Of a stretch of DNA of 64,000 nt, positions 1 to 64,000 are shown in pieces (position 1 is the first letter of the stretch; each line of letters starts with the position of its first letter). Made by a program: the position numbers and the translations under genes. The notes beneath the pieces are model-generated. The model worked only from the letters and a program-made list of their open reading frames with translations, searched no databases and was not told the origin of the DNA. Location: NCBI GenBank assembly GCA_036785375.1, contig JAWMAR010000478.1, positions 124,001-188,000 of the forward strand. The letters are read 5' to 3'. Origin of the DNA: Leucoraja ocellata. Taxonomy: Eukaryota.

Positions 1-1040
1 AGGTCATTGTGAACCTTCACCAAGGCAGACTCTGTGCTGTGGTGGGCCCTGAAACCAGATTGGAAACTTTCCAGGATGGTATTTTGGTGTAGGTAATGCA
101 TGAGTTGTTTTTTTCTTATAGAAACTTACAGAATTCTTAAGGGGTTGGACAGGCTAGATGCAGGAAGATTGTTCCCGATGTTGGGGGAAGTTTAGACTTG
201 TGGCTAAAGGGATCTGGGGGTATGGAGAGAAGGCAGGTACGGGATACTGAGTTGGATGATCAGCCATGATCATGTTGAATGGCCTCTACTCCTGCACCTA
301 TTTTCTATGTTTCTATTTAGAATTACCTTTTCAAGGACTTTTGAAAGGAAAGGCAGTTTGGAAATAGGTATGTAGCTACTAGGCAAGGTGGGGTCTAGGT
401 TAATATTTTTTCAGGAGGGGCTGGACCACCGCATGCTTGAAACAGGTTGGAACAGTTCTAGTGGCCAGAGAACCGTTGATGATAGAGCGGATGCTGGGAC
501 CGGCTATTGCAATAACATCCTTGAGAAGGGCAGTGGGGACAACGTCGAGGGGGCAGGTAGCAGGTTTCATAATGGAGACAAGCTTTACAAGGGAGGGTAG
601 AGTAACGGATTGGAAACAGTCTAATTTAGAAGACCAGACCAATGAGAATACTAGGTCACGGATGGGAGGGGAAATATTAATTCTAATGTTCTCAACTTTT
701 CTCGTGAAGAATGTAATAAATTCTTCCCATTTAGCAGGTGACCCAGCTAAGCTGGTACTGGGGGCAGGACATATGACAGAGGTAATGGTACTAAATAAGA
801 CCTTGGAATTGTGGGTGTTTTTGTAAATAAGGTCGGAAAAGTATTGTGTTGTGCTGACTTTACTGCTTCCTGGTATTTGAAAAGCGTGTTTCTCAGAAGG
901 TCGAAGGAAATTTGAAGCTTATCAGATTTACACTTCCGTTCTGATTTTCTGCACTCTCTTCTTGGGGCTCTGGCGATGTCATTGAGCCAGGGCCAGCCTT
1001 TAGGCTTAGGCTTTTTAGACTCGCCCAACACTTGGAACAC
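1..1040 (-). mobile_element. L2-clade LINE ORF2 fragment (pre-RT/RT start), interrupted by a CR1 3' fragment
   Basis: Minus-strand translations include KPATCPLDVVPTALLK, VPTCFKHAVVQPLLKK, PISKLPFLSKVLEKVI and FQSGFRAHHSTESALVKVHNDL; frameshifted. Confidence 0.85.
114..318 (+). mobile_element. HER1-type CR1 LINE 3' fragment inserted in the L2
   Basis: LIETY..KGLDRLDAGRLFPMLG coding tail, CCATGATCAT..GAATGG 3' UTR and (CTATGTTT) terminal repeat shared with other copies in the window. Confidence 0.85.
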
Positions 1041-1258
1041 TTTTCCTGCTTCTAGCTTGTCCAGTCCTTTTATAATTTTATATGTTTCTATACGACCCCC
1101 CTCGTCCTTCTAAACTTCAGTGAATACAAGCCTAGTCTTTTCAATCTTTCCTCATATGACAGTCACGCCATCCCAGGGATTAATCTCGTGAACCTACGCT
1201 GCACTGCCTCAATCACAAGGATGTCCTTCCTCAAATTAGGAGACCAAAACTGTACACG
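1041..1258 (-). mobile_element. CR1 LINE ORF2 fragment
   Basis: VQFWSPNLRKDILVIEAVQRRFTRLIPGMA. Confidence 0.85.
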
Positions 1259-1261
1259 CTT

Positions 1262-1540
1262 CAGGTGCAACGGTTTTGAGTAAATCGATGTCGAACCAAA
1301 CCGAATAAGGGTCAACAAGAACCAGATAGTGTTTCCCACGCCATTCGAATATATTACTGGCTTACGTGGACCACGGAGAGGAGGAACTGGGTGCGGCAGT
1401 ATAGGCTGTTTCTGCTGATGTGGTGTCAGGGTTTTTACATACAGCGCAAACTTCGGTTTTGTCACGTATGTACTTGGTCATACCAGGCCAATAAACCATG
1501 CTTTGTACCTGTTGCCCCACTTCTGACACCATGTAATGAG
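1262..1540 (-). mobile_element. Gypsy-type LTR retrotransposon integrase fragment (degenerate)
   Basis: SMVYWPGMTKYIRDKTEVCAVC (Zn-binding end), QQKQPILPHPVP and SNIFEWRGKHYLVLVDPYSVWFDI (start of the rve core) across frameshifts. Confidence 0.75.
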
Positions 1541-2130
1541 TCAAGTCAAACACATATCAAAATACAACACATGTTTATTAAATCTACTTATAGCATCGAT
1601 CACAGGACATTACAGTTCCGAGCAGCGACTCATACTGAATGACGTAAGCAAGCTCTTGTTAATATAAAACGCATATTAGGCGGAGCCACTACTAACAAGC
1701 ACTACAATTAGCTGGCAGGAAATAACCAATCTACATATCCTTTTTCCGTCATGCCCGTTTCGTATCCTTTCGGCATCGTGTCCGTTCGGTGCCCTGGGTT
1801 CCATTTATTGGCTTCGACTTCTCGTCCTTCGATGTCCCATCCGCACACGAGTACTCACGGAGAGACTAATTGTTGTGTAGTACTTATGGAGTTACACACT
1901 GTGAAGTAGTGCTGATGGGGTGACATAATATGAGGTCATACTGATGGAGTGGGGGTAGTACTAAGAAAGCGAAACACTGTGATATGGTACCAATCAAGTG
2001 ACACACGGTGCAGTGCAAGCGATGGAGTGACAAAGTGGGAATGCCTGCTGGAGTTCCACACTGTCGAGAAATAATGGATGTACACACTATGTAGTAGTAC
2101 TGATACTGTTTGAGTGAAACTGTTAGTAGT

Positions 2131-4245
2131 AGAAACATAGAAACATAGAAATTAGGTGCAGGGAGTATGCCATTCGGCCCTTCGAGCCTGCACCGCCATT
2201 CAATATGATCATGGCTGATCATCCAACTCAGTATCCCGTACCTGCCTTCTCTCCAAACCCCCTGATCCCCTTAGCCACAAGGGCCACATCTAACTCCCTC
2301 TTAAATATAGCCAATGAACTGGCCTCAACTACCCTCTGTGGCAGAGAGTTCCAGAGATTCACCACTCTCTGTGTGAAAAAAGTTATTCTCATCTCGGTTT
2401 TAAAGGATTCCCCCATTATCCTTAAGCTGTGACCCCTTGTCCTGGACTTCCCTAACATCGGGAACAATCTTCCTGCATCTAGCCTGTCCAACCCCTTAAG
2501 AAATTTGTAAGTTTCTATAAGATCCCCTCTCAATCTCCTAAATTCTAGAGAGTATAAATCAAGTCTATCCAGTCTTTCTTCATAAGACAGTCCTGACATC
2601 CTGGAATCAGTCTGGTGAACCGTCTCTGCACTCCCTCTATGGCAATAATGTCCTTCCTCAGATTTGGAGACCAAAACTGTACGTAATACTCCAGGTGTGG
2701 TCTCACCAAGACCCTGCACAACTGCAGTAGAACCTCCCTGCTCCTATACTCAAATCCTTTTGCAATGTAAGCTAACATACCATTCGCTTTCTTTACTGCC
2801 TGCTGCACCTGCATGCCTACCTTCAATGACTGGTGTACCATGACACCCAGGTCTCGCTGCATCTCCCCATTTCCCAATCGGCCACCATTTAGATAATAGT
2901 CTGCTTTCCCGTTTTTGCCGCCAAAATGGATACCCTCACATTTATCCACATTATACTGCATCTGCCAAACATTTGCCCACACACCCAGCCTATCCAAGTC
3001 ACCTTGCAGTCTCCTAGTAGCAATGTTACAAAATTTTGAGATTTAAAAAATCAAGTCTGCAATTTATCCCATCAGATAAAGCATAACAATAAGTTTAATT
3101 TGACACCTAATTCACTTTCATATATCAAGTAATAAAAAAGTTATGGCCATTTTCATACTCGGAAATTAGCATCTTGTTCCCTATTGATTTTCTATGGACA
3201 TAACAAAAAAGCTGTGATCGTGGACAGTCAAAAGCCCATAACCTTCTTAAAAATTAAGAGAACTGAATGAAATTTTCAGTTATCATAGATTGAAGCATTC
3301 TGAAACAAATATAAAATAATCTTACTTGGATTACCTGAAATTAAAGCATATAATTAGTTAGTTACCCAATTGTAGCTAATTTCAAACTTCAATTACCGAA
3401 CTAAACATCTATCCATTTCTTAATAAATGATTATTTTAAATAGCCCAGTGTCCAAATAATATTCACAAATAATTCACAATAAAACATGATTTTTAAATCT
3501 CATTTACATCAATTTATAGGCCAAATGGAAGGAATTTCGTGTTCATTTGCTGTAAATTAAAGTCAATTTAAATCGGCTTTCTAGTAGGTTCCTGTGAACG
3601 CGCTGGTTTAGAACGTGCACATTGCGCTGGATTTGTGCCCTCAAGTGCCCAGAAAAATACTGCGGGATATAAAGAGCCCAAAATGAACTACTCGCTATAG
3701 AAAACTTTATATACAGGGTTATATAAAAGCCCCATTTAATGTAAAAATAAGGTGCATACCTTTAATTGTTTGCTTTATAAAACCCTGGGGCTGCGAGAGG
3801 TTGCGGAATGAGAGAGTGATTTTTAAACTACTATAAATATTATACAAGGCCATAAAAACTAATAATACCTTTTGCGACGGGGTCTTTCAGCGATTTTCCG
3901 TTAATGATTTACTAGGCTGAACATTTTCGATTGGAACAGCCTAGTAAAAATCGCGTTTTAAACCCGCCCCCTCTAAACAGCACCAAAATCACACAGAAGG
4001 GGTGGGGCAGATGCTCAGCCACGATTCAGGTAGGTTTTGTAACATACCTACTCCTAGCATCCTCCTCACAGCTAACACTGCCCCCAGCTTAGTGTCATCC
4101 GCAAACTTGGAGATATTGCCTTCAATTCCCTCATCCAGATCATTAATATATATTGTAAATAGCTGGGGTCCCAGCACTGAGCCTTGCGGTACCCCACTAG
4201 TCACTGCCTGCCATTGTGAAAAGGACCCGTTTACTCCTATCTTTG
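2131..4245 (-). mobile_element. HER1-type CR1 LINE, 5'-truncated, split by a DNA transposon
   Basis: RT motifs [14 protein letters not shown] and KFADDTK (3989-4204), C-terminal ORFs 2228-2997, (AGAAACAT)n tail at 2131. Confidence 0.92.
3018..4050. mobile_element. Non-autonomous DNA transposon, 1033 bp, 16-bp imperfect TIRs, 7-bp TSD CTCCTAG
   Basis: Left end TAGCAATGTTACAAAA; right end reverse-complements to TAGGTATGTTACAAAA. CTCCTAG lies at 3011-3017 and 4051-4057, and removing the element restores the CR1 sequence. Confidence 0.9.
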
Positions 4246-4491
4246 CGTATAGCTTAGTACTGATGTATAGACACGCTATGGGGTATTACAGATGGAATGA
4301 AACACTATGGGCTGCACTGCACAACGAGACACGATGGGGCAGTACTGATCGATTATCGCATTCTGGGCTTGATAGAGTGAAACATCGTGTAACAGTACTG
4401 GCAGAGTGACACACAGTGCGGTTTTACTGAATGATTGACACACTATGGGGTATTAGTGATGGAGTGACGCACTGAGTGACGTCATGCCGTT

Positions 4492-4922
4492 CTAATAATA
4501 ATAATAATATATTTTATTGTCATTACACATTAGTGCAACGAGATTTAGTATGCAGCTTCCAACCGATGTCAAAAAATAAATAAATAAATAAACTGTGCGA
4601 CGTGACCATCCGAGGGAGACAGTCCAGGGGGGGGGGGGGGGGGGGGGGGGGTGGGACTCAGCAGGGCCGGTTCAGAGCCACTATAGCTCTGGGAATGAAG
4701 CTGTTTGTTCGGCACGGACTTGTAGGGCCGAGATGGCCTGTTTCCGTGCTGTAATTGTTATATGGTTATATGTTTATGAGTCTGGAGGTTCGGGCGTAGA
4801 AGGCCTTGTAACGTCTGCTGGAGGGAAGTAGTTCGAACAGTCCATTACAAGGGTGTGAGGAGTCTTTATGGATGCTGACGGCCTTCCTGAGGCACCGTTT
4901 GTGGTAGATGCCCTCCAAGGCT
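4492..4922 (-). mobile_element. Rex1/Babar LINE 3' fragment with (TTA)n tail
   Basis: LEGIYHKRCLRKAVSIHKDSSHPCNGLFELLPSSRRY on the minus strand. Confidence 0.75.
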
Positions 4923-6079
4923 GTAGTAGTCGGAGTAGTCACGGAGGGACAAATTGTGGGGTAGTACTAATTGACGGACACATTGTTGTGCAGTACTGAT
5001 GGAGTGATCCACAATGGGGTAGAACTGATAGCATGACGCACGATGGGATATTGTTGATGGAATGACACAGTCTTCACCCCTGTGCATGAGGGCGGCGGGT
5101 GGTTCTCCACTAAGTTAGCCCACAGCATCACTGACTGACAGACTCGGTAACAATGTGAAACGTCGTCAGGTAAAATTAATGGAAACCAGAGTGACTCGGT
5201 ATCAAATTCAATGGGCGGGTTTGAGTTGCCTTGAAGAAGGTTCGGCCCAAAACAATCCATGGACCAGCAACCATTGCAAACCGATGTCCAAACTCGTTCG
5301 GTTCTCTTCAAGTTCCTTGATTCTAATGTTCCGCCACTCGACCTCTACAGGAGAACAGCACTTGCACTGTTTTCCTTGTCGTATCTCCCACCATGTTTTG
5401 ACCGCTCATCATCACTATGGCTGCTGGCGGTGGGCGGTCCCCCTCTCAGTAAACCATCAACGTCACTGAGTGACACGTTCGGTAACAATGTCAAAGGCCA
5501 CCAGGTAATGTTGAAGGTCACACGAGTGATTCAGTATAATTCCCATTGGGTGGGAATGAGCTGCTTTGGAAAAGGTTCGGCCCAACACTATACATACACG
5601 GCAATCTCGACATGTCAGAGTTTTTGAGGATTCGGACACGGTACAGTTCCGTTCACTTACCTGCTAGTTTGCCGGTCACAAAACAATTGGATTGAATTGA
5701 TGGAGAATACATCTCAAGGCCTAAACTGCTTACTGCCCACCATTTCTTGGCCTGATACAATGGGGTTTCGGTCGAGTGATGTCGCCATTCTACAATCATC
5801 TGCTAGTTTTCTGTGTACATCATAAATGGCATGGGGTTAATGTGAAACAAATCTCAGGGCCTGAGCTGCTTTCTGTCCACCATTGGTCTGTTGCATCTCC
5901 ATTTCCATCTTGTCATGTCGGCATCATTGGCACATGTTTGAACGTTACCATCTCATCTGGCGTCATCTGGTGAGTTACATAGAAACATAGAAAATATGTT
6001 TCACATCTGCAGTGGTTAGTTTAGTTTAACATTTCCAGTGGAGTTTAACATCTGTAGCGGTTAGTAGCTCGGGAATATT

Positions 6080-7660
6080 CGGAGGGATAGGTTATACAGA
6101 CATTTGAATGGGCAAGGGGTGATTAGGGATAGTCAGCATGGTTTTGTACGTGGGAGGTCGTATCTCACAAATCTATTGGTTTTTGCTGAAGACTTGACCA
6201 AAAAGGTTGATGAGGGCAGAGCTGTAGATGTTGTGTACATGGACTTCAGTCAGACGTTCGGCAAGGTTCCGCATGGTTGGCTGCTCTGGAAGGTTAGATT
6301 GCATGGGATCCAAGTAGAGATAGCTGAACGGATAGAACATTGGCACCATGGAAGGAGGCAGAGTGTGATGGTGGAAAGTCACTACTCAGACTGGAGGCCT
6401 GTGACTGGTGGTGTGCCTCAGGATTCGGTGCTGGGCCCGTTACTGTTTGTCATCTCCATCAATGATTTGGATGAGAACATACAGGGCATGATCAGCAAGT
6501 TTGCTGAAGGTACAAAAGTTAGTAGTTTTGCAGGTAGTACAATGGTTGTGAAAAATTGCAGCGGGATCTAGATCGATTGGCCAGGTTGGCAGATGAATGG
6601 TTGACGGAATTTAATACAGAAAAGTGTGAGGTGGTGCATTTTGGGAGGTCGAACAAAGGCAGGGCCTACACAGTAAATGGTAGGTCTCCGGGTAGTGTTC
6701 TAGAGCAGAGAGATCTAAGAGTATAGGTGCATGGTTCCTTGAAGGTCGAGTCGCAGGTAGATAAGGTGGTCAAAAGGCTTTTGGCACTTTGGTTTTCATC
6801 AGTCAATGTATTGAATTTGGAGTTTGGGAGGTCATGTTACAGTCGTATAAGACGTTGGTGAGATAGCATTCAGCATATTGTGTTCAGTTCTGGGCACCAT
6901 GTTTTAGGAAATATATTGTCAAGCTTGAAAGGGCGGAGATAAGTTATTAAGAGGATGTTGGCAGGATTAGAGGGTGCGAGCTGCAGGGAGGGATTGAGTA
7001 GGCTGGGTCTCTATTCCACGGAGCGCAGGAGGATGAGAGACCTTATAGAAGTATACAAGATCACGAGAGGAATAGATCGAGTAGATGTGCAGAGTATTTT
7101 ACCGAGAGTAGGGGAATCGAGGACCAGAGGGCATAGGTTCACGGTGAAGGAGAAAAGATTTAATAACTAATCGGAGGGGTAACCTTTTCACACGCAGAGT
7201 AGTGGGTGTATGGAACAAGCTGCCAGAGGAGGTAGTTGAGGCTGGGACATCGTTTCTAGAATCAGTTGGGCAGTTACATGGATAGGACAGGTTTGGAGGG
7301 TTAAGGCATGTGGGACTCATATAGCTGGGACATTGTTGGCCTGTGTGGGTGAGTTGCGTCGAGGGGCCTGTAATACACTATGACTCGATGAGATGCATAA
7401 AGTATCTTGCCCAGAGTAGGTGAATGAAGGGGAAGCGATTTAATGTATATCTAAGGGGTACCTTTTGACACAAAGCTTGGCTGCATTGGGCAAGCTGCAA
7501 GAGGAGGTAGTTGAGGCGGGGACTATCCCTACGTTTAACAAACATTTAGAAAGATACGAGGACAGGACAGATTCAGGACAAATGGGACCAGTGTAGCGTG
7601 GACATGTTGGCCGCTGTAGGTAAGTTGTGCCGAAGGGCCTGTTTTATGTTTTATCACTCT
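6080..7660 (+). mobile_element. CR1 LINE (second shark-type family), RT to 3' end, followed by a further 3' fragment
   Basis: ORF 6104-6571: SQHGFVRGRS..TNLL, VDVVYMDFS, GGVPQDSVLGPLLF, ISKFAEGTK; continues with stops and frameshifts. Confidence 0.9.
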
Positions 7661-7709
7661 CTGATTATGACTGTTTGCCACTGCTGGCTGGGACAATGGA
7701 AAAATCTCA

Positions 7710-7915
7710 TGGATAGACAAAAATGTTGGAGAAACTCAGCGGGCGAGGCAGCATCTAGGGAGAGAAGGAATATGCGACGTTTCGGGGGCGAGACCCCTCC
7801 TCGAGACCCTTCTTTATGTGGCCCATTCCTCCTCTCCCCAGATGCTGCCTCACCCGCTGAGTTCTCCAGCATTTTTGACTACCTTCTATTTTTCCAGCAT
7901 CTGCAGTTCTTTCAT
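7710..7915. mobile_element. Penelope-derived inverted-repeat (palindromic) element
   Basis: GGAGAAACTCAGCGGGCGAGGCAGCATCT ... AGATGCTGCCTCACCCGCTGAGTTCTCC; same sequence as the Penelope end at 19901-20000. Confidence 0.75.
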
Positions 7916-8615
7916 AAACGAATAAACTCGCGAGTCAGTCAGTGTTAAACATTATTTCAAAAATGGATGGAGACCACGTTTAACTATTACAATATAGTCC
8001 GACCAAGTATATGAATCTCGGTATAGGATTGGCCAATTTTGAGTTAAGACAAATCAGTGACTGGGCATTTAAAGAACCGCTGATGATGGAATCGTGAGCG
8101 TCTCTGTGCAGAAAAAATCACCACGAACGCATTCTTCAATGCGCCGCATATCATTAATGTGGGTAGTTTTTCATGTACAAAAAATAATGGCGAAAGCAAA
8201 GATGCAACAAAAATAGGGCTCATGTCGCAACTTTCTGTGTAGATATAGAGGTTTTGATTGAACTTTGACAGGCAACGTCAACCGACTGGGCGTGGGAGGT
8301 GAGCGGTTTGCAGAATCGCGATGAGGGAGAATACATATGCGGTCAATATTTGTTTTCTCCGACGTGCCCGAACAATTGTAAGGCGTTGTGGATCTTCACC
8401 TGAATATCACGTGGTTCTTTCTTCACAATATTATGCAACATTCTGTGAACAACAGGCTTGCTCGGTGACTGTGATCAACATGGAGCTAATGACACACAAA
8501 GGTCCCGCAGGGATAATCCCGTTCCTTCAAATAAGGGAACATTTCCAATGAGCCATTCCACAATCAAATAAGGAATTATCCTAAACGCCATTGGAGGATA
8601 AACGGTGTCAAGGAA

Positions 8616-8697
8616 ATGAACGAAATACGGATTGTTACAGTCATATATGCGATCCAAAAGATATACTACCCCATCCTGGCTATTCTCGGTGTGCCCG
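8616..8697 (+). CDS. GPR139/GPR142-like class A GPCR, coding exon 1 (N-terminus and start of TM1)
   Basis: MNEIRIVTVIYAIQKIYYPILAILGVP followed by a phase-1 donor G|GTAAGT; joins exon 2 in frame to give GVPVNL. Confidence 0.85.
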
Positions 8698-9295
8698 GTA
8701 AGTCAGAAGAATTGTCGTTTGTGCTTGAATATTTGACAAACTGGCTGTATGTCTCTCGAAAACTCCCTATATTCATTTCCAGTTGGGTGATCGCCCACTG
8801 CTGACGGATTATTAAGGCGCGAGTAATTGGTACCGTGACGGTCACGTTGGCCAGTGCATTTTACGAGATGAAACGAAGAGAGATCGGCAACTTCCCCGTG
8901 TTTGCACTGTTCGATATCGTGTACAGTGACGTTGTAGTGGGTTCCCTTGTTCCAGCTAAATTGGTGGAACACACAAAGTCACAGTGGATAGTAGAAATGT
9001 GAAATGTTAAAGGAGTAAGTGCGGCGGCAACTGGCCTGGCCAGCGTTTCAAATTAGTGCCCTTACACTGGCTGGGTTCCGGCATCACATTATCCCAGCAG
9101 GTGCAGGAGTATTGCGGGGCGGGTATAGAATGATTAAACATCTCGAACCTAATCATGTTTTTGTCGAAATTACCCCCGTCTCCTCTTTGCGTCAACTGAA
9201 CATCTCTGTGGTTACCGTGGAATTAAAACCTGCCCTCCAGATGCAATATCATTTTGCCGTTTAGTTAAATTGACTGATTTCCAAAACTTTAATTG

Positions 9296-9392
9296 GAGTA
9301 GTAAGTAAGTTTATTGGCCAAGTATTCACATACAAGGAATTTACCCTGGTGATCCGCCCACAAGCAATAACATGACATACTGTGAGAGTCAC
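9296..9392 (-). mobile_element. Rex1 3' tail fragment (same family as 38.7-41.4 kb)
   Basis: Close to the reverse complement of ~41345-41440, including the (TTAC)n tail. Confidence 0.7.
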
Positions 9393-10132
9393 GATTGGCC
9401 GATTAGGAAAAGGGGAGATGCAACGAGACCTGGGTGTTATGGTACACAAGTCATTGAAAGTAGGCATGCAAGTGCAACAGGCAGTGAAGAAAGCGAATGG
9501 TATGTTAGCATTCATCGCATAAGGATTTGAGTACAGGAGCAGTGAGATTCTACTGCAGTTGTACAGGGTCTTGGTGAGACCACACCTGGAGGATTGCGTA
9601 CAGTTTTGGTCTCCAAATCTGAGGAAAGACATTCTTGCCATAGAGAGAGTACAGATAAGGTTCACCAAACTGATTCCTGTGATGTCAGGCCTTTCATATG
9701 ACTCGGCTTGTACTCGCTAGAATTTAGAAGATTGAGGGGGGGGGGGGGTCTTATAGAAACTTACAAAATTCATAAGGGGTTGGACAGGCTAGATGCCGGA
9801 AGATTGTTCCCGATGTTGGGGGAAATTCAGAACAAGGGGTCACACAGTTTAAGGATAAGGGGGAAGTCTTTTAGGACCGAGATGAGAAAAATATTTTTTA
9901 CACAGAGAGTGGTGAATCTGTGAAATTCTCTGCCACAGAAGGTAGTTGAGGCCAGTTCAATGGCTATATTTAAGAGGGAGTTAGATGTGGCCCTTGTGGC
10001 TAGAGGGATCAGGGGGTATGGAGGGAAGGCAGGTACGGTATACTGAGTTGGATGATCAGCCATGATCATATTGAATGGCGGTGCAGGCTCGAAGGGCCGA
10101 ATGGCCTACTCCTGCACCGATTTTCTATGTTT
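9393..10132 (+). mobile_element. HER1-type CR1 3' fragment in the GPCR intron
   Basis: RLGKGEMQRDLGVMVH ... YSLEFRRLRG ... FFTQRVVNL, then 3' UTR. Confidence 0.9.
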
Positions 10133-10831
10133 CCAAAACTTCAATTGAAGAGACAGTTCCACCGCATCGAGGTACTGCGGGGTGCACTTCGGGCTTTGTT
10201 CCCCCTCTATATGATCTCTGTGTGACTTGACGTGTGCGATCATTTGATGTCACACCACTCTTTCCTCAATTGCAATTCTACTCCAAGATTAAAGCTGCCA
10301 GAAATCACACCTTCCCGTCAGTTACCAAGTCAAAGATGGGCATCATCTGGGTGAATTGCAAAATAGAAGTCAATCGATACTCACCAACTGCCAGGTAAGC
10401 GTCAATCTTAGTAACGCCAATACAATCTTGGGTCCAGCCTGATACAGAACACGTGTCTGTGGCGATCAACGTGCTTTCACACTACATAAAAGATCTCCAC
10501 CCGAAACGTTGCCTGTCCCTTCTCTCCATAGATCCTGCCTCGCCCGCTGAGCTTCTCCAGCATTTTTGTCTACCTTCTATTTTTCCAGCATCTGCAGTTC
10601 CATCGTAAACATAAGAGGACAATGTCGTTGCTACGGATGTTGATATTGAGCAGTGTAATACCCATATGGTATTATTAATCCTTATACGTTGAGGCCCATA
10701 ATGATCTTTGTTTTCAGAATCACACAGATGCATTGGTGGAATTCCTGCTGAACTTTATCAAAGTAGTGTGCGCTTACCTCATGTCAACCACACAATGCGC
10801 TGGTAATATGTTCATTCTTTTTGCTTCACAG

Positions 10832-11727
10832 TGAACCTGGTGACAATTGTGATCCTGTGTCGAGGAAAGTGTGGTCTCTCCAGCTGTGTGACTCGCTACC
10901 TGGTGGCCATGGCAGCGGCGGATCTACTGGTCATTATCTTTGACCTGATATTGAGACAGATTCCGATTGCTCATCAAATAAAATTTGTTAAGACCATCCC
11001 CCTGTGTAATATCCACGCAGTCCTGCTTTACGCAGCGACCGACTGTTCTGTCTGGTTCACCGTCTCCTTCACCTTTGACCGATTTGTTGTCATCTGCTGC
11101 CAAAAGCTGAAGCATAGATATTGCACCGAGAAAACGGCGGCTGTAGTTCTGGGCACGGTGAGTGCACTGAGCAGTGCAAAAAATGTTTACTGGTATTTTA
11201 TGAACTCATCTTGGTACAGATTGTCGAATACTCCCTGGTTTTGTTTCATAGATGTCCGCGTTATGGTTTCACCTACCTGGGCAACGATTGAGTTTCTTCA
11301 TTATATTCTCACCCCCTGTGTCCCTTTTGTATTGATTCTGCTGCTCAATACTTTAACGGTCAGACATATTTTGGTGGTCAGTAGAGCCCGCAGGAGACTC
11401 CGAGATCAGGAAAGTGCGAAGAGCTCCAGTGATCCCGAAATGGAGAATCGAAGGAAATCTGTGATATTGTTGTTCATTATTTCCGGGAATTTCATTTTGT
11501 TATGGGCGGTATTTACATTCTATTTAATATGGCGACGAATATATCATTTGAGAAATTCAGGTTTTTTCCTTCCTACCTTTGTATCAGAAATAGGATTTAT
11601 GCTGCAGCTGCTTAGTTGTTGCACAAACACGTGCATCTATGCAGTAACACAGACAAAGTTTAGAGAGCAGTATTTGACTGTGTTAATATATCCGGTTACT
11701 GTACTGATAAGATTAATTAAACACTGA
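10832..11727 (+). CDS. GPR139/GPR142-like class A GPCR, coding exon 2 (TM1-TM7); spliced product 325 aa
   Basis: Acceptor TTTTTGCTTCACAG; hydrophobic helices with YLVAMAAADLL (TM2), FTFDRF (DRY variant) and CCTNTCIY (NPxxY variant); open frame; ATTAAA at 11749-11754. Confidence 0.92.
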
Positions 11728-11884
11728 AAAATGATAAAGGCTGAGACAATTAAAGTGTTATACTCAATAGTTAGAATCATACATTTATAGAGAAACTAGA
11801 CTAAGTGGGACCCGCCGGGTCCCAGCATCACACGGGAGGGCTGGTCACACAACGCAATATTCCACCTTCCCACCAATTCCAATT

Positions 11885-14800
11885 CCAGTAAGTAGTACCT
11901 TTCAACTTTAAAACAAAGCTCCCAAGCCACCATTTGCAGTAAGTAGTGCCTTTCAACTTCAAGTCAAAGCACCCTAGCCACCATTTACAGTAACTAATGC
12001 CTTTCAACTTCATCCAAAGCACCCAAACAACCATTTGCAGGCAGTGCCTTTTTACTTCAAACAACCCATATTTTCATTTTCAAACTAGATTAAGAGTACT
12101 CACAGTTGTGTAGACATTTGTTCGGTTTCATTCAGAGCTCAGAGAGGCGTGACCCTTGGCTTCATCCATCTTGCAGAGAGTGTGAGGCACACAACTTCCT
12201 GGTTTTATAGTCCCCCCCCCCCTCCAGCAGGTGCAGCAGAGAGAATGGTGATTTTTTAAACGTCAAGCCAAAGCTCCCAAGCCACCATTTGCAGTAAGTA
12301 GTGCCTTTTGAAATTTAAACCAAAGATCCCAAGCCACCATTTGCAGTAAGAAGTGGCTTTCAACTGCAAGCCAAAGCACGGAAGCCACCATTTGCAGTAA
12401 CTACTGCCTTTCAACTTCATGCCACCATTTGCAGCAAGTAGTGCCTTTCAACTTCATGCCACCATTTGCAGTAAGTAGTGCCTTTCAACTTTAAGCAAAG
12501 CACCCAATCCACCGTTTGCAGTCAGTAGTGACTTTCCACTTCAAGCCAAAGCACCCAAGCCTCCATTTGCAGTAAGTAGTGCCTTTCAACTTCAAGCCAA
12601 AGCACCCAAGCCACCATTTGCAATAAGTAGTGCCTTTCAACCTCAAGCCAAAGCACCAAAGCCACCATTTGCAGTATGTAGAGCCTATCAACTTCATGCC
12701 ACCATTTGCAGTAAGTTGTGCCTTTCAACTTCATGCCACCATTTGCAGTAAGTAGTGCCTTTCAACTTCAAGCCAGAGCACCCACGCCACCATTTGCAGT
12801 AAGTAGTGCCTTTCAACTTAAGCCAAACCCCCCATACAACCATTTGCAGTTAGTGCCTTTTTACTTCCAACAAACCATATCTTCATTTTCAAACCACATT
12901 AAGGGTACTCACAGTTGTGTAGGCATTTGTTCAGTGCCATTCAGAGCTCAGAGAGGCGCCCAAGCCACCATTTGCAGTAAGTAGTGCCTTTTGAACTTTA
13001 AATCAAAGCTCCCCAGCCACCATTTGCAGTAAATAGTGCATTTCAACTTCAAGCCAAAGCACCCAAGCCACTTTTTGCAGTAAGTAGTGCCTTTCAACTT
13101 CACGCCACCATTTGCAGTAAGTAGTGCCTTACAACGTCAAGCCAAAGAAACCAAGCTGCCATTTACAGTAAGTAGTGCCTTTCAACTTAAAGCCAAAGCA
13201 CCCAAGCCACCATTTGCACTAAGTAGTGCCTTTCAACTTCATGCCACCATTTGCAGTAAGTAGTGCCTTTCAACTTCATGCCACCATTTGTAGTAAGTAG
13301 TGCCTTTCAACTTCAAGCCAAAGCACCCAAGCCACCATTTGCAGTAAGTAGCACCTTTCAACTTCAAGCCAAAGCTCCGAAGCCACCATTTGCAGTAAGT
13401 AGTACCTTTCAACTTTATACTAAAGATCCCAAGCCACCATTTGCAGTAAGAAGTGGCTTTCAACTGCAAGCCAAATCACCCAAGCCATCATTTGCAGGAA
13501 GTAGTGCATTACAACTTCAAGCCAAAGCACCCAAGCCACCATTTGCAGTAAGTAGTGCCTTTCAACCTCAAACCAAAGCACCGAAGCCACCATTTGCAGT
13601 AAGTACTGCCTTTCAACTTCATGCCACCATTTGCAGTAAGTAGTGCCTTTCAACTTCATGCCACCATTTGCAGTAAGTAGTGCCTTTCAACTTTAAGCAA
13701 AGCACCCAATCCACCGTTTGCAGGCAGCGCCTTTTTACTTCAAACAAACAATATTTTCATTTTCAAACCAGATTAAGCGTACTTACAGTTGTGTAGACAT
13801 TTGTTCGGTTTCATTCAGAGCTCAGAGAGACGTGACCTTTGGCTTCATCCATCTTGCAGAGAATGAGTGAGGAACACCACTTCCTGGTTTTATAATAATA
13901 ATAATAATAATAATACATTTTATTTATGGGCGCCTTTCAAGAGTCTCAAGGGCACCTTACAAAATATTTAGCAGGTAGAGGAAAAACATGTAAGGGGAAT
14001 GAAATAAATAGTAGAGACGTGACTAGTACACAAAGTAAAGACAGAATACAATTCAAAACACAATATGAGGCAATTAATGCACAGATGAAAAGGATGGGGG
14101 ACGTGAGGCTAAGGATAGGGAGAGGTGAGGAGATGGGTCTTGAGGCGGGATGGAAGATGGTGAGGGACACGGAATTGCGGATCAGTTGGGGGAGGGAGTT
14201 CCAGAGCCTGGGAGCTGCCCTGGAGAATGCTCTGTCCCCAAAACTGCGGAGGTTGGACGTGGATGGAGAGGAGACCGGCTGATGTGTATCTGAGGGACCG
14301 TGAGGGTTGGTAGGGGGAGAGGAGGTCAGTGAGATATGGGGGGCCAGATGGTGGAGGGCTTTGCAGGTGAGGATCCGGATTTTGTAGGTGATCCGGTGGG
14401 AGATGGAAAGCCAGTGAAGTTGTTTGAAGACTGGAGCGATGTGATGCCAGGATTTGGTGTGGGTGATGAGTCGGGCGGCTGCGTTCTGGACCAGTTGGAA
14501 TCGGTTGATGTAGGTGGAGCTGATTCCAAGGAGAAGTGAGTTGCAATAGTCCAGTCGGGAGGAGATGAAGGCATTGATGAGTCTTTCAGCAGCGGGAGGT
14601 GTGAGGGAGGGTCTGAGTTTGGTGATGTTGCGGAGATGAAAGAAGGAGGTTTTAATGACATGGCGGATGTGAGGCTCAAGGGAGAGGGTGGAATCAAAGA
14701 TCACGCCAAGGTTGCGGGCCTGGGGAGATGGGGAGACAGTGGTGCCGTCGATGGTGAGAGTGGGGTTATTGATTTTGTTGAGTGTGGCTTTGGAGCCTAT

Positions 14801-16058
14801 GAGGAGGAATTCTGTCTTATCGCTGTTGAGTTTGAGGAAGTTATGTTGCATCCAGGTTTTTATAGCTGACAAACAGGAGTTGATATGGGAGAGGGGGTCC
14901 CCCCTCCATCCAGCAGGTGCAGCAGAGAGAATGGTGATTTTTTTAAACGTCAAGCCAAAGCTCCCAAGCCACAATTTGCAGTAAGTAGTGCATTTCAACT
15001 TCATGCCACCATTTGCAATAAGTAGTGCCTTTCAACCTCAAGCTAAAACTCCCAAGCCACCATTTGCAGTAAGAAGTGGCTATCAACGTCAAGCCAAATC
15101 ACCCAAGCCATCATTTGCAGTAAGTAGTGCATTTCAACTTCAAGCCAAAGCACCCAAGCCACCGTTTGCAGTCAATAGTGCCTTTCAACCTCAAGCCAAT
15201 GCACCAATGCCACCATTTGCAGTAAGTAGTGCCTTTCAACTTCATCCCACCATTTGCAGTAAGTAGTGCCTTTCAACCTCATGCCACCATTTGCAGTAAG
15301 TAGTGCATTTCAACTTCAAGCCAAAGCACCCAAACAACCATTTGCAGTCCGTAATGCCTTTCAACTTCATGCCAAAGCACCCATACAACCATTTGCAGTG
15401 AGTGCATTTTTACTTCAAACAAACCATATCTTCATTTTCAAACCACATTAAGGGTACTCACAGTTGTGTAGACATTTATTCAATGCCATTCAGAGCTCAA
15501 AGAGACGTGACCCTTGGCTTTATCCATCTTGCAGAGTGAGTGAGGCACACCACTTCCTGGTTTTATAGTCCCTACCCCTCCCTTCAGCAGGTGCAGCAGA
15601 GAGAATGGTGATTTTTTTTAAACTTCCAGCCAAAGCTCCCAAGCCACCATTTGCAGTAACTAGTGCCTTTCAACTTCAAGCCAAAGCTCCCAAGCCACCA
15701 TTTGCAGTAAGTAGTGCCTTTTGAACTTTAAACCAAAGCTCCCAAGCCACCATTTGCAGTAAATAGTGCATTTCAACTTCAAGCCAAAGCACCCAAGCCG
15801 CCATTTGCAGTAAGCAGTACCTTTCAACTTCATGCCACCATTTGCATTAAGTAGTGTCTTTCAACTTCAAGCCAAAGCACCCAAGCCACCATTTGCAGCA
15901 AGTAGTGACTTTCAACTTCAAGCAAAGCACCCAAGCCACCATTTACAGTAAGTAGTGCCTTTCAACTTCAAGCCAAAGCATCCAAAAAACATTTGCAGGC
16001 AGTGCCTTTTTACTTCAAACCAACCATATTTTCATTTTAAAACCACATTAAGGGTACC
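11885..16058. repeat. Satellite of 51-bp and 36-bp units (GCCACCATTTGCAGTAAGTAGTGCCTTTCAACTTCAAGCCAAAGCACCCAA) with a ~220-bp higher-order spacer
   Basis: Dozens of near-identical units. The spacer (..CTCACAGTTGTGTAGACATTTG..GAGCTCAGAGAG..) recurs at ~12050, 12860, 13730, 15410 and 16010. Confidence 0.95.
13895..14896 (-). mobile_element. L2 LINE, 5'-truncated, with (TTA)n tail, inserted in the satellite spacer
   Basis: CLSAIKTWMQHNFLKLNSDKTE, ARNLGVIFDS, SRLDYCNSLL, LVQNAAARL, GDRAFSRAAPRLWNSLP. Confidence 0.92.
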
Positions 16059-16654
16059 TCAAAAAGCTACTTTTCTTAACTACTAAAATAGTTTTTTCTT
16101 GTCCCCTTAGCACATTCCACAGACATTAGTCATGGTAAGAGGTACAGGAAAAGGTTTCCACAGAATGCATCACATCAAAGGCCTTTTGTTTACATGGTAC
16201 AAGATATACTAAAAACATTGGCCGTTTGCTTTAGGTCATTTTATCTCCAAAGAGATCACCCTAGATCTTTTCGCTGCTTCCTCTCTGTCACTTGGTCCCT
16301 CATAGACATAGGCCATTTGTTTACAACGATGTGACTAGCTATTTCTCTCTTCCTTTATTGCCTCCTCCCCCATAAACATTGGTCATTTGGTTAATGGCAT
16401 CTTACTTTCAAAGATATCTCTCTAGCTTCTCCTCTCTGCCTGTCACTTGGGAAACAATGTTATAGGATTTATTATCTCACACACCGCAACCTAAAGCAAG
16501 CCTAATTTGACACTAAATATAAGCTGTAAGCTAGCCCAGAAACCAATTTAATATCTTCTTATATTTTTAACTAAAATTCAGCTTCATCAGTACCGACAGT
16601 TGTGTAGACATTTGTTCATTGTTATTCATAGCTCAGAGAGACATGACCCTTAAA

Positions 16655-17430
16655 GTACAAGATGGGGCACTCCACCCAGGAAGAGGTGAAACATCATCCC
16701 TACATGGGAGTGGAACTTAGCAGTGATTTGAAATGGTCTATTCACATCAACCAAAGAATCACCAAGGCTAACAGAATGCTGGGATTGCAGAAGGAAAATA
16801 TTTATGGTTGCAATAATTAGAATTAGATCCTTTATATGTCATTTAACAGAACCAAGTGTGTAGCCTGCAAGACTCTGATGAGACCCACACGTTCAGTATT
16901 GCTCTGCGGTCTGGGATCCACAAAACAAAACAGATGGGGACAAGTTAGAAAGAATTCAAAATAGAGTTGCAAGGTTTATCGTTGATGATTACAGCAGGGA
17001 GTCCAGTATCACTGAAATCCTTGCTGATCTAGAGTGGGGAAACTCCTCAAGACCGTAGGACCAAATTACATCTGCCGACCATCTATAATGAAATGCACGG
17101 GTTTATTCCAAGCAACATCAAGAGTCATCATCAATCGACAAATTCATCCAGTCAACCAAAGACCTGGCAATCGGGGGTTATCAAATAAAACATCATCCCA
17201 ACAAATAAAGACTGTTATAGGTATTAACTGCACCCAAAGACAATTCACAAATATAATCATCTCCACCATGACATTCGCACTGCACCCGACATCAAGTCTT
17301 TCAAGACCAAGCTAGAAACAATCAATATTAAGATGCAGACTTCCAAGGCCCACTTTAATACTTAATTGCGTCTTTGCACATGACCCACCTCATATATGCG
17401 ACAACCCGTGATGTCAAGATACAGAAACAG
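16655..17430 (+). mobile_element. Degenerate non-LTR retrotransposon C-terminal fragment (CR1-group-like, distinct from HER1)
   Basis: EVKHHPYMGVELSSDLKWSIHINQRITKANRMLG ... QYCSAVWDP ... KLERIQNRVARFIVDDYSRESSITEILADLEW. Confidence 0.75.
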
Positions 17431-17571
17431 ACTGCATCTTCTGACTGGGATAAACTGCCCCCACTTGGATATTCTGACTGTGCGGGATCGGTCCTGTTGT
17501 GATGCAGACTGGTTGTCGCACTCAGTTCATCAACAAGACAATTGATAAATCAACTTTTTTGTTGCCACAAG

Positions 17572-17960
17572 TCAGGAATGACCCAAGGAGACTGTCATCC
17601 CTGCCCTCAGTGCACTGTTGCATTTACCACGGCAGAGTTCCTTACACGGCATTTAAGAAGGCATCCTAAAGCACCCAGACCAATGTCAGCTGGATAACCC
17701 AGATTCACAATGTAAACGTGGGCAGAGTCCGTTCACACCATCTGAAGGAGTGGAATTGGAAAATCTGGTGATCAACAAGAACGAGAAAGGGGAGATGGCA
17801 TGAATGTGTCGAATGTGGGAAGTGTTTCACGTGGGCAGGGAGCCTTCACCGACACCTGTCGATCCAAACCGGAGAGAGGCCACACAAATGTTCGGACTGT
17901 GGGAAGAGCTTCACATATTCAGGGGTCCTCCAGAAATACCATTGGATACACACTAGTTCT
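17572..17960 (+). pseudogene. PRDM9-like terminal exon remnant: post-SET single zinc finger, linker and two degenerate C2H2 fingers
   Basis: HPCPQCTVAFTTAEFLTRHLRRH resembles the PRDM9 early finger (HPCxxCxxAFxxxxFLxxH). It is followed by CVECGKCFTWAGSLHRHLSIQ-TGERP-HKCSDCGKSFTYSGVLQKYHWIH in another frame; frameshifts and lost His ligands. Confidence 0.72.
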
Positions 17961-18062
17961 CACAGTGCACACATACTGATAAATCTGGTGCACTTGGGAA
18001 TTTGTTACTGAATGGCAGATTTTCCAGTCTATTGCATATTAAAATATTAGTTCATCTGCATT

Positions 18063-18352
18063 GTTTAGTTTAGTTTAGACATACAGCGCAGAAACAGGCA
18101 GTTGGCCTATCGAGTCCGCTGCGACCAATAATTCCCGCACATTAACACTATCCTACACACACTAGGGACAATTTACAGTAAACCTGTACGTCTTTGGTGT
18201 GTGGGAGGAAACCAAAGATCTCGGAGAAAATCCATGCAGGTCACAGGGGGAACGTACAAGCTCCGTACAGATAGAACCCGTAGTCAGGATCAAACCGGGT
18301 CTCTGGCGCTGTAAGGCAGCAACTCTATCGCTGCGCCATCGTGCCGCCCCCA
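18063..18352 (-). mobile_element. HE1-type tRNA-derived V-SINE, full length
   Basis: Head GGGGCGGCACGATGGCGCAGCGATAGAGTTGCTGCC (A box), central ..TCCTCCCACAC.. domain, (CTAAA)n tail. Confidence 0.85.
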
Positions 18353-18359
18353 AATGTAA

Positions 18360-19124
18360 CCATTCTCATTGTTCCAACGAAGTCTACAAAATCTTGTGGA
18401 GCAGCACCACGTCTGGGTGTGATGTAATCCTTGAGGTCATCATCAATATGGGCAATTTCAGATAACCAGCCTTTGCAGTTTGTATCAGAACTGGCCACAT
18501 CATGTGACTGCAGCCAGTTCCGATGAAGGTCATTGATCTGAAAATACATTTTTCCGAAGACATTTGTACATGGATAAGAAAGGTCAGAGGGCTATGGTTG
18601 AAATATGGGCAAATAGGATCAGCTTAGAGGAGGCATCTTGGTCAGCATGGACAAGTTGGGCCGAAGGGTCTGTTTCTACATGACCGTGAAACGTGAAGTT
18701 TCTTTCTCCACAAGATGCTGCCCGACTGGATGAGTATTTCAAGCATTTTCTGTCATTATTTCTTTGTTGTATTCCCCTTAATGGTTGTCCAGACCCGAGG
18801 TGTAGGTCATCCCCAGCTTACGGACGCATTAAAGTACACCCCGTACACATGAGCGAGTGTCTGGGAGATGTGGGATGGATGCACCGGCTGCTGCGGGGCG
18901 TCAGGCATCTTCTGCCGTGTGAGAACTCTGTTCACGGCCGCATGTTCCGTTTGGGAACGGTTCCCAGGAAGGGAACCCTGCCGTAGCCGGGGGGGAATGT
19001 CCTGCACCGTCTCCATAGCAACTTCTTTATGCATCTAATGCAAGTGTTCTGTCCCAGGCCATCTGTGTGCTTCCAACACATCACCACGGCTCCAAGTCAC
19101 AACTGGTGCTCTGACTTCCACAGT
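18360..19124 (-). pseudogene. Two putative exons of an unidentified decayed gene (19124-~18778 and 18537-~18361)
   Basis: Both follow acceptor-like CTTGCAG / TATTTTCAG and read as protein-like in phase 0 (TVEVRAPVVTWSRGDVLEAHRWPG..., two stops; INDLHRNWLQSHD...DFVGTMRM). No family recognised. Confidence 0.35.
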
Positions 19125-19900
19125 CTGCAAGTTTTAAACATCACAGTTTCAGCACAATCTCCCCGTACATCCAATTAACACATGTTGTATGTAGGAAGGA
19201 ACTGCAGATGCTGGTTTAAACCGAAGATAGACACAAAAAGCTGGAGTAACTCAGCGGGTCAGACAGCATCTCTGGAGAAAAGGAATAGGTGACGTTTGGA
19301 GTCGAGTCAGGAAATTGGCACGAGCGATACAGATGATATGATATGCCATTTATTGTCACTATACATGTACAGTGAAACTGAAAGCTGCTCGTACTCAGTG
19401 CATACATACAATTTTACACAAAAAACAAGAAACAGAAAAACAAAACAGAAGGGAGATGGGGGGGGGGGAATAGGTGCACAAATTCTACGGCGCTACATAC
19501 ATATATACAGATGGAAGTCCGTGTTGGGCGGTGTAGTCAGTGCATGTGTGGATTTGAATTTATGGTAGATATAATTCTCGGGAAGCAGCTATTCCTGAGT
19601 CTGTTTGTCCTGGATTTGATGCACCTATAGCGCCTTCCAGAGGGCAGCAAGTCGAACAGTCCAAACGCAGGATGGGAGCTGTCTTTGGTGATCTTCTTTG
19701 CCCTGCTAAGGCAGCGGGAGGTGTAAATGTCCATCAGGGAGGGGAGAGGGCAACCAATGATCCTCTGCGCTGTCCTGGTTACCCTCTGAAGCCTCTCCCT
19801 GTCTGCCATGGTGCAGCTGCCATACCATGCTGTAATGCAGTATGTCAGCAGGCTCTCGATGGACGAGCGGTAGAAGGTCAGCAGCAGGTTAGAGTCCAGG

Positions 19901-20779
19901 GTTACACAGAAAAGCTGGAGAAACTCAGCGGGTGCAGCAGCATCTATGGAGCGAAGGAAATAGGCAACGTTTCGGGCCGAAACCCTTCTTCAGACTGATC
20001 AGGGGTGGGGGTGGGTGGGGACAAGAAAGGGAAAAGGAGGAGTAGCCGGAAGGCTGGAGGGTGGGAGGAGACAGCAGGGGAGCTGAGGAAGGGGAGGAGA
20101 CAGCAAGGACTAACAGAATTGGGAGAAGTCGATGTTCATGCCCCCGGGGTGCAGACTCCCCAAACGGAATATGAGGTGCTGTTCCTCCAATTTCCGGTGC
20201 TGCTCGCTGTGGCCATGGAGGAGACCCAGGACAGAGAGGTCGGAGGCGGAGTGGGAGGGGGAGTTGAAGTGCTGAGCCACCGGGAGGTCAGCTAGGTTAT
20301 TGCGGACCGAGCGGAGGTGTTTGGCGAAACGATCGCCCAACCTCCGCTTGGTCTCACCGATATAGATCTGCTGACATCTAGAGCAGCGGACGCAATAGAT
20401 GAGGTTGGAAGAGATGCAGGTAAACCTCTGTCGCACCTGGAACGATTGCTTGGGTCCCTGAACGGAGTTGAGGGGGGAGGTAAAGGGACAAGTGTTGCAT
20501 CTCCTGCGGCCGCAAGGGAAAGTGCCCGGGGAGGGGGTGGACCGAGAGGGAAGGGAAGAATTGACAAGGGAGTTATGGAGGGAGCGGTCTTTGCGGAAGG
20601 CAGATATGGGGGGAGATGGGAAGATGTGGCTAGTAGTGGGGTCACGTTGGAGGTGGCGAAACTGACGGAGGATTATTTTTTGTATGTGATGGCTGGTGGG
20701 GTGAAAGGTGAGGAGTAGGGGGACTCGGCCCTTGTTGCGAGTGCGGGGATGGGGAGAGAGAGCAGTGTTGCGGGGTATG
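19901..20779 (-). mobile_element. Penelope-like element (Neptune type) 3' part with GIY-YIG endonuclease and terminal hammerhead motif
   Basis: FTCISSNLIYCVRCSRCQQIYIGETKRRLGDRF..H..PVAQHFN..GMNIDFS; inserted within the Rex1 ORF. Confidence 0.92.
19966..19993 (-). ncRNA. Minimal Penelope-type hammerhead ribozyme motif
   Basis: CTGAAGA-A-GGG-TTTCGG-CCC-GAAA-CGTT. Related copies at 51318-51345 and 56118-56145 (minus) and ~49667 and ~54457 (plus). Confidence 0.65.
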
Positions 20780-23169
20780 CAGGTTGTGCTTCCTGAGGAC
20801 CCTCAGGAAGTGCAGCCGCTGCTGAGCCTTCTTGATGACCGCCGTCGTGTTGTCCGTCCAGGAGATGTCAGCAGCGATATGGACGCCGAGAAACCGGAAG
20901 GTGTTGACCCTCTCCACACACTCGCCGTTAATGTGTAGGGGGACTAAGTCGGTGCTGTGCCTCCTGAAGTCGACAATGAGCTCTTTTGTTTTCCTGGTGT
21001 TCAGAGCCAGATTGTTTTCTGAGCACCAGGTTGTCAACTTCAGGACTTCCTCTCTGTAGGCTGCCTCGTCTCCCTTTGAAATAAGTCCGACCACAGTAGT
21101 GTCGTCAGCAAATTTGACGATGCGGTTGTTGTTGTGGGCCGGACTACAGTCGTAGGTGTAGAGACAGTATAAGAGGGGGCTTAGCACACAGCCCTGTGGG
21201 GAACCGGTACTCAACCTGCGAGTGGAGGAGAGGTGGGGGCCGAGTCTCACAGTCTGGGGCCGGTTTGTGAGGAAATCCTTAATCCAGGCACATGTGACAG
21301 TGGGGAGGCCGAGAGTGACCAGTTTACCAATGAGGATGTCCGGGATGATTGTATTAAAGGCTGAACTGAAATCCACAAAGAGCATCCGGACGTAGCTCTG
21401 CCCCTGCTCCAGATGGCTCAGCACAGAGTGGAGAGCTACGGTGATGGCGTCTTCTGTGGATCTGTTTTGGCGATAAGCGAATTGGTGGGGGTCGAAGTCT
21501 GGTGGTAGATAGTCCTTGATGTGCTGGAGGACCAATCTCTCGAAGCACTTCGTGATTACCGGAGTGAGGGCAACAGGACGGTAGTCATTAAGGCTGGTGA
21601 TGGGAGACTTCTTCGGCACAGGGACGATTGTGGCTGATTTTAGGCAGGACGGAATAACTGCCTGGGCCAGGGAGAGATTGAAAATTCTGGTGAAGATGGC
21701 AGTGAGCTGGTGGGCGCACGCTTTGAGCACCTTACCAGGGACTCCATCTGGGCCGGTAGCCTTCTTGGGGTTCACTGCCAGGAGCACCCGTGTATGGGTG
21801 TATGATACGATACAGATGGGTGTATGATACGATACAGTAGAACTTTATTTATCCCAGGAGGGAAATTGAATATATAGAGATATAGAATAAATGAACGAAA
21901 GAAATGTGAAAAACTGTAACGATGATAAAGGAAATAGGACATTGTTAGCTGAGGGCTTGGTGAAAACGAGTTACAGACAATGAGACACAACAAGACGACT
22001 TTGAAACTTGTTCAATTACATGGGTATGGAAAGGAGGGAGAGAGAGGGGATGAAAGCGTTACTTGAAGTTAGATAAATCAGTATTCTTCCCGAAGATAGA
22101 CACAAAATGCTGGAGTAACTCAGCGGGACATGCAGCATCTCTGGAGAGAGGTAATGGTAATGTTTCAGCTCGGAGGGTGGTGATTCTGTGGAATTATTTG
22201 CCACAGAAGGCAATGCAGGCCACGCCAATGGACATTTTGGGGTTATGGGGAGAAGGCAGGAGAATGGGGTTGGGAGGGAGCAATCAGCCATGATTAAATG
22301 GCGGAGTAGACTTGATGGGCCGAATGGCCTAATTCTGCTCCAATCACTTAATATCTGCGTGGGTTTTCTCCAAGATCTTCAGTTTCCCCCCACAGTCCAA
22401 AGACGTAAAGATTTGAATAATAATTGGTTTGGTATAAGTGTAATTTGTCCCTCGAGTGTATAGGATAGTGGTAGCGTGCGGGGATCGCTGATCGGCATGG
22501 ACTCGGTGGGACAGAGGGCCTGTTTCCGCGCTGTATCACTAAACGAAACATAAATGGAGTCTATTCCGGGTAGGTAGAACTTTCCCATTGAAACACTTAC
22601 TAATTACTTGAATCCCAGTAGATTACGACATCACGCATCTGATTTCCTTTGATCCATTGTTGGCAGGTCACAAAAAATAAATGTGTAAAGTAAAGAATCG
22701 CAGAGGCTGAAAATCTGAAATTAAAATAGAATATATATGTTTTTAAATCAGCAGGTTAGACAGCAGTTCTGTGGAAATAAACAGTCTCGGATCAGAGACC
22801 CTTCACCAGAATATAAAAGAGCAAAAACAAGTTATTTTTCAGTTGTAGAGAGGGGTTGGGGTGGATTGGTGGAACAAAGGGGACATCACTGATGGGGCAA
22901 GTACAGATGAAGCAACTTAGTATTTGTAGTCAGCAATTAGAATAAGACAATGGTACAAGGAACTGCAGATCAGACTATACTAACAGAACAATAAAACGGA
23001 CGTGTATGAGATTAAACTCACCCAGAGGGTGGATGCAATCTGGGGCACGCTGCCTGAGGAGATGGTGGAGGCTTGAACTGTTCCTGCTGCTGCGGGAGAT
23101 GCTCCACTGGAGAAGCTTCACCACACTGCAACAGCAGCAGCTCCATTGTAATAGCAACTCCATTGCAGG

Positions 23170-23366
23170 GAGCTGCTCCACTGCAGGGCGGCTGCATTAC
23201 TGCAGGAGTCGCTCCACTGCAGGGCGGCTGCATTACTGCAGGAGTTGCTCCACTGCAGGGCGGCTGCATTACTGCAGGAGTTGCTCCACTGCAGGGCGGC
23301 TGCATTACTGCAGGAGTTGCTCCACTGCAGGGCGGCTGCATTACTGTAGGAGTTGCTCCACTGCAG
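23170..23366. repeat. 36-bp minisatellite, ~5 copies
   Basis: Unit CTCCACTGCAGGGCGGCTGCATTACTGCAGGAGTTG. Confidence 0.92.
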
Positions 23367-23379
23367 CATCTGCCACTGG

Positions 23380-23700
23380 AGTCCACGACGTGGACAGCTC
23401 GAGGCCTCGGCGCACTGTCCGAGACAACCGGGGGGGGGGGGGGGGGCGCAGGCGCGTTGACGTTCATGGAGAGCCCCGCCCTCCGTCAACGTCAGCCAAA
23501 GCGAGGATGGCGAGAGACTCGCGACGTCTTTTGGCGCCTTTTCCCGCCGAGGGCTCGAGCTGCCCACGTGACCCGCGCTCTGGTTGGAGCCGCTCAGCTC
23601 ACGTGAGTCGTCGCCAACGGCCGGGGGTGGGGAGGGGGCGGGGCTGTAAATGTATAGAGGGCGGGAGAGAGAGAGAGAGACGGCGATTAGGCGGGAGGTG
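23380..23700. promoter_or_regulatory. CpG-island-like, probably bidirectional promoter
   Basis: Dense CpG; GC boxes; E2F-type TTTTGGCGCC, TTTTCCCGCC and GGCGGGA; two CACGTG E-boxes; plus-strand donor CAC|GTGAGT at ~23602. Confidence 0.65.
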
Positions 23701-24200
23701 GAGTTTAGTGAGGTGGGAGGTTTAGCTGAGGCGAGGTTTAGGTTTAGTTCAGGAGAAGTGTAGTTGAGGTGAAGTTTAGTTGTGAGGGATTAGGGTTAGT
23801 GAGGTCAAGTTTAGTTGGTTTAGGTGTGAGGTGAAATATAATAGTGAGGTGTGTTTAGTTGGGTGATGTTTAGTGAGGAAAGTTTTAGCGAGGGGTGAGG
23901 TTTAGTTGAGGTGAGGTTTAGTTTAGTTGAGGTGTGAGGTTTATCTGGGGCGAGGTTTAGTCGAGGTGAGGTTTAGTCGAGGTGAGGTTTAGTCGAGGTG
24001 AGGTTCGAAGCGAGGAGTTTAGTTGTAGCGAGGTTTAGGTGTGAGGAGTAGTTTGGTAGCGAGGTGTGAGGTTTAGTCGATGTGAGGTTTAGTTGAAGCT
24101 AGGGGTTTAATCAAAGCAAGATTTAGCGAGGTGTGAAATTTAGCTGATGTGAGGTTTAGTTGAAGTGACGTTTGGTCGAGGTGGTTGAGGGGTTTAGTTC
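23700..24200. repeat. Degenerate ~16-bp tandem repeat (GTGAGGTTTAGTCGAG)
   Basis: Repeated GAGGTTTAGT motifs, with perfect copies around 23950-24000. Confidence 0.85.
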
Positions 24201-24465
24201 TTAAGCCCTTTGCTCCTCTAGGGAGCATCGGCCATTGACAAGTGTCCTCCACCTCACTCGGTTGTTGGTAGTTCTTTCGAGATCTCCCCAGTTGAGCCCA
24301 CTCTCAGACATTTGTCTGTTCCTGGGGCGACCGCTTTTCCTTTTTCCTTGGAGGTTCCATTTCAGGGCTTGCCGGGTGATGTTTGTGGCAGGTTTCCTGA
24401 GGGTGTGTCCAATCCAACTCCATTTTCTCCTTCAATGCTTCACTCCCTCCTCTTCCTGTCCAGAG
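24198..24465 (-). mobile_element. RTE-clade LINE 3' fragment
   Basis: [44 protein letters not shown]. Confidence 0.8.
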
Positions 24466-25408
24466 TAGATAAGGTAGCGATGTTACAAAACCTACCTTCA
24501 GCGGCGATAGTGGATGACCAGCCATGATCACAATGAATGGCGGTGTTGGCTCGAAGGGCCGAATGGCCTCCTGCATCTATTTTCTAAGATGCCGGATAAA
24601 TGTCCTCTCAAGGGCCTGGGAATGGGGAAAATGCTGCTGCTCCTTCTCAGACCATCACAATCCCAGGAACTGGTGTCAGTGAGGAGTGGATGAGTTCCCT
24701 GGGCTCTGGAGTGGATCACTGACATTAATATTGAACTGGGAGGCCATTCAGATCATCTCCCTCATCCCCCTAGATGTCTTTCTCTATCTGACAACTTTCC
24801 CCAGCTGTGAGGAAAGAATATTAACCTGAAACATTCACTCAATTTCTACCTCCACAGATGCTGCCTGGCTTGCTGATTATCTCCTATTCTATCTCCGACA
24901 ACTTATTATTTTTTACAATAGTAGGTTTGCAGCAGCCCCTGGGTGCTTCAGTGTGGGGGAAGCCCATGATATTCACTGTATTCATTGCCAGAAATATAGA
25001 CACTGATGTCTGTTGGCTGGAAGCTGCAATCTTGAATCTTGACAGGCAACATTTAGGGTCTGGACCTTTCCGGCAGATCAAGCCTGACCTGTACCCTGAA
25101 TGCAGTTTCCTCTCTTACTGTGATACGGTTTATTACTTCTTGGAATCATTAATATTTTGATCTTACTGGAATGCAATTAACAACTGATTTATTTCAACCC
25201 TAGAAAACAACTCACTATATTCTGAGCGAAGAAATATCTAATTTCTATCCTGAAGAAGTTACCCTTTATTTTAAGCTGTTGACACTTTATACTGGAATTG
25301 TCCTGTATTAAATAAACAAATGATATTTTAAAATCAGTTTTGGAATTAATATCTGATTATTTCAGATTATGCACCAAAGCGTATCAGGTACAATGTTTGT
25401 TTTTCCAG

Positions 25409-25532
25409 GATGTTGACGTTCAAAGACATTGCTGGCTATTTTTCCATGGAAAAGTTTGAAGAAATAAGTGACTGGGTGAAGGTCCGTTATAAGAACATGA
25501 AGCAGAATTATGAAGCCGTGCTTGCCATTGGG
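25409..25532 (+). pseudogene. PRDM9/SSX-type ancestral KRAB exon
   Basis: Acceptor TTTGTTTTTCCAG; TFKDIAGYFSMEKFEEISDWVKVRYKNMKQNYEAVLAIG matches the PRDM9 KRAB pattern FKDIxxYFxxExWxExxxWEKxRYxNxKxNYxAxxxIG. No SSXRD or SET exons recognised downstream. Confidence 0.8.
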
Positions 25533-26128
25533 GTTTGTGGAAAATATTACTTCCCTTTTATTTGCTTTTTTTTAATGATACATGCTGATATGAGTTTTTT
25601 TTCTCCTACATGATATCTAAATGCTTTCTGAGACCAGGTCCTTCAATTTCACTCCACTGGTTTACTTTGAGAATGTGTCTGAGGCCGGCCGGCTTCACCC
25701 TCAGCAACGCTGCATTGATGCACACGCGGCTCATGCAAGCGGTTTCCCCAGTCTGTGTACGATGCGCTTGTGACGTGGACCCTGCTCCTCCATCCACTGT
25801 GAGGTTCCCATGGTAGGCGAGGAAACCGTGTGTGTGTGTGGGACCCCGGTGAGTGTGGGCGGAAGGGAGAGCGAGGTCAATGTCAGGAAATGGGGGCGAG
25901 ACGCAAGGAACTGCTGATGCAGGATTACAAATCAACACAGCACTGGAGTAATTCAGTGGGTCAGGCAGCATTTGTGGAGGACATGGATAGGCCACGTTTC
26001 GAGTCGGCACTCTGTGAGGAGGGACTGTTGTGAGGGTCAGAGGGTAGGAGGGTCTGAGTTGTGATGGACGAGGGTTTGAGGGGAAGTCAGGAGGGACTGA
26101 GGGATGGTGAGGCAGGGTAAGGAGTGAA

Positions 26129-26482
26129 CAAGTCAAGTCAAGTTTATTTGTCACATACACATGCTAGATGTGCAGTGAAATTAAAGTGGCAATGCTCGCG
26201 GACTTTTGTGCAAAAGACAAACAACCAAACAAACTATAAACACAATCATAACACACATATTCTTTTACATAATATATAATGGAAGGAAAAACGTTCAGTA
26301 GAGTTAGTTCCTGGTGAGATAGGCGTTTACAGTCCGAATGGCCTCTGGGAAGAAACTCCTTCTCAACCTCTCCGTTCTGACCGCATGGCAACGGAGGCAT
26401 TTGCCTGAACGTAGCAGCTGGAACAGTCCGTTGCAGGGGTGGAAGGGCTCATGATATTGTTGGCTCTGGAGTTGCACCTCCT
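26129..26482 (-). mobile_element. Rex1-type LINE 3' fragment with (CTTGA)n tail
   Basis: RRCNSRANNIM..HPCNGLFQLLRSG..RTERLRRSFFPEAI. Confidence 0.75.
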
Positions 26483-26714
26483 ATTCCTCTCACAGAACAG
26501 CGCTTCCTCATCATCCCTTCCGCAACACGGAACTCCTTCACCCCCTCCACCCACAGTGTAGGTCTCCCTCCTCACTCTCCCTAATACAATGCAGCATTCC
26601 CTGCTCACCACCTCTACCAAAGCACAGTTCTCCCTCCTCACCGCCCCTGGCGGGAACACATGCATTCTCGCCCGATGGACAGACCGAGAGAGGACCAGAA
26701 AGAAGTCAGAGTTT

Positions 26715-27010
26715 TCGTTTTAGTTTAATCACAGATACAATGTGGAAACAGGAACCGGGTCCCCGCAGACCAGCGATCACCTTTACATTAGTTCTATCCT
26801 ACACACTAGGGACAATTTACAGTGGCCAATTAATCTGTAAACCTGTCTGTCTATTGAATATGGGAGGAAACCAGAGCACCCGGAGAAAACACACACGGTC
26901 ACAGAGAGAACGTGTCAACACAATACAGACAGCACCCATAGGCAGAATCTAACTTGGGTCCCTGGCGTTGTAAGGCAGCAACTCTACCGCTGTGCCACCA
27001 TGCCGTCCTT
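26715..27010 (-). mobile_element. HE1-type V-SINE
   Basis: Same head and core as 18063-18352. Confidence 0.8.
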
Positions 27011-27419
27011 GCGATCCCCCTGTCACAGGTTCAAGGAAGACTGAGCCACTAGGCCAAACCCGAGACCACCTGCAATGGTCAGGTATGGACTGCTGGAAAG
27101 AAGCCTATACAAGGCTTCAACCTCAGGCTTATAGAGTGGCCTTGGCAAGCCTGAGGTGCCAGTGATTCTTCTGGCCCACAGACAACGACGGACTGTACCC
27201 ACACACATACACATAGGCATAGACTGCCCGACAGGATAATCGAGAGACTGCAATCATCACTTCTTCAAGCCCAAAGGTTGAGCTGCCAGGAAGAAACCTG
27301 CACTGCCAGCACTGCTTATGGCAAAGGTGGACTGCAGAAAGAAGCCTGAGGTCGCCACAACTCCTCCTTTGTAGATCACAGGAATAAGATGTTGGGACAA
27401 GCCCGAGATCACCAGCATC

Positions 27420-27626
27420 TTGCCTAACAGCGCCAGAGACCCAGGTTCAATCTCGACTATAGGTGCTTGTCTGTACGGAGTTTGTACGTGTGTGTGTGTG
27501 TGTTTCCCCGAGATCTTATGTTTCCTCCCACACTCCAAAGAGGTACAGTTTGTTGGTTAATTGGCTTTGTATAAATGTAAATTGTCCCCAGTGTGTGCTG
27601 CAAAGTTTCTGCGCTGTTTCTCTAAA
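27420..27626 (+). mobile_element. HE1-type V-SINE, partial
   Basis: CAGCGCCAGAGACCCAGGTTCAATC B-box region and TTTCCTCCCACACTCCAAAG core. Confidence 0.75.
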
Positions 27627-28179
27627 GTGCCTTCATCCTCCCAAAGTGCGCACCTCACACTTGCTCGGATTAAACTCCGTCTGCCATTTCTCCGCCCATT
27701 TCTGCATCTGATTTTCATCCCAACGTATCTTCCGACAGCTTACTCACTGTCTGCAACTCCTCCACACTTGGTGTCGTCAGCAAACTCACTCAGCCACACA
27801 GTGGCGGACGGGGTCTAAAAATATTGGTTGTCAGGAGACAAAGGGGACCCACCCACAACTACAATGCTATCATTTAATTTTCATAATGAAGAAATAACAT
27901 TTTCAAAAAATACATATGGAAAAAAGGGTACAATTAAAATGTTTGTGGAAAAAATGTGTATTTCTTAGTAATTACAGTGTACATGTACTGTACATATTAC
28001 TGGCAGTCGATACCAAATGTAAATACAGAATGTTATAATTGAATTCTTTATTTACTTGTTTACATTAAGTAATTGGTTGATATTTTTAAATAGTTTACTG
28101 CACAATTTACACATTAACATAGTTCAAAAGCACAATGGAGCATTGCATGGTCCACTATATTAAGAGCAATCGTTTGTGT

Positions 28180-29736
28180 TCGCAGATGATTGTGCGAATC
28201 TGCCAATAATTGCTTCTGCATCCAATTCATCTAACAATTCCTTTTCAATGGATAGCAACATGTATGATTCAACATTCTCCTCAGACAGCGAATTTCTTAA
28301 CCTTGTCTATATGATCTTTAGGTTTGAAAATGTCCTCTCACATTGGATTGAGTAACTGATAGTGTGCAGATGACTTTATAAAGTTCATAAAGGTTATCAT
28401 ATGCCTTGTTATGAAGTCTGTTGGATGCCAGAATTTTTAGAACACCGATGGGCAAGTGCTGCAAATTTTACAATTGTTGCAACTGGAATCCATATTCTCA
28501 CCATCATTAAGCAATAGCTTTAATACATCAAAGTTTGAAGCAAAAGAAAACAATTCCAATATTACTTGATCTTTGCTGATTTGCGGAAACAGCTTAATAA
28601 TACCTTCCAATGCTTCATCTTCAAGGCCCTTCTCTGCAATAGTTTTAAACTTTGCTGGGTCCAAGCAGGACAAATCTTTATACAACTGTTTGTGTTGTAG
28701 AAAGCGTGATTCTAGTGACTGGACAATGCGATCCATTATTGGGTTAAACACATTTACCCCAAAATCAGCGAGAGAATCTGAGGAATTTCTTTCATCATCA
28801 ATAAGCTCCTCTGCCATTCTTTTCTTCTTCCTCTGCCTCTTAATTGGCAATGCTGTTTCCAATGCATCAATTTCCAATGTGTGATTTTCATCCATATTCA
28901 TCTGTGAAATCCTGTAATTACACTTATTTACAAATTCCAAAGCCTTGCTGTGAACGTTATCAAATGTTCTTGTCTGTTCCTTCAAGTCTGTTGTAGCTGA
29001 ATCTAGCAAACTCCATGCTGTAAAAATATCTAAACCACTTGTCTGTAGATAACTTGACAACAGGGTTGTAGTTTCAAATATATACAAGTAAGTAAATGCT
29101 GTCAATATGGTTTCAAACTTTAGAAGACTTTGAAGTAAAACATTTGCTTCATGTTTTGTTTTTGCATCAAACTTTTCTGAATCTTGTATCATTGATAATA
29201 AGCATGTCAATAGATTTACGAAAGTACTGGCAGCGGCATCATCAAAACGTCCAAATATAGTTGTTGCTGCATTGGATTTTCCTGACCATCTGGTCTCACC
29301 AATTAGCTTTAATCGTTTCATTTTTTCTTGTCCTAGATGTTTTCCACCAACTTCTATCCATACAGCCATTCTCTTGTATGATGCTTTCATAAAAGTTGCT
29401 ATATTCTGGAGCAAATTGAAAAAAGAAACTGCAGGCACACAACATTTTGTTGTTTCAGTTATCACCAAATTCAAGACATGGGCATAGGACCACATATGAA
29501 CATGTTGATCAGCCACATCAGCAATTTTACTTTGTAATCCATTATACTGGCCATGGTAGCTTGCAGCGCCATCTGTGCTATCGGATAAACATTTTTGGGG
29601 GGCGATTTTAAGATGCTGTAATGTTTCAATCAATAGATCAAAAAGTCCCTGTCCTGTACCATCATTACTTGGCACAACTGAAGGTAGTCGCTCACAGATA
29701 ATACCTTTAAGCACATACCGAATAATAATGCTACTG
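28180..29736 (-). pseudogene. hAT transposase catalytic and dimerisation part
   Basis: ORF 28437-29762 plus a frameshifted C-terminus. The N-terminal part lies at ~34290-34880 and ~36560-36950. Confidence 0.88.
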
Positions 29737-30767
29737 ATCACTGATGATGTGTTCAGGAGCATCTATTGATGTATTTGTATCAATCACTGTGCTGGCGAAA
29801 CCAGTGGCGACCAGGAATAGACTGGTTGACAACCAAGAATAGGGTGGTGACGACTGGAGAGACAGTGGACAGCTCGGAAAGACGGTAACCGGGGTGGGGC
29901 GGGTTGGCAGCCCAAACCGCATCCTCTGAGAGGAGGAGACCCAAATCACGCTACAGAAAACACATGGAAAAATACCCCCACGGTGCCCGAAAGGGGGGGA
30001 GGATGAGCACCTCTATTGGATGGATCAAAGGTTCACGACTAATGGCAATGGACAACCGACTATGAGTATCAAATGCAGATGTGGTAAGGTTTGCAAGAAC
30101 AGCGGAGGCCTGAAGATTCACCAGACCCGGATGAAGTGTTTGGATGGACAGGGAGTGTCACAACGCACAGGTATTTTACCTGGTGAGACGCAGGAGGAGC
30201 CAGGCCCGGAATCACCCCATAGAGCCCGAAGCCTCCAAGTGGCGCAACTAGTCCCTCGGAACAGTTCTTCGGAGGGAGAAGGTTCGAGTCAGATGGCCTC
30301 AGGCCTGCAAGACGGCAGTCTGGCATCAGTTCGACGAGGACGTCGACAAGGTGCTGGAAGCAACTGCGAAAGGAGACATGGACCAAAGGCTGCGGTCGAT
30401 GACAACAATCGTCATCAGCCTAGCTGTGGAAAGGTTTGGAGAAGTGGAGAAGAAGCCGTCCTGAACACCTTTCACCATGAACCAACGAGCAACGAAGATC
30501 CACAAGATCCGGCAGGAGCTGAAGTCCCTCAAGAAGCAGTATGAAGAGGCCAGGGAAGAGCAACGTCCCCCTTGGCTGAGCTGTGAACCATCCTGAGGAA
30601 GAAGCTGATGACCCTCCGTAGGGCTGAGTGGCACCGAAGATGCCGGAAGGAAAGAGCCAGGAAGCGAGCATCCTTCATAGCCAACCCCTTCGGCTTCACC
30701 AAACAACTACTCGGGCAGAAGCGCAGTGGGAGTTTGGCTTGCCCTAAGGAGGAGATCGACCGGCACC

Positions 30768-31635
30768 GGTAGGCGGCGCGGCTCTGGCCAGCAGCGGCCT
30801 CTGCAGCCTGTCCGCGTTTTTATTATTTTTTGTCTGTGTTTTTATGTAGTTTTTGTTATTTTATGTTGGGGTGTGTGTGTGGGGGGGCGGGGGTGGGGTG
30901 GGAGGGGGGGGAAACTTTTGAATCTCTCCCTGCACTGGAGACCCGACCTTTTCTCGTCGGGTCTCAGGTGTCGTTGAGGCCGCAACGAGGAGCGGCCTCC
31001 AACGGGAAGAAGCCGGGGACTCTGGTGCCGACTCACCGTTGCCGTCGCGGAGCTGGCCGACACCGGAGCGGGTGGAGCGGTGGTGGAGCGCTGCTGTTGC
31101 TGCTGCCGATGCCGCTGCTACTGCTGAGTCGGAGGCTGCTACTGCGGGTCTGCGGACGGCTCGGACGACCCCGCGCGGCTCCCTGGAGGGAGACCGCTTT
31201 TCGGGGCTCCTGCAACGGCGAATTCTCCCGCCCGAGTTGCGGGGTCGAAGAGCTCCTAGAGCGGGGCCTAACACCATTGCCCCGCGCGGCTGGAACGGCC
31301 GCGGGACTTTGCGAGCACACACCGGGGGCTCCAACACCAAGACCCGGTGTGCGACCTCGCACCACCCGGCGTGGCTTCAATGGCCACGGGACAATCGCCA
31401 TCGCCAGCCGGGGGCTTTGACTTTGACTCTGACATGGGGGGGGGGGGGGGAGAGTGCAGTGGAGAGATAAGTTTTTTTGGCCTTCCATCACAGTTATGTG
31501 ATGGATGTTTATGTAAAATGTAATTATGTTGTGTCTGGGGTCTATTTGTGTGTAATGTATGGCTGCAGAAACGGCATTTCGTTTGGACCTCCAGGGGTCC
31601 AAATGACAATTAAATTGACTCTTGACTCTTGACTC
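30768..31635 (+). mobile_element. GC-rich non-coding SINE-like retroelement with (TTGACTC)n tail, inserted in the HERO ORF
   Basis: Splits EEIDRH/LLTTYSDP. Its 3' end CATTTCGTT..AAATGACAATTAAATTGACTC resembles the Rex1-type tail at ~57080-57128. Confidence 0.75.
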
Positions 31636-34192
31636 TCTTGACGACCTACAGTGACCCTATCAGGCAGCAGGAGCTGGGCCAATGCAACATCCTGATAAAA
31701 CCACCTCCACCCATCAAGGAGTTTGATAGTAGAGAGCCACTCCTGAAAGAGGTCCAGGACGTTGTGAAGAGAACAAGAGCTGGCTCAGCCCGTGGCCCGA
31801 GCGGAGTCCCCTACAGGGTCAACAAGAACTGCCCCTTGTTACTGAAACTGCTGTGGAAGATCCTGAAAGACATCTGGAGGAGAGGAAAAGTGGCGCAGCA
31901 GTAGCGATTCGCTGAAGAAGTCTAGATCCTAAAGGAGGAAGATTCCTAAAAGATCGATCAGTTCAGAATCATCTCCTTGCTAAGTGTTGAAGGCAAGATT
32001 TTCTTCAGCATATAGCGTCGAGGCGGCTAACCAACTTCCTCTCCAGCAATGGCTACATCGACAGCTAAGTGCAAAAGGGAGGCTTATCTGGAGTGCCGGG
32101 GTGTCTAGAGCACACGGGAGTGGTGACCCAGCTCATCAGAGAAGCTAGGGAGAACAAGGGTGACATGACAGTGCTCTGGCTTGACCTGGCCAACGCCTAC
32201 GGCTCCATCCCGCACAAGCTGATCCAGACAGTCATGGCCAAGCATCATGTGCCGGGTCAAGTGGCAGATCTCATTCTGGACTATTACAACCAGTTCAACA
32301 TGAGAGTCTCATCAGGGTCAGTAACATCAGAGGGGCACAGATTGGAGGTTGGGATCATCACAGGCTGTACCATCTCTGTGATCCTTGTTGCCTTGGCGAT
32401 TAACATGATCGTCAAGTCTGCTGAGACAGAGTGCCGGGGCCCTCGGACCAAGTCAGGAATGCGCCAACCACCAATCAGAGCCTTCATGGCCAACCACTGA
32501 GTCAGTGCCAGGAGGCAGGTGGATCCTGCAGGGGTTGGGGAAACTGATTGGATGGGCAAGGATGAGGTTTAAGCCAGGAAAATCAAGGTCACTGGTGCTG
32601 AAGAAGGGCAAAGTCATGGACAGGTTCCGCTTCAACATCGAAGGGACACCAATCCCAACTGTCTCCGAAAGGCCCTGAAGAGTCTTGGAAAGGTGTTTAA
32701 CAGCAGCCTGAAGGATACAGCATCTGTCCAGGCAACCTGTCAGGAGCTGGTGAACTGGTTGAGAGCAGTGGACCGGTCGGGGCTTCCCGGCAAGTTCAAG
32801 GCATGAATTTACCAGCATGGTATCCTGCCAAGGATACTCTGGCCACTGCTTGTCTACGAAGTCCCAATATCCATTGTAGAGAGATTGGAGAGGAAGTCAG
32901 CAGCTTTTTCAGAAGGTGGCTGGGACTGCCCAGGAGCCTTAGCACCATCGCCCTTTACGGAAATAACACCAAGCTCCAACTGTCCCTGAAGTCCCTGGAG
33001 GAGGAGTTCAAGGTGACTCGGGCCAGAGAGGTGATGCTGTACAGGGACTCCAGCGACCCCAAGGTGGCTCAAGCAGGGGTGGAGGTGAAAACTGGGAGGA
33101 AGTGGAGAGCCGGCGAAGCCGTGCTGCAAGCAGAGTCCTGGATACGCCACAGAGTCCTGGTGGGAGCAGTGACTCGGGGAAGAGCTGGCCTGGGAATCTT
33201 CCCATCTCCCCAGTTTGACAAGGCCAAGGGGAAGGAGAGGCGCAGGCTGGTCCAGGAGGAAGTGAGGGCAGTGGTGGAGGAGGAGAGGTGTACCAGAGCA
33301 GTTGGATTGAGGCAGCAGGGAGCCTGGACAAGGTGGGAGCAGGCCATGGACCGAAAAGTCACATGGACTGAGCTCTGGCAGGCTGAACCACAGCGCATCA
33401 AGTTCCTGGTCCAGGCAGTGTATGATGTTCTGCCCAGCCCATCGAACCTCTTCATCTGGGGCAAAGCGGAATCTCCAGATTGCCCGCAATTCTCAGGCAA
33501 GGGGACGTTGGAACACATCCTGAGCTGTTGCCCAAAGGCTCTTGGGCAGGGCCGGTACACATGGCGTCACGACCAGGTTCTCAAACCCATTGCAGAAGCC
33601 ATCAGCATGGGAATCAGCAGCTGCAGACGAGAACGCCCCACCACCCAGATGATCACCTTCGCGAAGGCTGGAGTGCAGCTGCCAAGAACCACAGCAGCCA
33701 GGAATCCGTCAGGAATCCTGGCGACTGCGCAGGGCTGGCAGCTTTCCGTAGACCTGGTGAAACAGCTGAAGTTCCCACAGCACATTGCCATGACCACCCT
33801 GAGGCCAGATATCCTCCTGGTCTCAGAGGCGACCAAAAACATCGTCTTGTTGGACCTGACAGTGCCGTGTGAGGACCGTCTGGAGGAGGCCCACGAGAAG
33901 AAGATGGCCAAATATGAAGAACTGGTCATAGACTGCCGCAAGCAGGGCTGGAAGGCAAGGTGTATGCCCATCGAGGTTGGCTGCAGAGGTTTTGCAGGGC
34001 AATCGCTCTACAAAGCCTTGAGTGCACTGGGCATAAACGGAGTGGCAAGGAGAAGGCCCATCAAGAACACCACAGAGGCAGCGGAGAAGGCCTCGAGATG
34101 GCTCTGGATCAGGAGAGGAGGTCTATGGGGAGGAGCGAATGCCACCTGAACACGTCGTGGTCTGATCAACCACGGCTGGGTCGCCTGGGTGA

Positions 34193-34261
34193 GGGTGTCT
34201 GATGTTGAAAGACCTGAAACACCCAATGACCCCAGGTTACATCACTGATGATGTGTTCAGG
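34193..34261 (+). ncRNA. Candidate strand-permuted hammerhead ribozyme in the HERO 3' UTR
   Basis: GGGTG-TC-TGATGT ... GAAA-CACCC ... ACATCA-CTGATGA. Helices I and III are perfect 6-bp; helix II is weak in this copy. Confidence 0.45.
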
Positions 34262-34880
34262 AGCATCTATCGATGTATTTGTATCAATCGATGGATGAAT
34301 TTTATCTTGAGTTGAATCAACCAATAGAATAATATTGTGCTTGAGAAACTTCATGACTAATTCTTTCTTGTATCATATTCTTCATAATTTTGATTAACAT
34401 GCTTATAGTAGTTTTACTCAGGTATGTAACAAGTCCACCACGGCCTTTACTTTGAGCCTTTCCTTGTTGCTCTAATCATTTGATTCTTTGTTTAGACTAG
34501 TTTTGCACTGCAGAAACGTGAGCTGCCATAATGGTGTCATATTTTGCCATCAACTGCACTGTAGCTAAAAAATTGCCTTGATTCAGAACCTCATTATCTA
34601 GAATGTAGGCCGATTCATTTCTGTGACCTCGAAAAGGAAGTGCTTGCTTGCCAAACATCTTCATGATGTCTATAATCCTCATGACAATACTTCTCTGCTT
34701 CAATACTTCTTCTTTCCTTTTAATTAGAGATGCTGCAAAAAAATTATCTTAGGTGCCATCATTAACCACATTGATAGATTGCGGAGCATTTCTGACATAT
34801 GTTGTTGTCGATTCATGTAAATGAGATCATTACTATGCATAACTAGTAATTTACGTTTGAATTCTCATGTAGTTGAACTT

Positions 34881-36559
34881 AGAAACATAAAATATAGGAG
34901 CAGGAGGAGGCCATTCGGCCCTTCGAGCCAGCACCGCCATTCATTGTTATCATGGCTGATCGTCCCCTATCAATATCACGTGCCTGCCTTCTCCCCATAT
35001 CCCTTGACTCCACAAGCCCCTGGAGCTCTATCTAACTCTCTCTTAAATCCATCCAGTGACTTGGCCTCCACTGCCCTCTGTAGCAGGGAATTCCATAAAT
35101 TCACACCTCTCTTGGAGAAAAAGCTTTTTCTCACCTCAGTCTTAAAAGGCCCACCCTTCATTCTAAGACTGTGGCCCCTGGTTCTGGACTCGCCCAACAT
35201 TGGGAACATTTTTCCTGCATCTAGCTTGTCCAGTCCTTTTATAATTGTATATGTTTCTATAAGATATCCCCTCATCCTTCTAAACTCCAGTGAATACAAG
35301 CCTAGTCTTTTCAATCTTTCCTCATATGATAGTCCAGCCATCCCAGGGATCAATCTCATGAACCTACGCTGCACTGCCTCAATCACAAGGATGTCCCTCC
35401 TCAAATTGGGAGACCATAACTGTATACAATACTCCAGATGTGGTCTCACCAGAGCCCTATACAACTGCAGAAGAACCTATACTGAAATCCTCTTGTTATG
35501 AAGGCCAACATTCCATTAGCTTTCTTCACTGCCTGCTGTACCTGCACGCCAACTTTCAGTGACCGGTTTACAAGGACACCCAGGTCTCGCTGTACCTCCC
35601 TCTTACTTAACCCCATTGAGATAATAATCTGCCCCCTTGTTTTTGCCGCCAAAGTGGATAACCTCACATTTATCTATATTATACTGCATCTGCCACGCAT
35701 CTGCCCACTCACTCAACATGTGCAGGTCACCCTGCAACCTCCTAACATCCTCTTCACTGTTCACACTGCCACCCAGCTTTGTGTCATCCGCAAACTTGCT
35801 AGTGTTGCTCCTAATTCCCTCTTCCAAATCTTTAATATATATGGTAAACAGTTGCGGCCCCAACACCGAGCCTTGCTGCACTCCACTCGCCACTGCCTGC
35901 CATTCTGAAAAGGACCCGTTCACTCCTACTCTTTGCTTGCGGTCTGCCAACTAATTTTCTATACATGTCAACACCCTACCCCCAATAGTATGTGCTCTAA
36001 TTTTAGTCACCAGTCTCCCGAGCGGGACCTTATCAAAGACTTTCTGAAAGTCTAGATACCCTACATCCGCTGGCACCCCTTCATCCATTTTACTTGTCAC
36101 ATCCTCAGAAAATTCCAGAAGATTAGTCAAGCATGATTTCCCTTTCATAAATCCATGTTGACTTGGACTAATCCTTTTACTGCTATCCAAATGCCCCATT
36201 ATTCCCTCTTTTTTAATAATTGACTCCAGCATCTTTCCCACCACCGACGTCAGGCTAACTGGTCTGTAATTCCCCGTTTTCCCACTCGCTCCTTTCTTGA
36301 AAAGTGGGATAACATTAGCTATCCTCCAATCCACAGGGACTGATCCTGAATCTATTGAACATTCGAAAAAGATCACCAATGCGTCCACTATTTCTAGAGC
36401 CACCTCCCTGAGGACCCTGGGATGCAGACCATCAGGCCCAGGGGATTTATCATCCTTCAGTCTCATTAGCCTACCCGAAACTATTCCTCGCCTAATGAAA
36501 ATTTCTTTCAGTTCCTCTACCCCCTTAGATCCTCTGTCCTCCAGTACTTCTGGGAGATG
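34881..36559 (-). mobile_element. CR1 LINE (RT to 3' end) inserted in the hAT, TSD GAACTT
   Basis: KSPGPDGLHPRVL, NYRPVSLTS, YLDFQKVFDKVP, KFADDTK; GAACTT at 34875-34880 and 36560-36565. Confidence 0.92.
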
Positions 36560-38694
36560 GAACTTGGATATTGTTTACCGAAACTTTTTTTACGAAACTC
36601 GAAAAAATCTATAAAAGGATGGTAATGGCCACGTCTAGCTGCCTGGTGAATGATGCAACTAGAAATTATATGCAACAATGATCTTTTATTGAAAACTTAA
36701 CATTTCCCTTCACTAGGTTAGCCTACATTATAATACATATACAAAAACTCAAAATTTCAAAATAATGTTCTTCAATAACCATATTGGCCTCAGAATCGGT
36801 GGCATTGCTTTTTACATTCTTCAAAAGCCTGATCATTTCTGGATAGGTATGTAACTCTAATTGATCAGCAATTTTCTCAATGACTGCAAACCCTTCTTTT
36901 GAATGTAATAACTCGCGCAACTTTCTCTTTTGGGGCTATTTCTATGCTCGGTTTTGATTAACTTCTGACTGCTTTAAAGACTTTCAATCAGTGCATTTAC
37001 AAATGGTAGGAAAACATACACCCAACAACTTTACGAAGATTTCCAATGTAGATACGTTTCATATGCCACATTAAACATATTATGAATATCGATGATTGCA
37101 AGAATAACTTGAAAGAACGCCAGATAAATCCCTACTTGATAAAAAATATAAAATAACTTACTTACACTTCAATAGGCTATGTTCATTAGTCAATACTACT
37201 GTGGCCTATGCAGCTTCAGAAGAGGAGACAATCCACTTATCCAGTGCTCACACCAGCAAGCAACTGAGACAACTGTTGAAACTTAGAAGTTTGGTCCGAT
37301 TATAGTAAGGCATTAATAATGGTCCCACGACCAAAGTGAAATGTCCAGTTTGATACCAGTGCAGTGTTACAAGTCGCAACCCTTTGAGTTTACCGTTCAT
37401 GGCTTATCACTTCAATATCTTTGACCTCATGATTCACGGTCAAATGTACCGCTTCTCCTTTTCGGTGACCTCACGACGCTATGTACGGCTTGATATCCTT
37501 TCAAGTTGCCGACCATCTCAAACCACGAACTGTAACTTTATCTTTAAATTCACACACAATTGCTGCAAACATCGAATTTCCTTAATTATGCCCGACCCGA
37601 GCCCCCCTATTCCACATCCTTCCACTACCTCTCCTGCTTTGTTCCTTTTCATGCACTGCTTATTTGTGTCCTGTTCTCTTTTTTTTCTTATTCCTTTTGA
37701 TTACTAAAACAGTTGTCTGTGTTTGTTTCTTTGTTGCATTTTTATTTGATATAGGGGCCCCCACTTCATCAGGGGCCCACTTGCCATCGGGCAAGCTGAC
37801 ACCCTGGCCAGTCCGCCACTGTTCGTGTGTATCGAATGGTGTTACTGTGCAGGGATCGCTGGTTGGCACGGACTTGAAGGGCCGACGGACCTGTTTCCGC
37901 GCTGTATCTCTAAACTAAACATAGAACTAGTTTGTGAACTGATGATCGATGGTCGGCGCGGACTCAATGGGCCGAGGGGCCTGTTTCCACGCTGTATCTA
38001 TAAACTTAACGCGATTTAAAATGTGTGGGGATTATTTTTTTACCCAGAGAGTGGTGGTGCCTAGGGGTGATGGTCGACCCAGCGGTGATAGTGGTGTTTT
38101 GGTGGCCTTGAGATAGGCACATGGACATGCAGAGAATTACAGATTATGGACAGGTAAAGGAGATTAATTGGGCATTATGTTCGGCATGGACATTTGAGGT
38201 CGAAGGGGTTGTTCCTGTGCTGTTCTCTGTTCTTGGTTCTGACCCTCTGCTAATTCATTATAAAACTTTGCATAGTTAGTTGAGCAAACTTGCCTTGCAC
38301 AATTCCAGACATTCTTGAATCAGTAACTCAGCGGGTCAGGCAGCATCTCTGGAGAGAAGGTATGTGTGATGTTTTGGGTGGAGACCCTTCTTCTATCCAG
38401 AGATGCTGCCTGTCCAAACCAGTATCTGCACTTCTTTCCTAAACAATTCTTGAATCAGTGCAGTCTTATTCAAATCAGCAACCTAACCATGGCACTGTGG
38501 AACAGGAAGCTGGCACACCCATTAGATTAAATACCTCCAATTTGACAGGGAGGGGTGTAGGGGCTGGGGAGAGGGTTGTAGAGACCAAAAATAGGGTCAC
38601 AGCCAAAATAGGTTTGCAGAGATAGTGAGGGACTCTTCCCACAGTACAGCACTCCCTCCAATAAGTCAAAGTCATGTCCCATCTGGGGTTAAAT

Positions 38695-41441
38695 GGGTTA
38701 GCTTCCTTGCAGTGTAGCTGCTTACAGTGTAGCTTCCTTGCAGTGCTGCTTGCAGTGTAGCTTGCTTGAAGTGTAGCTGCTGCTGCTGGAGCCGACAATG
38801 GCGGCCACGGTGTACTGCTCCTTGCTGTTTTGTATGTGTTTGTTCGCTTGTGTCGTCTGTGAAAACCCTACAAAGATTACTTTCATGAGAGATGTATTCA
38901 TAAACATCGGACATACGATACCTCCAAACACCGTTCCGGATTTCTCTCACTCACTGGATTATTTGGACATACTCGGCAGCGGGGCTGGGGCTGCGTTCAA
39001 GGTCTTGAGATGGAGGAGGACCCGTGGGAAGCGCTCTGGAGCACTCACCCGACTGGCGACGAGGATCACGCACACCACTCCCGAGCATATTCCTGGCAAA
39101 CGTACATTCTCTCAAGAACAAAGTGGACGAATTGCGACTCCAGCATCGGACAAACAAGGACTTCTCTCGAGCTTCTGCCCTGTGTTTCACCGAGACCTGG
39201 CTTTGTATCATCACACTGTATCATCATATGTCAGCTTTTGCAAGGAAAGTTGCATTCCAACTAAGACCCGGACATGGTTCAACAACAACAAGCCCTGGTT
39301 CACTGCAGATCTCAGACAGCTTCGACAGTCTAAAGAGGAGGCCTACAGGAGCGGGGATGCAGGCCTCTACAGGCAGGCCAAGTACAAGCTGAGAAGAGGA
39401 ATCAGAGCTGCCAAGGAAAGGTACTCTGAGAAGTTGAGGAGCAAGTTCTCAGCTTGTGACTCTTCTTCAGTTTGGAAGGGCTTGCAAGAAATTACTAGCT
39501 ATAAGAGGATAGTCCCCCGCTCTTTTCACAATCGTCAGCTGACCAACGACCTGAATGAGTTTTACTGCAGGTTTGAAAATCAGAAACGTAACCCTGGTAT
39601 CCCCTCCCCAACTAACACAGCCAGACCCCATTCTGCAAAGAATCGACCCTGCACCCACCCCTTCCCATTCACCACTTCACACCTACTGAAGGCAAGACTG
39701 CATTATGATAAGATTGGACCATTTCCCACCCCAACCAACACTTCACACCCATTCACAGCTTGACCTCAGCCTGCAAAGACTGGGCCCTTCTACGCCCACC
39801 CCCCCTCCAATCACCACTTCACACCCAATTACCCACACCCTCCTTGCTGAACAACATCACTTCATCAACAATAGAAATAGAGGAGGCAGAGTGGCTTTTC
39901 AGAAGACAAAAAAGCCGGAAATCTCCAGGACCTGACAATGTTTCCCCCTCTACTCTTAAGCTCTGTGCCAAACAACGATCTATACAGACATTTTTAACCA
40001 GTCCCTGCACACATGTACTGGCCCTGCCTGCTTCAATGTCTCCACTATTGTCCCTGTACCCAAAAAGGCAAGGATTACTTGTCTTAATGACTACAGGCCT
40101 GTCACACTGACCTCTGTAGTCACGAAGACACTTGAAAGGCTTGTGCTGGTTAATTTGAAAAATATCACCCCTGCTGGACCCTGTGCAGTTTGCATATTGG
40201 GCCAATAGATCTGTGGATGAAGCAGTCAACCTGGGCCTGTACTTCATCCTACAACTCCTAGACCGCCAGGGGACCTATGCGAGGATCTTATTTGTTTATT
40301 TTAGATCTGCATTCAACACCATTGTGCCAGTGCTATTACACTCCAAATTCTCCTTGTTGACTGTGCGTGAACCCCTCTGTCGGTGGATCACCAGCTTCCT
40401 GACAGACAGGAAGCAGCTTGTGAGGCTGGGGAAACACATCTAGGACCCGCAAACGCTCAGCATAGGAGCACCGCAAAGCGCTCTCCTCTCCTCTACTCTC
40501 TCTACACCAACGACAGCACCTCCACTGACTCCTCTGTCAAGCGTCTCAAGTTTGCATATGACACAACCCTGATTGGACTGATTCAGGATGGGGAGGAATC
40601 TGCCTGCAGACAGGAAGTGTCACAGCTGGCGTCCTGGTGCCATCGCAGCAACCTAGAGCTCAATGCTCTTAAGACAGTGGAATTGATTGTAGACTTTATG
40701 AGAGCTCCCCCTCCCCTCACCCCACTCACCATCAACAACATCACAGTAACATCTGTGGAGTCTTTTAAGTTCCTGGCAACCATCATCTCCAAGGACCTTA
40801 AAGGGGGCTACCATCGACCCCACAGTCAAAATGGCACAACAGAGAATGTACTTCCTACGGCAGCTGAGGAAGCACAATTTGCCACTGGCAATGATGGTCC
40901 AATTCTACACGGCCATCGTAGAGTCTGTTCTCACCTTCTCCGTCATGGTCTGGTTTGGCTCAGCCACCAAGCACGACACCTGGAGGCTGCAACGAATCGT
41001 CCGATCAGCTGAGAAGGTTATTGGCTGCAACCTTCCCTCCATTAATGAACTGTACACTGCAAGGGCCAGGAAGCGAGCGGGCAAGATCATCTCTGACCCC
41101 TCTCACCCTGGCCACATACTCTTTGAATCACTTCCCTCTGGAATGCGACTCCGGACTGTCAAAGCTGCCACAGCCAGACATAAAAACAGTTTTTATCCAC
41201 AAATAGTTGCTCTACTCAACAGCCAAAAATCTGTAGCCTCCATTTGATCTGGTATTTTGTTGGTTCACATGCTTGATCAATGGAGTTTTATCATTAATGT
41301 GTTATTATTATTAATGTTTAGTGTTTTCTGAGTCATTCGTAACTGTCACTGTATGTCATGTTGCTACTTGTGGGCAGAGCACCAAGGCAAATTCCTTGTA
41401 TATGGATACTTGACCAATAAACCTATTTACTTACTTACTTA
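38695..41441 (+). mobile_element. Rex1/Babar LINE with 5' end, internally deleted APE, RT and (TTAC)n tail
   Basis: LPSIFLANVHSLKNKVDEL..LCFTETWL (APE start), NNKPWFT, KSPGPDNV, FRSAFNTI, KFAYDTT, SDPSHPGH; frameshifted. Confidence 0.9.
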
Positions 41442-41530
41442 ACCGTTTGCTGATAAAATAATACTTCCTTATTTTACTTCTGTTTCCAGATGCTAATCTA
41501 CCCCTCTACACATTTGTGTTCTCCATACAG

Positions 41531-41606
41531 TGACGGCCGCTGAGGATGAGGACACTGGCTCCCTGAGTGTTTGTCAGTCGATACTCGACCAGCGGACAGA
41601 ACCCAG
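41531..41606 (+). other. Possible 5' UTR exon of the Siglec-like gene
   Basis: Non-repetitive island with acceptor TTCTCCATACAG and donor CAG|GTACGT upstream of the signal-peptide exon. Confidence 0.35.
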
Positions 41607-41709
41607 GTACGTAATTCCGTGTCTGTCGCTCGTACCCACGAACAACCACCAGTTCAGCTGAGTTGCGACTTTGTGCAGAGTCTGATCACTGAAATACTTT
41701 GCGTATTAA

Positions 41710-42680
41710 GGTAACTGCAGATGCTGGTTCACACCAAAGATAGACACAAAGCGCTGGAGTAACTCAGCGGGACAAGCAGCATCTCTGGAGAATTTAGTTT
41801 AGTTTATTGTCACGTGCACTGAGTTACAGGGAAACGCCTTTGTTCCAAGCTAACCGGTCAGTGGGAAGACAACACATGTTTACAATCAAAGATAGACACA
41901 AAATGCTGGAGTAACTCAGCGGGACAAGCAGCATCTCGTCTTGACCTGAAGTGTCACCAATTTCTTCTATCCAGAGTCTATAGATATGGAAGGGTAAGGT
42001 GTGAAAACCCATTCCTTCTCTCAGGAGATGCTGCCTATCCTGTTGAGTTAAGCCAGCATTTTGTGTCTAACCGGTTTAAACCAGCATCTGCAGTTCCATC
42101 CTACACATGATTACAATTGTTCCATTTACAGTGTACAGATAGGGGAATAGTGTTCAGTGCAAGGTAAAACCAGCAAAGTCTGATCAAGGATAGTCCGAGG
42201 GTCATCAAAAAGGTAGACAGTAGTTCAGCGCTGCTCTCTGGTTGTGGTTGGATGATTCAGTTGGGCAGAAACTGTCCCCGAATCTGAGAATCAGAGAGAA
42301 GGAATGGGTGATGTTTTGTGTCGAGACCGTCTTTCAGTCTGAAAGTCAGGTGAGGGGGAGGCACAGAGATAAGGAAGCGAAAGGTGTGAAAACAAGGCAA
42401 AGAGAATAAGGTTGGATGAAATGTAGCATAGATCATTGTTAGCTAGGAGAAGCTGACAACGAAGCAAATAGAGATAAGATTTAATCAAGGGGATGGTCAG
42501 ACTGGTTGTAGAATAGGAAAGAGGAGGGATGGAGACAGAGGGAAAGCAAGGCTACGAAGTTAGAGAATTCGATAATCGTACCGGTGTAAGTTGCCCAAGC
42601 GTAATATGAGGTGTTGTTCCCCAATTTGCGTTGGGCCTGACTCTAACAGTGAAGGAGGCCCAGGACAGAAAGGTATTTCT
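41710..42680. mobile_element. Cluster of Penelope-derived ends (including an inverted pair) and Rex1-type tail fragments
   Basis: AACTGCAGATGCTGG..GGAGTAACTCAGCGGG copies, their reverse complement at ~42010-42105, and a GIY-YIG C-terminal remnant at ~42560-42675. Confidence 0.7.
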
Positions 42681-42709
42681 GTGTCTCCCTCTCCCATGAC
42701 TCTCACTAT

Positions 42710-43697
42710 GTATTGTACTCAATATTGTGAGCAATTTGGGGCCCCATATCTGAGGAAGGATGTGCTGGCTCTGGAGAGGAGGTTTACATGAATGATCCCA
42801 GGAATGAGTGGGTTAACATATGATGAGTGTTTGATAGCACTGGGCCAGTACTCGCTGGAGTTTAGCAGAATGCGGGGGGGACATACAGAATAATGAAAGG
42901 CTTGGGTAGAGTGAACGTGGAGAGGATGTTTCCACTAGTGGGAGAGTCTAGGACTAGAGATTACAGCCTCAGAATTAAAGGATGTTCTTTTAGGAAGGAG
43001 ATGAGGAAGGACATCTTCAGTCAGAGAGTGGTGAATCTGTGGAATTCTTTCAACAGTAGACTGTAGAGGCTAAGTCAGTGGATTATTTAAGGCACAGATG
43101 GATAGATTCTTGATTTGTACTGGTGTCAGAGGTTATGGGGAGAAGGCAGGAGAATGGGGTTAGGAGATAAAGATAGGTCTGCAATGATTGAATGGTGGAG
43201 CAGACTTGATGGGCCGAATGGCTTAATTCTGCTCCTATCACTTATGACCTTATACAGTACGACCAGCCTGGGTTGCGTGCAAACACTGAATTCTGGTACA
43301 CATGGCAATTATACAATCAGACCAATAGATGGGCTGAAAAAAGGGCTGGCATGGACATGGTGGGCGAAAGGACCTGTTGCATAGAAACATAGAAACATAG
43401 AAATTAGGTGCAGGAGTAGGCCATTCGGCCCTTCGAGCCTGCACCGCCATTCAATATGATCATGGCTGATCATCCAACTCAGTATCCCGTACCTGCCCTC
43501 TCCATACCCCCTGATCCCCTTAGCCACAGGGGCCACATCTAACTCCCTCTTAAATATAGCCAATGAACTGGCCTTAACTACCCTCTGTGGCAGAGAGTTC
43601 CAGAGATTCACCACTCTCTGTGTGAAAAAAGTTCTTCTCATCTCGGTTTTAAAGGATTTCCCCCTTATCCTTAAGCTGTGACCCCTTGTCCTGGATC
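42710..43697. mobile_element. CR1 3' fragments (+ 42710-43250; - 43381-43697)
   Basis: YCEQFGAPYLRKDVLALE; FFTQRVVNLWNSLPQRVV; HER1 tail. Confidence 0.85.
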
Positions 43698-43747
43698 TTG
43701 GATGGAGGAGCTGTTCCCAAAGCAAGCTGCGATGCATCCTGTTACGA

Positions 43748-44145
43748 TCTATCTTCTGTCTACACTATTACTAAAACTCTCATCTTGACCACTTCCCCTC
43801 TGTGTTGTTTTTAAGTTTGCTCAAAAACGGTTCAGATGTCGCCCGTCCACAAGCTGCCGAGAATAAAGCTGAAGCAGCAGAGTGTGGGCTGTTGACCGCA
43901 CTCAAACACTCCCCCTCCCACACTCCCCTCCCATACACCACCCCTCCCCTACACCCCCCTCCCCTAAATCCCCCCCTCCCCTACACCCCCCCGCACAATC
44001 CTACAGCCCCCCTCCCCTACACCCCCCCTCCCCTACACCCCACTCCCCTAAACCGCCCCTCCTCTACACCCTCCCCCCCTACACCCCCCTCCCCTACACC
44101 CCCGCCCCCATAAACCCCCTCCCCACACACCCCTTCCCCCTTCAT
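43748..44145 (+). mobile_element. Non-autonomous Helitron-like 5' fragment with C-rich tract
   Basis: A|TCTATC..ACTATTACTAAAACTCTCATCTTGACCACTTCC start; same layout as the minus-strand copy ending at 61310. Confidence 0.55.
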
Positions 44146-44149
44146 TCCA

Positions 44150-45270
44150 ATGACATGCAGGTTTGTAGGCTAATTAGCTTGGCAACATTGTAAATTGTCC
44201 CTGGCGTGTGTAGGATAGTGTTAGTGTGCGGGAGATCGCTGGTCGGCACAGACTCGATGGGTCGAAGGGCCTGTTTCCACGTTGTATCTCTAGACTAAAC
44301 ACAGAACTAGTGTGTGAACGGGTGATCGTTGGTCGATGCGGGCACAGTGGGGTAAAGGTCCAGTTTCCGTGTTGTGTCTCAAAAAGTAAACATAGAACTA
44401 GTGTGTGAAGTGGTCGGCATGGTCTGTGGGCCGTGGGAGCCTGTTTCTGTGCTGTATCTCTAAACTAAACTAAGCTCTGAGCAATTTCTTGTGGTCTTGG
44501 GCAGAGCTGGTCCCAAACCAAAGTGTAATGCAACCTAACAGTGTTCTTTCATAGTTCATGTGGAGAAGTTGGTGTGAGTCACAGGAGAAATGCTGAACTT
44601 CCTTCATCTTTTGAGCAAGATGAGACATCAGTTGCTTTATTGACCACAGCTTCAATGTAGTTGGTGCAGCGTATGCTGTTGGTGATATTTACAGACATAT
44701 GATAGGAGCAGAATTAGGCCATTCAGCCCATCAAATCTACTCCGCCTTTTAATCATGGCTGATCCATCTCTCCCTACTAATCCCATTCTCCTGCCTTCTC
44801 CCTATAACCCGTGACACCCGGACAAATTCACAATCTATCTTTCTCTGCCTCAACAATATCCACTGGCTGGGCCGCCACAGCCTTCTGTGGCAAAGAATTC
44901 CACAGATTCACCACCCTCTCACTAAAGAAATTCCTCCTCATCTCCTTCCTAGAAGAACGTTGAATTCTGAGGCTATGACCCTCCCAGTAGTGGAAAAGTC
45001 CTTTCCACATCCATTCTTTCCAAGCCTTTCACTATTCGGTAGGTTTCAATGCGGTCCTCCCTCATTCTTCTAAACTCCAGCTAGTACAGACCCAGTGCTG
45101 ACAAACACTCTCATATGTAAACACACTCATTCCTGGGACCATTCCTGTAAACCTCCTCTGGACCCTCTCCAGAGCCAGCACATCCTTCATCAGATGCGGG
45201 GCTCAAAATTCCTCACAATATTCCAAATGTGGCCTCACCAGCGCCTCATAGAGCCTCAGCATTGCATCCG
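44150..45270. mobile_element. HE1 SINE 3' pieces, Rex1 fragment (-) and CR1 3' fragment (-)
   Basis: SINE tail repeats at 44150-44470; LLGCITLWFGTSSAQDHKKL; FFSERVVNLWNSLPQKAV. Confidence 0.75.
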
Positions 45271-45368
45271 TGTCTCTTAATGTATATTGGTCGCTGGAGT
45301 TTTACTGCAATAACTTTCTCTTCCAGACCGGGAGATCGGGTAACTGCCGGGATATCTGGGATCGGACA

Positions 45369-45408
45369 ATGATCGGGAAATCGTTCTTCCTCCTCTCCCT
45401 TCTCCAAG
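45369..45408 (+). CDS. Siglec/MAG-like gene, signal-peptide exon
   Basis: MIGKSFFLLSLLQ + phase-1 donor G|GTACC; exon acceptor at 45325-45326. Confidence 0.75.
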
Positions 45409-45439
45409 GTACCATCAGCAGCAACTCAGAAGTGTTTAC

Positions 45440-45995
45440 GGGGAGTGATGCACTGGGGGAGGGGCGGTGAGGTGGGAGTGATGCACTGGGGGAGGGGCGG
45501 TGAGGTGGGAGTGATGCACTGGGGGAGGGAGTGATGCACTGTGGGGGGGGGGGCGGTGAGGAGGGAGTGATGAACTGGGGGAGGGGCGGTGAGGAGGGTG
45601 TGATGCACTGGGGGAGGGGCGGTGAGGAGGGAGTGATGCACTGGGGAGGGGCAGTGAGGAGGGAGTGATGCACTGTGGGAGGGGCAGTGAGGAGGGAGTG
45701 ATGCACTGTGGGAGGGGCGGTGAGGAGGGAGTGATGCACTGTGGGAGGGGCAGTGAGGAGGGAGTGATGCATTGTGGGAGGGGCGGTGAGGAGGGAGTGA
45801 TGCATTGTGGGAGGGGCAGTGAGGAGGGAGTGATGCACTGGGGAGGGGCAGTGAGGAGGGAGTGATGCACTGGGGGAGGGGCGGTGAGGAGGGAGTGATG
45901 CACTGGGGGAGGGGCGGTGAGGAGGGAGTGATGCACTGGGGGAGGGGCGGTGAGGAGGGAGTGATGCACTGGGGGAGGGGTGGTGAGGAGGGAGA
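45440..45995. repeat. 33-bp G-rich intronic minisatellite, ~16-17 copies
   Basis: Unit GGGAGTGATGCACTGGGGGAGGGGCGGTGAGGA. Confidence 0.95.
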
Positions 45996-46128
45996 CTCTA
46001 CCACTACGTCACCATGCTGCTCTTCTACGCTCTGTTCACACCGGGTCCACAGCGCAGGATAAACGGTGTGGGAAGTCCAGTGAACTGACAGGGTGTTCAC
46101 TGCTAAAGATTGTTCCTTCTCTCCTCAG

Positions 46129-46497
46129 CCGTGATGTCGGGAGACTTGAGTGCGTGGTATCACCGACCTGTGACAGCGCAGAATGGTTTGTGTGCACGGA
46201 TTCCGTGTAACTACACGTACCCGTCGTATCTGAACAGTAAACCACGGACTGGAATCTGGTTTAACAGTGGGTCGCACACCAACAAAGGTCCTGCAGCCTT
46301 CCACTCTGGGGATCCCAGTCTAGCATCAACAAAATTTCAGCATCGGACCCGGCTGTCAGGAATCCTGATAGACAACGACTGTTCCCTGGTTATAGACAAC
46401 GTCACGCCGCAAGATGCAGGTTCTTATTTTTTCAGAGTTGATTTCGGAGCGGAAAATAAGTACAACTACCTCCCTGCAACACAGCTCAGTGTTACTG
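46129..46497 (+). CDS. Siglec-type V-set Ig domain exon
   Basis: VTAQNGLCARIPCNY..GIWF..RTRLSG..NDCSLVI..DAGSYFFRVD..KYNY: Siglec cysteine pattern and F-strand Arg; phase 1-1, 369 nt, donor GTAAGT. Confidence 0.9.
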
Positions 46498-46953
46498 GTA
46501 AGTGCTCTGTATAATTCACTCATTCACTCAACAGTTTCTCCCAGCTGTTATCAGGCAACTGAACCATCCTACCACAACCAGAGAGCAGTGTTGAACTACT
46601 GTTGACCTCACTGGTGACCCATCGGACTATCCTTGATTGGTCTTTGCTGGCTTTACCTTGCACTAAACGTTATTCCCTTATCATGTATCCATACACTGCA
46701 AATGGCTCGATTGCAATCATGTATAGTCTTTCTGCTGAGGCAGATAGTAGTTCAGGACCGCACCCTGGTTGTGGTAGGATGATTCAGTTGCCTGATAACA
46801 GCTGGGAAGAAACTGTCCCTTAATCTGGAGGTGTGTGTTTTCACACTTCTATACCTTGTAAAAACATCCTTGCTCGTGTGGGACTGGGATTTCGATGTGA
46901 ACCGATCTATCCAGTGATATTTAACTAACAGTATTTGTTTTTCTGTGCGTTAG

Positions 46954-47247
46954 ATTTCACGGATAAACCCACGATATTCCCTGCTGAATTGGTGGCAGGA
47001 AAGCCTGTGAACATGACCTGCTCCTTCAGCACCACGTGTAATGGAACGGCCCCCACCTTAACCTGGGTCACCCCCGCTGATGTACCCCCGTCAGCCTCAC
47101 ACAGCATAACTCAGCAGGGTGACACTCTGACATATACTTCTGTTCTGTCCCTGACCCCAGCGCTCAAACATCACGGACAAAACCTCACCTGCAGAGTCAC
47201 ATACCCAACTGTGTCATCGGAGCAGACCCTCACACTGACTGTGGAAT
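46954..47247 (+). CDS. Siglec domain-2 C2-set Ig exon
   Basis: DKPTI..LVAGKPVNMTCSFSTTCNGTAPTLTW..SVLSLTP..HHGQNLTCRVTYP; phase 1-1, 294 nt. Confidence 0.9.
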
Positions 47248-48129
47248 GTAAGTACGGAGATCGTTTATTGTGCAGGAACATCAATAATCTATTAGCAGCG
47301 CTGGTATATAAGGTCATAGACGATAGGTACAGAATTAGGCCATTCAGCCCATCAACTCTACTCTGCCATTCAATCATGGCTGATCAATCTCTCTCTCCTA
47401 ACCCCTTTCTCCTGCCTTCGCCCCATATCCTCTGACACCCGTACTAATCAAATCAACACCAAAAGCTGGAGAAACTCAGCAGGACAGGCAGCATCTCTGG
47501 AGAGAAGGAATGGGTGACGTATCGGGTCGAGAGCCTTCTTCAGACTGAAAGTTACAGGAAAGGGAAACGAGAGATATAGATGATGATGTGGAGAGATGTA
47601 TGAACTACCTGATCTCCTGGTTGCTAAACACATGAATTCTCCTTCCCATTCCCACACTGAACTTTCTGTCCTCGGACACCACCATTGTCAGAGTGAGGTT
47701 CAATGCAAATTGGAGGATCAGCATCTCATATTTTGCTTGGGCAGTTTACAGCCCAGTGGTATGTATATTGATTTCTCTAACTTCAGGTAGCCCCGGCATT
47801 CCCTCTCTCTCCATCCCTCCCCCACCCAAGTCTCATCAGCTTCTTGTTCTCACCCAACAAACAGCTAACAACGGCCTGTTTCCTTTATCATCGTTAATTT
47901 TTTGCATATCTTTCATTCTTTGTTCTATATGTCTCTACACCTTCGTCTATATCTCTCATTTCCCTAAACATAGAACTAGTGTGTGAATGTGTGATCAATG
48001 GTTGGCGCGGACTCCATGGGCTGAAGGGCCTATTTCTGCAGTGGATCTCTAAAGTCTGAAGACTAAAGTCTTTTACAAGGATCACCGAAAGTGCCGCAAA
48101 ACTGGTTGCTGAATTTTATCTGTTTGCAG

Positions 48130-48851
48130 ACGCCCCCCAGAATCTCTCAATCACTTCCCCCGACAATGTGAACAATTCCTGGGTCAGTATAAAGGAAGGA
48201 AACTCTGCAGCGATCCTCTGCTCCCTCCAGAGTTTCCCAGCGTCTAACCTGACGTGGAGACATCCCGGTGTCACGCTGAACACAACACATTCCAGCAACG
48301 AGCTGCGGATGGACATAGACATAGACATGGAAAATAGGTGCAGGAGGTGGCCATTCGGCCCTTCGAGCCAGCACCGCCATTCATTGTGATCATGGCTGAT
48401 TGTCCCCAATCAATAACCCGTGCCTGTCTTTTCCCCATACCCCTTGACTCCACTAGCCCCTAGAGCTCTATCTAACTCTCTCTTAAATCCTTCGAGTAAC
48501 TTGGCCTCCACTTCCCTCTGTGGCTGGGAATTCCACAAATTCACAACTCTCTGGGTGAAAAAGTTTTTTCTCACCTCAGCCTTAAGTTGCTTTCCCTTTA
48601 TTCTAAGACTATAGCCCCTGGTTCTGGACTCGCCCAACATTGGAAACATTTTTCGTACATCTACCTTGTCCAGTCCTTTTACGATTTTATATGTTTCTAT
48701 AAAATATCCCCTCATCCTTCTAAACTCCAGTGAATACAAGCCTAGTCTTTTCAATTCCCTCAGCCGACAGGGAAGGACGCTGGGGTCTATCAGTGTGTGG
48801 CAGAGAATGAACACGGGACAGCAGAGAGGGATGTGACCCTCACTGTAAAAT
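48130..48851 (+). pseudogene. Ig domain-3 exon disrupted by an antisense CR1 fragment (~48314-48754)
   Basis: YAPQNLSI..KEGNSAAILCSLQSFPASNLTW..NELRM [CR1] FPQ..DAGVYQCVAENEHGTA; donor reads GTGTGT. Confidence 0.88.
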
Positions 48852-51446
48852 GTGTGTAGACAGACACTGTCATGTCTATGTATAGGCAGATGGTTTATTG
48901 GCCCATGAGAGATGCTGGAATTCACTAACACAAACACACACACTCTCTCTCTCACACACACTCACTCACACACGCAGTCTCCCTCTCTCTTTCGCACAAA
49001 CACACACATTCTCTCTGTCCCACACATGAACATCGTCCCTCACACACACACACACTCTGTCGTTCATACATACACACTCACTCAAACACACACACATTCT
49101 CTCACAAACAATCGCCACACACACACGCGGTCTCTAGCTCCCTCTATCTCCCTCTCTCTCTCTCTCTCTCACACACACATGCACTCATTCACTCAAACAC
49201 ACATACAGACACACATCCTCAAGATCTCGGAGAAAACCCACGCAGGACACGGGGAGAACGTGCAAACTCCGTACAGAAAGGCACCGGTGGTCAGGATTGA
49301 ACCCGGGTCTCTGGCGCCGTGACTCTACCCACTGCATCACCGTGCCGCCCACATCTACAGCCTTGTTTGTTCCCCACCTGTATGTAACCTGTCTCACCTC
49401 TGCCTGACGTTGTTGGATTATATTGGTCTTTCCACCCAGAAACCTTCAATGCCTCCCTCTATGTATCGTCACTCCTCACGTTACTTAAACACAAAGTAGT
49501 GGAGCAACTCAGTGGGTCAGGCAGTGTCTTTAGAGTCATAGAGTCTTACAGCATGGTACCAACTTGCCCACCCCAGCCAACGAGCCCCATCTATACTCTG
49601 CCCACCTGCCCTACTTCGGCCCATATCCCTCCAAACAAGTCCTATCCATATTTGACGTCCATCAGTCTGAAGAAGGGTTTTGGCCCGAAACATTGCCTAT
49701 TTCCTTCGCTTCATAGATGCTGCTGCACCCGCTCAGTTTCTCCAGCACATTTGTCTACCTCCTATCCATGTAAACTGTCCAACTGTTTTTTAAATGTTGC
49801 AATGGTCCCAGCCTCAACTACCTCCTCCGGCAGCTCATTCCTTATAAAAGGACTGGACAAGCTAGATGCAGGAAAATTGTTCCCAATGTTGGGCGAGTCC
49901 ACAACCAGGGGCCACAGTCTTAGAATAAAGTGGAGGCCATTTAAAACTGAGGTGAGAAATAACTTTTTCACCCAGAGAGTTGTGAATTTGTGGAATTCCC
50001 TGCCACAGAGCGCAGTGGAGGCCAAATCACTGGATGGATTTAAGAGAGAGTTAGATAGAGCTCTAGGGGCTAATGGAATCAAGGGATATGGGAAGAAGGC
50101 AGGCACGGGTTATTGATTGGGGACGATCAGCCATGATCACAATGAATGGTGGTACTGCTCGAAGGGCCGAATGGCCTCCTCCTGCACCTATTTTCTATGT
50201 TTCTATGTAGAGAGATAAAGAACAATGAATGTAAGATCGGAGAGCAGGAGGCATCACAGAGGGGGAGCAGTGAGAGGGGGTGTGGCAGAACTGCAATGTT
50301 GTGAAAGATTGCAGCAGGAACTTGATCATTGGCCAGATGAACTAATGAATGGTTAATTGAATTTAAATCAGAGAAATGTGAGATGTTGCATTTTGGGACG
50401 TCTAACAAAAGCAGCACCAACACATTTAATGGTAGGCCTGTGGGGAGTGTTGTAGAGCAGAGGGATCAAGGAGTGCAGGTGCAAGGTTCCTTGAAGATCA
50501 AGTCACAGGTGGTCAAAAAGGCTTTTGGCATACTGGCCTTCATCAGTCAGAGTATTGAGTATAGAAGTTGGGAGGTCATGTTGCAGTTGTATAAGACGTT
50601 GGTGAGACCGCATTTAGAATATTGTGTTCAGTTCTGGGCACCATGTTACAGGAAAGATATTATCAAGCTTGAAAGGGTTCAGTGAAGATTTATGAGAATG
50701 TTGCCAAGGACTGGAGGGCCCGAGCTACAGGGAGAGGTTGTACAGGCTGGGTCTCTATTCCTTGGAGCGCAGATGGATGTGGGGTGATCTTATAGTGAAA
50801 AGATCATGAGGGGAATAGATTGAGTGGATGCACAGAGTATCTTGCATAGAATAGGGGAATCGAGGACCAGAGGACATAGGTTCAAGGTGAAGGAGAAAAG
50901 ATTTAATAGGAACCTGAGTAACTTTTCACACAAAGGGTAGTTGGTGTATGGAACAAGGTGCCAGAGGAGGTAGTTGAGGCAGCGTCTATCCCAACGTTTA
51001 AAAAACAGTTAGACAGGTACATGGATACGACAAATTTGGAGGGATATGGGCAGGTGGGACTAGTGTATCTGGGACATGTTGGCCGGTGTGGGCAAGTTGG
51101 GCTGAAGGGCCTGTTTCCACACGATCACCCTATGACTCTAACTCTCGTCCGAGAGAGGACAACTTCTTCAAAGTAGACATATCTTGAGGAGATTTCACAG
51201 TGGAGCAGACGAAATGTGTAGGAAGGAACTGCAGATGCTGGTTTAAACCAAAGATAGATACAAAAAGATGGAGTAACTCAGCGGGTCAGGCAGCATCTCT
51301 GGAGAGTAGGAATGGGTGACGTTTCGGGTCGAGACCCTTCTTCAGACTAGTTGCATTCGTACTTCATCTTTTCTCTCCGTACTGTCCTGGTTGGCGCGTG
51401 GAATTCTGCCATGTTAACTCGCGTTTAAACCTTCGTTTGTGTTTAG

Positions 51447-51728
51447 ATGCTCCACAAAATCTCTCAATTGCTTACCACGACGATGCGAACAGTTCCTGGG
51501 TGATTGTAAAGGAAGGAAACTTTGCAGCGATCCTCTGCTCCGTTCAGAGTTTCCCAGCATCTAACCTGACGTGGGTACATCTCGGTGTCACTCTGAACAC
51601 AACATGTTCCAGCAACGAGCTGTGGATGGAGTTCCCTCAGCTGGCATGGCAGGACGCTGGGGTCTATCAGTGTGTGGCGGTGAATGAACACGGGACAGCA
51701 GAGAGGGATGTGACCCTCACTGTAGAAT
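51447..51728 (+). CDS. Ig domain-4 exon (intact)
   Basis: APQNLSI..KEGNFAAILCSVQSFPASNLTW..QDAGVYQCVAVNEHGTAERDVTLTVE; 282 nt, AG/GTGAGT. Confidence 0.85.
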
Positions 51729-51969
51729 GTGAGTAGACACACACTAACACATCCCTCGAAACGTCATAAATGATAGGGGCAGAATTAGAATGTTGAATGG
51801 CCAAGTCTACTCCACCATTCAATCATGGCTGATCTATCTCTCCCTCCTAACCCCATTCTCCTGCCTTCTCATAGAGCCATAGAGTTATAGAGCCATTGAT
51901 TCATAGAGTGATACAGTGTGGGAACTGCTCAACTTGCTTTCAACAGCCTACATGTCCCAGCTACACTAG

Positions 51970-52195
51970 TCCTTCGGCACCACGTGTGATGGAACGGCAC
52001 CCACCTTAACCTGGGTCACCCCCGCTGATGTACCACCGTCAGCCTCACACATCGTAACACAGCAGGGTGACACTCTGACATATACTTCTGTTCTGTCCCT
52101 GACCCCAGCGCTCAAACATCACGGGCAAAACCTCACCTGCAGAGTCACATACCCAACTGTGTCATCGGAGCAGACCCTCACACTGACTGTGGAAT
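51970..52195 (+). pseudogene. Duplicated, 5'-truncated domain-2 exon
   Basis: Copy of 47022-47247 lacking its acceptor and first ~68 nt. Confidence 0.85.
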
Positions 52196-53075
52196 GTAAG
52201 TACGGAGATCGTTTAATGTGCAGGAACATCAATAATCTATTAGCAGTGTTGGTATATAAGGTCATAGACGATAGGTACAGAATTAGGCCATTCAGCCCAT
52301 CAACTGTACTCTGCTATTCAATCATGGCTGATCAATCTCTCTCTCCTAACCCCTTTCTTCTGCCTTCTCCCCATATCCTCTGACACCCGTACTAATCAAA
52401 TCAACACCAAAAGCTGGAGAAACTCAGCAGGTCAGGCTGCATCTCTGTAGAGATGGAATGGGTGCCGTAGCGGGTCGAGAACCTTCTTCAGACTGAAAGT
52501 CACGGGAAAGGGAAACGAGAGATATAGACGATGATGTGGAGAGATGTATGACCTACCTGATCTCCTGGTTGCTAAACACATTAATTCTCCTTCCCATTCC
52601 CACACTGAACTTTCCGTCCTCGGACTCCACCATTGTCAGAGTGAGGTTAAATGCAAATTGGAGGTTCAGCATCTCATATTTTGCTTGGGCAGTTTACAGC
52701 CCAGTGGCATGTATATTGATTTCTCTAACTTCAGGTAGCCCCGGCATTCCCTCTCTCTCCATCCCTCCCCCACCCAAGTCTCATCAGCTTCTCGTTCTCA
52801 CCCAACAAACAGCTAACAACAGCCTGTTTCCTTTAACATCGTTAACTTTTTGCATATCTTTCATTCTTTGTTCTATATGTCTCTACACCATCGTCTTTCT
52901 CTCATTTCCCTAAACATAGAACTAGTGTGTGAATGTGTGATCGATGGTTGGCGCGGACTCCGTGGGCTGAAGGGCCTATTTCCGCAGTGTATCTCTACAG
53001 TCTGAAGACAAAAGTCTTTTACACGGATCAACGAAAGTGCTGCAAAACTGGTTGATGAATATTATCTGTTTGCAG

Positions 53076-53767
53076 ACGCCCCCCAGAATCTCTCAATCAC
53101 TGTCCCCGACAATGTGAACAATTCCTGGGTCAGTATAAAGGAAGGAAACTCTGCAGCGATCCTTTGCTCCCTCCAGAGTTTCCCAGCGTCTAACCTGATG
53201 TGGAGACATCAGTGTCACGCTGAACACAACACGTTCCAGCAATGAGCTGTGGATGGTGCAGGAGGAGGCCATTCGGCCCTTCGAGCCAGTACCGCCATTC
53301 ATTGTGATCAGGGCTGATCGTCCCCAATCAATAACCTGTGCCTGCCTTCTCCCCATATCCCTTGATTCCACTGGCCCCTAGAGCTCTATCTAACTCTCTC
53401 TTAAATCCATCGAGTAACTTGGCCTCCACTGCCCTCTGTGGCAGGGAATTCCACAAATTCACAACTCTCTGGGTGAAAACGTTTTTTTCTCACCTCAGCC
53501 TTAAATGGCTTCCCCTTTATTCTAAGACTATAGCCCCTGGTTCTCGACTCGCCCAACATTGGGAACATTCGTGCATCTTCCTTGTCCAGTCCTTTTATAA
53601 TTTTATAAGTTTCAATAAGATATCCCCTCATCCTTCTAAACTTCAGTGAATACAAGCCTATTCTTTACAATTCCCTCAGCTGACAGGGAAGGATGCTGGG
53701 GTCTATCAGTGTGTAGTGGAGAATGACCATGGGACAGCAGAGATGGATGTGACCCTCATTGTAGAAT
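53076..53767 (+). pseudogene. Duplicated domain-3 exon with the same CR1 insertion plus an additional indel
   Basis: Copy of 48130-48851; GACATCAGTGTC versus GACATCCCGGTGTC. Confidence 0.85.
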
Positions 53768-53841
53768 GTGAGTAGACACACACTGCCATGTCTATGTAAA
53801 GGCAGATGGTTTATTGGCCCATGAGAGATGCTGGAATTCAC

Positions 53842-53893
<52 letters not shown>

Positions 53894-56246
53894 TCTCTCA
53901 CAAACAATCGCCACACACACGCTCCCTCTCTCTCACACACACACACACACGCACTCATTCACTCAAACACATACAGACACATATCCTCAAGATCTGAGAG
54001 AAAACCCAGGCAGGTCACGGGGAGAACGTGCAAACTCCGTACAGAAAGGCACCGGTGGTCAGGATTGAACCCGGGTCTCTGGCGCTGTGAGGCAGGAGCT
54101 CTATCCACTGCGCCACCGTGCCGCCCACATCTACTGCCTTGTTTGTTCCCCACCTGTATGTAACCTGTCTCACCTCTGCCTGACGTTGTTGGATTATATT
54201 GGTCTTTCCACCCTGAAACCTTCAATGCCTCCCTCTATGTATCGTCACTCCTCACGTTGGTTAAACACAAAGTAGTGGAGCATCTCAGTGGGTCAGGCAG
54301 CGTCTTTAGAGTCATAGAGTCTTACAGCATGGTTACAGGTCCTTTGGCCCAACTTGCCCACACCGGCCAACGAGCCCCATCTATACTCGTCCCACCTGCC
54401 CTACTTCGGCCCATATCCCTCCAAACATGTCCTATCCATGTTTGACGTCCATCAGTCTGAAGAAGGGTTTTGGCCCGAAACATTGCCTATTTCCTTCGCT
54501 CCATCGATGCTGCTGCACCCGCTCAGTTTCTCCAGCACTTTTGTCTACCTCCTATCCATGTTACCTGTCCAACTGTTTTTTTAAACGTTGCAATGATCCC
54601 AGCCTCAACTACCTCCTCCGGAAGCTCGTTCCTTATAAAAAGGACTGGACAAGCTAGATGCAGGAAAAATGTTCCCAATATTGGGCGAGTCCAGAACCAG
54701 GGGCCACAGTCTTAGAATAAAGGGGAGGCCATTTAAGACTGAGGTGAGAAATAACTTTTTCACCCAGAGAGTTGTGAATTTGTGGAATTCCCTGCCACAG
54801 AGCGCAGTGGAGGCCAAATCATTGGATGGATTTAAGAGAGAGTTAGATAGAGCTCTAGGGACTAATGGAATCAAGGGATATGGGGAGAAGGCAGGCACGG
54901 GTTATTGATTGGGGACGATCAGCAATGATCACAATGAATGGCGGTACTGGCTCGAAGGGCTGAAAGTCCTCCTCCTGCACCTAATTTCTATGTTTCTATG
55001 TAGAGAGATAAAGAACAATGAATGTAAGATCAGAGAGCAGGAGGCATCACAGAGGGGGAGCAGTGAGAGGGGGTGTGGCAGAACTGCAATGTTGTGAAAG
55101 ATTGCAGCAGGAACTTGATCATTGGCCAGATGAACTGATGAATGGTTAATTGAATTTAAATCGGAGAAATGTGAGATGTTGCATTTTGGGAAGTCTATCA
55201 AAAGCAGCACCAACACAGTTAATGGTAGGCCTGTAGGGAGTGTTGTAGAGCAGAGGGATCAAAGAGTGCAGGTGCAAGGTTCCTTGAAGGTCAAGTCACA
55301 GGTGGTCAAAAAGGCTTTTGGCATACTGGCCTTCATCAGTCAGAGTATTGAGTACAGACGTTGGGAGGTCATGTTGCAGTTGTATAAGATGTTGGTGAGA
55401 CCGCATTTAGAATATTGTGTTCAGTTCTGGGCACCATGTTACAGGAAAGATATTATCAACCTTGAAAGGGTTCAGTGAAGATTTATGAGGATGTTGCCAA
55501 GGACTAGAGGGCCCGAGCTACAGGGAGAGGTTGTGCAGGCTGGGTCTCTATTCCTTGGAGTGCAGATGGATGTGGGGTGATCTTATAGTGAAAAGATCAT
55601 TAGGGGAAGAGATTGAGTGGATGCACAGAGTATCTTGCATAGAATAGGGGAATCGAGGACCAGAGGACATAGGTTCAAGGTGAAGGAGAAAAGATTTAAT
55701 AGGAACCTTTCACACAAGTAACTTTTCACACAAAGGGTAGTTGGTGTATGGAACAAGGTGCCAGAGGAGGTAGTTGAGGCAGTGTCTATCCCAACGTTGA
55801 AGAAACAGTTAGACAGGTACATGGATACGACAAATTTGGAGGGTTATGGGCAGGTGGGACTAGTGTATCTGGGACATGTTGGCCGGTGTGGGCAAGTTGG
55901 GCTGAAGGGCCTGTTTCAACACGATCACCCTATGACTCTAACTCTCGTCAGAGAGAGGAGAAATTCTTCAAAGTAGAAATATCTTGAGGAGATTTCACAG
56001 TGGAGCAGACGAAATGTGTAGGAAGGAACTGCAGATGCTGGTTTAAACCAAAGATAGATACAAAAAGATGGAGTAACTCAGCGGGTCAGGTAGCATCTCT
56101 GGAGAGTAGGAATGGGTGACGTTTCGGGTCGAGACCCTTCTTCAGACTAGTTGCATTCGTACTTCATCTTTTCTCTCCGTACTGTCCTGGTTGGCGCGTG
56201 GAATTCTTCCATGTTAACACGCGTTTAAACCTTCGTTTGTCTTTAG

Positions 56247-56527
56247 ATGCTCCACGAAATCTCTCAATTGCTTACCACGACGATGCGAACAGTTCCCGGG
56301 TGATTGTAAAGGAAGGAAGCTTTGCAGCGATCCTCTGCTCCATTCAGAGTTTCCCAGCATCTAACCTGACGTGGGTACATCTCGGTGTCACTCTGAACAC
56401 AACATGTTCCAGCAACGAGCTATGGTTGGTGTTCCCTCAGCTGACATGGCAGGATGCTGGGTCTATCAGTGTGTGGCGGTGAATGAACACGGGACAGCAG
56501 AGAGGGATGTGACCCTCACTGTAGAAT
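56247..56527 (+). pseudogene. Duplicated domain-4 exon with 1-nt deletion
   Basis: 281 nt versus 282 nt; GCTGGGTCTAT versus GCTGGGGTCTAT shifts the frame before the second Cys. Confidence 0.8.
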
Positions 56528-56883
56528 GTGAGTAGACACACACTAACACATCCCTCGAAACGTCATCAATGACAGGGGCACAATTAGAATGTTGAATGGC
56601 CAAGTCTACTCCACCATTCAATCATGGCTGATCTATCTGTCCCTCCTAACCCCATTCTCCTGCCTTCTCATAGAGCCATAGAGTTATAGAGCCATTGATT
56701 CATAGAGTGATACAGCGTGGGAACTGCTCAACTTGCTTTCAACAGCCTACATGTCCCAGCTACATTAGTCCAACCTGCCCATGTTTGGCCCATATCCCTC
56801 CAAACTTGTCCTAACCATGTACTTGTCTGTTTCTTAAACGCTGGGATAGTCCCAGCCTCAACGACCTCCTCTGGCAGCTCATT

Positions 56884-57135
56884 GGGCTAAGCACAATGGG
56901 CTAAGAGTTCGGCTGGCGACCGGAAGGTCGCCGGTTCAAATCCCGCTTGGAGTGCATACTGTCGTTGTGTCCTTGGGCAAGACACTTCACCCACCTTTGC
57001 CTGTAATGGAATGTACGACGGCAGGCGCGGGCATACCGCGACGCCCTGTGTCTCCCTTTCAAAGGAGATGCTAAAAATGCATTTCGTTGTCTCTGTACTG
57101 TACACTGACAATGACAATAAATTGAATCATTTCAT
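56884..57135 (+). mobile_element. tRNA-derived CORE-like SINE with Rex1-type tail, inserted in a CR1 fragment
   Basis: GGTTCAAATCCC B box; TGTGTCCTTGGGCAAGACACTT CORE-like segment; CATTTCGTTG..AATGACAATAAATTGAATC tail. Confidence 0.7.
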
Positions 57136-57612
57136 TTTTTTTTTTTTTCATTCCATACAACAACCAGCCTTTGTATGAAAAAGTCACCCCCCAGGTTCCG
57201 TTTAAATAATTTCCCCTTCACCTTGAACCTATGTCCTCTGGTCGTCGATTCACCTACTCTGGGCAAGAGACTTGGTGCATCTACCCAATCTATTCCTCTC
57301 ATGATTTTAAACACCTCTATAAGATCACCCCTCACCCTCCTGCTCTCCAAGGAAGAGAGTCCTAGCCTGCTCAACCTTCCCCTATAGCTCAGGCCCTCTA
57401 GTCCTGGCCACATTCTCATGAATCTTCTCTGTACCCTTTCCTGCTTGACAACATACTTCCTATATTTCCTCTCTCCTCTTCTAAGATTTGGAAGATTAGA
57501 TAAAATTATTTGAAGCATTGTGTGCAGTTCTGGTCACCCCATTACAGGAAGGATGTGGTCAGGGTGCACAACGCTGCCTAGTTTAGAGAGTATTACCAAT
57601 AAGGGGTTTTAA

Positions 57613-57921
57613 GGGGGGCACACAGTGGTTCAACGGTAGAGTTGCTGCCTCACAGCACCAGAGAGCCAGGTTGAATCCTCACTACGGGTGCTTGTCGGTA
57701 CGGAGTTGGCAAGTACATCCCATAACCTACGTGGGTTTTCTTCAGGTGCTCCGGTTTCCTCCCACACTCCAAAGATATACAGGTGTGCAGGTTAATTGGC
57801 TTGGTATATTTGTAAATTGTCCCTAGTGTGTGCAGGATAGTATATGTGTCGGGATCGCTGGCCGACGTGGACACGGTGGGCCGAAGGGCCTATTTCCATG
57901 CTGTATTTCTAAACTAAACTA
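57613..57921 (+). mobile_element. HE1-type V-SINE, full length
   Basis: Head ..CGGTAGAGTTGCTGCCTCACAGC..; core GTGCTCCGGTTTCCTCCCACACTCCAAAG; (CTAAA)n tail. Confidence 0.85.
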
Positions 57922-58349
57922 AAGAAGAGGTTGGATAGACTTTCTCTGGAGTTCATGTACACAAGTGACGGGAGCACAATAAGGCCATTCGGCCCATCAA
58001 GTCTACTCTGCCATTCGATCATGGCTGATCTATTTCTCCCTCCCCTGCCCCATTCCCCTGCCTTCACCCCATAGCCTCTGACACCCGTACTAATCAATAA
58101 TCTATCTATCTCTGCCTTAAATATAACCACTGACTTGGCCTCCACTGCCGTCTGTGGCAAAGAATTCCACAGATTCACCACCCAGTTGAAAGGCTGAGGG
58201 GAGACCTGATTGAAATATATAAAACTATGAGTTGCATTGAGAAGTTAGACAGTCAGAATGTTTTTCACATGGTGCAAATGTCAAGGTTGAGAGGGCAGAG
58301 CTTTAAGGTGAGAGGGGAAAATCTTAAAGGAGATGTGCAGGGCAACTTT

Positions 58350-58970
58350 TACAATACGATACGACACAATAGAACTTTATATATCCCAGGAGAGAACTAA
58401 ATACACAAACACAAAATACTTGAAATATGAAATTAAAGTGACGAGTGGAAAGGCTTGGGGGCTGTGCAAAGATTACGTGGGAGGGGGGTGGTGGGGAGGC
58501 AAGTCAGTCTCAGTCTACACTATGACAGAAGGGGGAGGAGTTGTACAGTTTGATAGCCACAGGGAAGAAGGATCTCCTGTGGCGTTCTGTGCTGCATCTG
58601 TGTGGAACCAGTCTGTTGCTGAAGGTGCTCCTCAGGTTGACCAATGTGTCACGGAGGGGGTGAGCTGTATTGTCCAGGATGCTCCACAGTTTGAGGAGCA
58701 TCCTCCCCTCCAAGACCAACCTCCTGTGAATCCAACTCCGCCCCCAGGATGGAGCCGGCCTTCCTGATGAGCTTGTTGATCCCATTGGCATCTGCAGCCT
58801 TTGCCCTGTTGCCCCGGCACACGGCAGCGAAGAAGATGGCACTGGCCACCACCGATTAGTAGAACATCTGCAGCTTCTTGCTGCAGATGTTGAAGGAGCG
58901 GAGCCTTCTCAGAAAGCTCTGTCCCTTCTTGTACAGGGCCTCAGAGTTCTTGGATCAGCCCTGTTTACTG
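58350..58970 (-). mobile_element. Rex1-type LINE 3' fragment
   Basis: SILDNTAHPLRDTL..STFSNRL..CSTERHRRSFFPVAIKLYN. Confidence 0.8.
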
Positions 58971-59445
58971 AAGATATAACACTAAATGCTGGAGCAGACA
59001 ATGCTGGAGAAACTCCGTGGGTGAGGCAGCCTCTATGGAGCGAATGGGCAACCTTTCGGGTCGAGGCCCTTCAGACTGATGTGAGGGTGGAGGGGGGGGG
59101 GGGGGGGGGGGGAGAATGAAATAGGCGGAGACAGTGGGCTGAAGGAGAGGCGAAAGCCAGGACTACCTGATATTAGAGAAGTCAATGTTCATACCGCTGG
59201 GGTGTAAACTGCCCAAGGGAAATATGAGGTGCTGCTCCTCCAATTTACGGTGGGCCTCACTCTGGCCATGGAGGAGGCCCAGGACAGAAAGGTCGGATTC
59301 GGAATGTGAGGAAGAGTTGAAGTGCTGAGCCACTGGGAGATCAGGTTGGTTATTGCAATGCTGGAGTAACTCAGTGGGACAGGCAGCGTCGCTGGAGGGA
59401 AGGAATAGGTGACATTTTGGCGCAAGACCTTTCTTCAGACTGGTG
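58970..59445 (-). mobile_element. Penelope 3' fragments
   Basis: VAQHFNSSSHSESDLSVLGLLHGQSEAHRKLEEQHL and terminal repeat. Confidence 0.8.
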
Positions 59446-59868
59446 ATATTTGTATAAGGTACTTGTACTCCCTGGTAAACTGTTTAACCATGGAGAGAAT
59501 CCACAACACACTGCCAAGGGCAGTGATGGAGGCAGATAGGACAGATCCTTCTCTCCAGAGATGTAGCCTGTGCCGCTGAGTTTACTCCTGCATTTTGCAT
59601 TTGACCTCCTAGTAACATAGAAAAATAGGTGCAGTAGTAGGCCATTCGGCCCTTCAAGCCAGCACCACCATTCAATATGATCTTGGCTGATCTACTAAAA
59701 TCAGTATCCCCGAGTCCTGCTTTTTCCCCATCCCTTGATTCCTTTAGCCCTAAGCGCTAAATCCAACTCTCTCTTGAAAAAAATCCAGTGAATTGGACTC
59801 CACTGCCTTCTGCGGCAGAGAATTGCACAGAGTCACAACTCTCTCGTGTCTTGTTCCTCCCTCTCCAG

Positions 59869-60162
59869 ATGCGCCAGAGATTTCCTGGGATTCGGGATGC
59901 ACTCACACACCCGAGAGTGTCACCTGTGTGTGTTCGGCCAGGTGCAACCCACCCGGAGAGCTCACCTGGCACCTCCCCCTCGCCAACCTCAGCGCAAAGC
60001 AAACCCACGGACGTCTCCACATCTGGCAGGTGGCAAGCGGGCATCTGGTGAATGGCTCCCTCACTCTGAGATGGGGTGGGGGAGGAGAGGACGTGACGGC
60101 CGTGTGCTCAGTCCGAAACCGGCACGGGGAAGCCATGTTCATGGTGTATCTGTGGACGGAAG
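59869..60162 (+). CDS. Membrane-proximal (MAG domain-5-like) Ig exon of the Siglec-like gene
   Basis: APEISWDSGC..VTCVCSARCNPPGELTW..VNGSLTL..VCSVRNRHG; 294 nt, phase 1-1, CTCTCCAG/GTGAGG. TM and cytoplasmic exons not seen in the window. Confidence 0.82.
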
Positions 60163-60469
60163 GTGAGGACATTTATGGGCGAGGGAAGTCAGAGAGCCAG
60201 AGGGTCATACTGTAATGGCCATTTCTAACTTTTACAATGTCCAACTTTCCATTGCCATTACTACACAGGTAAGTAGGAGTGATCTTACACAGACCAAAAC
60301 AGAACAGATCTTCCAGTCATTCTTTATTGAAGTAGTTGTACAAACAAAGTGATGAATGTACCAGGTTCTCTTTATTCTCATACAAGTTGTAACTTCCTGT
60401 CCTCCCGATCTGTGTGAACTGTGTACCCTCCACCTCCTGTAGCTGGTCTGAACCACTCCCTGTCCACTA

Positions 60470-61310
60470 AGCCCATGTGTTATGGGGGATAGTGTGGGGG
60501 AGAGGGGGTTGTGGGGGAGGGGGGTTAGTGTGGGGGAGAGGGGGTTGTGGGGGAGGGGGGATAGTGTGGGGGAGAGGGGTGTGTGGGCTGGGGGTGTGGT
60601 GTGGGGGTGCATTGTGGGGGGGGTGTCGTCAGGGAGGTAAGGGGTTGTGGGGAGAAGGGTTGTGGGGTGGTGAGGGGTGTGTGGGGTGGTGAGGGGTATG
60701 TGGGGGGGGGTTTGGGGAGAGAGGTCTGTGGGCAGGGGGTGTGGGAGGGAGGGGTGTGGGGGTGTTAGGGTGTGGGGGGAGGGCTGTGTGGCAGGGGAAG
60801 GGTGTGGGCAGGGGGGAGAGAGCTCAGAGAAAAGACGGGGGAAGAGCCATGGGGAAGTGTGCGGTATTACGGGGAGGGGGTGCGGGAGCCAGCGAGGAGG
60901 ACCAGAGGGGAAGGGGTTGGGGGTGCGATGTGGACTCACAGCGGGCGCTGGTCACTTCGCTGGTCTCCCTCCTCCGCAAGGCTCGAGGACTCAATCAGCA
61001 TGACTTGAGGACTCAGTCCCGCCTCCGGGGCTTTATTCTCCTCGCCCCGCCCGATGATTAACAGCGGGTGCCAGAAGGGGCGTAACCTTCATGGTGACTG
61101 ACAGGCGAGAAGACCGATCTACTGATCTCACGATTTTTTAAACCTTCATAACTTTTGTGATCAGAACAAAATTTGGTGCACTTGGAGCAGAGGACGGTGA
61201 GTAAGGTGGCGATATATCCTAGCGATATTGGGTACCGTTTTTGCTCAAATTTAAAAACAACGCAAACGGGAAGAGGACAAGATGTGAGTTTTAGTAATGG
61301 TGTTGATAGA
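60470..61310 (-). mobile_element. Non-autonomous Helitron-like element with G/C-skewed low-complexity tract
   Basis: Minus-strand start A|TCTATCAACACCATTACTAAAACTCACATCTTGTCCTCTTCC, homologous to 43748; 3' end not resolved. Confidence 0.55.
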
Positions 61311-62053
61311 TTTGACAAGGTCCCACATAGGAGATTAGTGGCAAAATGAGAGCACATGGTATTGGGGGTAGGCTACTGACATGGATATAAAATTGGTTGG
61401 CAGACAGGAAACAAAGAGTAGGGATTAACGGGTCCCTTTCAGAATGGCAGGCAGTGACTAGTGGGGTACCGCAAGGCTCAGTGCTGGGAATGCAGCAATT
61501 TACAATATACATCAATGATTTAGATGAAGGGATTCAAAGAACCATCAGCAAATATGCAGATGACACAAAGCTGGGTGGCAGTGTGAACTGTGAGGAGGAT
61601 GCTATGAGGATGCTGAGTGACCTCAGCAGGTTGGGTGAGTGGGCGGGTGCATGGCAGATGCAATTTAATGTGGATAAATATGAGGTTATCCTCTTTGGTG
61701 GCAAAAACAGGAAGGCAGATTATTATCTGAATGGTGTCAAGTTGGGAAAAGGGGAAGTACAAAGAGATCTTGTTCATCAGTCACTGAAAGTAAGCATGCA
61801 GGTTCAACAAGTAGCGAAGAATTGCAATGGCATGCTGGTCTTCATTACAGCAGGTGTTGAATATAGGAGCAAAGAGGTCCTTCTGCAGATGTACAGGGCC
61901 CTGGTGAGACCACACCTGGAGTATTGTGTGCAGTTTTGGTCTCCAAATTTGAGGAAAGATATTCTTGCTATTGAGGGAGTGCAGTGTAGGTTCATGAGGT
62001 TAGTTCCCGGGATGGCGGGACTGTCATATGTTGATAAAATGAAGTGGCTGGGC
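61311..62053 (+). mobile_element. CR1 LINE RT fragment
   Basis: ORF 61397-62101: [32 protein letters not shown]. Confidence 0.9.
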
Positions 62054-62089
62054 ATGAAAACAGGCCCATATCCGTGTAAACATCCTCTC

Positions 62090-64000
62090 ACAGAGTTATA
62101 GTGATACATTGTGGAAACAGGCCCTTTGGCCCAACTTGTCCACACCAGCCAACATGCCCCAGCTACACTAGTCCCACCTGCCTGTGCTTGGTCCATATCC
62201 CTGCAAACCAGTCCTATCCATGCACCTGTATAACTGTTTTGTAAATGTCGGGATAGTCACCGCCTCAATGACCTCTAATCCTCTCATGATTTATGCACTA
62301 CTATAAGACTACGTTACAGTTTAGTTTATTGTCATGTTTACCGAGCTACAGTGAAAAGCTTTTGTTGTGTGCTAACCAGTCAGTGTACAGACCACACATG
62401 ATTACAATCAAGCTGTTTACAGCGTTTAGATACACGATAAGGGAATAATGTTTAGTGCAAGGTAAAGGCAGCAAAGTTCGATCAAGGATAGACCGAGGGT
62501 CAACAATGAGGTAGATAGTAGTTCAACGCTGCTCTCTGGTTGTGGTGGGATGGTTCAAGGTGTATCTGTGGTGCGTTTAGTTCAGTTTAGCTTATTGTCC
62601 CGTGTACCGAGGTACAGTGAAAAGCTTTAGTTGTGTGCTAACCGTAAAAAAACTGCATAAAGTTGTGGACACAGCCCAGACCATCGCACAATCCAACCTC
62701 CCTACCATCGACTCCATCTACACCTCACGCTGCCTCGACAAGGTCAGCAGCATTATCAAGGGCCAGTCTCACCCCGGCCACTCCTCTTCTCAAGGGCGGA
62801 AATCTCTTTTAATACATGGGGGGGGGGACACAATTTCCTGGCGGCCCAAAGACAACACAATGTCTACGACAAGCTGCACCTAGTCGACGATTAATATGGT
62901 TTAATCTACAATTTGAGTGGGAGAAGGGAAAATCAGAAATGTCAGCAGCATTTAGAAGGATGAGAGGCAATCTTATTGAAACATGTAAGATTGTGAAGGG
63001 ATTGGACACTAGGGGCAGGAACCATGTTCCCGATGTTGGGGGAGTCCAGAACCAGGGTCAACAATTTAAGAATAAGGGGTCGGCTGGTTAGCACACAACA
63101 AAAGCTTTTCACTGTAGCTCGGTAAACATGACAATAAACTAAACTGTAATGTAGTCTTATAGTAGAGTATAAATCATGAGAGGACACTGCTCTAGGAAGG
63201 AAGCTGAAAGGGTGCAGAGAAGATTCAAGACAATAGACAATAGGTGCAGGAGTAGGGCATTCGGCCCTTCAAGCCAGCACCGCCATTCAATGTGATCATG
63301 GCTGATCATCCACATGCAGTACCCCGTTCATGTCTTCTCACCATATCCCTTGACTCCGCTATCTTTAAGAGCTGTATCTAACTGTCTCTTGAAAGCATCC
63401 ATTGAATTGGCCTCCACTGCTTTCTGAGGCAGAGAATTCCACAGATTCACAATTCTCTGGGTAAAAACGTTTCTCCTCATCTCCGTTTTAAATGGCCGAC
63501 CCCTTATTCTTAAACTGTTGACCCTTGTGACACTAGTCCCACCTGCCTGTGCTTGGTCCATATCCCTGCAAACCAGTCCTATCCATGTACCTGTATAACT
63601 GTTTTGTAAATGTTGGGATAGTCTCTGCCTCAACGACCTCCTCTGGCAGCACATTCCATACACCCACCACCCACTGTGTGGAAAAGTTTCCCCTTAGATT
63701 CCTATTAAATCTTTTCCCCCTCACCTTAAACCTATGCTTTCTGATGTTCGATTCCCCTACTCTGGACAAGAGACTCTGTGCATCTACCCGATCTAATCCT
63801 CTCATGATTTATACACTACTATACGACTATGTTACAGTTTAGTTTATTGTCATGTTTACCGAGCTACAGTGAAAAGCTTTTGTTGTGTGCTAACCAGTCA
63901 GTGTACAGACCATACATGATTACAATCAAGCTGTTTACAGTATTTAGATACATGATAAGGGAACTGGTGTGAAAACGCACATCTCCAGATTCAGGGACAG
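62090..64000. mobile_element. Mosaic of CR1 and Rex1-type 3' fragments with local direct and inverted duplication
   Basis: CR1 C-terminal ORFs in both orientations and a repeated composite junction at ~62278, ~63085 (inverted) and ~63795. Confidence 0.75.

Follow-up and report, generated by a model that had tools for sequence, protein, structure and literature searches.

A first-pass annotation of a 64,000-nucleotide stretch of Leucoraja ocellata DNA (contig JAWMAR010000478.1; hereafter the window) placed a hammerhead ribozyme core, with its parts in the order UH, GAAA, CUGANGA, in the 3′ UTR of a Hero-like retrotransposon. Hammerheads of types I, II and III are circular permutations of the blocks C, G and S, and the order at this locus (helix II strand, S, G, CUGANGA) is none of them. 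The locus raises the question of whether such an arrangement can be a ribozyme and, if so, what it does for the element that carries it. The reported order is borne out, as is its position in the 3′ UTR of an RLE-type LINE of the Hero clade, and all core letters and pairings proposed for it, including CCTGGG/CCCAGG, are present (Table 1).

Judged by similarity of its reverse transcriptase (RT) and by domain layout, the host element belongs to the Hero clade of non-LTR retrotransposons with a restriction-like endonuclease (RLE). By a count made by eye, its RT frame from position 32069 agrees with HERO-2_DR (available part of supplementary file 6, PMC5678591) in 106 of 140 residues, and the features of the clade are present: a single ORF, RT, a C-terminal CCHC motif and a PD..D restriction-like endonuclease. 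The accessible text of PMC2790886 and PMC4640811 describes the clade as having a single ORF with RT, CCHC motif and restriction-like endonuclease, and no site specificity; the Hero copies have 51 different 3′ flanks and are thus not site-specific. Among protein relatives of solved structure, R2 is the nearest. The unit, with its RT/RLE ORF, measures about 3646 nt (∼3.65 kb). The copy in the window is a relic, because its ORF is dead, C11.1 has changed to U and its terminal repeat is only 48 nt; the ORF has many stops and frameshifts, and another repeat splits it at ∼30767-31636. The hairpins of the 5′ UTR could conceivably act in cap-independent translation.

Table 1. Parts of the Hero copy in the window and of the predicted fold in its 3′ UTR
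Feature	Positions	Strand	Remarks
5′ terminal repeat	29737..29784	+	48 nt, identical to own 3′ end at 34241-34288; 5′ UTR follows without gap
Hero 5′ UTR	29785..29930	+	series of short hairpins, loops rich in purines; can be aligned between families
Broken Hero ORF	29930..34149	+	N-terminal Cys/His motif, RT, CCHC knuckle, restriction-like endonuclease
P1 5′ arm (CCTGAACAC)	34145..34153	+	partner 34253-34261; pair probability 0.99
P2 hairpin	34154..34176	+	loop CTGATCA (34162-34168) with palindrome TGATCA; stops just 5′ of G10.1
Helix II 5′ strand GGGTC	34178..34182	+	G10.1 = 34178; comes from upstream
P4 5′ arm CCTGGG	34184..34189	+	partner CCCAGG 34231-34236
GA of kink-turn-like internal loop, helix III/P4	34191..34192	+	partner AAT-GA 34225-34229
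Helix III 5′ strand GGGTG, U16.1 (34198), C17 (34199)	34193..34199	+	predicted cut after 34199
Helix I strand TGATGT, 3′ of cut site	34200..34205	+	partner ACATCA 34239-34244
Helix II 3′ strand GACC(T)	34211..34215	+	C11.1 is T in window copy
Core G12 A13 A14 A15.1	34216..34219	+	between helix II and helix III 3′ strands
Helix III 3′ strand CACCC	34220..34224	+	partner of GGGTG
Bulge AAT, GA, P4 3′ arm	34225..34236	+	P4 arm is 34231-34236
Helix I partner strand and core C3-A9 CTGATGA	34239..34251	+	strand 34239-34244, core 34245-34251
P1 3′ arm	34253..34261	+	adjoins A9 and U34252
Terminal hairpin	34263..34276	+	loop varies among subfamilies
3′ end of element	∼34288	+	ragged, without poly(A)

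All parts of a hammerhead core are present: C3 U4 G5 A6 N7 G8 A9, G12 A13 A14, the A15.1-U16.1 pair and H17, with helices I, II and III flanking the core and G10.1-C11.1 closing helix II, the latter only with the upstream strand. Because the 5′ strand of helix II lies upstream and not after CUGAUGA, the backbone is open between A9 and G10.1, and this opening is closed by two extra helices, P1 and P2. The first-pass annotation had suggested a pseudoknotted or dimeric/trans-assembled ribozyme; the pseudoknotted helices stand, but the core does not call for a dimer or for assembly in trans, since one molecule can form every helix without using any nucleotide twice. Helix II, which it had called poor, is formed by GGGTC with GACC(T), and in the window the change of C11.1 to T gives a G-U wobble, while most dispersed copies among those listed have C or a CpG partner change at this position. 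The TTCAGG/CCTGAA pairing, formerly taken for a competing fold, is helix P1 and can coexist with the core. Missing from that first account were the upstream strand of helix II, P1, P2 and the terminal redundancy of the element. A peripheral contact between helices I and II is present, in that P4 joins the strand leaving helix II to the strand entering helix I, and P4 is probably the equivalent of the type-SGC helix tying stems I and II together.

An Rfam search of the window 3′ UTR (E up to 10) returned no hammerhead and no other significant match, and one of the junction and 5′ UTR (E up to 5) no relevant family. The lack of a match would suit a chance resemblance in one decayed sequence, a reading whose probability we consider negligible and which is refuted by recurrence and covariation. 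The motif was found in 59 of 80 related metagenome loci (21 families), with a median protein identity among families of 50% (range 40-77%). A strict descriptor, demanding helix III, UH, helix I, YGAAA and CTGANGA in that order, matched 51 of the 75 related 3′ UTRs with enough sequence (five of the 80 were too short), versus none of 1650 controls (0/75 reverse complements, 0/75 upstream coding stretches, 0/1500 dinucleotide shuffles). Helices I, II and III, together with the fourth helix, have 95.5% of cells paired in the 57 rows (21 families) used for core and covariation tallies, with a covariation score of 0.72 versus 0.18 when shuffled. The motif is thus real and far beyond chance. Three of the 75 loci have no motif at all. 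Scans of viral contigs turned up no relatives; prokaryote genomes gave four related loci, one of them (L142) with the motif, probably eukaryotic carry-over. A protein tree of the 21 families has only 2 of its 18 forks starred, too poor a resolution for counting sequence changes on it.

Across the alignment the core is conserved in the way that catalysis requires, with N7 free and position 17 never G. N7 takes all four bases (T33 C11 A8 G5), position 17 is C in 23 rows, T in 22, A in 12 and G in none (no G in 21/21 families), and G10.1 is kept in 56 of 57 rows and in every family; the invariance of U4, G5, A6, A13-A15.1 and U16.1 is partly built into the motif finder. Pairs 2-4 of helix II, formed with the upstream strand, are paired in 21/21 families with three to four pair types each. 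Helix I is 96.3% paired, with two-sided changes at all five pairs, and P4 91.9%, with two-sided changes at four of five; the covariation of helices I and II matches that of the nested helices in strength. A helix II behind CUGAUGA, as the first-pass annotation had implied, was rejected, also with a U insert as in SGC-1/2: depending on the position it pairs in no more than 7-12 of 21 families, and its own partners do no better than swapped ones (duplex energy −0.8 with own and −1.2 with swapped partners). The ACATCA-CTGA-TGATGT hairpin, also named there as a competitor, does occur, but in one of 21 families, and was discarded as a conserved fold. The P1 duplex is much more stable with its own partner than with swapped ones (−15.9 versus −8.0 kcal/mol, 21 families), and the P2 loop carries a palindrome of at least 6 nt in 12/21 families versus a background of 6.9%, with changing sequence (TGATCA, TGGCCA, GACGTC, TCATGA). 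In a kink-turn, two helices are separated by a 3-nt bulge with tandem G-A / A-G pairs after it; the loop between helix III and P4 follows this standard pattern in 9/21 families (28/57 rows), has a bulged-strand GA after 2-3 nt in 16/21 and is absent in two. Thus neither an unconserved core, nor a lack of compensatory changes, nor a missing helix II, any of which had been named as grounds for rejecting the proposal, was encountered across families. We conclude that the RNA almost certainly adopts a nested scaffold of P1, P2, P4 and helix III, with helices I and II added as two pseudoknots.

Functional members of the family probably cleave themselves. We consider it quite unlikely that the fold is instead a non-cleaving docking structure for the element protein, derived from a hammerhead or resembling one. 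Such a structure would agree with the U16.1 to C change in three of the 16 loci missed (L069, L079 and L086, two of them from one family) and with nested folding, which gives helices I and II zero probability. However, folding restricted to nested pairs is blind to pseudoknots, covariation is as strong in helices I and II as in the nested ones, no helix conflicts with another once helix II is drawn with its upstream strand, and a free N7 together with the absence of G at position 17 are constraints of the cleavage type.

The termini of the element bear on what cleavage would be for. Nearly all full-length copies open with a repeat of their own 3′ end, of variable length (38 of 39 independent insertions), and among the first 30 5′ UTR starts examined 28 are preceded by the element's own 3′ end, the other two stemming from a single insertion that was duplicated and is cut off within 1 nt of the junction. 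The junction between 3′ end and 5′ UTR is invariant (57 exact matches in G000, control 0), without added or duplicated letters, and 13 metagenome loci show this head-to-tail join too. If the fold were a docking structure, the repeats would come from tandem read-through or from end-to-end jumps between uncut RNAs; the invariant, unaltered junctions speak against this. The 3′ ends are ragged and none has a poly(A) tail, while two extend 4 and 7 nt into 5′ UTR sequence. The head-to-tail order places the ribozyme ∼90 nt 5′ of each 5′ UTR, which would suit an active ribozyme that simply sets the 5′ end of a linear element RNA coming from a tandem copy upstream, the role that the HDV-like ribozyme has in R2, or that only controls mRNA stability, and 18 of the 38 5′ leads do start downstream of the cut site. 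The other 20, however, run upstream past it, reaching as far as ∼690 nt or an entire additional copy beyond it, and not one of the 38 starts exactly at the site, nor do second-round leads pile up at U1.1. Because a linear RNA from U1.1 cannot yield copies that extend upstream, this reading in its simple form is largely refuted and very improbable overall; a mixed form, with a population of cut and uncut templates, could yet hold.

The way in which Hero copies join end to start suggests that they may be copied from ring-shaped RNA. We slightly favor a cycle in which a hammerhead of new wiring cuts unit RNA that is then circularized and reverse-transcribed from an internal start. P1 and P2 are inserted between A9 and G10.1, where the chain opens, and a kink-turn-like bend would allow P4 to hold together the ends of helices I and II. 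Transcription reading through a tandem copy, or through one with terminal redundancy, would give an RNA with two ribozymes, whose two cuts would release one unit of ∼3.65 kb, from U1.1 to C17, and its ends would be rejoined to a circle by the ribozyme or by a host RtcB-type ligase. The element protein would prime reverse transcription internally, at the apparent 3′ end ∼90 nt 3′ of the cut site, and synthesis would go once round the circle and on for a variable distance, so that new insertions would begin with a repeat of their own 3′ end; those whose repeat spans the whole ribozyme would be new source copies. That Hero elements as a group are autonomous LINEs using ribozyme-cut, re-ligated circular RNA, internally primed rolling-circle reverse transcription and a hammerhead of a wiring absent from the literature searched, with its A9/G10.1 split, two pseudoknots, kink-turn-like bend and perhaps a kissing-loop dimer signal, has, in our estimate, an even chance of being correct.

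On the circular model the two repeats of an insertion should match at birth, because both would come from the same RNA nucleotides. We recovered 17 pairs of 5′ and 3′ repeats (∼13 independent) from 45 insertions tried, the remaining 28 having no recoverable partner end. Several pairs share rare variants (L166/167, L189, L227, L231, L159/178), and others differ at subfamily-diagnostic sites (L145/164, L218, L162, L183). The discordant pairs would fit two templates, and hence an alternative that we regard as unlikely: an active ribozyme with a linear or nicked unit as template, in which the RT jumps across the break while the ribozyme fold, or a second RNA dimerized through the palindromic P2 loop, keeps the ends together. 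The persistence of these palindromes in 12/21 families despite changing sequence is in its favor, and the RT of R2 reportedly makes end-to-end template jumps. Discordance, however, can also arise by later gene conversion, as the duplicate pair L183/L215, which differs at the 3′ end, illustrates.

The predicted cut site itself is rarely disturbed. A few copies are broken there or have gained or lost letters, as jumps would leave: two truncations lie at −2 to 0, one replaced stretch ends exactly at U1.1, and length changes comprise +T insertions and 6-nt deletions from U1.1. Targeted patterns gave five matches at the site (two independent truncations and one replaced stretch), small numbers beside three (one flank type) and none at two control positions; further cut-site patterns matched only four, six and one times. 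Against jumping between linear units stand the 922 copies that cross the site unchanged versus about a dozen anomalous loci, and insertion scars whose enrichment at the site is not significant (4/10 non-homopolymer events versus ∼1.8 expected). The near-universal intactness across the site and the missing pile-up at U1.1 would also suit a docking structure. In one raw poly(A)-selected RNA run, with 235 reads, a pile of RNA starts (five molecules) at L216:4514 lies 3 nt before U1.1 (4517), in the mate direction that usually corresponds to antisense RNA.

If circular copying by a rewired hammerhead is correct, a further natural wiring exists in which a block believed to be indivisible is broken, and ribozymes that are not circular permutations sit in animal chromosomes in thousands of copies, missed by pattern searches and Rfam. 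It would give the Hero clade, a non-site-specific RLE LINE without poly(A) tail, a replication cycle that explains how RNA ends are set and terminal repeats made. A circular LINE template would tie LINE biology to retrozymes and viroid-like RNAs and would be relevant to RLE-based gene-insertion tools.

The first-pass annotation knew of no description of the reversed order, yet the order S, G, C had been published as type-SGC, from metatranscriptomes (Eckert, Friedrich, Weinberg and Weinberg 2023, PMC10085705; here and below limited to the available text). According to that text, none of the SGC ribozymes comes from the genome of a known organism, one GCS candidate excepted. Hero shares with types SGC, CSG and GCS the cyclic block order, and with SGC the linear order S, G, C and a fourth helix that connects helices I and II on their other sides; SGC and CSG ribozymes, with the same four helices, cleave in vitro (PMC10085705). 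A short linker joins helix I to helix II in both, with 1-8 nt in Hero and typically 3 in SGC. Block C, uninterrupted in SGC apart from a one-nucleotide insert at A9/G10.1 in the SGC-1/2 oligos (PMC10085705), is split in Hero: the strand to which G10.1 belongs is found upstream of the cut site, and what comes after A9 is P1. Block C is taken in PMC10085705 to be uninterruptible, and its RNAMotif patterns require helix II right after CUGAUGA(U)G. The Hero family fails these patterns and lacks an uninterrupted block C (0-1 nt insert); in Hero, unlike SGC, the connection from helix III to the fourth helix runs through both strands, by way of the kink-turn-like loop. A one-nucleotide insert at A9/G10.1 of a hammerhead is reportedly named in the title of one paper. 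The literature that we searched, in which inserts of more than 1 nt are incompletely covered, holds no tested hammerhead with a break at A9/G10.1 and describes neither this wiring nor a Hero ribozyme.

The remaining parallels are drawn from the available text of each source. A pseudoknot hammerhead likewise combines a hammerhead core with rewired connections, a pseudoknot and an added helix, but its helix II is a pistol-like pseudoknot with a stem-loop on helix I (Zhan et al. 2024, PMC11300833). R2 and L1Tc, like Hero, are LINEs with a self-cleaving RNA; theirs, however, is an HDV-like ribozyme at the 5′ end that sets a linear RNA end, which insertions cannot pass (PMC6765202). Penelope-like elements share with Hero autonomy, a terminal repeat or tandem order and a hammerhead within the repeat, and differ in their RT, their GIY-YIG endonuclease and their type I minimal hammerheads, which often cleave as dimers (PMC6765202). 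Retrozymes, small, non-coding and non-autonomous, with type I or III hammerheads and linked to Penelope or Gypsy machinery (PMC7229834; 10.64898/2026.07.22.740005, a preprint whose available text does not mention Hero), measure 170-1500 nt, so that a 3.65-kb autonomous RLE LINE falls outside their definition. Metazoan and plant retrozymes nevertheless resemble Hero in their tandem genomic copies, and their hammerhead cleavage to unit length, circularization by RtcB in vitro and proposed reverse transcription to tandem cDNA provide, in metazoans, a precedent for ribozyme-cut, RtcB-circularized retro-RNAs (PMC7229834).

The hammerhead core sits immediately 3' of the stop codon of a broken ORF with reverse transcriptase (RT), CCHC and restriction-like endonuclease motifs, and re-reading the sequence we found in place every core letter and pairing named by the first-pass annotation. 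The host is a Hero element; its RT shares 106 of 140 residues with HERO-2_DR, by an eye count against the entry in a PMC5678591 supplement. Teleost fishes supply the named protein relatives, and R2 proteins are the closest solved structures. The window copy is a relic in a 3.44-Gb genome (window, G000:C478:124001-188000), where the endonuclease domain gave 4586 first-look candidates, 150 of them scored, and where a 27-nt stretch spanning the predicted cut site has 922 exact copies. The insertion is itself duplicated, its 3' flank being common to 29 of 40 scored matches in this genome. A second Hero family there (L353-L357, L360-L362, L365, L370) carries the same motif with another linker ahead of helix II. 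We also found a conserved N-terminal Cys-X2-Cys...His motif, in contrast to HERO elements as described in the relevant passage of PMC2790886, where no motif was noticed upstream of the RT.

Coordinates of features in the window and at other loci
Feature	Window positions	Other loci	Remarks
GPCR ORF (single-exon, rhodopsin-family) and CD22/Siglec-like Ig exons	10807-11724, 46107-47432, 51320-51733		
Decayed ORF interrupted by Hero copy	28437-29762 + 34290-34590, minus strand		no Pfam match
Start of Hero copy	29737		48-nt copy of own 3' end joined to 5' UTR
Hairpin series, 5' UTR	29785-29930	L096:2010-2160, L134:2040-2190, L140:2015-2165	
Cys-X2-Cys...His motif, Hero N-terminus	30069-30140	downstream ORFs at L096, L134, L140	conserved
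GC-rich repeat inserted in Hero ORF	30767-31636	L220:7387-8274 (reverse strand numbering), beside another Hero locus	~870 nt; copies 90% identical
Stop codon of broken ORF	34149		
Helix II, 5' strand	34178-34182		starts with G10.1
Predicted cut, C17/U1.1	34199/34200		
Stretch with clustered lead starts	34231-34260		30 nt
Tandem duplication	47022-56771		~4.8 kb
Short Hero locus		L120:92-1848	only ~1.7 kb between 5' UTR and endonuclease end

In a metagenome scan built on an endonuclease alignment, 382 stretches were confirmed and the best 80 of them analysed. Of these, 75 were long enough for a strict descriptor, which matched 51, against 0/75, 0/75 and 0/1500 in three controls; with a relaxed finder the motif could be located in 59 of the 80. 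Sixteen of the misses had enough sequence: in 13, including three with U16.1 changed to C, the motif can be made out in a damaged or truncated state, and three lack any motif. Our tallies cover 57 rows in 21 families (protein identity 40-77%, median 50%), leaving out L081, L100, L128 and L135, in which the script mis-picked a helix, and one copy from the source genome. One Hero fragment with the full motif (L142) belongs to a bacterial metagenome-assembled genome, on a contig of 2.7 kb, and is most likely host DNA carry-over; the short locus L120 is possibly an internally deleted, non-autonomous derivative.

Across the 57 rows, the partner of the strand ahead of GAAA lies 18-21 nt upstream of U16.1, and the two form helix II. 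G10.1 is present and pairs 2-4 are formed, by several pair types, in 21/21 families; pairs 2-5 are all formed with the family's own partner in 19/21, versus 35/420 with a swapped one. The strand directly behind CUGANGA is not its partner, with pairing in only 7-12 of 21 families per position (duplex energy: own -0.8 versus swapped -1.2 kcal/mol). P1 comes after A9 and pairs back upstream, and hairpin P2 lies between P1 and G10.1; the chain is therefore opened between A9 and G10.1, with the core rebuilt round a junction that holds two extra helices. In nested folding P1, P2, P4 and III are recovered, whereas helices I and II have probability zero because both are pseudoknots; the full model, with helix II taken from upstream, is free of conflicts between helices and uses each nucleotide at most once. 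The first-pass annotation had pointed to compensatory changes across the family as the evidence to seek, and these are present. We aligned 41 motif-positive rows, hand-chosen from 61, with plain MAFFT (L111 came out misaligned). Helices II, P4, III and I comprise 20 pairs; these are 95.5% paired, 17 show two-sided changes, and covariation is 0.723, versus 0.178 in the shuffled control and no more than 0.148 in the slid one, which is lenient because the structure was taken from the same sequences. All four bases occur at N7 and G never at position 17 (0/57 rows); part of the invariance of U4, G5, A6, A13-A15.1 and U16.1 comes from the finder itself.

The 3'-end/5' UTR junction of the window element has 57 exact matches in the source genome. 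A search started in the 5' UTR found 68, and the element's own 3' end precedes 28 of the first 30, the other two being one duplicated insertion cut at most 1 nt from the junction. Pooling 75 of 81 loci (leads, the terminal repeats ahead of the 5' UTR, are visible in all six that the script missed) and merging L179 with L180 left 39 independent insertions, 38 with a lead. Of the 38, 18 begin downstream of the predicted cut, 16 of them within a 30-nt stretch where a second pass may stall at the folded core or a bound protein; none starts within 3 nt of the cut, and 20 run upstream across it, two of them reaching on for at least 1.5 kb (one unit is ~3646 nt). The template is shown to have run without a break through the junction as well as the cut site. 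A survey of 91 loci (23 without an anchor, the rest partly duplicates) gave 51 distinct flanks, in which no poly(A) was found and the 3' ends are ragged, -5 to +7 round the junction, two entering 5' UTR sequence by 4 and 7 nt. Thirteen metagenome loci have the same join on their downstream side; of 14 loci translated, 12 run on into the Hero N-terminus. These joins may be collapsed repeat assemblies.

We infer cleavage, ligation and a circle: one ribozyme and the next along the transcript would free a unit RNA, its ends would be joined, and reverse transcription would be primed internally and raggedly on the circle. Such a circle would account for the invariant junction, the missing tail and the ragged priming, and would regenerate source copies. 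Were the RNA cut in an ordinary 3' UTR, the priming site would be severed from the ORF, and a linear RNA starting at U1.1 cannot yield the 20 copies extending farther upstream; a circularised unit would resolve both problems. Some results speak against the circle or do not favour it. Of 45 pairs of 5' and 3' repeats, 17 were recovered; the two members agree in some insertions and disagree in others. In a thin RNA run (235 reads) the read-start pile lies 3 nt off the cut site, on the likely antisense side. Anomalies at the cut site exist in some copies, and by hand count insertions there are not significantly enriched (4 of 10 events versus ~1.8 expected). We consider a nicked or dimeric template with jumping unlikely, and a docking fold that does not cleave slightly less likely still. 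The P2 loop holds a palindrome of at least 6 nt in 12 of 21 families (6.9% background), a possible dimer signal. If the circular reading is true, of which there is a real chance, a LINE clade has a circular replication cycle. Retrozymes, in the account of PMC7229834, are a precedent for cut and circularised unit RNA.

Short hairpins with purine-rich loops make up the Hero 5' UTR in a conserved series that aligns across distant families; an Rfam search of the 5' UTR gave no match, and it is a candidate for cap-independent translation or protein binding. The decayed ORF interrupted by the Hero copy presumably resembles a hAT-type transposase, and three letters, ATC, are common to target and element at both junctions. 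The region with the GPCR ORF and the CD22/Siglec-like Ig exons is present at least 29 times in the source genome and so probably represents an expanded cluster of immune receptors.

The loop between helix III and P4, which we liken to a kink-turn, has the standard pattern in 9 of 21 families. The first-pass annotation knew of no description of the reversed order UH, GAAA, CUGANGA; it appears already in the text of Eckert et al. (2023; PMC10085705). The interpretation in the first-pass annotation holds in part: the RNA has the testable hammerhead features, while the order is not new and helix II does not lie behind CUGANGA. We found no description of a Hero ribozyme in the literature within reach, which did not extend to subscription journals, Repbase reports or bioRxiv supplements, so that absence from print is unproven. 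The Hero RNA shares the cyclic order of the SGC/CSG/GCS class of non-circularly permuted hammerheads, in whose description block C (CUGANGA with the helix II strand behind it) is assumed inseparable (PMC10085705). It lacks the intact block C required of type SGC, being opened at the very point that the class was thought to keep closed; its P4 would occupy the place of the SGC interaction helix, and the kink-turn-like loop could account for a bend for which Eckert et al. had no easy explanation.
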